A stretch of 64,000 nt of DNA from Tubulanus polymorphus (lineage: Eukaryota; Animalia; Nemertea). The stretch is taken from NCBI RefSeq assembly GCF_964204645.1, contig NC_134026.1:9075950-9139949 (forward strand). Reading direction: 5' to 3'. A program made the position numbers and the translations under genes. Positions 1 to 64,000 of the stretch are shown here, in pieces (position 1 is the stretch's first letter; every line of letters starts with the position of its first letter). Below the pieces are notes generated by a model. That model saw nothing but the letters and a program-made list of their open reading frames with translations, was not told where the DNA came from and ran no database searches.

Positions 1-268
1 GTGCCTACTGAAAAGTGGCATGTGAGCAGGACGTAACAAACGGGTAACCAATGGTAGCCAATTAATAAATCTATGAAACATATAACAAATATGCTACAGA
101 TATAGCCAAATTTTGAAAGGAAGTTAGACTTAATTATCAATAACGAAAATCTGCCTTAGAAGTAATCAATCCCTATGATAGCGAGATGGGTTTGCATGCC
201 TACAAGGCCATGACAATCAATACCAAAATGTCTGCCATTTGCGAAGTAGGTTTGAATAAACGACGTAC

Positions 269-3200
269 CTTCTAATGCCTCTAAATCATCATAAGCTTCT
301 GCTTCGACCTCCTACAATAGAGAAATTCACTGCAAGTGTCATAACCAAATAAACTGTATAAGGGCATAAGGACTCTGGATGGTTTTTGAACAGGATTCCA
401 CACTGCACACAGTGAGGTGCTGGCACACACCAGATGACGGAAAAATACACTCATCTAATTAACACAGTCAACTCCCAGTTATCTGCCCTCCGTTTATCCA
501 CCTAGTGAAAGCCTAGTCCCAAATTAATAAATACTTTTAGCTTCCGATTTTTCGCCATCATCCATATCCGCCATCTGCTTTTTCTGAGCAGATCTTACAA
601 TAAAGGTTAATCACTTCCATATGTTGTCCTCCAACTCACCCCCCTTGTGAATATCTTTGTTAGACTACAGGGACTACCAGTATCTAACTCTTGTCAGAGT
701 ATAATTGATGAACATTTTAAATGATAGAACAACCTTCTAACTACTTCAATGAAACAGTTCATGTGTTTATAGAAAATGGCTACATAATACAATGAATTCG
801 TTATGAGTTCATTTCTTCGGATGTCTTGAAGAAAATCAAAATTTCTTAAATTCATTTATCCGCCGAAATTGCGGAGGTCCAATATAGATTTAACTGAAAA
901 ATTGATTTACGAATGAGAAAATGCGTTACAAATGAAGTTATGAATTATAGCGCGGTTACTCTGAATACCGTAACCATTAACAAACTTGTCACGAGAGTGG
1001 TGCATAACCTCATCGTGATTATTATATTTTAATCTGGAGTCAACATAAGTTCAACTTCCATTTTATGTCAACTGTAGAACCAAGTCCATTATAGTTCAAG
1101 CGGGTCATGCTCCTACCTGTGTTGTATCAGCGACCTGAGTCTGCGAGTACGGATCGTAACCGGCCTGGTTGTAATTGTAATATTGCTGGTTGTTATAGTT
1201 TTGCCAACTGTTGTAATAGTTTTGCTGATTCTGCTGTTGTTGCTGGTAGTAATTCTGATAATACGCCGACTGGTCGTAACTTTGTTGTTGTTGCTGCTGT
1301 TGCGGTTGTTGCTGAGGTCTCGTCGTTCTGAAATGAGCCAACGATAAAGCAGTTCAGAAAATCAACTTCGCATAGTCCATGTATGAATCATGTAATAGAA
1401 ACTAGCTGAAAAAATAATAATCTTAAGTGTATTCTAAGTGCTGATAATATACACAACTGATTTGTCCAGTGATGTCACTAAATACTTCAATACATGTACT
1501 ATTATTAATATAGATATATAGCTAGGGGTAACAATTACCCCTAGCTATATCTCTAATTGTATCTCCCTAGGGAGAAGTAACATCCAAGCTACTACTAGTG
1601 CTAGTGAGTTATCAATCAGGCCAGGTACCTAATAGCTACTGGTCGGAGAGCTAATTATGATAACTGTCTTGCCCAAGGACACTACTTTTCTGTGCAGAGT
1701 TTGAAAGTACAACTACCCAGATATGAATGTCCGACCACTCAAATCTAACTGCTCCTCAAAGCTTTGAAAAGTTGATAGGGAATATCTGATCTTAAAATAA
1801 CCATAATCTGATTACTGACTAGACTGTATTGATAGATATGTTTGCTTCACTGATAAACTGTTTAGGATCAGAATTTATAGAATGCGACGCAAGCCAGTAA
1901 CGGTACCTTTTAGGAGTTGCTAAACTCACTCGGATCGGCTTTCGTCCGACGAGGGAATGTTGCATCTCCAGCAGGGCTCTCTGCTGCTCCATTTCATCTG
2001 TGAATCGCACAAATCCGTAACCTTTACTGCTACCATCTTGATCGAGAACAACTGCAATAGGAAAACAGAACAAACACCTGTTATACCACGCACTTGTAAG
2101 AATTGATTTCCAATTAATCTATTGACCATAAATAACGGCCAGTTTTCACGCATCATGAGATTCATCCATAATAATTCTAATAAACAATTTTTGGTCAATC
2201 TTTTGCTCGATAATTCAATTTCGGATATTGACTTAGTTCAAGAGATATTTTGCAAATGGGATTTGTTTTGCAAGAATCCTTTTTACAGTAATTCCCAGCA
2301 GACTGCTACACTCTACCATACACATGACCCTGATCACCAGGACAGCCACCCTCAGCCAACACAGTTTGTGACCACAATCTACTCACGGTGGAGGTGCGAT
2401 ACCTTACGTACCTTTCGCTGCGTGACATGATGGATATTTTCGGAATGATCCGTATAATATCAAGTCATCGACTTCATCGGACAAATCACCAACAAATAGC
2501 GAAAACTCAGGACTGAAAAATCAAGATACCGGTATTGAGATTAGAAAATTTGAAGTTCGGGTTAGTAAATGGGACAAATCCAACCAGATGTAGCAATTTA
2601 AAGTCAATCTCTCATCGAAATTTGTTGCGCTCACCATGAAATGGAATTCTATTTCCAAAATTAAGAACAATCAAAAAGATATGAGGATGACTTTTTGCAC
2701 TCAGTTTTCATTATCGACAGAAATTCTACTTGTCCAGGAGATCAACAAACTATCAATACACAAGTGAACCTGGTAATAGCATTTTCAGAAAATGTTCGTT
2801 ATAACCGATAGTTTGTTATATCCAGTGTGAAATCAATCAAATTGTGTCACTTCCGAAAAAATTCTCTATTTGTTACATTCGATGAATCGTTGTATCTGAG
2901 TTCGTTGTAACAAGGTTCCACCGTATATCACAATTGATGGGATAACCCGAGCTAAATTGACTCGTGATTTCAGTTTGGCTGCCAAAGACATTGTGGCAAA
3001 GTGTGCCCTCAGGCTATTTGGATAGGGTGTTCGTACTGTGGCAGAAGTCTCGTGATGCCATCTGGTTCCAAACCCTGATGAGAGGGGATACCATCAGTTA
3101 AACAGATCGCAGACTCAGTATATCCGTTATCATTTCTATTCGGTAATTGCACTTACATGAGCAGATGTTCTTTCCCATAACTAGCATGATTCAACTTAAA

Positions 3201-6200
3201 ACGCTTAGTCTGTAAATCAAACAACAATAAATAAATGAAATCGCAATCATAGTAATAAATACTGTGGAACGCCCCCACCCCATCCCTGGGGTATTTAACC
3301 CTATTCGTTTCCACAGACAAGTGAATATTTTTTTAATAGAATAAACACCCACAATAATAAAGAAATGCTATTAGCCATTTTCACATACCGCAATATCAAA
3401 TCTGCTTTGCAAACGGCTTCTAGCATTTTAGACGAACTAATGAGTTTTTCTTCATATTTTATATTATTCGTCCCCACATCATCTTCACCCGTCAAGGGAT
3501 TGGAACCCACTACGCTAAAGCTGTTCCCCGAACCCCTTGACCTCACGAGTCGTTGGAGTCGTTACTAGCTGACCAGAATCCAGTCGTACCAATCACAGCG
3601 CTTGTAACAAACCGTCAGTAGACTTCTGTTGCTTTTCCCGTTAAATTGACCAATCAGCGAACGTTTTACCGAACAAGGAAGTATTTCGCAAATCGATATA
3701 TGACGTCACGCGCAACAGCGCCAGTAATGAAATCACGCTTCGTGAGGCCAGGGGGCTGGTGGAAGCGAGTTCGGGAGTGATACCGGACCCCTGGCAAGCG
3801 AGGATGCCCCACATGGGCATTCATTCTCCTCGGAGAGGTAGCTATTGGTTTTGAATCATATAACATTCCTCATTTGTTGTAATATTTTGCTAACGTTATT
3901 AACATTTTTTTCTTTGTTTTAACTAATGCATTAGTACATCAATTATAATTCTTTTACTTCATAAACGTTAGGTGGTAACATTTGTTTACTTACCGAGGAA
4001 GTGCCCGGAATCATTTTCCCATTGAGTTTCAACATAGCTCTGCGGGCTGCCTCTTTATCATCAAACTCAACGAAACAATACCCCTGCGGTAAACTGTAAA
4101 TTGAGAGAAAAAACATATCTTCACCCTCACCAATTAGCACTCAAGCCGCCCATATCCGCTCTTGCCTATTACTCCTCAATACGCCTGACGCTTTTTTCGT
4201 GTGCTGCACAAAAATTGTTATAGTGGGATTTGAACCCAATACTTATGATTAACTAGACACCAAAGTCCTCAGAATACCATATAGAAATCAACATCATCTT
4301 ATTTGAAATCTTCGAGTATTTGGGCTATAAACATGACAGATCTGAGCATTCACTTCAAATCCAAGTAAGTCTGGGTGAATTTGGGGGTCTAAAAAGACAC
4401 GACTTTGGTATGACTGCAGTGAACTGATATAAATCTCAGTGTGGAGTTAACTAATAAAACCCACAGTTACTTCTGTAAAAACAGTTTATTGCCTTACAGT
4501 TTCAAGGTTCAAACTAAACCTCATCATCAGAGGAACAAAAAATTTTATTCGTTTACGATTTTGGTAGTCCACCTCATCAAATCTTATATCATATGGAAGC
4601 CTTGACTATTTACTACAAAATAACAATAACTTGTAATGCATGAAAACAAACAGCAAATGATCTATTCAGTATCGTCATAAATTTGGATTTTCCCTTGAAT
4701 TTTCTGAGGAGTAATAGACACTTAGTACAGAGTGAAATTCTTGCCTATGGATGCATACAGTATAATGGGAAACATGATTTATTCAATTCAGTCACTTTTC
4801 TTAATTCATCTTTGCGCTAAAGCTGGCTCTTTGGCAATCTTTCAATGGTGTAATATGGATATGAAATAAAATGATTTACTATCGAAACTCCACTGGTCAT
4901 ATGAACACCAATTAGATGTGTGTACTCCAAAAAATTGAGCAAATTATCCCAAAAAGCAGGGGTCAGTTGCCCTTAAGTTGGTTTAAGATAATCGGCGGAT
5001 AAACATCAAAATAACAATTAACTTATAATTGTCACTATGTCATCTATCCGACATCTTTAACCAACTTTCAAGCAACTGCCCGCTGCTTACTGGAAATAGA
5101 ATATCTAGGCTACACATTGCTGTAATCTTTGAAGACATTAAGAACGAAATTCCGTTCATTTTTTTCAGAGATTGCAGAAGAAATATTTCATTTCCGATTC
5201 ACTCAATATACGTACCCGGTAAATTTATTTTTTATTATTTTCGCAGATTTCACGGTCTCTCCACATTCTAAGAATGCTCCGACCACAAACTGTTCATCCA
5301 TGTACGGTTCCAACTGAAAATTGTAACGAAAATAATCACAAAAGGCTACGACTGATTGACAACGCTGCTATCAATCCTGAACGTCCCTGTGGTTGAGACA
5401 TGTTACAGATAGTAGTTATAAGGGACCTTCTCAGGCGCGTTGGAAGCAATTTTTGATTGCTGCGGCCAAATGCCGATTTTGGACAGGTTCTAAATATTGC
5501 CACGGCGAATTTACTTAATTTCTTCAAAAACATGGTATTCAAAGAAAAAGGAAACGTTATTCAGTAAATTATTGTCGCGGCTTTCACCACTGCACTTCCA
5601 ACGCCACTGCTTTTTTGCTGGATCCATCTAGGAGTACTCATTTCTCAGACGGGTTAAGTTCGACTCAAGATTCATGCTGATTGAATCCCTATTTTGCAAT
5701 TATAGAATTTTCCGAGGAGTAAAGCTGATCTACACCACAGGGGCTCGTCACGATAGCTGGGGGTCCAAAATCAAAGATTTGACCGTTTTTTTTCGGGTTT
5801 GAGTCGTGATTTCTCGGGTGTCTCTTATCCGATTACGTCGCGGAAAGTCTCAAACGAAAAAGTAACCTCTTAGGAATGAAACGAAACTGATTTCGTGCGA
5901 ATCGGTCAATGGGTTACGAAGTTATGAGCGATTGAAATGAGACGATCAATTCTTGTATGTCAAAATGTTAGCTCCCTTTTCTTTTTTTATAGGTGGTACC
6001 TAGGATACTGGGTCAAATCCTTGATTTTGGACCCCCAGCTATCTTGACCAGCCCCTGTGGTGTAGATCAGCTTTACTCCTCGGAAAATTCTATAATTGCA
6101 AAATAGGGATTCAATCAGCATGAATCTTGAGTCGAACACATATACATTGTTGCTCATTTACATCAGCACAACAAAGATCTAAACCTTGAGAGCGGGACAT

Positions 6201-6453
6201 TGCATCACAATCGGTAAATTCATATTCACATGTTTTAGATAGCAATTATCAATGATTATGAATAAATTTAAGTTTGCATTGAATTGTTGCAGAGAGCCGG
6301 GATGCATATTTATATTTTCATTTCTGTAGTAAATCAACGATGCACCGAGAATGAATTACTCACATCACCCATCCATAATGTGTTCGGAATAAAGGTCTTC
6401 GTTGGCTGCTGTCCAGAAGAAGACGAGTGAGACGAGTAAGACGAATAAGACAT
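269..6453 (-). CDS. TRNAU1AP: tRNA selenocysteine 1-associated protein 1 (SECp43), two RRMs plus Gln/Tyr-rich tail; 3'-partial. Exons approx. 6453-6364, 5313-5216, 4093-3994, 3209-3157, 2512-2412, 2051-1907, 1327-1117, 311-269
   Basis: GT-AG exons join in phase to MSYSS...TLWMGD|[10 protein letters not shown]...|GYCFVEF...|[11 protein letters not shown]|[11 protein letters not shown]...|[23 protein letters not shown]...[11 protein letters not shown], the known SECp43 RRM1/RRM2 pattern, followed by a Q/Y-rich exon. Confidence 0.92.
3480..3806. mobile_element. Non-autonomous DNA transposon (MITE), CATC...GATG termini, 8-bp TSD
   Basis: CCCCACAT duplicated at 3472-3479 and 3807-3814; short imperfect TIR; second copy at 44792-45117. 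Confidence 0.75.
4492..4533 (-). ncRNA. Minimal type I hammerhead ribozyme motif in a Penelope-like repeat fragment
   Basis: Minus strand cct-CTGATGA-tgaggtttagtttgaacctt-GAAA-ctgTA-agg; the surrounding ~130 bp recurs inverted at 10075-10207. Confidence 0.55.
5658..6137. mobile_element. Palindromic MITE with ~130-bp TIRs in TRNAU1AP intron 1
   Basis: 5658-5785 is nearly the reverse complement of 6010-6137 (gttcgactcaagattcatgc...gcatgaatcttgagtcgaac). Confidence 0.8.
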
Positions 6454-6500
6454 GATTTACAAACGTATTTTATCTACGAAAATCTCTGAGGTATCCCTAT

Positions 6501-6620
6501 ACGCAGAAGGTGATGACGTCGCAGGGAATTTCCGAGCAAATTTCTACAAATGAATGGGTTATTAAGTGGTGTAACCGGGTTCTCAGCGGTGTCCTAGGCA
6601 ATAATTCAAGATGGCGGCTA
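6501..6620. promoter_or_regulatory. TRNAU1AP proximal promoter: CRE/ATF-like TGACGT, kappaB-like GGGAATTTCC (6524-6533), YY1-like CAAGATGGCGGC
   Basis: Motifs 50-170 bp upstream of the ATG; the CRE-like and kappaB-like block is retained in the duplicate at 33163-33196. Confidence 0.5.
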
Positions 6621-7974
6621 TGTAGAGGGCGGTATACGACGATATAGGTGGAAAGAATTTAAGTACTTCGGGCCGACAGTCCGGCCAGTTGCACAGTCTT
6701 GCCTTTAAGACCAGTCACAGTCAAAAACATTCCAAAGACTGATATCTCAGTAGATTCAGAGTTTAAGGCATCGTTCCTTTACTTGCACCGTGTTCCAGTT
6801 TCTACGTCGATCATGATTTCAGATGCCTTAATCTAATGGGAGTTTATCTAAACTCCAATCTTATAGAGTAGTGAAGTGATTCTGAATTAAAAAAGGTTGA
6901 TCTACTCAGGAAATTCACTATTTCAAAACAACTGTGGCTTTTCCAAATTATCATTCTAAAGATTAAGTCCCTGCATTTTTGACAGTGATCATGCTTTACT
7001 ATGCCAAGTAACTGCTCGCCGCATTGCGGGCAATAGGGCTATAATCAGGTAGTACTATAACCGGTTTGCACGCATTTGGATGGGGCCGTTTGGATAAAAC
7101 GAAAGGTTTCTAATCACAGGAACATGTTCAGACATTGATTATTTTACTTTATTAACTAGACTTAAGGCCTTCACATATTTTACTGATATTTTTGAAGAAT
7201 AACAGGACAGACATGCTAATAAATCATACCAAATGATATTTATATACATGTAAATACTTTATTCACTTCCTGGTACATAGTGCATGAGAAATACTTCATA
7301 CTACACAAAAATTAGCATAAAAAGTTTGCATGATACTAGTTTTTGTGTTTGCATAAAGTATTTCTATTTGTATCTATGTAAGTCAAGATTTATTTTTATT
7401 TCTGATTTTATTATGTAGTTTGATAGATTGTAAATTACTTGTTTTCTTTTGCTCAAAATAGAAAATAAAACGGTTTTTGTTGTAAGAAATACCGTCGCTG
7501 CCTTTTATATACCTTCTCAACAGTGAAAGTTGCTCTGGTCAAAAACCAGGATTATTTTACTGGTATTTATAGTTAAGGAATGCAATGCGCACATCAACAA
7601 GACACAACTGGTATCGATATTGCTTATACATAATGTTTTCATTATGAATAATTATCAACAAATTATAATTTTTGATACTTCATATCATACATGCATCGAA
7701 AATGAAATGAAAGGAGAAAACTTGAAAGTTAATGTCATTGTTTTGAATTTCAATATACATGTACATGTATTAACAATTGAACTAGTCTAGCCCAATATTG
7801 AAGACGCAGTGCACATCCACTCAAAAATTCATTATAATCGAAAAGACATGAAAATTCATTCAATAGAAAATAATTAATAATTTATTCAATAACAAAATTA
7901 ACCCCCAATATCTTCATTTGAAACACAAATATAGATGATGTATTAGTGCAAAAAATATATGAGAAGGGTTTGTC

Positions 7975-10900
7975 TTATTGCTCGGCCACTACTTCGCCCT
8001 GGTGAGAATCTCGCTGCGCTTCACTGTTCATCGATTCGCTGCTAGGTGGCGGTAACGGAAATTGCGAAGAATCATTTACGATATCCGGAAGCGGTTGCGG
8101 AGTAACGACTTCGCCGTATGATGGCGGCGAAGGTTCCGATGCGTCCGCAGGCGAATACCTCATGGGAGTGGTGATCTTGCAGGATATGGCCGTCGCGTAG
8201 TCTGGTGGCGCACCGGGCAACCAGTCAGGAACGTCATCCGATTGAGGCCCATAAACTCCACCAGGCGCGAATAAATTTGCGTATGAGTATGGTGGTGCAG
8301 TCTCTTCTGGTTCGCTGTTACTCTCCTCTCGATTTAATGCTGAAGAAGATAAATAAGCACCGTTAATCGGATTTATCGCCCCGACAGTATTAATATGTAC
8401 ATCAGGGGTGGATCTAACCTAGGTTTTAGAGTACTGCTCAGCTGCAGAAAATAGAAATTTTTGGATTTCTAGCGCTCTGCGATGCAATCTTGGCACACTT
8501 GGGCCATCAAATCTATCCTTCTATGCAGGGGCGGATCCAGACCGTATTAGCCATATTGCCCAATACGGTCTAGAATTTTCAAGTGCCCTTCAAAATTTCA
8601 CCGGCAATATTTTTGACAGCATTATTTCAGAGACCGCTAATTCCATGTCCGGAATCCGGGCATAATTATAAAATTAATCGGTATATACTGCTGCTGAGAA
8701 AGTGAGGAGAGATAATCATATTTGATATTAGGCCTTTAATCATGATAAATTAAAAAGGGCACTTTCCTTTTTCAAGGGGCACTCATGCTTTAGATGAGGG
8801 CACCTTGTCCTTGCCTTTTCAGGGAGGGCTAAAGGGGCATCCGTACTTTAGAACAGGGCACTATACGCGGAGAATGTTGAAGAAAAGGGCACTTTGCCTT
8901 TTCAAGGGGCACGCTCAGGCTTTAATTCGCGGTGAATGCTGAAGAAAAAGGCACTTTTTTGCCTAATTTTTTAAATTTCAGGGGCAATTTTGGTTTGGAA
9001 TACGGCACACGACATACGGATAAATGTGAAGACAAGCAATTTTTGCCGATTGTTAACAATGAAGGGGCACTTAGCCGTATTCTGTATAATTGTTAAGGGG
9101 CACTACTTTTAAAGATTATAGGGGCACTAGGGAAAATATTTAAAAAAAAACAATGCCGGTGTTTTTCATGGGTGTCTTCTGTGAAATTCATTGTTGATCT
9201 TGAAGTTGGCGACAACCATTCTTTCATGGGTTCGCCAGCTTCATTTTTTATCCGCATCTGTTGATATCTTGTCTTGGATTCGTTTATTCTGGATTGCTCT
9301 GCTAGTCTCTAGAAGCCCTCTAAAAGCCTTTAAATGGTACCATATTTTCAAAATTTTCCGGGGGTGACCAGACCCCCCACCAAGGACTTCGTGCCTTCGG
9401 CGCTCGCACTGACCTGGATACTAGGTGTGCCCTAAGATCAGAAAGGTGCCCTTAAATTTCCTTCCAATACTGTCTACCCATCCTCCTGGATCCGCCCCTG
9501 CTATGCACCCACAAAATATGGCATAAACAAATAACTAGGGGTCCAGGGACACCATGCCCACTTGGGAAGTGGTTTCCGATGCTCAACAATCTAACAATTT
9601 CAATATTCAACGCCCCCTGGTGACCATATACAAAAACCAATGACCTTGAGACTCACCACAATCATAGAACCTGTCAGCAGCTACGAATGTACTTGATTGT
9701 GATAACAAAATATACCTCGTTATCAATTTAATATGGAAATACTAAGTAATTCTACTATTCAAAGCCCCCTAGTGACCATATGCAAAACCCAATGACCTTG
9801 AAACTCAACACAATCATAGAACATGTCATAAACTACAACTTTGCAATTGATCATGGTAACAAAATATGCCTAAGTACCAATCTAATAAGAAAATACTAAG
9901 TTATTCTACTATTCAACACCCCCTGGTGACCATATAGAATTACTAATTTCCTTAAAACTCACCACAATCATGTCATGAGCTACAACTTTGCAATTGATTG
10001 TGGTTACAAAATATGCTTAGGTATCAATTAAGTGGGCTAAAAACACACAGTCAGATCTGTAAAAACAGATGGTTTTTGTTCCTCTGACGATGAGGCTTAG
10101 TTAAAGCCCTAAAACTGTAAGGAAAATTATCTGTTTTTACAGATCTAACTTTGGGTTTTTATTTTTTAACTCTACACTGAGAAGACTGATATCAGTTAAT
10201 TGCAGTCAAAATATGGCATTTAGACGAAAAATTGTTGGTTAAAGAATCAGGAAGTTTATTATTTTCGATTAATTAAATTGGTCATTTAAGCGGTAGTAGC
10301 GGTAGGCTGGATACACCTCTGTACATTGTAAACAAAAGAATGATCAACAGTCAAGCTCTCTTAGGTCGTCGTAGTATGGATAATGCATCATTATGTTGAC
10401 AACTTATCCAAATGTCTACTTACGCCTAGTAAATAGAATCAGAAATACAAATTGGTACTCAAAAATAGAGATGACTCCAGCGATGCGATTTATCTGATGA
10501 CAACCTAAATGAGTTCCACTGTACTGTATAATTACATAGTCGAATGTAAGCCGTATGTTCAAATATCGTTGTTTTACCTTGTTCAGTGAGCATATGACGG
10601 CGTTTTATGGTTAAAACACATACGCAAAGGAGGATCACTACAAACGACGAAATACCGGGCGCTATGTATAACCATGATTGTATGCCCACGCCTTTGTCTT
10701 CCTCACTAAAACGGAATTTTAGAAACGAATTTGCATTAGGTTGACAAACAAGAGGCCCATGGGCCTTGAAGCATTGGTAGATTATACTGTGGTATTAAGT
10801 GGTTATAATGTTTTACATCTGCCGGGAAATCTTCTATGACGATGTTGATTGGGAGGACCACAGACTTAAAGGTCTATTTGTCTAGTACGATTTTATTCCT

Positions 10901-13900
10901 GAAAATGAATTTATTTTCTGCCGAACGATTTAGCCTAGGCTATTTGTACTGTTAAACCTCATTAATGCGATTCTGTTAAAAAGACGAAACTAGTTTATTC
11001 TGATGTTTTCCATCATGTCCCAGCCAAGATATTTATATCAATCAAGATTTGGATACAAAAACCCATTTTTACGCATGAACTGTTAGGCCCCACTGAATAA
11101 TGAAAACAAAAACAGAACGATTTTTCTGAATGCAATTGCAAGACCCTCTGATCTCAGAGCTCCAAGCTCTGATGCATGTACGCATGCAAAACCTTGCAGA
11201 GAGCGATGCCGCCGTGTGTTTCGCTGAGGCGGCTGATGATTGTTTGTTTGTCTTTTTGTTTGTTTGGCTTTACGTACGTCGTTTGGATCTTGGATTCCCA
11301 AGACTATTCCTATTGGATTGTTCATTTAACCTCACAACGGTACGGCATTTGAAGTGTTGCCCGCACACTGTTCGCAGCCAGCAGGACTCGAACCTACTTG
11401 TCACTCAGCATTGATAGTGGATTCAACAGCACCACGCCTTATCTCACCGAGCTACCGAGGCCACTCGATTCAATTCCAAAAAACTACAGCAGCGGCAAAT
11501 AACCATCGCAATATTGCAATTTACGACAAACAACGCGTAAATTCAATCACTGTTGTTTAACGCATGGAAAAGATAATAAAAGGTATTTTTTTCCGGCGCG
11601 CATTACAAAGCGAATCTCTGCCGAGTGCGTAAGAGGGTGCTACCGCCTTATGAGTGCGCAGCAGGCGGGTAGGGCATCCTAAAGTGAAAACTTATATTAG
11701 AATATAGCCGAATCGAATTTTGCAATGTCAGTCAACTGATTGATGATACAACATGGTTGTTCTCGGCGTACTTAACAATGATATTTTCCTCCAATAAACA
11801 ACTCTGGTAAAATTGAATAAAATGATCTATCTTTATTGGTGATATCGTATCATGGTGGTAGCCTACCGTTTACCGTTTCGTGTCATCATGAAATGGTTTT
11901 AACTTTAGTAAAGGCGTTCTGGCACGATCACATACGGGTTTCAGTCACGAGTAGGCTGCTGTTCCACTGCTCTAGAAATACGTATTCTGACGCTGAGAAT
12001 TAATCCCAAATAATCCCATGGATACAGATAGTTGGAATAACAGTGATATCCAAACACTGTGATATCTATAAACCGGAGGTACATAATTTTATGTTTTTCT
12101 ATTCAAAAGAGGCTGTTCCCCATTCTTTACTGACAATGTCAATGCGGACATATCGCTACGCGATTGTTTAACCCGATCTCATCTACCAGATAATGAACGA
12201 GAAAAATGCGATCGAATAACTTTTTGGACCATTAAATCAGAAATCTGGCGACGCTATGTTGTGGGGAATAATTGAAACATTTTTTTTAGTAATTTTCAGC
12301 TGTTTCTAATGTTTTACGTAAACGGAGTGACAATTTGAAGTTACTATGAAAATGAGAAGAGTCGGCGCTATTTTTTCTTACTACTATTTCCGATCCATTT
12401 TACTAGCATTGGCATGACGTCATAGACGTCAACCAATGCTAAAAAGACCTGCATTCATCAATGTCTAAAAAACGGAAATGCCAAGGCAAATAGTACGTTG
12501 AATTTTAGAAGGATGTAATGATATGGAACCATTCATTTATTATCTACGCATTAAATTCCAATTTGAAGAAAAAAACGTTTATTGTTACCTTTGAAATTAA
12601 CTTGTTCGTTTCAAGTGTTTTCAGCTTCAAACAGACAAATATTGCGTAGATTCAGGGTAGTGCTAAGTATCATAGGTAATTATTAGTATTTAATTAGCCT
12701 ATCTGAGACTTGCTGTTTCGTTAATTAGTGGTCTTATATAATAGACATATAGGTCTACATACAATATATCGTTAAACCCCCTCCCCACCAACATTTGTAC
12801 GTAATAAATGAATGGTCTGTCGCTATTCTAAATATTTGAGAAATTTTTTAGATCATTTCCGTATGAAAAAAAAATTGTTAAGTGTCACTGATTCTTGTTA
12901 TTGGAATCAATCATTCTAAATATGCATCTTCAGACAAATGATAAAGATTCTTATTCGTAAATAACATCTAAAATTAAAGTCTTTCCCTGCGATTAAGAAT
13001 AATTCCAGAAATGGTGCGCCAGCAAATTTATAAATATACGAGTCAAGGGTTCACCAATGGTATGAATCGTACGGATAATATTTGTTATCAAAATATAGGC
13101 CTACATCAATTGCGGGACTTTATTTAGTCTACAAACTGAGGAAATATGAGTCAACCGATATCATTGGAACTATTTAATTTGATCCATAATGATCAGTGAA
13201 TTATTTGAAAAAATCTTTGCTTTATTAGGTTTAACATACCATGCATCAGTATTGTAATGTATATTTTGCTGATTTATGTTATCGCGATCGTCGCAACAAT
13301 ATTTGAACATGCCATATCCGCAACAAAACCACTTACAGTCGAAACCGTTGATCTTACGTCCCTGCTTACAATATGGATTGCAGCGTTTATATAGAACATC
13401 AGCTGGGCATACCAGTAATTCGTCTACTGTAAAATAGATATAAAATCATTAGTAACTCTGTCCGACTATACTATGATTTGTATTTTGAAATTCTATTCAG
13501 CTTCTTTGCTTGCCAGGGTTTGGTTGCTGCCTGCCGAGCTCACGCCAACAAAACCCTGGCCACAAACCCTTCATTGGTCTATCACATCACCCAAAATTTA
13601 TTGGGCGGACAGGTTGCCGCTTAGCGGCCCCCAGCCAATGTGTTAAGCCAATCTATGATATTCATCCTGTTTACGTATGAGAAATCCAGATAAAAGACAT
13701 CATATTTTGCATAAATCTTTGTACATGTGGACCATTAATAATATCCAGTTTTAAGTGTATTTTCCATGTATTCTCGAGAGGATAGTAATTCATTTAACTT
13801 TTAAGATACCTTTTTTGTTTATGTGTTCCGGTACTGCTAACGTTTCATTCGCGCAACAATTTCTAGAACCATGTTCTCCATAACAGCAATGTTGCAGGTA

Positions 13901-14815
13901 TGGACAGAACTTAGTGTCTTTGTATTCTTCAGTTACCGGGTGACAATATGGATGACACACTAAAAACAGATTAAAATATATTTAGAATTTTAATTTTAAC
14001 TCATAAAGTATATACGTCTACTTGGGAAAAGGATATTACCAAACCAGTCAATATGTTATTACTAGCCAAGATCCCGCCACTCAAGGATGGTTTAGATTTA
14101 AGAATTAATCCATGCCTAGTATGTTATATCTAAGGAGTTCTGTGTGAGTCGATGTGCACTATGTCATCAATAATGGCGTTTCAAAATAACAATTGCGGCA
14201 TGTATTTTGTAATGAATAAATATATTTCGTAACTGTTATTTTATTTTTGATGATTATTGGTTGGTTTTCTATTATTTGTGATGTATTCAAATCCAAAATA
14301 ACTTCATTGATAATTGCAAATCATAAGATAGAAAATTAAGATGAAGATAACTTTTACAAGTAAATAGATAAAAAATCAAGACGGACTAAACAAAAATACT
14401 GTGTTTTTTAATAGATCAAAACACGAAGGACTGAAAAGATTATTTCCTTTTTAAGATGATGATTTTTGCAGAATTCTGGGAGGTAGATTCGAAGTCCAAG
14501 TAATTCAAATAAAAAGCCTTGCATCTTGAAAGCACAGGCAACAATACGAGTATTATCAACAAACTATTATCTCTATCAATACCCCTATGACATCGTTCAA
14601 CTGCCTAGCATTCGACGGGGTCAAAAAGGAAGTATTCAAAGGTGCGAACTTTTCAGGATTAGCCAGGCTTTATACCGCTGCATTAAATCAGTGTTGTTCA
14701 TAGAGATTATCGGGGAGATTTGAGCTATTTTTGAAGGGACCTTACGTCGATTTGTAGCACTCGGTAGAAAACACGAAATCACTATCACCGCAACTACAGT
14801 TGACCGATCGTACAT
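7975..14815 (-). CDS. Single-pass membrane protein with signal peptide, Cys-rich ectodomain, TM helix and PY motifs (Shisa/WBP1/VOPP1-like). Exons approx. 14815-14746, 13959-13810, 13426-13337, 12065-11936 (in-frame TGA), 10705-10578, 8339-7975
   Basis: MYDRSTVVAVIVISCFLPSA signal; CHPYC...FCPYLQHCCYGEHGSRNCC; TM WLYIAPGISSFVVILLCVCVLTI-KRR; tail with APPY, PPDY, PPSY; splice phases consistent. Confidence 0.65.
8526..9500. mobile_element. Non-autonomous DNA element, TIR CAGGGGCGGATCCAG, internal GGGCAC repeats
   Basis: Perfect 15-bp TIR; 5-bp TSD CTATG (8521-8525, 9501-9505); many agggcact motifs inside. Confidence 0.75.
9530..10042 (-). mobile_element. Helentron/HINE-like element, internally deleted copy with tandem ~160-bp units
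   Basis: Reverse complement of the ends of the 57269-58540 element (ttttagcccact ... ggacccctagttatt); repeated ccccctggtgaccatat units. Confidence 0.6.
11372..11462 (-). repeat. tRNA-derived (SINE-head-like) sequence
   Basis: Minus strand ggcctcggtagctcggtgag...gtaggttcgagtcctgc has A-box-like and B-box motifs but no clean cloverleaf. Confidence 0.45.
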
Positions 14816-17198
14816 TTTCGCGTAACCGATGACGAAATGACCGCAGCGATTCTTTTCGTCGATGAGTCTTAAGTTTCCGTATTGTAAAAATGTCAAAGTT
14901 TCCGTTTTAAGAAGGTATAAAATGTAAAATCCAGTTGTCTCCTCGACTATCAAATCCGTGATTAAACTCTACGTGTTGAAATATTCTTCAAATCTCCCAT
15001 ACAAGGTCAATTTGCACAATTAAGTTTCTACGTATGATTCCAGGAATAGGCTTATATTTATAGTGACGATAAACAAGTTAATAACAATTTATACTTCCCT
15101 ATAAAACACCATTACACATCGAATATTGTTTTTTTAAAAACAAAATTTAAGGGAATTCCTTAGCTTAATATAAATACAACTCGTCCCTTATTGTAACAAT
15201 GAACGCATAGAATAGAGTACAAAACATTCTATAGGCGCTATATAACCGAGATCCACAAAAGACGCGCTGAGAAAAAAAACAACTCTGTTCTTTTATGGAT
15301 ATTTATCTCAACCCGGCTGTAATAGTTTTAACTTCGTACAAATTTACCTGCTTGTTATGTTCGGAAAAATGATCTATTTTTTCACGGGCAATAATCTCAA
15401 AACTACAAACCTTGAAACAAATTGAGCATATCATTTTTACCCATGGAACCTGTATCTAAGGGACATTCAAATGATTAGTTTCATAATCATATTTTTGTAT
15501 CCAATTATGGCTAGCCTACTGCTGCACCCTAGGCATGGATTTCATACCCGTACGTAAGACTTTAATGGAGAGGGTCAAAATTACATACATTTTTAAGTCT
15601 ACTACTGACCCCCCTCCCGTAGGCCTGGGCGTGCAGACTTGCATCATACATCGTTTTACTGCGGAGAATTTCTTGTCAGGAGATATGTAAATACAGTAGA
15701 CTCCGTTGAAGTCATCAGATCTTTTGGAACTGTCGAATCTTATCCAACTTCGCCGTTTTTCGAGTTGAACTTTTATCCAATTTTTGATAAAAATTTTGGT
15801 TTACTGTTGCCGATGGTAATTATGTTAGAAAATAATTACCCAGACAATTTCAACTCCTTCATCGTACATCTGATTTCCATAATGTTTTAGTATTTTTACA
15901 TAAAAATCGAAGGATATAGACATATCTTTGTCATTACTATAATATACAGTTTATTTCCAAGTAGGGAATATGAATTCCTCGGGCGACCCCAAACCGGATG
16001 TTTTCTTATGGTTTACACGAATGATAATTGAATAGATACATTAAGTCACTAATTCTTATTCCTGAAAGCGATTAAGAAATCTACAGAAATTCATTTAAAG
16101 TAGCCTTTGATCGACTTTCGTTTATAATCTGGTTCATTGCAAAGTTAAGGAGAGCTGTTTCTGGGGAATCGATTGGGTTTAACCTGTTCTTCTGAAATAC
16201 TGAGCTGTCAGAAGTAATGATCGTAAGTGGCTAACTCTGAAATTGATACACCTGAAGATATCTAACGAAATAAGTACAGGGCCCAGTTTCACGAAAAAGT
16301 TTAAGCCTAAAACGGTTAAGTTTGAATTGTTGTCCTCATTGAATCCAATGGCAATTACAACAACAATTTGAGTTAAACTTTTTTGTGAAACTGAACCCAG
16401 GGGAAGAAGTTAAAGTACAGAAATTGGTAAGAAATGCAGGGGTAGATACGAGGCTGGCTGAAAGGGGGGTTCACCTCATATGACAAGGGCTCTCTTTTAC
16501 TCATGGCGGGCATCCCGGCCGCAGGCGCAATTCCCTCGCAGGGGTCCTCCTCCAGAAAATCTTGAAAATGTAGGTACATTTTTATGATAAATAAATAATA
16601 GGCCTATGTGTCTTATATAGGCCTAGCACTAAATCGTGCTTTACATTTTCAGTATTATTACCCCGGCCAATTTTATACTCTAGGCCTAACATGTATCAGT
16701 CATCTCTCCCTGGGGAGAAGTAACACCGAGCTGCTAACAAGCACTCAGGAGTCATCTATCAGGCCAGGTACCCATTTTTACTCCTGGGTGGAGAGAGGCA
16801 ATGAGGCTTACAAAGAAACGACAATGAATTTTAAATCAAACTTGTACACGAAGTAACAAAATAAATTTTTGCTTAAGCACATTAAATTCGTTTTAGCTTT
16901 ACAGTGGTTCGATTGATGAACTCTGGAATTTTCCATTTTTTCCACCAACTTTTTCAAATTCATTCAAAGTTTCAATAACAGTTGTATTTACTCAGAATAG
17001 ACCTATAGAGGAGCCGTATTAACCAGGGGTGGATCCAGGGGCAAATATTGACAGGAGCACAAAGAAATGAAAAGGGCATAGGCCTATTTACTGAAAAAGT
17101 TCACACCGCCAAAATAAGGGTCTGGAAATTTTCTTTCAGTCGTTTACAATTATGTTATTCCTTACTTAGACATATGTTCTCATTATTCCTTATATATA

Positions 17199-17600
17199 AC
17201 GAAGTGGCTACTCGTACGGACCCGTACGAATAATTCCGTAGGCTATTCGTACGCACCCGTCGGATAACTCTGGAATTATGATTACGGGAAGGGATAGGGT
17301 TAGGGTAAGGTGAGGCTATATCTAGTTAAAACATTCGACCGACTGTCAGCGAGCTCGGTGGTCTAGTGGTACGATGCTGCGCTAGTAATTTGCTGGCCCG
17401 GGTTCGAGTCTCGCTCTATCCGCTATTTTTCTCTAACTCTATTCTCCACACTTTCCTTGAATTTTTCTAAGTCGTGCACCTCTGTACGCATGCGCGGCGT
17501 TAATCGGCCAATCAGCGACAGTTATTAGCGTACAGATCCTAGTCCCGTACGAATAGTCTCCAGAGTAATCCGTATGGGTCCGTACGAGTAGCCACAGCGT
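17199..17600. mobile_element. MITE carrying a tRNA-like Pol III promoter (A box TGGTCTAGTGG, B box GGTTCGAGTC at ~17360-17410)
   Basis: TIRs acgaagtggctactcgtacggacc / ggtcccgtacgagtagccacagcgt in TA-rich flanks; related inverted copy at ~45280-45670. Confidence 0.6.
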
Positions 17601-19194
17601 ATATATAAATATATCCTCTTACTGCCTTATTCACAGACTGCAAGCAATAATTTCAAACTTGTATTGAATTGCAGCACCGGGAAAATTTCAGTAGATGTTA
17701 GATCCTATAACCGACTCGTCGCGCATGCGCATTGACTGTCTGGACTAAGAAAACTTTTGAAAAATGTCTAAAAATGTGGGATTTGAACACAGGACATGAG
17801 TGTAAGCGTAACGTTATCTCACAGGGCTAGCACTGCTACCTTAGGGAGCCAATGATTTATATTGTAACTACCTGTACTAAAGCCTCACCTAACCCTAACC
17901 CTAAAGCCTCTTGATACTAACCATTCCGATCTTCAGACGTAGTTTCATCGGTTGAAAAAGCCGCCATTTTGAGTACGACTCGGTTATAGGATCTCTAACA
18001 TTTACCGAAAATTTCATTCAAGTTTTTTGACGCCTCATAAAACATTACCATTATGAAACCTAAACAATGATAACCATTCAGCGTCATTTTACTAACGACA
18101 ACAGTAAATCGATGTGCAAAACGTCACAGGTTTATGTGTACACATACAAGCTATTTGGCAAAATATTATTGATAAAGATGTAGAATGGCTCCCTGGGATT
18201 ATATAATGACCTCTATTTGAACGTCGAAATGTTATATCGCATTGAATATCGTGAGAAGACGTATTGTAATAGTAAAGGATGTATGATTATATCAGGAGCG
18301 GCAGGGATAAATAGAAATGATAAGTAAATCGGATTATTCGGTTAAATGGCGGATGTATACACGATTTGGAAGTCTGATATAAAAGTCAGACCCTGACATG
18401 GGGATGCTAGTGGAATGACGAAGCTATCTACGATCTGAGTTGGGCCAGCGTGAATTTCATCGGCGGCTACAAGTGGTCTATATAAAAACGTGTAAACATA
18501 TAATTTCGATATTCAAATGTTTTAGAAAATATGTTCGATATTAGACGTATGCAGGTTTCATGAGATTAGCAATTTATAATAGCATAGCTGTCATATACGG
18601 CTCCGCGTCCACTGATGGCATGTGTATAAGGTGACAATTCAATTCAATACATTATTGATCCTTATTACATTGAAATTCCGGGATAAAATTCCAAAAATCA
18701 ATAAATTTGCAAATTTTAAAATAAGAAAATACAAGACACACGGGTAATTCATACAGAATAACATGAATAAGTTATTTAAATGACAATGTCTACTTCAACC
18801 CAGACTCAAGTCTAGGATATCAAGTGACAGTCAGACCGGGCCCCAGGACCGGGCTGGCTGGCTACACGATATGCTCAAAGTCATGATGAAGCAGACATCA
18901 GAAGTGCTCTTTCTTCAACCATGGAGGCAATGAAGTTGCAGGCCAGCTTAGAGGCAAAAGTAAATCGAAGTCACAAGTTGACAATTTTTTTTTTTAATTA
19001 GACCAGTCGAAGACTGTATCATCTACCCAATCGCCAAATCTCATAATTCCCGAAATTTCTTAAAACTTCGATTTCAAATTTGCAATTCCACATTAGCTTA
19101 TACCAGAAATTCTACAATTTTTTCGCAGGCGTCAAATAATTTATTGAAGTTAATTTTCTAGTTCTTCTTAATAATGGAAGATGCAGAGGTTCTA

Positions 19195-19292
19195 ATTACT
19201 CACATCACCCATTCATAATGTGAATGGAATAGAGATTTCGATGTCTGCAGTCCAGACCCAGAGATGATGACAAGTAAGACGAATTCAGCATG
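19195..19292 (-). pseudogene. Decayed duplicate of TRNAU1AP exon 1 with its splice donor
   Basis: aattactcacatcacccattcataatgtg...agtaagacgaattcagcatgattta aligns to 6355-6459; frameshifted, and the Trp codon TGG is TGA. Confidence 0.8.
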
Positions 19293-19788
19293 ATTTAGAT
19301 CGATTTTCGGAAACAGGTTAAACTGCAGCTATGCAGCATGTCCCGTGAGAGGACCTGGGGCCTGTGACGGGACAAGGATGTCCCGTCACAGGTCCCGATG
19401 GAAAATGAAAACTTTGCATTTCGTAGACGAAATGTCGGAAGAAACTGCACTCGATTGGTTACTATATACACTCAAAATAATGTTAAGAACATGTTAATAA
19501 TCGAAATTTGTTCGTAATTTTATTATTTCAGATCAATGATATCATCAAATCGAAACATTAAATGTAATAATGAAGATCGGATCAAGAGAAGACAGAACCA
19601 CAGCTATCGAAATTTCAATTTTTAGTGTATAGACTGACTCATACTATCGAAAATAAAGTGAATGTATCTTGACAATTTTGGTGCCAATGGTGTTAGTAAC
19701 CGTATGTTAAGCGTTACACTGCAAACAAAAGTAAAAGTGGAGGGGGCAACTTAATGGCCCTAGATCACTCTCGAGAGAGAATTCAAAG

Positions 19789-20540
19789 TGAGGGACCCGA
19801 TTCAACACACTGTCCCGTGAGAAGACCCGATTCAACTTACTGTCCCGTGAGAGGACCCGATTTCAAATACTGTCCCGTGAGAGGACCCGATTCAACACAC
19901 TGTCCCGTGAGAGGGCCCGATTTTAAATACTGTCCCGTGGGAGGACTCGATTCAACACACTGTCCCGTGAGAGGACCCGATTCAACACACTGTCCCGTGA
20001 GAGGGCCCGATTTTAAATACTGTCCCGTGGGAGGACTCGATTCAACACACTGTCCCGTGAGAGGACCTGATTCAACACACTGTCCCGTGAGAGGACCCGA
20101 TTTCAAATAATGTCCCGTGAGAGGGCCCGATTCAACACACTGTCCCGCGAAGGAACCCGATTTTAAATACTGTCCCGCGAGAGGGCCCGATTCAACACAC
20201 TGTCCCGTGAGAGGACCCGGTTTCAAATAATGTCCCGCGAGAGGGCCCGTATCAACACACTGTCCCGTGAGAGGACCCGATTTTAAATACTGTCCCGTGA
20301 GAAGACCCGAATCAACTTGCTGTCCCGTGAGAGGGCCCGGTTTCAAATAATGTCCCGTGAGAGGGCCCGATTCAACACACTGTCCCGTGAGAGGACCCGA
20401 TTTCTAATACTGTCCCGTGAGAGGACCCGAATCAACTTGCTGTCCCATGAGAGGACCCGGTTTCAAATAATGTCCCGTGAGAGGACCCGATTCAACACAC
20501 TGTCCCGTGAGAGGACCCGATTCAACACACTGTCCCGTGA
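19789..20540 (+). repeat. Left subterminal tandem array, ~25 x 30 bp (tgtcccgtgagaggacccgattcaacacac)
   Basis: Exact 30-bp periodicity with a few variant types. Confidence 0.97.
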
Positions 20541-20972
20541 GCCAAAAGTTGTTGAATGAGTATCTTTATGACAAATAGTGAATATTGGTGGAATATTTCT
20601 CTATTTTGATTTGTAGGTGTCCGGCGAACGACAGGACCAAGACGATGACGTGGGCGATGATATTTCAAACGTGAGTCAAAAGTTGTTGAATAAATATCTT
20701 TATGACAAATAGTGAATATTGGTGGAATATTTCTCTATTTTGATTTATAGGTATCCGGCGAACGACAGGACCAAGACGACGACGTGGACGATGATATTTC
20801 AAACGTGAGTCAAAAGTTGTTGAACGAAAAGTTGTTGAATAAATATCTTTATGACAAATAGTGAATATTGTTGGAATATTTCTCTATTTTGATTTATAGG
20901 TGTCCGGCGAACGACAGGACCAAGACGATGACGTGGGCGATGATATTTCAAACGTGAGCCAAAAGTTGTTGC
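20535..20972 (+). repeat. Triplicated exon-intron unit containing a 54-nt acidic exon (VSGERQDQDDDVGDDISN)
   Basis: Three near-identical ag|gtgtccggcgaacgacaggacc...tcaaac|gtgag units. Confidence 0.85.
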
Positions 20973-22824
20973 ATGAAAACTTCAATGTACAATATGAAAA
21001 AATGATCAAATATTGAAAAAAAATATATTTTACTGTATGAAATTACAGGTTTCCGCAGAAGACGGCTGGCTTAGATTGTATGACGACGTCTTTGATATAC
21101 AAAATCTCACCGAGGCAGAACAGATTAAAATCAGTATGAAGTTATCACTCAAAGAGTCACATCTCCGTCAGAGTGCAGAGAAAAGGCTTCAATCTCTAGT
21201 TTCCGAATCCAATCTGAATATTGTGTCGGTCGCGGATGACGGAAGCTGCTTTTTTTGCAGCTGTTGTCGAACAATTGAGGCGAGAAAACGTTGACATAAC
21301 AGCACATGAGCTACGATTAATGGCTGTTTCATACCTTTCTGAAAATAGATATTGCGCTGTAAGTAAATTAAAAACCCATTGATATATCAAGACAGACTAC
21401 AATAAATATTATATACACATATTATGGTTTGCTTCGCTGGATGGGGCTGATAAGGCCGACTTTCTGGAGTCTCATCTGACATGGCCATTATATCTTAATA
21501 AAATGAGACAAAGAACCACCTGGGCCGATGCTTTAGTTGTCCGTGCCACAGCTGACTGTTAAGGGAGACCAATGGTACTATATACCAGTTCAGAGCAGTC
21601 AAACATCAATATGATAGATCCTGTCGAATGTAAAAATGCTGAACCCATCTTACTAGGGCATATTCAAGATATTCACTACGTTGCCCTAGTAAAAAGGAGC
21701 TATATCCCAAGACGACGCGTGTCAGTCGAGAGTGTCAGAGGGTAACCTTGCGGCCTAACCCACGGAAGACGGTAAGTTGATAGTATATGCCATCCCTTCT
21801 GACTATTTGGCAAAAATAATACAGCCATCAGAAGCCTTGTTCATGTCAGCTAAGGGTTAATTAATTGAATTTCATAGCGTCAAAGTGACAGTTACCTCTG
21901 AGAACCGCAGAAAAAAAGAAGACGGGTTATCGATAAAGGAATCTACTGCGTTTGCAAGAAACCAGATGATGGAAGGTAAAGCTTAATTATATCATATAAG
22001 GTCAGGCTGTTGTTTTAAGATTCAGTCGTCATTGTCGAAAAAATCTTTTACCTTCACTTTCACTTTCACTTACCTTCACTTTCAAAATTTTCTGCATTTG
22101 CATTTTAGGAAGTATTTGCAATGCGATGAATGTAGTGGGTGGTTCCATCCGAAATGTATTGGTCTGAACGAAGATACTGTGGAGAAAATTGACTATAGAT
22201 GCGAAACGTGTTTTCAGGTAAGCGATGAACTAAAAAAATATTTTGATCAAATAAGCTATGCCTATATCCTTGCTATGCTATCCTTTTATACAATGTGATT
22301 GCATTCTTTTTATATAGGTACCTAAACGATTCATTAAGAGTCAGGTATGGAATCCGATACATAATGCATACGAAACTCTTGCCATTTTCCACTAGAAAGC
22401 AATGAATCAAATGTTTTTCTTTTCGCAGCTTGGCGCGGTTGAATATCACGTTTCTCGTATAATTAATGCCGAGATAAAAGACAAGAGGTAAATATTGTAC
22501 CTTAGTAGAAATCTCGCCAGTTTGTTGAATTTTTCAAACTTTTGTTGATAATATACAATCTTTGGTTTCAGAAGGCCGGAATTCAGGAGACATTTGGACT
22601 TGATTAACAAAGACCATGAAAGAGCCGAAAAAGAACTGAAAGGATATGGCTATGGGCTTTTAACTGATGAGGTAAGCATTGATAACAGAAAATATGAAAT
22701 GCGTACAAATAAATGAGCTTTCTTTCGATCATCGTAATATTCAATATTTTAAAGGGCCATGCATATCTCTATAGTGTAATGAAATCATACGTCAGCCCTA
22801 CCTTTGCGGACAAATCGTAAGTAT

Positions 22825-24094
22825 TGATCCGCAGCAAGATTCCGTAGTAACTAAAAAATGTTTGTAATGATGGTTTTGTTTGCGTTGGTGGTTTCTTTAT
22901 GGGTATCAGACAGCAAACGATGTGTGCAAGTTGTTGTTTGATGCTTTGATCTACCAGCGCTGACAATAAATCAGCCAGGGGTAAAAATAATTCTTCCTCG
23001 GTTCTTGTGCGTCGATATCTGGCAAACATTCAGAATTATTTTTAAAAACTTAAGGATAGACGGAACTGTAATTGGTTGGGTCGGAACGATGAGGTGCTTT
23101 GATAGTGTGGTTTGTGCAGGGATCTCGCTGTTACTTCTTGATACTCCCGACTACTTTCTATAAAAGGAAGAACCGGAAGTATAGGGAGACATGGTTGTTT
23201 TGCTTTATCCTGTAGTATTATAGAGTTAGTTAAATTATAAATGAAAATTGGTATAATAAGTATAGAATGATTTTAGATTTGATAATTAATTACATTGTAT
23301 TTCTGAATCAAAAGTTTACTATTGTTGATTGGAAAAAGAAACGATGAGTTTGTTCCATAATCTAGGTGAAAACTAAGTTTTGAAAATATATCTAAATTAA
23401 GTATCCTGGATGTTAATTAAGGACAAGACCTTTATAATCGCTTAAGTTTTATGGAAGTTTAATTGTGGCAAATATCAATACTAGCTCTCTAAGGTTTCTG
23501 TTGGTGTACATGTCTGTTGGTAACTCGTAGAGAATAGCTGCTCTCTCAACGATGATGAGTAGGGAGTGAGTAAATCAAAGCGCGTTATGACAGGAGGGTT
23601 GGAAAGAAAAGTTACTTTGGCAAATCAGTTTCTCAAATAATTTTAGATTAGCGAATCATTAAGGCTAATTCTACATGTCCAAAACCGTCATGACAGCTAG
23701 GTTGCTGCTCCTTGCCAAAAGTCGAACGGGAGAGTCGGCATTCTAGGAATGTCGATCTTTTCTATAAAAAGAGGCCCGCAGTCTTGAGAAAGCAGAGTTA
23801 CCAGGGACGCTCGTTATAGATACTTGAGGTTTGGGTGGAAATACCAGAATTAAGACGGGTTACCAACAGTAGTGTACAATAGGAATTTGGAGTTAGGAAT
23901 TGGACTGTGTACTATCTGGAGTTATTACTATCATCAAGGTAAATAAAATCTATATTATTATTATTATATTCAATCGGAATTTCGGCATTTTAGTTTAATT
24001 AGTTGGGTTTGTGCACGGACACGTTCTCTCGCCAGGGACCGATCTTTACGTTTTTTATTCAACGATTAAGGAGAGGATTGTGACCGGTGTATCA
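22825..24094 (+). repeat. 5' LTR (TATA-like TATAAAA 23763-23769; AATAAA 23942-23947)
   Basis: Direct repeat of 29204-30473 with no difference spotted by eye; TG...CA ends. Confidence 0.95.
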
Positions 24095-24095
24095 T

Positions 24096-24113
24096 TGGTG
24101 CCGAAACCCGGGA
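24096..24113 (+). promoter_or_regulatory. Primer binding site complementary to the tRNA-Phe 3' end
   Basis: TGGTGCCGAAACCCGGGA 1 nt after the LTR is the reverse complement of the metazoan tRNA-Phe(GAA) 3' 18 nt including CCA. Confidence 0.9.
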
Positions 24114-24266
24114 AATCAATAATCTTCGGTTTACGATAAACTTTTTACATTAATTGTTTAGTTTTGTTCAAATGGTACATATCTTCGTATGCTTTCACTG
24201 TGGTGCGAGGAACGCATTCTCTAAGAAGCGCCGCACTACAACCAACTCAACATACGAAAAGAAATT

Positions 24267-24629
24267 GTGGGGGTCGAACCCACCTAATACCAAACCGTTT
24301 GAATTCCGGTCGAGTTTCGGGAACCATTGTGGGATTCGAACCCACTGCCAACTCCGGTCGTCCCTGTTGAGACATTGCGGGATCCGAACCCGCGAAGTGC
24401 ACGACCATTTGAGATTCCGGAGGAACTTCGAGAGCCGTCGTGGGATTCGAACCCACCACTGCACGCTCATGTGTAATACCGGAGGAGTGTCGGGGACCTC
24501 TGTGGGATTCTAACCCACTCGCCATGCAGGTCGACACCGATGGGGCTGCACTACAGCCATTGAGGGGTTCGAACCCTCCACCTTGTGAATTGCCAAAACC
24601 GTCCAGCCAGGATGGGGAATCGAACCTAC
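24267..24629. repeat. Array of seven 17-nt hairpins antisense to tRNA T-arms/B-boxes, separated by divergent 31-46 nt spacers
   Basis: Hairpins start at 24267, 24329, 24377, 24440, 24502, 24562, 24613; consensus GTGGG-attcgaa-CCCAC. Confidence 0.85.
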
Positions 24630-24696
24630 ATCTGTTTTTTGGGTTGGAAATTTTTAAAAATGTTATTTTAGATTAGTATTCGTTTAAAGATATACA

Positions 24697-25755
24697 ATGT
24701 CGACTGGAGGGGAGACGACGTACGGTGCGGGTGGCTCACGGGAACGATCCGCTGTAAGCAACGACACTGTTCTGCAGGCCCTTTCTGGCCTTCGCGAACA
24801 GGTGGACACAGCCACGGCGTTCATGAATTTCTCTTTGCTCCCTAAATTTACGGGACGAGACGACCAGTGCGTCACTGATTGGTTCAAAGGATTTGACCGT
24901 TTGGCCGATCTAAGGGGTTGGAACGATGACGCTAAAAAGAAACAGTTGTATTGGTTTTTGGCTGGCCCAGCCCTAGTTCTATTCAATGACCTCCGCATTG
25001 ATCAGGGAACCGATGCGGCCGGTGGCAAAGTTGTCACTCCCTGGGAAAATATTGTCCGTGCGTTTTGCGCGCAATTTAGCCCCGCCTCGTGGGCTTTGGT
25101 CAAGGAGTCGGCTTTGACGACGATGCGACAGGGGGAGACACAACCGGTCGATAGGTTTGCGGAAGAGATTGATCGTGTGGCCTCGAGTTTGAAATTTTCG
25201 GACCACCAGAAAAAGATGTTACTAATTAACAACTCACGCCCTGACATCTCTGTCTACCTGTTGTCACAGCGTCCGACGACATTTAGGGATGCATGGGAGG
25301 CAGCCAGAATGGCGGAGCATATCGAACAACGTAAAGCTCTGTCGTCTCCCAAGGTATCGCAAATTGGGACCGAACCAAATAAAGCGATGGGTGACGTTAT
25401 GGCTGAATTACGGGACATGTTCCGCCAAATTATGGACATCCAGAAGTCTACCCGTACTCAGCGGAATGATAGAGCCACATTTTATAGCGAAAGCCGCCCG
25501 TTACAAAGGTCACAGGATGGCCAGGTGGTGTGCTTTCAATGTCACGCCCCTGGTCATTACGCCAGGAATTGCCCGACGTGGCGTTACGACCAACAAAGGT
25601 CACCAAACCGGGACGCATTTCAGCGTGATAATCGCCGTCCCCAAAATTCTGGTAGGGGTCAGTTTCGGTCACAGAATCTTGGGCGTGATTCCCAGCGGGT
25701 TAATCGAACATTTGGTCAGGGAAACGACCGGAGACCTCATCCTATGGACCGATAA
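24697..25755 (+). CDS. gag: Gag (retrotransposon capsid-like domain plus CCHC zinc knuckle), 352 aa
   Basis: LPKFTG...WFKGFDRLADLRGW...L.GPA capsid-like motif; MRQGETQPVDRF (MHR-like); CFQCHAPGHYARNC. Confidence 0.92.
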   Translation: MSTGGETTYGAGGSRERSAVSNDTVLQALSGLREQVDTATAFMNFSLLPKFTGRDDQCVTDWFKGFDRLADLRGWNDDAKKKQLYWFLAGPALVLFNDLRIDQGTDAAGGKVVTPWENIVRAFCAQFSPASWALVKESALTTMRQGETQPVDRFAEEIDRVASSLKFSDHQKKMLLINNSRPDISVYLLSQRPTTFRDAWEAARMAEHIEQRKALSSPKVSQIGTEPNKAMGDVMAELRDMFRQIMDIQKSTRTQRNDRATFYSESRPLQRSQDGQVVCFQCHAPGHYARNCPTWRYDQQRSPNRDAFQRDNRRPQNSGRGQFRSQNLGRDSQRVNRTFGQGNDRRPHPMDR

Positions 25756-25780
25756 GGGTGGGGTCACGCAATGAATGGTC
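25719..25780 (+). other. Programmed -1 ribosomal frameshift signal (G GGA AAC plus stem-loop/pseudoknot)
   Basis: Slippery heptamer in gag phase; 7-nt spacer; 11-bp stem 25733-25743/25755-25765; -1 frame open into ORF2. Confidence 0.85.
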
Positions 25781-25888
25781 AACTGAGCCCTCGCCGGACT
25801 CGTTAATAAGGAGTGATTATTGGTGGGATGACACATATTCGGGTTATCATAGTTATGATGATGACAGTCCGGTAATTGATGATTATAT

Positions 25889-25926
<38 letters not shown>

Positions 25927-27740
25927 GTGATGATGATGGTTATTATTTAGAGGACGATAGGGATGATATATTTGACATGTCATTTGATCAGGGCGACATG
26001 CTAGCTGACTCATTTTCTCTTTATTTTGAACCTGAGGGGAACTGTAATGCAGATTACTTAGATGACACTGAACCTTTACATTTAGATAAGTTTATTGATT
26101 ATCACACTCCTTCATGGGGTGCCGATGACGTTTATGACATTCAAGATCGTAACTTTGGGGATAGCTGGAGGGACAATTCTCAGTTGTCGTTAGATGGAAA
26201 TTTTTATATGGATCAGGGATCCAATTTTGAGGACATCTGGAGGGACAATTCCCAGTTGTCGGCTACTTACGAGCATATAAAAAGACACAGGAGGGTTACG
26301 TTTAGCGATCCGGTTAAATTGCAGGAGGTACGTGCTGATATGGCGTGCTCGGGTGACAATATTAGTATTGATAGGTCACACCCTAGAGGGGTTAATGGTC
26401 CGACGGATTCGGCAGAAGATGACCTTTTTAGAGATAGGAAGTCTCATTTAGATTGTCACGAAGGCGCTTTTGATCAGTATAGGTACCCAGCAACCTCCGA
26501 ATCAGCAATACAATGTGATCTTGTGTCATCAGATTCAAGTAGTAGTAATAATTCACGATCGGAATGTCTTAATGATCAGAGTAATATGGAAACTATTTTG
26601 TCAAAGATATCTAGTCAGGAGTCAATGTCGGAGAATTTGTGTCACTCGTTTGAAAGAGGACAGCACTTTCCTGTCACCTCAAATGCCAGCAGTTTTCACC
26701 ATCCAGTTGGGGATGGAATGTCCCATGAACAGGACAGAGGTCAAGTTGTCCTCACGTCTAAACCGAATATGCCAATCAACGAAAAGGTTGGGATAGGAGA
26801 TTCGAACTCCGATTGTCAACCAACTGTTCACTGTCAGGAACAATTTCCACCTGTTACGATGACTTTAGGTAACACGTCAACCAACGACATAGGGTCCTTT
26901 TCCAGTCAGAACAACACTATTGGACAGGAGGCTTATTCCCCGTCAATCATGGCAACTGCCGCCAACCGAGTGACTGGTAGTCATTCAGGGACACCGTTAA
27001 ACATTTTGATTGATACGGGTGCCGATATTTCTGTAGCGTCAAACAATTACTTCATCAATCATCCTCAGATATCGAATGGCCCTTTGCAGGAGGGACAATT
27101 TCAGTCCGCCCGTGGGGTAGATGGTACTAAGTTTTATTTAAAAGGTGTTATTTCCGTAGATTTTGTATTAGGAAATTTGGACGTGTCACATTCTATGTAC
27201 GTGGTGGATGGAGTCACCTCGGACTTCATTCTCGGAGTTGATTTCCTGGAACGAAACCAGGCAGTTATCGATTATGCTAAAAAGGCTCTCTTGTTGCCAG
27301 GCGCCGACATAATTTACTTTAGTAATGATGTCATCTTGGGGAAATCTTCGTCGGTTAAAGTCACGCGTATGACTGTTATTCCCCCTTCATGCGATGTCAC
27401 CGTAGACCGTAAGTGGTTAATTGACAAGTCTCAGTCATCGATTGCAGCCTTTGAGCCTGCACATGATTTGAGAATGCGTGATCTCATGAGCGCAAGGTCA
27501 GTTGTTAGCGTCATGCCATCAAGGCATAGGCTTCGAGTCACGAACCCTACGTCACGACACGTCACCCTCTTTGAAGATACGTGTCGTAGTGATTCGTGGA
27601 CAGATGGGTGGTCACTTGACCGATCACTCAAAACAGAGGCGAAGTCAGGACAGCTTCCTCGGCCACCGGAGGTGTCTATCACACATGTGGAAGACCCTCA
27701 GACGTCAGACGAAATTTGTAAGTATAATCGAATTATTTAG
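25722..27740 (+). CDS. ORF2 (-1 frame): ~400-aa acidic low-complexity region, retropepsin aspartic protease, post-protease beta-rich domain; no RT/RNase H/IN
   Basis: LIDTGADISV active site and DFILGVDFL; poly-Asp; the track's GTG start at 25758 is preceded by an open frame back to the slippery site. Confidence 0.85.
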
Positions 27741-29190
27741 AGTTTGGATCAAGATGCATACGTCCTATTGAAAATTATGAATTGTATACGGTAAGCGTCT
27801 CTTCAGTAGGTTATCGAAATATAATTACATAAGTATTGTGAAACTGAAGTATATATAACGCATTGTTGCCAATGAGTTAACTCCTGATCTGGGTTTAATC
27901 TAATACAGGAGATAAAGACAACTATAAATAAAAGTGAATAATAGCTTGATTGTCGTGATATTGGTTTTTTTTTTTTTGCTGAAATATCACTAGTCTCTAG
28001 GGTTTATTATCTGTAGTCTGAATGGATGTCATTAATTGTCAGTTAGAAAAGAAAGAGTTATGATATGTTTGAATAATCTCTGTATTATTATGATATTAAT
28101 TGTAGGATACCCGTATCGGATGTGTTGGAATGAGACCGCCGAAGATACGATAGCACTAAGATGGAAGAATGCCTTCTGTCAACCGCAATAGATGTTGATG
28201 GGTACCCCCCTGATAGTGACCATATGGAGATGGGGACTTGTTGGGAGGTATCCTGAAACTCTATTCGATGCAACTGATAGTTTGAAAAACCAGCAACTGG
28301 TATGCTCTGGCCGAGATGGGTGATATTAATTCACCGATTCGTCAATTAACGAGGAAAAAGGAACAACTATATACAGCCTACAACAACGATCTAGGGCGTT
28401 GCCGTTTCAACGGGATGGAATTATGCTCGATGATTAGTCATGCGATTCTGGCCATTGTTAGTGGTGTTTGTCACTCTCGAAGACCTGTTATATACTCTCA
28501 AACTTAAGTGATGAAGGGTGGACAAAGACACCTGGCCAATGCGATACGAAATATGAAGAAAAGTGATAATTTCCGTAGACATTTTAGCGGAGTAAAGCCG
28601 AGTGTGTTCAAGATGGCTCCCGTGTAGTTACATTAACATTCGATGGAATGTTGTTCGCTCAAGCCGTAAGATGCGAATACATTACTGTTCCGTTTCTATA
28701 TTAACTGTGGAGAAAAGACTCCGATATAGTAACCGTAGTACTATAGCGTCTATGAATAGCGAGCAAGTATTCAGCTGAACATACATGTGTTTTGCCGTAC
28801 TATCAACGTAGCAGTACGCGCTTCGAGGAACTGCGGTGGATGACGTCATTCGTCCGTCCATGACGTACCTTGTTGTGTCTGGTAGCTGTTGCGTCACTTC
28901 GCGGTAAATTCTAAACTCAAACTGTGAACTGTTTTGTGCTTAACTTTCGAGTGTTTAGTGTGCGGGGACAGCGGTCTCGAATGAACTTTTTTCCGATTGG
29001 GTATCCGGAACTTTAAATGCGGTTTTATGATATACTATATCATGAACTTTAATATGCGTTGTAGTGTCAAACTCGTTACTCGTTATAATGAATTGTTTAC
29101 TAATGTTCTTTTTCAGGATTTGTTCTAGAGGTATCAGCGGGATATTCACGAGTTGGTTTAAATTCAAAATTTCGGGACGAAATTTAAACT

Positions 29191-29203
29191 GGATAGGGAG
29201 TGA
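29191..29203 (+). promoter_or_regulatory. Polypurine tract
   Basis: ggatagggagtga immediately before the 3' LTR. Confidence 0.7.
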
Positions 29204-30473
29204 TGATCCGCAGCAAGATTCCGTAGTAACTAAAAAATGTTTGTAATGATGGTTTTGTTTGCGTTGGTGGTTTCTTTATGGGTATCAGACAGCAAACGAT
29301 GTGTGCAAGTTGTTGTTTGATGCTTTGATCTACCAGCGCTGACAATAAATCAGCCAGGGGTAAAAATAATTCTTCCTCGGTTCTTGTGCGTCGATATCTG
29401 GCAAACATTCAGAATTATTTTTAAAAACTTAAGGATAGACGGAACTGTAATTGGTTGGGTCGGAACGATGAGGTGCTTTGATAGTGTGGTTTGTGCAGGG
29501 ATCTCGCTGTTACTTCTTGATACTCCCGACTACTTTCTATAAAAGGAAGAACCGGAAGTATAGGGAGACATGGTTGTTTTGCTTTATCCTGTAGTATTAT
29601 AGAGTTAGTTAAATTATAAATGAAAATTGGTATAATAAGTATAGAATGATTTTAGATTTGATAATTAATTACATTGTATTTCTGAATCAAAAGTTTACTA
29701 TTGTTGATTGGAAAAAGAAACGATGAGTTTGTTCCATAATCTAGGTGAAAACTAAGTTTTGAAAATATATCTAAATTAAGTATCCTGGATGTTAATTAAG
29801 GACAAGACCTTTATAATCGCTTAAGTTTTATGGAAGTTTAATTGTGGCAAATATCAATACTAGCTCTCTAAGGTTTCTGTTGGTGTACATGTCTGTTGGT
29901 AACTCGTAGAGAATAGCTGCTCTCTCAACGATGATGAGTAGGGAGTGAGTAAATCAAAGCGCGTTATGACAGGAGGGTTGGAAAGAAAAGTTACTTTGGC
30001 AAATCAGTTTCTCAAATAATTTTAGATTAGCGAATCATTAAGGCTAATTCTACATGTCCAAAACCGTCATGACAGCTAGGTTGCTGCTCCTTGCCAAAAG
30101 TCGAACGGGAGAGTCGGCATTCTAGGAATGTCGATCTTTTCTATAAAAAGAGGCCCGCAGTCTTGAGAAAGCAGAGTTACCAGGGACGCTCGTTATAGAT
30201 ACTTGAGGTTTGGGTGGAAATACCAGAATTAAGACGGGTTACCAACAGTAGTGTACAATAGGAATTTGGAGTTAGGAATTGGACTGTGTACTATCTGGAG
30301 TTATTACTATCATCAAGGTAAATAAAATCTATATTATTATTATTATATTCAATCGGAATTTCGGCATTTTAGTTTAATTAGTTGGGTTTGTGCACGGACA
30401 CGTTCTCTCGCCAGGGACCGATCTTTACGTTTTTTATTCAACGATTAAGGAGAGGATTGTGACCGGTGTATCA
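29204..30473 (+). repeat. 3' LTR
   Basis: Same length and sequence as the 5' LTR; followed by TSD GTAT. Confidence 0.95.
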
Positions 30474-31810
30474 GTATATACATGAATCAGACGTGAAGTT
30501 TTTTTACTATATTTCGAAATGATAATCAATTCATTTCAATTACAGGAAACCATATTCAACTCGCTACATGACCCTCCGACAACATCATTCTAAAATGCTG
30601 AATTCAGTTTTTAAAGAAGGAAAGACGTAAGTTCATTCTCATCTTCTATTGCTAATTTCTTAAAAGAATTTCATCCATGTTATATTCATTGTATTAAAAT
30701 ATTTTTCAGGTCAGCAGTAACGTATGTTAATGACGTTTTGCTTAAAGAGGCCATTTGTTTATTGGTGTCAACCTACCGAAATATCACATACAACGAGGCT
30801 GATATTCTTGGAAGAAGAACAGAGGCCAAAAAACTAAAAGATGTACAACGACTAATGTCCAAATACTTCTTGCCAGATTATTGAAGAGTGAAGCAGTTTT
30901 CGATTCTTAAATGGGAGCTGTTGTAGATTGGTTATCCCGTAATGATTGTATTCTATGGAATAAGTTTTCTTGTTGCGATGAATTTTTGGATTGCTAGAGA
31001 TGGTCTTTGCTGAATTTTGGTAATGGTTTTAATTGGAACCAGATTGTGACATGGATGTTTGAATTGTTGAAATGCTGTCCAGTCTTCTAATAGATGTGTG
31101 TAGTATATAGCCTATAGAAGTTCTTTGCAATGATGTTTCAGAAGTTATGAATGATGGTTGAAAGATTCCAGCCGGGGCCGAGATGGTATTGTAAATTGTT
31201 GTTAATTAGTGGATCGTTTTATCTGCCTGGTTTGTTGTCGATGTCTTATGCTGTGTACTACTTCGTGTTAAATATTATTTTTGTATTGTGTCTTAACAGA
31301 CAAGGGCGTTTTCTGTCATCCAATATGAAATGATAATTTTTGGTTCAAATTATGATACATCTATCCGGAATTGGGAAATATTGCTGAAGAGTAAAAGGGG
31401 AAATATGAAAGAATTGATGATAACCTTTTTTACCGTGTAAAGTAATAATTAATAATTAAATGATAAGTAATAATTTAGTTTGGCGACAAAGATTTAGTAA
31501 TCTAAAATGCTAAATTGATTTCGAATTCCAACGTATGTTGTTTATGTTCAAATATGAATAATATAGTCTTCGAATGTAATATGGTTTACAGATTTTGATA
31601 AATAAATAACTGAACATAATTTCACATATATACGATTTGTTTTATGTTTTAAGGGGACATAGCCAATTTGGCTTTTAGTACGTACATCCAGCCATCATTG
31701 TACGCATATTGTTGAAATAATAATTTCTTGTTGTAATTTTTATATATGGCAAAAATGCATTATCATTATGAGCATGGGACTCAACATTGACAAAGTGGAC
31801 AATTTCATTA

Positions 31811-32800
31811 GTCCTCTCACGGGACAGTGTGTTGAACCGAGTCCTCTCACGTGACATTCTTTGAAACCAGGTCCTCTCACGGAACAGTAAGTTGATTCGG
31901 GTCCTCTCACGGGACAGTGTGTTGAATCGGGTCCTCTCACGGGACAGTATGTTGAATCGGGTCCTCTCACGGGACATTATTTAAAAGCGGGCCCTCTCAC
32001 GGGACAGTGTGTTGAATCGGGTCCTCTCACGGGACAGAGTGTTGAATCGGGCCCTCTCACGTGACATTATTTGAAACCAGGTCCTCTCACGGGACAGTGT
32101 GTTGAACCGAGTCCTCTCACGTGACATTCTTTGAAACCAGGTCCTCTCACGGGACAGTAAGTTGATTCGGGTCCTCTCACGGGACAGTGTGTTGAATCGG
32201 GTCCTCTCACGGGACAGTATGTTGAATCGGGTCCTCTCACGGGACAGTATTTAAAATAGGGTCCACTTACGGGACAGTGTGTTGAATCGGGTCCTCTCAC
32301 GGGACAGTGTGTTGAACCGGGTCCTCTCACGGGACAGTATTTAAAATCGGGTTCCTTCGCGGGACAGTATTTAAAATAGGGCCCTCTCACGGGACAGTGT
32401 GTTGAATCGGGTCCTCTCACGGGACAGTACTTAAAATCGGGTTCCTTCGCGGGACAGTATTTAAAATAGGGTCCTCTCACGGGACAGTGTGTTGAATCGG
32501 GTCCTCTCACGGACAGTATTTAAAATCGGGTTCCTTCGCGGGACAGTATTTAAAATAGGGTCCTCTCACGGGACAGTGTGTTGAATCGGGTCCTCTCACG
32601 GGACAGTATTTAAAATCGGGTTCCTTCGCGGGACAGTATTAAAAATAGGGTCGTCTAACGGGACAGTATTCAAAATCGGGTCCTCTCACGGAACAGTGTG
32701 TTTAATCGGGTCCTCTCACGGGACAGTATTTAAAATCGGGTCCTCTCACGGGACATTGTGTTGAATCGGGACCTCTCACGGGACGGTAACTTGAATCGCG
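31811..32800 (-). repeat. Right subterminal tandem array, ~33 x 30 bp, inverted relative to 19789-20540
   Basis: gtcctctcacgggacagtgtgttgaatcgg is the reverse complement of the left unit, with shared variant types. Confidence 0.97.
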
Positions 32801-33305
32801 GGTTCCGTTGTAAAATCCTGCGTGAAAAACGTGCATTCATATCCCCTATTGTCCCCCTGGCCCTGCAGTAAATTAGAATTTTTCGGTAGGCCCTTATGTA
32901 TTTATAAATGAAATCAAAATGGAAAATGTAATAATTACAATCGATAGTTGAATTTATTTATTCATAATCGTTATAGGCAGAATACATAAGAATATATAAG
33001 GGACTCGAAACCGCTAGCATTGGAATCGACGTTTCATGTAAGAATTCTACATTTGTCCCGTGAGAGGACCCATGTTTCGTCACAGGCCCGGGTCCTCTCA
33101 CGGGACGCTGCAGTTAAACTCATATGGATTTTCACTTGCAACTCTTGGAGGAATCCCTTTTCACGCAGAATGTGATGACGTAGTAGGGAATTTCCGCATA
33201 AAACTCCTACACTTAGCTCACGTTTCGGTGACGTAGTTCACGCGGCTCGTAATTCGGGTACATGTGTAGCCGAACTAGAGGTAGAGATAGAGATAGAGTG
33301 GTAAA

Positions 33306-35198
33306 ATGGTGGAAGTGGTAGCAGGTTGCTATGAAGAACTGACTCTAGCTTATAAGCTGTTCAGCGAAAATCTTAACAAGGTTATCCCTAAATTTTGTAA
33401 ATGAATTTAGAATCTAAATTTTAGGTCTTCTAAAAGAGTCTGTTTCCCCGGCAATCGTCATGATTAAATAGGCCTATGCCCAAGTGAAGCAAGTCATAGA
33501 CACAGGGGTTTGGCGATGGGCTTGGATTTTATTTCCGGGTTGTTGATAATCTCGCGAGAATGGCGCTAAATATGAACTACGAATAAATTCAAAATATCAC
33601 GGAAATACCTTGTGTTTATATTGTTTATTTATCCGCTATAAAGTTTCGATAAACAATTGGTCGTTAAGGATCATTATCAGACGGTCGTCACGCTACTATA
33701 TAAAATCACAAGGGATGAAACGCCTTCAGAGTTGTGCCAGCCAGAAAGTTGGGACAGTCACGTGACATTCTGATGATGTCATCACATTTAAAACTTTAAC
33801 ATGAAAAGTTAACATATTCACAGACTAATATCAATTGTCAGATGATGATTCATATGAAATTAATAACTTATAAAGAATAAATTATGATCAAATATATAAT
33901 TCATTAAAAAAAATTGCATTTGAATGTAAGTTATTCTCAAATATTTTTCGTATCATAGTTTCCATCTTAGATGCTTCGGGTTTGCATTCATTCAAATAAG
34001 AAGCGCGACTGTCACGTGACTGTCCCAACTTTCTGGCTGGCACGAATTGAACTGCGTTTCATCCCTTGTTATTTTATATAGTAGGCCTAAAGCGTGACGA
34101 CTGTCTGATGATGATCCTTAACGACCAATTGTTTATCGGAACTTAATAGCGGATAAATAAACAATATAAACACAAGGTATTTCTATGATATTTTGAATTT
34201 ATTTGCAGTTCATATTTAGCGCCATTCTCGCGAGATTATCAACAACCCGGAAATAAAATCCAAGCCCATCGCCAAACCCCTGTGGTCATAGAGTAAGCTT
34301 TTTACAACTGTTGATGAAGATGGTTTACAGGTTGATGGTACAGGGGCCTGATTTCTTTCCATAGGCCTAGATCTATAAGAACATTTTTTTTAAGGATTGG
34401 CCTCCTTAGAAGGCTCATTATGGGGAAGACGAGAATACTGACATATAGACCTATCTTGAAAAGAGTATATTAGGCCTATATGTATGGGGTTGAAACCTGT
34501 CCTTTGGTAATGTTGACAGAGCAGTCACAATGTGGTCAGAATAACCAACGCAGATTCGACTATGTGTCTTTTAGTGAGATTACTGTTAGGAAAAATAATA
34601 TTTGCCCTAGGGAAATCAAGATTGTGTCCGGTTTCCAAAAAATGAAGGGCTACCTCACTTTCTAATTCAACTCCATGGGTTTCAGCCCCTAAAATAAACT
34701 TCTTAGCTATCAATTCGTTTATTGTGGGATTTTACTCTTAACCTATAAGATATGTTGTCGTTTTTCAGGAATGGAAATTGGAACCAAGTTTTACAGATCA
34801 TTCGCACACAGGCTGCGTGAAAGCCTTGGCTATATCGCCGAAAGGAGTCCTCGCGACGGGCAGTTCCGATGAAACCATTAAATTATTTAATGTACGGAAA
34901 AGGGTTGAATTAGGATCGCTAATGCACCATGATGGTAGGTGGTTAAAACACATCTATCCAGTTGCCCCCATAATTAAATCTTTTTGATCTTAAAGTTTCA
35001 CAGATATTTACTTCTAATTAATTAGATAGAGATTAATTTAATAGAACTAACTCCAGCTAATTAGTGCTGCTATTTACTCTAGGACTCTAGTTTTTGATTG
35101 GCTAAAGTAACACTAAAACTATTCCAATAACTATGCCAATGTTAAATTATGCACTAATAAGTGGACTAATTATATTTTTAAGTTTCCTTTGATTTGGT

Positions 35199-35239
<41 letters not shown>

Positions 35240-38200
35240 TTATTGCTCACAAAATTTACAAATTTGCGAAGAGCAAAAGCCAGTTACAAGATACATTAGG
35301 CCTATACAAATTACAGACAATGAAAATTGACAGTACATACAATTGGTGGGCATATGCAACAAGTGCATTATCTGGCATTTATGCACTTAGGTAACAAAGT
35401 ATCTTAAACATTTCTGTATATATAAAATGAGGTTTTTTAATTTCACGCCAGTTGTACAAAATAACTCTTTAAATTTATGCAATGTAGGATTGTTTATATA
35501 ATATTGCTTGACATACTTCTTGCGCTGGTCATTGAAAAAAGGACAAATAAATATAAAGTGAAATTCATCACATACAACTCCCATATCGCACTTAGTACAC
35601 AGCCTGTCTGCTCGGGGTATACGATTATATCTCCCTTTTTCTATTGGGAGGGGATGGTTGGAACATCGGAATCTACAAAATGATATCCTTAGATGATCAG
35701 GTAATTCAGATAAATAGTGTTCAGAGCCCCATTCAGTTTTAAAAATTCTATATGAGTCGGCAATATTAGAAATCTTACATTGGTTATCCCAGTTTTGAAA
35801 GTATTGGTCCCTCAGTCGCAAAGAAAGGCTGTGTGCTGCATAATCAGGATTAGGGGGATTAGCGGTGGATCACGAGATTTTAGTGAATTATAATTACTCA
35901 AGGACTGATTAAAAGTTTTTGATCTACACACAACATCTGATAAAGTAATGATATAGAATTACTGATGATCAGTAATTCTATATCTTATACTTTAAATCTA
36001 TATTCAATAATATACAAATGAATTTCTAAGTAAATTATTTAGGTGATGTTAATCCAAATCAAAAAGCATATTAATTTCGGGGTGGGGGGGGGGCAATTGT
36101 CCGAGGGTCAGTTATCCGGGGAAATTGTCCTAGAATCCCCTTTTTATATTCTAATCATGCGAGATCGGAAATGAGATTTGATGTGTGTTTGATATTTCAG
36201 GTACTATCAATTGTATCGACTTTTACAAGAATCGTTTTATGTTCAGTGGTAGTTGTGATGGTACCATAGGTGTGTGGAATACATCAAATTGGGAGTGTTT
36301 GAAAACATTACGCGGTCACCAGTAAGTTATCCCGTAGAACTCATTCTTCCAAATCGATCTTGCATTTTGGTACCTGATTTGCGTCGCAATAAATTTTAGA
36401 GACCCACTGTACATAGTTTTTTGCATGTACAGAATTCTAGTCTTCTAGCGCATGGTCCCGATCTAAGGAATAAAAGCCACTCGCTCGAAGGGCAAGCATA
36501 TCTAAAATTTTACTTGCCCCCTCAGAAATCTACGTGGCCTAAAGATTTAGCTGAGCTGGAAAAATCAAACGCTATTTCAGGAAAATGTTTCAAAAAGATT
36601 TTTGCTCATAACCAGGTCTTTCGCCTTTGTTTTCCCATATAAAAACCAAAGGTCTACAAAAGCTCATTTATTACCAATGTATCGATTGTGATAAGCTTTG
36701 AGACATAAATATGCACTATGCCAGCGGACAAGTGATAATGATAACATACTTGCCCTAATGAGAAAAAGACTTGTATATTATAGTAGTATTTATTTATCAT
36801 TTGGTTGTTACATTATTACATGATTAATTTTATATGATATACAGTGAAAAAATGTAACAAAAAAATGTGGGATAGACAGCTTGTCCTGGCAAGTTAAATA
36901 ACTGCTTAGATAGAACCCTGTAGCATTAGAAAACAGAATGTTTAAGACCTGAATTCTGGTATACAGATGATGATGATTTGTATAATGCCCCTATTGGTGT
37001 TCTTATGTGGGTTCCATTGCAAATATCACCCTAGCCCTGAGTTTTTGTATCAATGGCTTTCCCTATAGTCTACCAATAACTGAATGTGCATATTTTGATT
37101 TATTACAGGGGATCTGTGCATAGCGTAGCTGTGCATCCGAGTGGAAAACTCGCGCTTTCGATTGGGGCTGATAAAACACTGCGCACATGGAATCTGATGA
37201 CGTGTAGAAAAGCTTTCATAAAAAAACTGAAAAAAGGTTTGTAGACTTTTTGGCGGTATCGATCTTTTGCCTTGGCCCACCCCTCATAAAACTGGTATCG
37301 CTGAAGTAGGACTTATGGTTCCCGGTTGTAATTGGGTTGATCCTTTGACCATTTTAGTGCCCAAAAGGGTGAATTTTTTGCCTGAAGCCCATGACCTGTA
37401 GCTTCCGAATGGTTTGCCATTGAAATTTGTCATGGGCATTCTTTTATTGATTTGAACATTGTTTTACCCTTGGAACTGCGACAAGAGGCACGATGGAGTC
37501 ATATGACTTGCCCTAAGACCAGAATAACTCAATCAGCTGCGGGCGATTTTCTCATCGATTTTATCGCTTGGAGTAGCTGACACTAGGCGATGCTATTGAG
37601 GTGATCTTCAAGCGTCGCCACTGACACAAAAGAATCTAGGACAATTGCCCCTCGGACAACTGCCCCCGGACAATTGAAACACTGTCAAGCATAAGCGGGT
37701 GTTCAAAATTTTTGACTTATTTAATTCTAAAAAGGTTGCTTCGGAAAATGGGGGTTTAGAGCCCTTAAACCATCCCCTGGATTGGCCCTGCTTGACGTGA
37801 AAAAAAATCTGGAAAATGAAAAATCCTGTTTTATTTTGTCGCTAAAAGGGCAATCGTTAGGATGAGCAAAAATGACACAACTTCCAGGTGGGTAATTTGG
37901 GTTCTTTCTACAATCTGACCCCTGAGATTGTTGCAAACATGACTTTCTTTTGGATGGATCATTAGATTGTGGTGAACGTTTGGGACCCTCAGAACATATT
38001 TTGTTGACATTGTCAGTTGTACGGAATTGTTATATTTCTAGCTGCAAACCAGTTACTGTGGTCTCCTGATGGTGAAAAATACATTGTAGGCATTGAAAAT
38101 TCAATTGATATCTTCCAAACTGCAGTAAGTCATCTATTCTTCAATCCATCCAATCAATTCATTGCGATATTTCATCTTTCTATAGTGTATGATCCTTTTT

Positions 38201-40620
38201 TCAGACAACTGAAATAGAACACACCATAACATGTGACAGTAAAATTCATAGAATTGTCTTCTGCGGGGTATGTATCACTCAGTATGACTGTTCTGGAATG
38301 CAGTGCTGGTCAATCTAATCAATTCTCCGATGGGTTAATGTTAACCAATGATTGTTTGACAATTTTGGAAATATACATGTAGTACTACTCTTTTTCACAT
38401 GAAATCTTTCTGTAGCCTGTATTGGTTCCAGATTTGTTGCTCTATCTCGCAACAAGTGTGCTATCTTATGCCACTAACAAATAGCCACCAGCTATCCAAA
38501 TAGATGGTGTGCCTATCAATAGGACAACTCAATCAAACTTCAGTTCATCTTCAATTATCAACTTTCATCTAGATCTTTAGCCTTCCGCATTAGAAATGAA
38601 GCAAATTATGTCGCTTTATTAACTCAAATCTTTAGGGTTCAAATATCGCACGGTTTTATCCATTTGAAAAATTTGAGAAATTGTTGATACCGGTAGATTT
38701 TAATTGAATCTTGAGAAGAAATTCTGCATCGTTGTTTGAATATGCACTAGCCGAAGGATGCTCACTCGGCAGTATCAGATAATCCTCGATTGCCACAATT
38801 GAATGTAGAGCACTGTCCTGATTTGGGTACAAATTTCTGATTTCACGATTTCATCTTGTAGACGAAACACTTACTAGTTGCACTAGAAACTGGAAATGTG
38901 GACGTGTACGATATAGAAACAAATGAGCGAAAATTATCGGTGAAGGCACATAGTTGCAGGTACTGAGATAAAATCCCACTATCTACAGATTAAAAGAATT
39001 TAAATACAAGAATTTATTTATTCAATCTAAAATATATAGAATACACGATGTTTCGATCTCACCCTAGAGATCATCGTCATCTTTCTAATTGCAGGTACTG
39101 TTATTTCTAATTACCAGTATGCATCGTTTACAAAACAGTGAACCTTACATTAAACCTTGGAATGATTTTGCTGCAAAATTTACGCCATAATATGTTGTGT
39201 CGTATGCCTGATCTTTTCATTTCTATTTCCAGGGTGAAATGTATGTACACATTGGAGTCGGGTGAAATTGGTCATGTTTTATTCACCGTATGCAGTGATG
39301 GATTACTGAAAGCTTGGGGTTTAATCTTAGATAAGGTATGTCATACAGGGTAAATCAAAGCAGCGTAATAAGGTTTAACTGGTATCAGTCCAGACTTAAA
39401 TCTATTCCATTATTTAGTCAAGTCACACTAAGGATTTATCAAAACATGTATCTTTGGTATAGCCTATCATATGTAGAATACACGTTTTATATCCGGATTA
39501 AACTTCTTCGGTGCTGACAGTTCCATACTCTACAGTGCTGGAGATAATTCATAAATGTTGGAAAATTTCACCTCGGTGCATTGTCTATCAGACACAGCAC
39601 TACATTGAGTCTACCCTGCAGTGCAGTATATCATAAGTTATTAATGTTTACAATGATTGACAGGCGTTTACCATCGTTCCATAGATATTTCATCTAATTG
39701 ATAATGACATGGACATGCCGCATCGTGTAGTAGGTTTGGTTCACCACATACCGGTAGTAGAGTACAGGCACTGAGCAGATTTGGAGGATTTCGCAGTAGT
39801 CAACCAAGCAAAACACCCCCACGATATACCGCCATACTCTATACTGCCAAAACCATTCCGCATTCTGCGCCGATGTGGCAGGTATATCGGGGGTTGACTG
39901 TATTACGAATACAAAACATTTTCAGAATACAATTTTTAATGGGTGCACACAGTTTTATAGATGATAATTAATGGCTCTTACTTGATATTCTAGGAGTCGA
40001 TAGAAATGAATTTTCTGGCCGAGGTCGATACGTCGTTTCGTTTAATGTGCGTTACGGCATGGAATACGGTTGCCAATGAAACTACGTCAGAAAGAATTGA
40101 ATCCGTTAGTGCCGTCGACTCGGCAGAAAAGACAGTTTCAGAAACTAGTGGTAAGTTGAGTGAATCTCATTTAAATATCTCTTTCGCATGGATGAAAATG
40201 AGTCATTAGGGACTTGATGGAATTCTGCGCAGCTCATGACAGAACGTACCAGAAGTAATTTTATGTCAGAAATATTACTATGTTGTTCCTACAGTAGACT
40301 CCACTCGAGTCGAATCCCATGAACTTCAATAACTGTTGAACTCGGATGGTATGGTGACACTATTTATGAAATACATAATATCCTATTCTGTTATCACTCA
40401 AGTCGGGCACATTTTTACTGTCCCAAAAGGAGCAGAGTCTGTAGGCTAAAGGGTGACTTGGGAAAAATTCTCTAACCAATTTATTTCTTGTTATTTAGTC
40501 AAAGTTCAAGCTAAAAAAAGGAAAGGCAAGGTCGAAATTGAAGAAACTAATGGTAAATTGCAGAAAAAAAGCAGGAAAGATAAATTAGCCGAAAGAATAC
40601 TTAAAGCACATGTCACCTGA
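33306..40620 (+). CDS. PAK1IP1: p21-activated kinase-interacting protein 1 (Mak11-like WD40, 60S biogenesis). Exons approx. 33306-33380, 34769-34934, 36201-36321, 37109-37236, 38042-38124, 38205-38267, 38862-38959, 39233-39335, 39994-40150, 40499-40620
   Basis: N-terminus MVEVVAGCYEE; FTDHSHTGCV...LATGSSDETIKLF...ELGSLMHHDG; HPSGKLALSIGADKTLRTWNL; Lys-rich C-terminus; AATAAA at ~40657. Confidence 0.92.
33501..34284. mobile_element. MITE with ~270-bp TIRs, CACAGGGG termini, 8-bp TSD (P/hAT-type signature)
   Basis: GTCATAGA at 33493-33500 and 34285-34292; long inverted repeat. Confidence 0.9.
35198..35825 (-). mobile_element. 5'-truncated LINE 3' end with Cys/His motif and (TCTA)n tail
   Basis: ORF 35387-35821 FRCSNHPLPIEKGR...RLCTKC...DEFHFIFICP is typical of non-LTR ORF2 C-termini; AATAAA then an ATCT-repeat tail on the minus strand. 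Confidence 0.8.
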
Positions 40621-40955
40621 GATTTAAATGTATGTACCCGTACATATGTTTTTAGAAATAAATTTGTATATATTGTACACAAAATTTAGAAGTTGGTTCA
40701 AGTTATCAATGCCACTCTACCTGGTAAAGTTCACCCTTATTAGTATGATTAAGCTTGATACACTGTATTGATCTCCAGGTTATATGATGAATTCCAAATG
40801 TACCAAATAGAAATTTAGCGAGGTACAACATTCCCTATTTGTTACCATTCTTGAACCCACTATCAGACGTATTAGGTTTCCGATTAGTTGAAAGGATAGA
40901 ATTTCAGAGGCAAGAAAATTCTCGGACAGTCCGTGTAGTGACGGGTGTTGTGATA

Positions 40956-41120
40956 GGGGTCATTCATTTATTACGTACGCATTAGGGGAGGGGGAGGGGT
41001 AAGTGCAATTGTGTACTGTAATGCTTAATGTATATGAAAAAATGGCCGATTTTGTGTACAGGGGGAGAGGGGGGTTGAAAAAGTCAAATTTTATGCGTAC
41101 GTAATAAATGGATGATCCCA
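40956..41120. mobile_element. Short MITE (ggggtcattcatttattacg TIR); inverted copy at 51653-51812
   Basis: Terminal inverted repeats and a second near-identical copy. Confidence 0.75.
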
Positions 41121-41987
41121 TACAGAATTTGATGAAATATTTTAGGCCAGCCGTAGCGAGGTATATTTGTTCCTGCCAACTCCAGTCGCTGTATGTGCTA
41201 CTTATGAAAGCACAATTGTATGGTGTATTTTGACGAATATAGTAACCCACAGAATGTATCATTTGCCATTTTAAGACAAGCTGACAGGCTGGCCATAGTG
41301 CCCCTTGGGGCTCTCGTCTTTCTGGGCACATGACAATCCAAGCCATCTGTGGCAATCGAGTTTCCTTAATCGAGCAAATACAGAAGACCCAACTGCATAA
41401 TGGATAGAGGATCCATCTACGACAAAAAAAACCATTCTGCATATTTGTATAATCATTTCTTTATTCATTCATATTTGTTTAAATAATTATAATTGTTGAT
41501 ATAAAAGACATTGATAATCTATACATCGTACACATTTACACAATATTCTACAGGAAAATGCAGCACAAAAATTGAAAAAGGCAGCTGCTTGGTATAATAA
41601 TATACTGAAAAAATCGTCAGTGTATCAAAACGATCAACATTTAAATTAAGTTGATACAGAATATGTTCGAAGGTCCAGTTTATTTCTTTGGTTATATTCA
41701 AATCATACGTCTCGCCACCTGAGCATGACATGTCTCAATGGGTTAATCTCGAAAAAATATTTTCTTAAGTTTAAAGAAAAACCAACAATTATGAAGATAA
41801 ACTATATTCTATGAGCGATTTTCAAAACAAGAGATGCCCATACCCCGCAGCCCATCCCCGTATCAATATGAATGAAAGATAATTGTCCAATGACATTCCC
41901 TATAATCAAAAGGAATGTTCATAAATCTCAGTAGTTGGTTGACGAAGGCTCATTTTGCAATGATTATTATATAAGAATCTGATAAAT

Positions 41988-43923
41988 TTACTGCATCAAT
42001 CTACAGCCCAGACGTACTGCCATTAACACACTGAAAATAGAAACAAGATATATGTCTTTTCTTCCAACAAGTAACTGGCTCTTCATAGGGGGAATACAGA
42101 AGAACCTGCTTCATTCGAATCATTTGGGACGAAGAAAAATTCATCCGGTTTCGGGAAATCCGGATAAAAAATCATTTTCGGGTATATTAATGAACTAAAG
42201 ACTGTAAATAATGTCTGGATTAGACCAAAATCTGGATTAGGATTAAGCCGATTCGGATTCAGCAGGTTTGACTGTTGCTGCTTCAATTAATGATACAGAC
42301 TGATATGAATCAGAATCTTAGGCAGGTTTCAATTGAATATATTGTGTTTTATAGACTGGTGTATATATAACCTAGGGGTTAACTTAATGGAAAATGAAAA
42401 GTTTAAGATGAGTAAACTCCTGGGTTAAAGTTAATACCGGTCTATCAAACCAGGCCCTGGATTACAAACCCTTTACCAGATTTATACAGATCATGCTATT
42501 CTGGAATAGGTAGAGCATGTTCTGGTTAAAATGAATGCCAGAATAGTATTCCAGAATTGGTAGAGACCTGCCCTAAAATGCCAGTCTTACACAAGTTTCA
42601 TTACAACAATTACATTGATACAAGGCCAGTGGAGTCCTCTTTATAACCCGGATAACCGTCAACCTTATTTCAGTATCATGAGAATACATTAATTAAAACC
42701 TGCCTTTTGATACCATACAAGAATATTGAAGAACCCTAAAATGTAGAACCAGGCTCTGTCAGAAGCTGAAGAAATGTATTTGCTGTATTACAGTATAATA
42801 CCATACCTGACAACTGCAACCATTCCAGCTGGCATGAATTTACCAGAGTTCACGAATCGGAAACCCATCATACCAGATAAAAACACGGATGTACCTGAAT
42901 TGAAGAGGTGAATTACCAAATGTATTTGCGATTTGCGAAGGGATACCATTAACTTTTCCCTATATTTCTCAATAGTTCAGTTTTGAACGCTTAACTGCAA
43001 TATTAAATGTTAGCATTATTAAATTTTACGCCGTGCCTACAGTACTGGTACTCCGCTATACTTAGTAATTCTAAGTAACAAAACCCCCGAAATAAGGACT
43101 GGAACACACAAGTGTACTCATAACACAAGTGTACTAGCGGAGTGTCTTACCTTTGGACCCATCAGGGCAACCAACTGAACACGATTTTTCTTACTAGCCT
43201 TACCCTTACCTACCTTAGTATAACGCATAACTTAACCCTAAAGCTTACCCGAAACCCTATTCTCTGGACCCTTTGCTCAACCTCTAGCCACTAAACCCTC
43301 ACCCTCTGGACCATCTTCTCACCCTCTGGACCATCTTCTCACCCTCTAGACACTAAACCCTAATTTCTCTGGTGTGTTGAAAAAGCCGCCATTTTGTTTT
43401 ACCGGCACTCTGAATAGGATTGAATGGGATATTACTGGTACCAGGACTATGAACACTTTGTAAATTTCAACTCTCAACTATGGGCGATTGGTTTCGAAGC
43501 TATATTGGTATTCTGCTAGTATAGTCATAGTGCTGGGTTCAAATCCTGAATTTCTCTTCTACTTTTCACCAGCCGCTACATATAGGCCGACACCAATCAG
43601 GAGATACCGTTGTTAAACAGAGCTCTTACCTAGAGCAAGATGGACATTTTGAGGATTTTCAGACAGCTGGAAGGCACCTACACCAAGTAAACCTCCACAA
43701 ACTAAACCAGAGAGTAATGACATCGTACTTCCTGAAAATGAGATAATGAAGGGGCGGTTCCTTAAGAAAACATAAGAACTTAGCTAAATTAAATAAATAA
43801 AAGTCAAAGTGGCAAAGCCAAAAGAAAAAGATAAATCAAATCCATACCTGCTTTAACGTAACCGAAGATTCCGCCCAATGCAATGAAAGCTGCATAGCCA
43901 TAACCAATGTAATCAACTGACAT
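41988..43923 (-). CDS. TMEM14C: Transmembrane protein 14 (TMEM14C-like). Exons approx. 43923-43848, 43732-43631, 42894-42808, 42030-41988
   Basis: [35 protein letters not shown]...MGFRFVNSGKFMPAG matches the TMEM14 signature (GY.KAGS..SL; SGKFMPAG). Confidence 0.9.
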
Positions 43924-44404
43924 ATTTGCAATGAGATGTTATCGACGTGGACGATATATATAGGCCTATAATGATGCTGTCAAAAGATGCCTCAAAAAAT
44001 TTTGAACTCGAATGCGGATGTAAAGCGGAAGTTATTAACAAGAAAAATATGTTTAATGACGATGTAACGAAAATGCAAAAATGTATTGACTTCAATTAAT
44101 TTTTATTCTCATAGTCTTATACTCAAACGCTTAGATATTGAAATCTCGTCGTATTGTTTGATCGATGGCCGCCTATTTATGAAAGGGCTTTAAGTGAAAT
44201 TACAAGAAGTTCATATTTCCAGTATCCATCATTGATATTGGACAATGAAGTATTCCCGAAGCTGTGCATCGTCGTTTAAGGGAAGCGAGGAAACATAATT
44301 TTACTACAGCCGTTACATTGTTTTCATTTTCTACTCAGTTTGTGAGAATTTTCACTTATAGATTAAATAATTAATTCATGTTCACAAGTCGTATTTCGGT
44401 TTAG

Positions 44405-47400
44405 ATGTCCGGGCCTTTGGTTAATAACTTCGAAGTGCCCTCCTGGTGAGTTTTTGCAAGTTCTAAAACCGATACGATAGCAGTAAACAGCGTAAAAAAT
44501 ATCGACAAACAAGATTACGATTTGAAAAGTTCAATTCAAATTAAATTAATTGTAATTCAATAAAACGAATTCATTTTTTTATTCAGGGCAGGAAAGCCTC
44601 CTCCAGGGTTACATTTGGATGTGTTAAAAGATACCAAGATGGTTCAGGTACGGTTATTGAATTTCTTGGGTTTAAGTCGTCCACGTCCGATTGATAAGTC
44701 GTCCATAATTTTGAACCTGGGGGTAAAATTCAAATATTTCATCATTAATGAAGGATCTGCGATAGGCTCAGCCAGAGAGCCAGTGGTTATCCATCTTCAA
44801 ACATCAAAGGATTCGAACCCACTAAGCTAAAGCCATTCCCCGAACCCCTTGACCTCAAGAGTCGTTGGAGTTGTTACTAGCCGACCAGAATCTGGTCGTA
44901 CCAATCACAGCGCCTGTAACAAACAACATTAGGCTTCTGTTGGTTTTTCCGTTTAATGGATCAATCGGCGAACGTTTTACCAAACAAGGAAGTATTTCCC
45001 AAATCGATAAATGACGTCATGCGCAACAGCGCCAGTAATGAAATCACGCGTCGTGAGGCCAGGGGGCTGGTGGAAGCGAGTGCGGGAGCAATACCGGACC
45101 ACTGGCAAGTGAGGATGGTGGTTATCCTCCTCTGTGAAGTTTGGAAAAAAGACAGACTCCCTTTTCTTGTTAGGTTAATTTAACTCGTTGATTAGTAAAT
45201 CAATAAACATAGATTTGATAAATCTCTCAGGCTATTTTTATGACGCCGTAGACGGACGACACTAGCCAACATGTCATTCTGATTGGCTAATTCACGTTGC
45301 GCCTGCGCACTGGGGTCCGTGACTTAGAAAATTCATGGCAAGTGTGGAGAATAGAGTTAGAGAAAATAGAGCGAGACTCGAACCCGGGCCAGTAAATTTC
45401 TAGCGCAGCATCATACGACTAGACCACCGAGCTTGCTGAAAACCAGTCGAATGTTTTAACTACATATAGCCTCACCTTGCCCTAATCCTATCCCTAGGTA
45501 ATCCTAATCCTATCCCTAGATAAAACGGACCCTTACCCCCTGGACCCGCTTCTCACCCTCTTGACACTAATCCTCCCCCCTCTCGACCATAATCCGAAAT
45601 TCAATGCAAAACCGTTGAAAATATAGACTTTATGACCGCTTTAGGACGCCGTAAATATAGCCACTTCGTTGATAAATAGTTTGATTAATTTCATACTCGA
45701 TGATTTGTTAATTAGTATGTACATAACATAGCTCAATTTGATTTGAGTTCTATGGTGTACATAATCATTGGGACTTTTATCCCATCTTTAGTGCGAACAG
45801 TTTATATATGTTCACGAATTGAATTTTTGTAATTTCATTAAAATTATTGGAACTAAACTTTTTTTTACCTTAGCAGTGTGGTACCCGTCTGTTAATCCGG
45901 CAAGACCTGCTTGATTTGTATCAGCCTTTCCAAATCTAGGCGCACAGGATAGTTAACTACCCCACGAACCCTGGATATCATTTCAAAATGTTTTTTAGGG
46001 ACCTGGTAAATGGGTTACATTTAACTGGTTTTTGAGATTCCTTGATTTCCGATTCCAATTAATGTACTAGTACTACCACTAGGCTCTGAGATAAGACTGA
46101 CCGCAGTTTCACGAAAAATTTGAACACAAATTTTTGGTGAAGTGGCTATCGGTTAATGCGTGTTTTCAATGACAACATTTGATCATGAAACTGTGCCCTG
46201 GAGCAATTCCTACTTTGTAATGCGTTTGTGGTTCTTGTACCTAGCCCTGGTTTTGAGAAAAAGTTGAAGTCAAATCTTGGTTAAGTTGTTAGTTAACTGT
46301 ATTTATGTTTTCAATGGTAACCACATGGGTTCATGAAACCATTCCTATAATCTAGACTTATTCTAGACTTGTTTAATTTTACTAATTTCTATTTTTCAGA
46401 AATTGATGATCGATGAAAAGAAATGTTACTTTTTTGGTCGAAATAAACAACTGAACGATTTCACTATTGACCACGCATCTTGTTCGAGAGTACACGCAGC
46501 ACTGATTTGGCACAAACACTTAAGCAGACCGTTCATCATAGATCTCGGCAGTAGTAAGTAGTTTGCCAAAATAATTGTGAAAGAAAAAAATGTCCTCACA
46601 TTTTCTTTTTGCAGTCAAACTTGCTTTACCCTTTATAGTTCGCGGCTATGATTGAAGCTTATCTCGTTCGTCAGGGGGTGTATCATTCAATGAGTGCCAT
46701 CATCTCAAGATCATTCAATAGAATTACCTCAAACCAAAAGCATATGACAAAAACGATTCAGTCAGCCAGTATTTGAGGTGAAAATAGAGGCAAATACCTC
46801 CTCGGCACTCATTGCCAATAGGACCGGAATACAGGTGCACTACGTTCCAAAAGATTTTGTTATGTTTAGTGCACTCTTGAAGGCTTTGAGATTTTCCAAT
46901 ATACAGAAAATGCAGTCGTCAGGATCTGCCCCTGAACCTTATAAAACACTGGTTCATCCAGAAATTTTTGTAGCTTTCAAGCCAATTTCAATTTTGTGCA
47001 TGATGCCGAGTATCCACAGGTTGCAGCGTCTCATGGTGTTTCCAATCTTCACCTAAAGTGGGAGATTTGAATGTACCGTTTGTTATGTATTTTATACTAC
47101 TGTATCCCATATGGTATACAACTGGAAAGGGCTAAGTCATGTCCCTTTGGAAATATTTGGGAATTGGATTGACTTTATTTTACACTTCACGGTAGAATAG
47201 TTCTGGGAATATCCCCTGCTTGTCCACAGGCATCGCTTTTCCGCAATCTTTCATAGAAATTGCCTTTATCGGGTGGTTAACATGCAAATTTTGACATCCA
47301 TGGCTGTAGTATGATGGTATCAGTTTCCATTTGAAAAAGCCACCCATAAAACACTTGGAAAAACTAAGGAATTTTGAATTACCGCAATATCACTGTGTGG

Positions 47401-50400
47401 GCACTGTAGTAAGTCATTACATAAGTAGTAAGTCATTACATTAAGTGATGTTTTTGAATAAAATGTAGGTCATCCAAGACGGCCACCACAGTCATTTTTG
47501 TGTGTAAAATAGGCATGGTATTGAAGCCTGTTTCTGCTCTACAGTTTCAGAACTTATTACTTCATCTGTTGTTTTATGATAGGAAGATAAGCTCTACTGG
47601 TTTTGGCATATATATAGGTCATCCCAGATGGCTGCCACACTCATGTTGGTGTGTGAATTAGCCATTCTGCTGTTTATGCTCGCTCTACAGTTTTATACTG
47701 ATTTTCTTTTCACTTGGTACATCGACTGAAGGCATATGGAGGATGAACTCTACTGTTTTTGATATATGGGTCATCCAAGATGGTTGCCACAGTTATGTCG
47801 GTCGGTGTATTTTAGTTAAATAGCCAGTTTGGAGCTTATTACTGCTTTAAGGTGTAGAGTTTTAGAAATGATTTTCTTCATACCTGAAGAACTGGGTTTT
47901 TATGATGGGTGGAGGATGAGCTCTATTATTTTTGACAGGTCTACGTAAAGGTCACTGAAAGGAACCAAAATGTCTGTGTGAAATAGGCATAACAGAATGG
48001 ACCTCGTTCTTGACTCTACAATCTATAGCTTTTTACTGATTTACATATGACTTAGTATGTGTACATTAAAGACAGGAGGACGATGCGATGCATACCGGGT
48101 ATATATTATCAAAGATGGCTGCCACTGTCATATTGAAACCAATTTTGTGAGATGAAACTTAGTGTTAAGAATATGTACCTCATTACAATTTTGTATTCTC
48201 ACTCTATATGACTCACTCACAGGCGGAGGGGTATTCTTTACATATGTCTAGTTACAATCCTAAGTTAACACGGTTTTTTGGTAGATATTTGAGATAAAAT
48301 GAAATTTTCTTTTATCAGCTCATGGCACTCATATTGGAACGATTCGCCTTGAGTCAAAAAAGCCGCAACAAGTTCCGATCGATAGCGAAATACATTTCGG
48401 AGCGTCGACGCGTCGATATGTGATCAGAGAACGTCCACAGATGCCGACCAAGTCGGACGAAACGGAAGAATCTGACGGAGCCACGTTACTTGGATTACCC
48501 GAAACTGAAACTGAACTCGATGTAAGTAATGATTTTTAATTTGCTATGAAAGTGTGGTAAAATGTCTGTTCTGTCTGAATATTTTGATCCCCTGCTTGAT
48601 GCCAGATGCCATCCAGCTTTGCGTTTTTCAGGGTCTCTACAACTTCTTGTTCCCTCGAAAACTGCTAAACAGAAAATATTTTCAACGGTGCCTGAAACTC
48701 TTTTAATTTGAGCAAAAAGCCTTTTAACAAAAAAACTCTTTTAACTCCTTCAATTTTTTAGAAATAGGCAATCGGAAATGTTTTGTAGTTGTACAGGAAA
48801 CTCCGCCTGAACTGAATGGGTTCAGTTGGGACCAGGATTTCTTTAACCCAATTAGGTGGTTTCCGAATGAGAAACTGAGTTTAGATAGTGGTGAATAAAC
48901 TTTAGTTACAAAACCACCAAATTAACAGTTTACCAAGATAAGCAGTACCGATTTAGGAAATGGGAAATGCAGATGCTTCCTTGAAATTTATTTCTCCTTT
49001 GAAACTCCCTATTGCCAGAATTGACTTATCTGTAGGGCTTGCTTATACACAAGCTGTGTTTGAGTTAAAGAAATTTTCTTTAATTAACCTGTCCTTTCCA
49101 TATTGTGATCAGTTAATGCTTTGACATGAAAAATGTTAAAGAAATCTGGAAAAATTATGTGAAAATTCCTGGACCTGGTTTTTTAGACTGATATTATCTT
49201 TAACCTGGGGGCTAACTCAATTGGAAATGAATTAAGTTAGCCCCTGGGTTAAAGTTAATACCAGTCTATTAAACTGGGCCCTGGTATTTTGTCGTGAAGA
49301 TAAGCCAATCGTAAGGATGTGTGAAAATTTTCTTGAGTTTCTGATTCCTGTAACTTGTCAAGTGTTGATTAATTAATTGTAGCAATGATCCGATTTTGTA
49401 ATTCATGCCTCAATTTTTTTGTATTACCTCTTAACGTGTCACTTGTTCATTTCAGAATCTAACAGAGTTTAATACCGCACACAATCGACGGATATCGTCG
49501 ATGGCTGATATTCCCGATAATCCGAACAATTCGTTAAAAAGAAAAAAGTCGTTACATATCAATTTCATGGACGATGATGAGATCATTAATCCAGGTCAGT
49601 AATGTGATCAGTTTGCTGCGATAGCTGCAGGCTGCCTCCGTTTTGGCCTCGGGATAACAAGTTCAGTTTATTAGTGCGCTGTGGTGGCTGGAAGGTTGCC
49701 CCTTGACTTCGGTCTCATTAATAACTATGGAAAAAATGTAATCAGTTTGAAATTAATAATCTTATTTCATGTGTGTTGGTTCTACATCTGATTGTAGATT
49801 TTAGCCCGCTTGAGACGTAAGTCCCAACGGACGATTGAGTTCCTTTTTCACGAAGGGATGGTCTTGAGATTCGGTTTATACATGTACCGGGTTATCTGCT
49901 CCTTAGTTTTAAGTTTTTATGATCACAGATCTTTCCTGAAGTCAAATTGTACTTTTCTGGTGTATGAATGAAAGGTTGAAACGCATGAAATGTTGAACTG
50001 GTTTCGTGAATCATCTCGATTATTTTTTTTTTTTGTAGAGGATATTGATCCTAGTGTAGGAAAATTCAGGAATCTGATTTCAACGACTGTTGTACCAACG
50101 AAGGTAAATTGATTAACGTAAAAGCCTTACCGGTACTTAAAATCGAGTTTTACCCGAGTGCGTTCCAATTAAACTGCCGATGTTACGCACATCCCTGGAG
50201 CCAGTTCCATAGTTGTGCATCAAATTTTGACTCAAAAGTTGATACAATAAGAGTTACTTCGGATCATTTTGCACCAATAAGATTAATCCGGTTTATGAGC
50301 TCTGGATTAAACGATCATACTTCACATACATTTACACATGTGCATCCTCCCTCGGCAGGGATTCGAACCTGATGGGATCGCTACACTCAGCCACGACACG

Positions 50401-53400
50401 AACCCCTGCCACAGTAGACCGGGTGCGCAGGTTTACCTAATGAAAATTTGCGGTGCCGATCAGATTGCTCGTTGTATATTCGCTGAGGCAAATTTCACGG
50501 AAGAACTATAAATGGGAAACTCGGGCTAAAATTGAACAGGATATCTGATTACCTAATAATGACATCGTCTAAGCTGCGCGTGCAGCTGCGCACTCGGTCT
50601 AGTGTGGCATGGTTTCATACCGTAGCAATCTCGATGCCATCAGGTTCGAATCCCAGCAGGGGAAGGATGATTAATGTGTAAATGGACTGTAAAATAATAT
50701 CCGATCCGATCCGAATTAATCGGGTTTGACTGTATTTTTAAAGAAACTGATTTGTCCTGAAAGTTAACATACAACTCACTGTGAAACTGGCGCCAGTTCC
50801 AAAGTACTTCCGAGGTTAGTTCTTCGTAAGTTCATTAGAAGTGAATGCAATAGATAACTGACATGAGTTATCATGGTACTCATTTGATTATCAACTCGGG
50901 GTGGCCACTCACCTGGAAATCAGGAAACTGGGGATTTTAATCAATATGTTTCCATCCATGTTTGACAAATTCGACTGTGTTAATGGATTGGATTCAGATC
51001 AAGTCGGGGTGAACAACTTACAAATCGGGGTCAGGGAAAAAGTGAATCGTTTAAAAAATGGCCACTCTGTAACTTGCACCGACTTAACAACTGACCTCGA
51101 GTATAGATCTAGCGTAAGACTAGATGAAGTTTGAATAACATGGTTCATACAGCCCCTAAAATTCCTAGAAGTTTCGCGAAAACTGACGTTAGAATTAATT
51201 CTACGTAATGATAGATTGTTTCTTCAATTGGTGATAATTTTGTCAGTATTTGGAATGTAAGTTCCTGTACAATCATCAGACCAATATGTGGACTGTCCAA
51301 CCAACGACATAAAACTCAGACAAAAAACAGGAACAAAAACATATATCGCGCGCAAACACATAGATTCCAATGGTATTTTGTCCTATGGGAACAGTGGAAA
51401 ACGGAGTTTTGACCCGTTCTGCTGCTATCAGCACTGATACACGGTGTTTCCTGACAATTTTGCTGATCGGTTGGATAAAGAACACGGCATATGAAAATAA
51501 ATCCAGTAGATCCCAGCGATATCAGCGACAGCTGCTAACGCTCCGAACGGAAAAATACAATGACTCAGTTGTCGAATAAACACTATAATCCGTGTATACT
51601 GTAGATAAATGAAGAAATCCCACACTTCGAATTAAATTATAGGATATAATTTGGGATCATTCATTTATTACGAACGCATAAAATTTGAAATTTTCAACCC
51701 CCCCTCCCCCTCTGTACGCAAAATCGGCCATTTTCTCATATACATTAAGCATTACAGTACGCAATTGCACTGACCCCCTCCCCTAATGCGTACGTAATAA
51801 ATGAATGACCCCTTTATTATTTTGAAACCACAACGTTTCGGCTGTTGACTAACAGCCGTCATCAGGTGGAATGACCAGAACAACAAGTAAACTCACAGGA
51901 TCTAAAATAGAAGCAGTGTGTCAAAACTAAAGATAAACAGACTAAGCATTAAAAACAAATGTGGTTTCAAAATAATAAATTATATCCTATAATTTAATTC
52001 GAAGTGTGGGATTTCTTCATTTATCTACAATGACTGTCATTTTAGAATACCAAAACGTATTCGTATTTTTTCTATGCATTTAATTTCCAACAAAAATGTT
52101 CGCCTAATGCATCAATATATCTCTCGACGATTGACTTAAGTTTTTGATAATGCTTTACATGCCAGTACATTCCTAACTTCTGTCTTTCAGTTTAAAAATG
52201 TGCAGCTTGGAGAAACATTCTCTAAGCCGCAATTACATGATCCGATGCGTCCCACCTTATAGAAATGACAACTTTCGTTCGAAGGCTAGAAATCAATAGA
52301 ATCGATAATGGACTAGTTCATTGTCCGATGGATCTCATGGTTTCAGTCAATGAGCATCATGATTTGTACATGATGGTAATGTTGATATTGCATCTTGTCT
52401 AGTCACATGTACAAAATGCAAATGAGTCAAGCCAATTTGTTCATTCTTTTACTTTTTCTTGTTGCTTTCGTCGAGATGATGACTTGAAGACTATAATAGA
52501 TGATAACGATGTGCTGATCGGTGTTTTGACATAAGTTTATTTGCAAATATGGTTGGTCGTAATCGACCTGAATTTAGCTTGTGGGTTTAGGATTGATCCT
52601 GAAAATTCTTTTCGCCTCGGCCCTGAAATTGTCATTCGTTAGGCAATATAGAAAGTAGTTTAGCTAGAATCTAAGAGAGATAAGACATCAGACCCTATTC
52701 TTGATATTTTGGATAACAGTTGAAATACAACAGCAAAAAATCGATTGTTTTTAGGACGACGGTATGCAGTACACGTCATCCTATTGTTATCGTGAAATCC
52801 GTCACGTCAAACGATTATGTCCGTTTAACGCCACGTATGCGTCTGAAACTTTCACAGTCGCTTAAATACGAAAAACAGAAGGTTGAGTTCGTATATGGTG
52901 AATTTTTGTTTCTTGGTTGATTAAATATTGCCGAAATAAAAAAATTAAAACTAAAGCAGCGCTGCCCCTGTCTAGAAGTCAACCCGTATTAGTCTGCGCT
53001 TATATTAGTACCGGGTACCACAAATACATTTTTGAAATAGCGCTTTACATAGGCCTGTTCTCTGATTTAGTTGTTCATTTCCGTTTATAGATATCGGGAA
53101 ACTTATTTTGTCGTTTATTGTTAGAAAGTTCGTTATTTTCTTGGTGTATATGTCAGCGGATTAATCGAATGTTTATGCACATCGGTGATATGGACTCGGC
53201 GAGCACACGTGCTACATCGATTCAATATTAGCTGCTATGTTGAATCAATACTCAGGGTTCACGCGCGCTCTAAAAGTCTAGCACATGCACAGTATAATTT
53301 TTACAGATCGTAGTACGTCGAGCAATGCTGAAAACTTTCACTGTCACTAAGTAAAATGATTAATCGACATTAATTCTTTTGGACATTGGCGCAGCGATCG

Positions 53401-55181
53401 GTTTTTAGAGCCCGATTATGTGTATTTAGTTTGCGGCACAGTGATGAGAGCGCACGTCGATAACATTAGTTACTGTCCCGTCGGCAAAATCGCCTTATTC
53501 ACCGTGTATGTATCAGTAATAGATAATGCGTATTACGGAGCGGATCGCGCGCGTAGGCTACAATCCACACGCTCGTTTTGTCAAAAAGGTCTTGAATTAG
53601 CAGAAGAAATATTATTCACGACTTTTACTATGAAAAATTATCCAATTATGAAACAATTAAAAACCTTTAAGTTGGTAAACTTAATTTCGAAAGTAAGTAG
53701 TTTTAACCTCAGAATTGTAATGAATGCTGGTAAATATTTATTATTTTCCACTTGGTCGATCGTTGGACTATTAGCTCCAGGCCCTAAGGGTACAGCTAGA
53801 AGTTGGCCTTTGGTTCAGTCTGTGAACAGTTTCGAAACAACCTGGTTCCTATGCTCGAAGAATTTTTGACACTGGAAATCCAGAGCAAATCAAAAGAGTA
53901 ACGACTTAACCAACAGCTTGGAATACCAAAATTGGACTGACTTTATTTTACACATAATAATCAATATAGGTACAGTTACAGAACAGGTCTAGACATGGAA
54001 AATGATATATAAACAAAGGTGATGAGTAGTGACATGACAATGAGGCAAACCATGATTAACACATTTATACAGACAAACCGTCTTTACATGATAAAGATAT
54101 AAGGAATATTTGAACTTTGCTATTAATGTATGTAAATGTTTAACTTCTTTTCTTATATGGCCTGATAAAAGGATATTGTGTACGCCAACTAATTGAATAT
54201 CAGTCATATACAATTATCTATATACTGAATTGTTTTCTACTGGCCACAAATTAAGAAAGTTTTCGGTAGAAAATAGCGTGGATAATCATAATTGACCCCA
54301 AAAATTCTGGTTTACATCTCATAAATAAAAACCTTTATAAAAATCCCTAAAATTCTGGAAAGATCAATCTGTAGGAACCCTGAATAAAAATAAAAATGCA
54401 CTGGAACAGGATATGATATACAGTAAGTGATGTATGTCAGTTAATTGATAGAAGTGCTACAGAAATGTTTGATGTTCCACTGGTATCAGTCATCAGCTGA
54501 AGAGTTCATCTGTTTGAATATTCATGGAACGAACAGAATCATAATACCCAGGGCCAAGTCGCGACTTAGGTCCGAAAGTGGTCTTAAATCTTAAAGACTG
54601 GTCCTAAGTTGTTAGAATTGCTATAGAACTAAGTTGGTAATATAAGACTTGTCTTGAATTTAAGCCATGACTATACAACTGGCCCAAGGTTTCTTTTCCA
54701 ACAAAAAAGATTATTCAAACACTTCAGCTCGGTTTTAATCTCTATTCTTCAATCGTTCCGTTGAGGGGTTTTGAGGTTTTTGTGAAACTGGCCCCTAATC
54801 CTAAAAGTCAGTGATATTGCAGCAGTTTTGAATTTTTAGAAATTTTCTTTTTTACAGAAATTTAAAATGGAGAATATGAAGCCTTCGGCGACGGATTCAT
54901 TTGCGCATCGGTTGCACCATCTACAGCACGGAGCCGAACATCATCACCCAGGTGCGGGTCAGTTGGGTGCTGGGCCGATGGGAACATTCAGTTACGCGGC
55001 AAAACTCGGACTCGCGATGCCAAATTTGGCACCGGACATCGCGCCGATGCCTGAGATGCCGACGATCAACGCCACGCCGGTTATTACGAATATAGAGGTT
55101 GGACCTCAAGAACCTAGGAAAAAGAAATATGCGAAAGAGGCGTGGCCCGGCAAAAAACCGATGCCGTCGTTATTAGTGTGA
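44405..55181 (+). CDS. PPP1R8: Nuclear inhibitor of protein phosphatase 1 (NIPP1), FHA domain. Exons approx. 44405-44445, 44587-44647, 46400-46553, 48318-48521, 49456-49593, 50039-50103, 54858-55181
   Basis: PSWAGKPPPGLHLDV; FGRN...DHASCSRVHAAL...DLGS.HGT (FHA); NLTEFNTAHNRRIS; EIINPEDIDPSVGKFRNL; C-terminal KKKYAKEAWPGKKP. Confidence 0.95.
44792..45117. mobile_element. Second copy of the 3480-3806 MITE
   Basis: Colinear similarity; GTGGTTAT direct repeat at 44783-44790 and 45118-45125. Confidence 0.75.
50343..50669. mobile_element. MITE with B-box-like motifs at both ends; inverted relative at ~55493-55810
   Basis: catcctcc...gggattcgaacctgatgg / ccatcaggttcgaatccc...gaaggatg. Confidence 0.7.
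51828..51869 (-). ncRNA. Minimal type I hammerhead ribozyme (Penelope-type) inside an inverted repeat (~51600-52030)
   Basis: Minus strand ccac-CTGATGA-c-ggctgtt-agtc-aacagcc-GAAA-cgTT-gtgg: intact core, 7-bp stem II, palindromic loopless stem III. Confidence 0.7.
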
Positions 55182-56299
55182 AGAGCTGCTTTCGATGTTC
55201 TGTGCATTTAAGTATGAATTTGTTCGCCAGTGCCACAAAGTTTTTTTTACGACTGACTTCTTGTGTAGAAATATTGAGTCACTGGGATGGCAGCTATTGG
55301 CATTGAGATCTGTCTTCTGAATCGTTTGAGTCGACCCTTTATTAGGGCAAAAAAGATTGTGTATGCCATTAAGAAATTTTCTACAGGTTTTAAGAAATGG
55401 ATGAAGTCCTATGAGGACTTCTAGGACTAGCACAATGGAAATTTATTGGAAATTCTAATGTTAGCTAATCCTAACCTGCTATATGTGTATGACATCCTCC
55501 TCCGGCTGGGATTCGAACCTGATGGCATCAAGAATGCCACAGTTCGACCACGCTACACTTGACCGAGTGCGCAGCTTAGATGATGTCACTATTAGACAGA
55601 TATCCCATTTTATTTTTAACCCGGGTTTTCCCATTTATAGTTCTTCCGTGAAATTTGCCTACGTGATTTAACAACGAGCAATCTGATTGGCGCCACAAGT
55701 TTTCGCGCGGCAAAGCTACTTGCGCACCCGGTTTACTGTTGCCGGGGCTTGTGTCGTGGCTGAGTGTAGCGATGCCATTGGGTTCAAATCCCAGCCATAG
55801 GGAGGTACATGCGTATGTTAACACCCGGTATATGTATGTATATTTAACAGTGTAATGTTGTGCCGCAGAGAGTATGTACCTTTTACTGGGTCTAATACAG
55901 TTTTAAACGGTGAAACATTTGACTTAATTTCTCTTTGTGTGGATTTCATTTCTTCCTGCTGCTTGAAGCCACTCCTTCATATGTCCACGAGAATAAAGCC
56001 GTGTTCAATGCTGATTTGGGATGAAATTGATCCAGAAAATTTATATCGGTACTTGAAATCAATGGTTATTTGACTGAATGCCTATAGCAGATTTTCATAC
56101 AGAAATATTCACGAATTTCACGTCCTAGTTAAAGATCAACAGCGAACCCCTATATACTGCCCACCCATTTACCACCACCCCCGCCTTCCGCCAGGTTTTC
56201 TCAATGTACATCTCGATACAAGTATATAGTAAAACCCCCGATATACCGCCATACTCTTTATACCACCAAAATGGTTCTGCACCGATATGGGCGGTGTAT

Positions 56300-56752
56300 C
56301 GGGGTTGACTGCATGTAGAAATTTGCTACATAGTTACAAGCATGTAATTTTATGAAGATGTCATAAAGAAAATCTCTGTGTTCCGGTGAGATTGGTGAAA
56401 ATGAAGCAATAGTGGTTGGAAGTGTAAATATTTCAAATGTGAGTGAAAGAGTTAAAAGCATTATTGTCGTGTGCTCCGATTTTATAGTTTTCTGAACAGA
56501 CGAAATCATTTTTGAACCTCTGAATAACTGAACTACAACAGAATTTGATGTTATTATCACAGCTAATGGTATAATGTTAACGTAAGCGTCAATTATGGAG
56601 AAAAACGTTAATTGGTCGGATAATTCATGGTAACAACCATAAACCTGATCGAGGAAATGTATCGCAAAAGTTGGTAGAAGATTTAAAACCAGTACATTCA
56701 CTGCAGTAATTATCAACGTAGCAAATCTAGCGTTACTAGCCGCTGTGTGCAT
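56300..56752 (-). pseudogene. Rhodopsin-like (peptide-receptor-type) GPCR fragment, TM4-TM7
   Basis: NIIPLAVIITSN (TM5), TTIMLLTLSLTFEIFTLP (TM6), CNYVANFY (TM7); no N-terminal half; paralogous to 63453-63728. Confidence 0.7.
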
Positions 56753-57268
56753 GACATGCCGCTTCAGATAACTAGCTAGCTGCGGGTAATTAATTACACA
56801 AAATTAGGAATTAGCGATTTTGCAGCGAAGTTCCGAGCAATGTTTCACAAAAATTATATGAAAAATATTCCCAATTGATGACTCACAATTAGGTAATACG
56901 CATAATAGTTTTTTTCAGCGGTGCGCGGCCCACAATATCAGTATACAATTTAGTATAATGTAACTATTATATAAACTTATGTGATAAATTTGTTGAACAT
57001 CCAACTTCAGGCTAGGATAAAATAAGGCTTTCACTTTGAAAAACATACCGCAGTTTATTATTGTCTCGCTGTCTCTCATGGCCAGATACTCAGGAGTGAA
57101 CCTCTGTCATCTGCCATCTTACCTGATACCAGTAAAACTCGAGGCTCCCTCTCCCCTGATAGCATTCTATATCACAGTATCTATGAATACGACGCTAAGA
57201 ATGTAATTAGTATTATGAGGTCATCATTAAGAACTGACCAATTATTATGATGAATCTCGAATGAAACA

Positions 57269-58540
57269 TTTTTAGCCCACTTGGGACTTTAGTCCCAGCG
57301 GGCTATTGCGTTCACTTTTCGTCCGTCGTTCGTCCGTCCGTCCGTAGACGGAATCCAGTTATTTTGGGAAGTTTTGAAGACGCTTCAAGGTAACATCTTG
57401 ATATTTGGGTTACACATGTATCTACCCTAGACACATCTTCAGCCCAAAAACTGGCCCTGTCAGAATCAAGATGGCCGACTGGCAGCCATTGTTGTTCACC
57501 AAAATCAGCACTTTTTACACATTTTTGAACTTTTTGAGGGAAATTTTGAAGACGCTTCGATCATTTACCTTGATCTTTCGGATATATGTGAATCCCTCCA
57601 GGGCCCATCAGCATAACAAAAATTGGGTCGATCGGACTCAAGATGGCCGTCCTATGACCTTTTTAGTGCCCAAAAATGTTATTTTGGCCCGAATTCTGAG
57701 TCCTGTAGCTTCCTACTGGTTTGCCATTTCTCATTGCAATTTGTGATGGGTATTCTTTGGAAAGGGATGTTTTATACCCGAGACAGGTATTTTTCATCAG
57801 GTTTTTTATGACGCAATTGGCGGCCATCTTGGTGTCACCAGTACTCATTCGTAAGTGGGAAAAAGTTTTTCCACATTATATTGATACCTAAGCATATTTT
57901 GCTACCACAATCCATTAGAAAGTTGTTGCTCATAACGTGTTCTATGATTGTGGTGAGTTTCAAGGTAATTGGATTTCGTATATGGCCACCAGGGGCGTTG
58001 AATAATACAATATTTTAGCATTTCTTTATTATATTCGTACCTATGCATATTATGTAACCACAATCAATTGGAAAGTTGTAGCTCATGACATCATCTATGA
58101 TTGTTGCGAGTTTTAAGGACATTAGTTTTTCTATATGGTCACCAGGGGGCGTAGAATAGTAGAATAACTTAGTATTTCCTTATTATATTGGTACCTAGGC
58201 ATATTTTGTAACCATGATCAATTGCAAAGTTGTAGTTCATGACATGTTCTATAATTGTGGTGAGTTTCGAGGTCATTGGGTTTTGAATATGGTCACCAGG
58301 GGGCGTTGAATAGTAGAATAACTTAGTATTTCCATATTATATTGGTAACGAGGCATATTTTCTTATCACAATCAATTACAAAACTGTAGCTGCTGACATG
58401 TTCTATGATTGTGGTGAGTTTCAAGGTCATTGGTTTTTGTATATGGTCACCAGGGGGTGTTGAATATTGAAATTGTTAGATTGTTGAGCATTTGGAACCA
58501 CTTCCCAAGTGTGCATGGTGTCCCTGGACCCCTAGTTATT
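57269..58540 (+). mobile_element. Helentron-associated (HINE/DINE-1-like) non-autonomous element
   Basis: Starts in a T-run, agccc...gggct palindrome, (GTCC)n microsatellite, internal ~160-bp tandem units, ends ...cccctagtt; partial copy at 9530-10042. Confidence 0.65.
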
Positions 58541-59249
58541 GATGAAAAATATTCATTCGAATAATTTCCATGGTCTAGTTGGGATATATCTCTAAACTAT
58601 TGATATGATCCAAGTGACCAGTGATCGGCCTTTCTCTCACTTAGGTGTGGTGACTGGTGTGGTGACCAGCCAGGTGTGGAGTGACTGGTGAAAACTATTC
58701 TGTTTGTTGACTGATGGGGGCTGCAGGCTGAATCACTCGGTATATCTGTATATCTAAGAACGATATTAAACTCAGTCGACAGGTTTTTTAACAGTCTAAT
58801 AATACACTCCAAACATGATATTAAATTTTGATACAAACCGTTCTTACTGTAACTGACCGATTAATCCCCATCAACCTGTGGAATAATAGTTCACTACAAA
58901 ATATTGAATAATAATAGTTACGTCGATGGAGACTTGCCAATTCACAGATGTCTCATCTGTGAAAAAGTAAAAAACTGTTTGACTGGATCATTTAAATCCA
59001 TAACATGTATATCGATGTTGCGTCGATGAGAGTTGTTAGACGATATTGTGTGAGGTAAGTGTTAATTATGATATTGGGATGAGAGTTAGTGAATGATATT
59101 CTGGTACCGTAAGTGTTAATAAATGATGTTGATGATATAAATACATCATCATGCGTTCTGTTAATCTGTATCCTTCTGAATCCTGTGTTAAAGGTAGGAT
59201 GTATAGCATCTCTATTATAAGTTTTACAAGATAGGTTCATACCTATGGT

Positions 59250-61140
59250 GTTAAGTGTAGTTAACCTGTTGGTTGTATAGTCAACCTGTTAGTGGTGTAA
59301 TTCACCTGTTAGTGGTGTAGTTAATCTGTTAGTTGTGTAGTTCACCTGTTAGTTGTGTAGTTAACATGTTAGTTGTGTAGTTAACCTGTTAGTTGTGTAG
59401 TCAACCTGTAAGTGGTGTAGTTAATCTGTTAGTTGTGTAGTTCACCTGTTAATTGTGTAATTCACCTGTTAGTTGTGTAGTTCACCTGTTAAATGATTAA
59501 TCAACCTGTTGGTTAAATAGTTCTGTTAGTTGTGTAGTTCACCTGTTAGTTGTGTAGTTCACCTGTTAGTTGTGTGATTCACCTGTTAGTTGTGTAATTC
59601 ACCTGTTAGTTGTGTAGTTCACCTGTTAGTTGTGTAATTCACCTGTAAGTTGTGTAGTTCACCTGTTAGTTGTGTAGTTCACCTGCACGTGTAAGTTGTG
59701 TAGTTCACCTGTTAGTTGTGTAGTTCACATGTTAGTGGTGTAGTTAACCTGTTAGTTGTGTAATTCACCTGTTAGTGGTGTAGTTAATCTGTTAGTTGTG
59801 TAGTTCACCTGTTAGTTGTGTAGTTAACCTGTTAGTTGTGTAGTTAACCTGTTAGTAGTGTAATTCACCTGTTAGTTGTGTAGTTCACCTGTTAAATGAT
59901 TAATCAACCTGTTGGTTAAATAGTTCTGTTAGTTGTGTAGTTCACCTGTTAGTTGTGTAGTTCACCTGTGAGTTGTATAATTCACCTGTTAAGTGTATAA
60001 TCAACCTGTTGGTTGTATAGTTCTGTTAGTTGTGTAGTTCACCTGTTAGTTGTATAATTCACCCGTTAAGTGTATAATCAACCTGTTGGTTGTATAGTTC
60101 TGTTAGTTGTGTCGTTAACCTGTTAGTTGTGTAATTCACCTGTTAGTTGTGTAGGTCACCTGTTAAATGATTAATCAACCTGTTGGTTAAATAGTTCTGT
60201 TAGTTGTGTAGTTCACCTGTTAGTTGTGTAGTTCACCTGTTAGTTGTGTAATTCACCTGTTAGATGGGTAGTTAACCTGTTAGTTGTGTAGTTCACCTGT
60301 TAGTTGTGTAATTCACCTGTAAGTTGTGTAGTTCACCTGTAAGTTGTGTAGTTCACCTGTTAGTTGTGTATTTCACCTGTTAGTTGTGTAGTTCACCTGT
60401 TAGTTGTGTAGTTCACCTGTTAGTTGTATAATTCATCTGTTAAGTGTATAATCAACCTGCTGGTTGTATAGTTCTGTTAGTCGTGTAGTTCACCTGTTAG
60501 TTGTATAATTCACCCGTTAAGTGTATAATCAACCTGTTGGTTGTATAGTTCTGTTAGTTGTGTCGTTAACCTGTTAGTTGTGTAATTCACCTGTTAGTTG
60601 TGTAGTTCACCTGTTAGTTGTGTAGTTCACCTGTTAGTTGTGTAATTCACCTGTTAGTTGTGTAGTTCACCTGTTAGTTGTGTAGTTCACCTGTTAGTTA
60701 TGTGATTCACCTGTTAGTTGTGTAGTTCACCTGTTAGTTGTGTAGTTCACCTGTTAGTTGTGTCGTTAACCTGTTAGTTGTGTAATTCACCTGTTAGTTG
60801 TGTAGTTCACCTGTTAGTTGAGTAGTTCACCTGTTAGTTGTGTAGTTTACCTGTTAGTTGTGTAGTTCACCTGTTAAGTGTATAATCAACCTGTTGGTTG
60901 TATAGTTCTGTTAGTTGCGTAGTGAATCTGTTAGTTTTATAGTACACCTGTTATTCATATAGTCAACCTGTTTGATGTATAGTTAACCTGTCAGTTGTAT
61001 TGTTAACCTGTTCGTTGTATAGTTAACCTGTTAGTTGTATAGTCAACCTGTTCGATGTATAGTTAACCTGCTAGTTGTATATTTAGCTTGTTAGTTGTAT
61101 AGTTAACCTGTTTTTTATAAAGTAACTGTTAGTTGTACAG
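59250..61140. repeat. 20-bp satellite (gttagttgtgtagttcacct)n, ~1.9 kb
   Basis: Clear 20-bp periodicity with recurring higher-order variants. Confidence 0.97.
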
Positions 61141-61189
61141 TCAGCCTGTGTGTAATGCATTATTCAGGTTTGAAGCTGCACCCGTCACG

Positions 61190-62716
61190 ATGAAGTTGAT
61201 GTTTAGTATGATGACTCTGTTGTTTGTAGCCCTGCAGCTCAGTACGGCAGCCGCAAACGCAGGTTAATTCATATCATTCAATATCAACGAGATTTCAGTT
61301 TTCATATATAGTTTCTATGAACTAACAAAATGCATTATTTATATTGATTTCAGGCTGGGAGTTGGTATTTCTTGCTGATAATGGAACTGGGGATAATGTC
61401 TATACTAAATGGGTAGACCCGCCGAGCAACCCGCCGCATGCAGATACATCATGTACATGCGCCTGGAGGCAAAGTGTACAGTGTACTAATTGCACATGGA
61501 AATGTAATAAAGTTGACGCTTGGTCAAACGTGAAAGAGGTGATAGGCCTACCGAAAAACTCATTGTTCGTTCATTTTCAAATTGTCTATTTTTTGCCCTG
61601 TATATATCATGTTTTTATTGAAATGTGGTTTCAGGTGAAAGTAGTTTATTATACGAATTGTAAAGAGGTTGCATTTATCACATTTAATGCTGCAAATACT
61701 AATAAAACGAACTGGTTCAACGTCACCAGGGTTACAAGCAGTTCCTGGACTTCCCTCAATTCGACTTCTTCCGTTTACCCGCAATTTGGTATAGCAGGAG
61801 AGTAAGTTATAGGGAATTACTCCTAACCCCAAACCAATGGATAACCCAGCTCCAACCCTAAACCCCGCTAGAATTAAAACCAGTTCACAATTAACTAGAT
61901 TCGATTCGTAATATTTGCTTCTGTTAACAGTCAATTTTATAGAGATCCCATATCTATAAAAAAAAATTGTACATAAATGAAATGCGGGACTAATGTCTAT
62001 TTCAACCTGACTTGAGAGCATTCCTGGTGGCCTAGCTCAGTCAGTTTTGGTAGTACATACCTGAAAAAAAGTCTTCACCAAGAACCTTAGTGTTTGATGT
62101 ACCACAGAGCCTTAGTGTCTGTGGTACATCAGACACTAAGGTTCTTGGTTACACAGGATCGTAGAGCAACGAAGATACACTGTGGAGACAGCCACACTGC
62201 CAGGACTGGGTGAAATTAGGACCAGAAAGCACTGGCAGCTGACCTAAAATATCGTATCAAGTCAGGTTGAAATAGACATTATTAGTAGATGGACCAGCAA
62301 GAGCAATACTAGCAGGGACTAGAGCTGGAAAACGGGATTAGCGTGTCGACTTACTCCTGAACTTTATATCTACAGCGTTGACAAAACAAGAAGATTCTTC
62401 GCACTTCAATCTTACCAAGTTTGTGGCCATGATAAAATATGGATGGGTGTGATTGATCCCGGTAACATAGGCCTACACCCGTGCAATTACGATCAGAGAC
62501 AGGGTTATCCGTATTTCCTCTATAACCCGACAGGCATTTCAAGCATCGTTAGTAAGTAAAATACACACTTTCTAAACAAAATTAATCATATTACAATCTA
62601 TTCTAATCATATTATAATTTGTTCTAATCATATTATAATTTATTCTAATCATATTATAATTTTCAGATGATGAAAAACTGTTGGTCGCCGATACATTTAC
62701 GATTTATATCAGATAA
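61190..62716 (+). CDS. Secreted protein of unknown function. Exons approx. 61190-61262, 61354-61538, 61635-61801, 62377-62550, 62667-62716
   Basis: Signal peptide MKLMFSMMTLLFVALQLSTAAANA; GWELVF...VKVVYY...FITFNA...NWF...SSW...RRFF...PYFLY...ADTFTIYIR*; in-phase GT-AG junctions. Confidence 0.75.
61991..62281. mobile_element. Small inverted-repeat element with an internal long hairpin (62077-62149)
   Basis: aatgtctatttcaacctgacttga / tcaagtcaggttgaaatagacatt; inner ~30-bp near-perfect stem. Confidence 0.6.
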
Positions 62717-63452
62717 AAAAAGAAAAGGAAAGGAAATTTTTTCCTGATGACGAATAAAAAGTTGATCATCCTTAATTTGTTTAGCGTAATATTCTGTATC
62801 TCACGCTTAAATTGAGTTTATCCGCTAGATGGCGCCACTTGAGTCGATTAGCCATTATCCAGACCTCGTTGATTAGTCTCTTGTGTTTCATTGAGTTGTT
62901 CAAATTGTGTCATCGAAATAATTTAACAATTGGTAATTATGAATGTATGGCCCGCGTGTGATTGAAACCCGGTTTCCATGGCAACAGAGCTCACCAACCC
63001 ATAGAACTGACCCCACGAGGGAGAAATTTGTTTACAGATTTGTGACGAAATGAAGATAATATATTCTGCATGTCTTAGCAGGCACTAGATATGATACATG
63101 TAACAACTTATTTTCAAAATATGATAGAAATCATAAGAATTTGACTAGAACCATGGGTAACCCTTATGTTTAAGTAAATATTTATCTTCTATAGATTTTC
63201 TTAAAAGTAAACAATGGTTTTTCTACTGAAAGAAGAATTTCTTGATTATCTCAAAACGTTTTGAAATGAGAGCCGGTCAAAAGATTTATCAATCCACATT
63301 TAGACATTGTCCATATATAAGAACCGTTGCTATGGCAACGAAGACAACAATTGCAAAGCTGGCACCAAAACTTTTCTGACTCCATAGAAACTAAAACACC
63401 AGCTCTAACAACAAGTGCGCCCTCGAACATAAAGAGACTGGACTAGAAACTG

Positions 63453-64000
63453 TTACATTATTGTTGTACGTTTTGATTTTGTAGTTTTCTGATCAGAAAA
63501 GAAAAATGCTAATTGGTCAGGTAATTCATGGTAACAACCGAAAACCTGATCGGGGAAATGTATTGCAAATGTTGGCATAAGATTTATAATCAATACATCC
63601 ACTGCAGTGATTATCAATGTTACAAATCTAGCGAATCTCGGTGTACATATCGAAAGAGATATGAACGGGAAGACGTTTAGGGTTTTAGCTATTATTAACC
63701 AAGAACTATTGCAGACTGCAAGCGCCATTACAAATTAATAGATCTGACAACTTATCACAGAGGAGTCATCGAGAATATACGTAGGACCGTCTCGGACGTA
63801 CAATATAGAACTAACTAGTACAGGTATCAGTGAATAATAAATACAGAACGTGAAATCGCTGAGAGACAATGTGATAAGATAGTTAGCGTATGATAAACCG
63901 CGGAATCTGCGACTTTTCATTACCAGGAAAGTAACTGTATTTCTGAAAGCCCCACAGAAATACGATAGGCAAAATGACCAGTGACACAGTACGGTAGATT
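63453..64000 (-). pseudogene. Rhodopsin-like GPCR pseudogene (TM1-TM4; stop, deletions), continues off the window
   Basis: MKSRRFRGLSYANYLITLSLSD (TM2 L..SD); region similar to the 56300-56752 copy but lacking TM5. Confidence 0.7.

Follow-up and report, generated by a model that had tools for sequence, protein, structure and literature searches.

Non-autonomous LTR elements with a tRNA- or 5S-derived piece are known from Helenus, Ajax and Cassandra (TRIMp3); Helenus is 311-1263 bp long, codes for no protein and harbours, within its LTR, a tRNA piece that includes boxes A and B, and its animal members have 4-bp target-site duplications (TSDs) and depend on Gypsy helpers (PMC10886601, in part). 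Arrays of repeated short motifs between the primer-binding site (PBS) and gag are known from the 5' UTRs of gypsy, ZAM, Idefix and gtwin, but they are protein sites on DNA, for Su(Hw) and HP1, and none is described there as being of tRNA origin or as forming a hairpin whose changes are paired (PMC3383448). T-arm complementarity is a property of the extended PBS and PAL of Ty1 and Ty3 and of the PAS and dimer hairpin of HIV-1, where palindromes have been proposed to form dimers and Gag/NC binds near the 5' end, although these sites are short, few and matched to the primer tRNA (PMC4974528 and PMC3675109, both in part). Several B-boxes within a few hundred bases and without a tRNA gene occur in the fission-yeast elements IR-L and IR-R, with five B-boxes (PMC7474672, in part), and in the extra-TFIIIC clusters of C. 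elegans (PMC6950938, in part), which are chromosomal boundaries with shown TFIIIC binding, whereas the array considered here, a putative TFIIIC target, lies in the leader of a retroelement.

Here we describe an array of antisense T-arm hairpins in the leader of an LTR retrotransposon from Tubulanus polymorphus, analysed within a window of 64,000 nt (the whole stretch of DNA under study). At 7.65 kb and with gag and protease, the element falls outside the short, non-coding class of Helenus (at most about 1.3 kb), and it has T-arms only, six or seven of them, which stand outside the LTR, are antisense and have no strict A-box. In contrast to the sites of Ty1/Ty3 and HIV-1, the array strings together in tandem six complete T-arm complements, of a tRNA type other than the primer, each closed as a hairpin. 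The TR-GAG elements of plants resemble the present element in having LTRs, gag and protease and no reverse transcriptase (RT); we know of no such leader array in them. Our literature search, with Repbase, Dfam and subscription papers outside its scope, found no LTR element with tandem antisense T-arms in its leader, and the family may be catalogued in one of those sources.

The element lies on the forward strand between two copies of the TSD GTAT (22821..22824, repeated at 30474-30477). Its 5' LTR (22825..24094, 1270 nt, TG...CA) and 3' LTR (29204..30473) are identical, with 0 mismatches over 1270 nt. One base after the 5' LTR stands an 18-nt PBS (24096..24113), whose full-length match we take to be tRNA-Phe. 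Its first 12 nt are the complement of a tRNA end labelled Phe_GAA_His_GUG in a supplementary table row (PMC13524379, in part), and by eye human tRNA-His diverges from it at position 9 (table in PMC10359600, in part). Downstream of the PBS and 5' of the array, a predicted 9-bp leader stem with one plus-strand G-U pair (24199..24240) is retained in a diverged subfamily. The gag ORF (24697..25755, 352 aa) contains Retrotrans_gag and one CCHC zinc knuckle, and ORF2 in the -1 frame (25704..27740) encodes an acidic low-complexity linker followed by an aspartic protease (about 26970-27245); the Pfam matches in these proteins are PF03732, PF00098 and PF13650. The linker occupies about 380 codons (25758-26900), has a poly-Asp run before the protease and shows length variants in reads. 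By the slippery heptamer rule, G-GGA-AAC, which stands in the gag frame within the gag/ORF2 overlap, with a stem behind it (25719..25765), is a candidate -1 frameshift signal that would produce Gag-protease; the stem is predicted to have 13 bp and to start 7 nt 3' of the heptamer, and the z-score of the 86-nt fold is only -0.53. A non-coding 3' region (27741..29203), covered by reads of several copies, ends in a purine-rich tract (29191-29203), and no open frame of more than 85 codons was found in 27700-29203.

With 7649 nt and two ORFs, the element thus combines TG...CA LTRs and a short TSD with a PBS, a purine tract, a Gag with CCHC and a protease, as expected of an LTR retrotransposon. The RT, RNase H and integrase in gypsy order that mark an autonomous Ty3/gypsy element were not found: a tblastn search with 153 proteins, RT being present in at least one (P0041) and integrase in none, gave no match to these enzymes, and protease was the only match downstream of gag. 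The best library relative of Gag is 35% identical (P0001, E 4e-39), 649 proteins match it at E up to 0.001, and some of these relatives carry Ty3_capsid. Because the query set was without integrase, superfamily and clade are placed by Gag likeness, on which this young LTR retrotransposon, with no RT found, is of Ty3/gypsy type. An earlier note on this DNA had placed the array in an RT-less LTR element, in agreement with the LTRs, PBS and gag identified here and with the lack of an RT match.

Seven units start at 24267, 24329, 24377, 24440, 24502, 24562 and 24613, with spacings of 62, 48, 63, 62, 60 and 51 nt, and on recomputation their coordinates, sequences and spacings were as the earlier note gave them. 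The T-loop of tRNAs follows the rule TTCRANY. Units 1-6, read on the minus strand, have five Watson-Crick pairs each and a 7-nt loop at most one mismatch from TTCRANY. Hairpin 1 (24267..24283) is a T-arm of 5 bp and 7 nt, hairpin 2 (24329..24345) is the same as the metazoan tRNA-Leu/Ser T-arm, and hairpin 4 (24440..24456) has the same sequence as hairpin 2. Hairpin 3 (24377..24393) has a compensatory C-G pair, and its loop letter at 24384 is a minor allele, with T in 191 of 267 reads of the DNA run X5 (see below). Hairpin 5 (24502..24518) has a perfect stem and an A at the C56 position of the B-box, an A also present in the deep X1 contig over 24468-24635 with 0 other letters. Hairpin 6 (24562..24578) has a compensatory A-T pair and is T-arm-like on both strands. 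The note's count of seven hairpins holds for these six perfect 5-bp/7-nt structures and not for unit 7 (24613..24629, minus strand), which is an intact B-box core with its stem largely gone and no minus-strand fold (2/5 pairs on the minus strand; 3/5, including one G-U, on the plus strand). An exact GGTTCGANYCC is present in five of the seven units in this copy and in six in most reads. On the plus strand, where most loops contain UUCGAA or UCGA, three of the six hairpin loops contain a 6-nt palindrome here and four in most reads, a 4-nt palindrome is found in units 1 and 7, and unit 5 has none.

Six hairpins of T-arm type stand in this one leader; 2000 dinucleotide shuffles of it averaged 0.008 and never gave more than 1, and the rest of the window has two. 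A model built from the seven units (R1) found no further unit in the window, its next match scoring 15 bits vs 28-50 for the units, and none in the LTRs, which likewise lack a T-arm hairpin. Tandem Repeats Finder at score 30 did not report the array, ARAGORN found no tRNA gene there, and neither CCA behind any unit nor a strict A-box on the minus strand of the array was found.

The array is a decayed tandem repeat of which the hairpins are the best-kept part. Mean pairwise identity among units is 84% in the hairpins, 42% in the 23 nt upstream and 21% in the 8 nt downstream. A plus-strand CCGG motif marks the repeat unit (24306..24482; at 24306, 24354, 24417 and 24479), with CCG exactly 23 nt before hairpins 2-5, and the 87 nt around units 1-2 match those around units 3-4 at 73.6%. 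From the CCG spacing, the identity of the upstream block and the 87-nt match it follows that the spacers are related and not free, which corrects the earlier claim that they diverge save for CCGG. Within units 1-6, the four stem positions inside the 11-bp B-box do not vary in any of 24 cells, whereas 4 of 36 cells differ at the six outer stem positions, all four changes being paired, with a chance of about 0.0014 in a simple simulation; in the upstream block 23 of 92 cells differ. Changes in the loop affect 3 of 12 cells at the free positions 59-60 vs 2 of 30 at fixed positions. The compensatory stem changes that had been claimed do exist, but in one pair only (the second from the base) and in two units, and the case is weaker than stated, since shuffled sequences score at least as high for covariation in 24 of 500 cases. 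Every one of the 30 stem pairs in units 1-6 is of Watson-Crick type, and the two strands differ little in local stem probability (0.40-0.96 plus, 0.26-0.95 minus); in a fold of the whole leader, hairpins 2 and 4 are mostly open (0.01-0.05). Taken as a whole, the hairpin array is probably under selection.

Copies of the element were followed in reads of the same species. These comprise X5, a DNA run with the same species label from a separate study, of which about 12% was read, and the contig sets X1-X3; four runs of one study contain 63-71% of the element's words. In X5, 13,713 reads were mapped, and a separate mapping on the leader placed 1332 at 80% likeness. An empty-site joint (22819->30473) is present in 19 X5 reads and in one contig each of X1 and X2, and the insertion is therefore polymorphic. 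Depth inside the element, its RT-less 3' part included, is about five times that of the flanks (234 vs 46, in 16 and 4 bins), which gives about five copies per genome and, because the 3' part is raised too, indicates that several copies have the same layout. No helper element was seen in these reads. In some copies, 25-32 nt spanning the end of the LTR and the PBS (24085-24116) are duplicated in tandem, with 5-12 X5 reads per joint and contigs in X1-X3.

Because reads map more readily where conserved anchors exist, and because joints can arise when reads cross-map from one unit to another, the counts of variants and joints from these reads lean towards conservation. Among the variants listed (40 of 133), the substitutions in 24267-24461 fall in spacers (14) and loops (3), with 0/17 in stems (P=0.02 for stem depletion; P=0.10 for whole hairpins, not significant), and all three indels listed there are in spacers, while the stem of hairpin 6 shows a three-base insertion at 24574 in 16 of 254 reads. 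The segment 24468-24635 is otherwise nearly invariant in deep contigs, spacers too. With this result for copies and the 84% vs 42% identity among units, the expectation that hairpins are better kept than spacers is borne out. Unit number and spacers differ between copies, and 8 of the 12 joints listed have one side at most 4 nt from a hairpin end. A subfamily represented by 41 X5 reads aligns at the PBS, at 24196-24237 and at one hairpin, with different sequence between (joints 24108->24196 and 24237->24325; the X1 joints are of equal depth, probably from one contig). In the upstream stem, the changes in two read variants produce plus-strand G-U pairs, and a third paired variant breaks a lone pair.

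Searches of other collections gave no relative with its DNA context, and a single species is therefore all in which the array is documented. A Gag search gave no score for any of 1924 candidates of similar length, a protease-region search among longer proteins gave 0 of 922, and 21 pattern matches to P0001 in genome contigs yielded no confirmed case. The PBS pattern had no match in viral contigs, and a PBS with a hairpin at 170-231 nt had none in metagenomes, a result that says little, as such elements are perhaps absent there. Triple T-arm patterns were found at one and two viral loci and at 106 metagenome loci, and a double pattern at 28 viral loci; among these 137 loci there was no protein match to Gag, to protease or to the RT-bearing relative, and no blastn match to the leader. 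In the metagenomes the arrays have a 40-65-nt period, 55 of the 106 loci contain an ARAGORN tRNA, and on 81 of the 106 loci model R1 found generic T-arms only, with a best score of 32 bits. In these phage and metagenome arrays (L001:1497-1630, L003:601-720, L032-L137) the 40-65-nt period is too short for whole tRNAs, 87 of the 547 T-arms at the metagenome loci have CCA 7-12 nt behind, and in some arrays the stems are varied and not exact repeats.

As the earlier note had recognised for tRNA-Leu, units 2 and 4 share a 17-mer that is identical to a T-arm found in human tRNA-Leu (AAG, CAA, CAG) and tRNA-Ser-GCT (PMC10359600, in part) and in fly and worm tRNA-Leu-CAA (PMC4536317, in part). By eye, the flanks of the units do not extend into the acceptor or variable-arm sequence of the Leu/Ser tRNAs compared. 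Within the window, 7 of 14 matches to the core motif lie outside the array, several of them in SINE-like heads with A and B boxes, and the flanks of these heads do not align with the array spacers. The array is likely to have begun as a SINE- or tRNA-derived T-arm that entered the leader antisense, in the polarity of the PBS, and was then amplified in tandem. That it might be a recent SINE insertion absent from other copies was rejected on the grounds that reads cover the array as deeply as gag and, as far as the window allows, its SINE-like repeats match the core only. Dispersed repeats with a T-arm/B-box core stand at 17400, 45373, 50358, 50642, 55508, 55780, 3496 and 44808; they belong to at least three families, two with an A-box-like motif upstream, and are likely tRNA-derived SINEs. 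Together with the PBS, heads of this tRNA type suggest an invertebrate animal as host.

Outside yeast and flies, little has been mapped of the signals by which animal Ty3/gypsy elements are packaged and dimerise. The reading to which we tentatively lean, though we give it somewhat less than an even chance, is that the hairpins would serve the element's genomic RNA as a repeated signal for dimerisation and packaging. Pairing is retained at the outer stem positions beyond the B-box, where a site for TFIIIC alone would not require it, and a hairpin signal on genomic RNA is therefore favoured; that pairing itself is kept points to a single strand, and the RNA that the element must make is the plus strand. 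The array lies between PBS and gag, the usual place for such signals: the packaging and palindromic dimer signals of Ty1/Ty3 lie there (PMC4974528, in part), and the Idefix leader is bound by Gag (PMC5443660, in part). Stems free of listed substitutions in the reads, joints near hairpin ends and a subfamily that retains a hairpin amid other sequence also count in its favour. The G-U pairs of the upstream stem, one in this copy and two in read variants, are all on the plus strand, a weak hint as to which strand is the RNA. Plus-strand hairpin self-duplexes are calculated at -21 to -27 kcal/mol vs -12 to -15 for two closed hairpins (only -14.8 for the self-duplex of unit 5), values without a control and of a kind that any hairpin could give by swapping stems. 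Once the T-arm had been amplified, copies would have gained, lost and swapped units at the hairpins while selection maintained stem pairing; the plus-strand loops, self-complementary UUCGAA in most units, are predicted to bring two genomes together through kissing contacts that extend into longer duplexes, and the hairpins are predicted to be bound by the zinc knuckle of Gag. Such a signal would help an RT-less element to enter particles together with a helper element's enzymes, and the natural variants in stem, loop and unit number offer a ready test of how such an element recruits them. Against this stand the thin covariation, of one pair and two events, and the all-Watson-Crick stems, which leave the hairpins themselves without strand preference. 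Moreover, folding of the whole leader leaves hairpins 2 and 4 mostly open, changes in the loops agree slightly more with the T-loop/B-box rule than with a palindrome, and unit 7 retains its B-box and loses its stem.

These same points keep alive a second reading, unlikely in our estimate but a serious one, in which the array acts as DNA: a cluster of B-boxes would bind TFIIIC without a Pol III gene and form a boundary or insulator that shields the LTR promoter, for which the Su(Hw) array in the gypsy 5' UTR and the B-boxes of fission-yeast IR-L/IR-R are models. We hold it at that level because of the lack of stem strand bias, the open hairpins 2 and 4, the positions of the loop changes and unit 7, a B-box without a stem. 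It also accounts for the exact GGTTCGANYCC in most units, for the invariance of stem positions within the B-box (0/24) beside variation at 59-60, and for a minus strand without strict A-box, and several B-boxes without a tRNA gene are what extra-TFIIIC clusters have. TFIIIC, however, reads double-stranded sequence and shape (PMC11811891, in part), and the outer three stem pairs, for which it has no need, are nevertheless kept and changed in pairs. Unit 5 speaks for the packaging reading and against this one, as it retains a perfect stem without C56, whose mutation cuts yeast TFIIIC binding 370-fold (PMC11811891, in part). The many dispersed B-box-bearing SINE-like heads in the window further show that the motif alone is common.

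Rather unlikely, in our view, is a third reading, in which the leader would be a multivalent tRNA trap: six mirror T-arms on the plus strand would pair, chaperoned by Gag, with the T-arms of host tRNAs, such as tRNA-Leu/Ser, or of their fragments, for primer activation, tRNA loading or as a decoy. The array has the polarity of the PBS, the complementarity of units 2 and 4 to tRNA-Leu/Ser T-arms extends over 17/17 positions, and the geometry is exactly that of a T-arm, most stems stopping at 5 bp; complementarity to real T-arms would itself explain the paired stems. A full duplex with the complement is calculated at -31 to -37 kcal/mol vs about -13 for two closed hairpins. This reading is placed where it is because the match is to Leu/Ser and not to the Phe-type primer; to the tRNA-Phe T-arm, as to any T-loop, only a 7-nt core of the units would fit. 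T-loops are, besides, modified and folded against the D-loop, which counts against pairing, as do flanks that by eye do not extend into the tRNA acceptor or variable arm and the absence of CCA behind the units. Precedents are the Ty1 sites complementary to the T and D arms (PMC4974528, in part) and the PAS of HIV-1, which pairs with the primer T-arm when NC is present; a PAS that lies inside a helix does not anneal unaided (PMC3675109, in part). If true, the trap would load tRNAs into particles, bridge two genomes or soak up silencing tRNA fragments, and an RT-less element would by this means prevail over its helper; as DNA, the array could also serve as a TFIIIC boundary. Binding of either tRNAs or TFIIIC by the units would amount to an undescribed reuse of a tRNA part by a retroelement, and if neither holds, the array is an ordinary leader repeat with a tRNA-derived seed.

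It is doubtful that the array is only a passenger, a SINE- or primer-derived T-arm amplified by template switching, with recombination or repair and quasi-palindrome correction mimicking conservation: the motif is common in the genome (half of its matches in the window lie outside the array), copies vary in unit number and spacers and some have the tandem duplication at the PBS, similar arrays exist at 106 metagenome loci without a retroelement match, and covariation is confined to one pair, but homogenisation should hit spacers too, and neither the paired changes private to single units nor the hairpins kept between unrelated spacers in the diverged subfamily are explained by it. A coding role was rejected, as Pfam gives no match for the 113-codon uORF that spans units 1-5, the unit spacings do not keep to multiples of three and 112 of 170 X5 reads have one extra base at 24301; a known RNA family was likewise rejected, with no Rfam match at gathering (tRNA-Sec at 18.4 bits, E 9.1, threshold 47).

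Other repeats surround the element. Two 30-nt minisatellite arrays in opposite orientation, with a common 60-nt end motif, flank it (19332-20541 and 31811-33112) and are probably two copies of one satellite-bearing repeat. Adjoining the left minisatellite, a unit of 134-149 nt with an exon/intron-like alternation is repeated in tandem three to four times (20536-21030). Further downstream, 59000-61000 shows a strong G-/T-rich strand skew (GC skew 0.32, AT skew -0.38).
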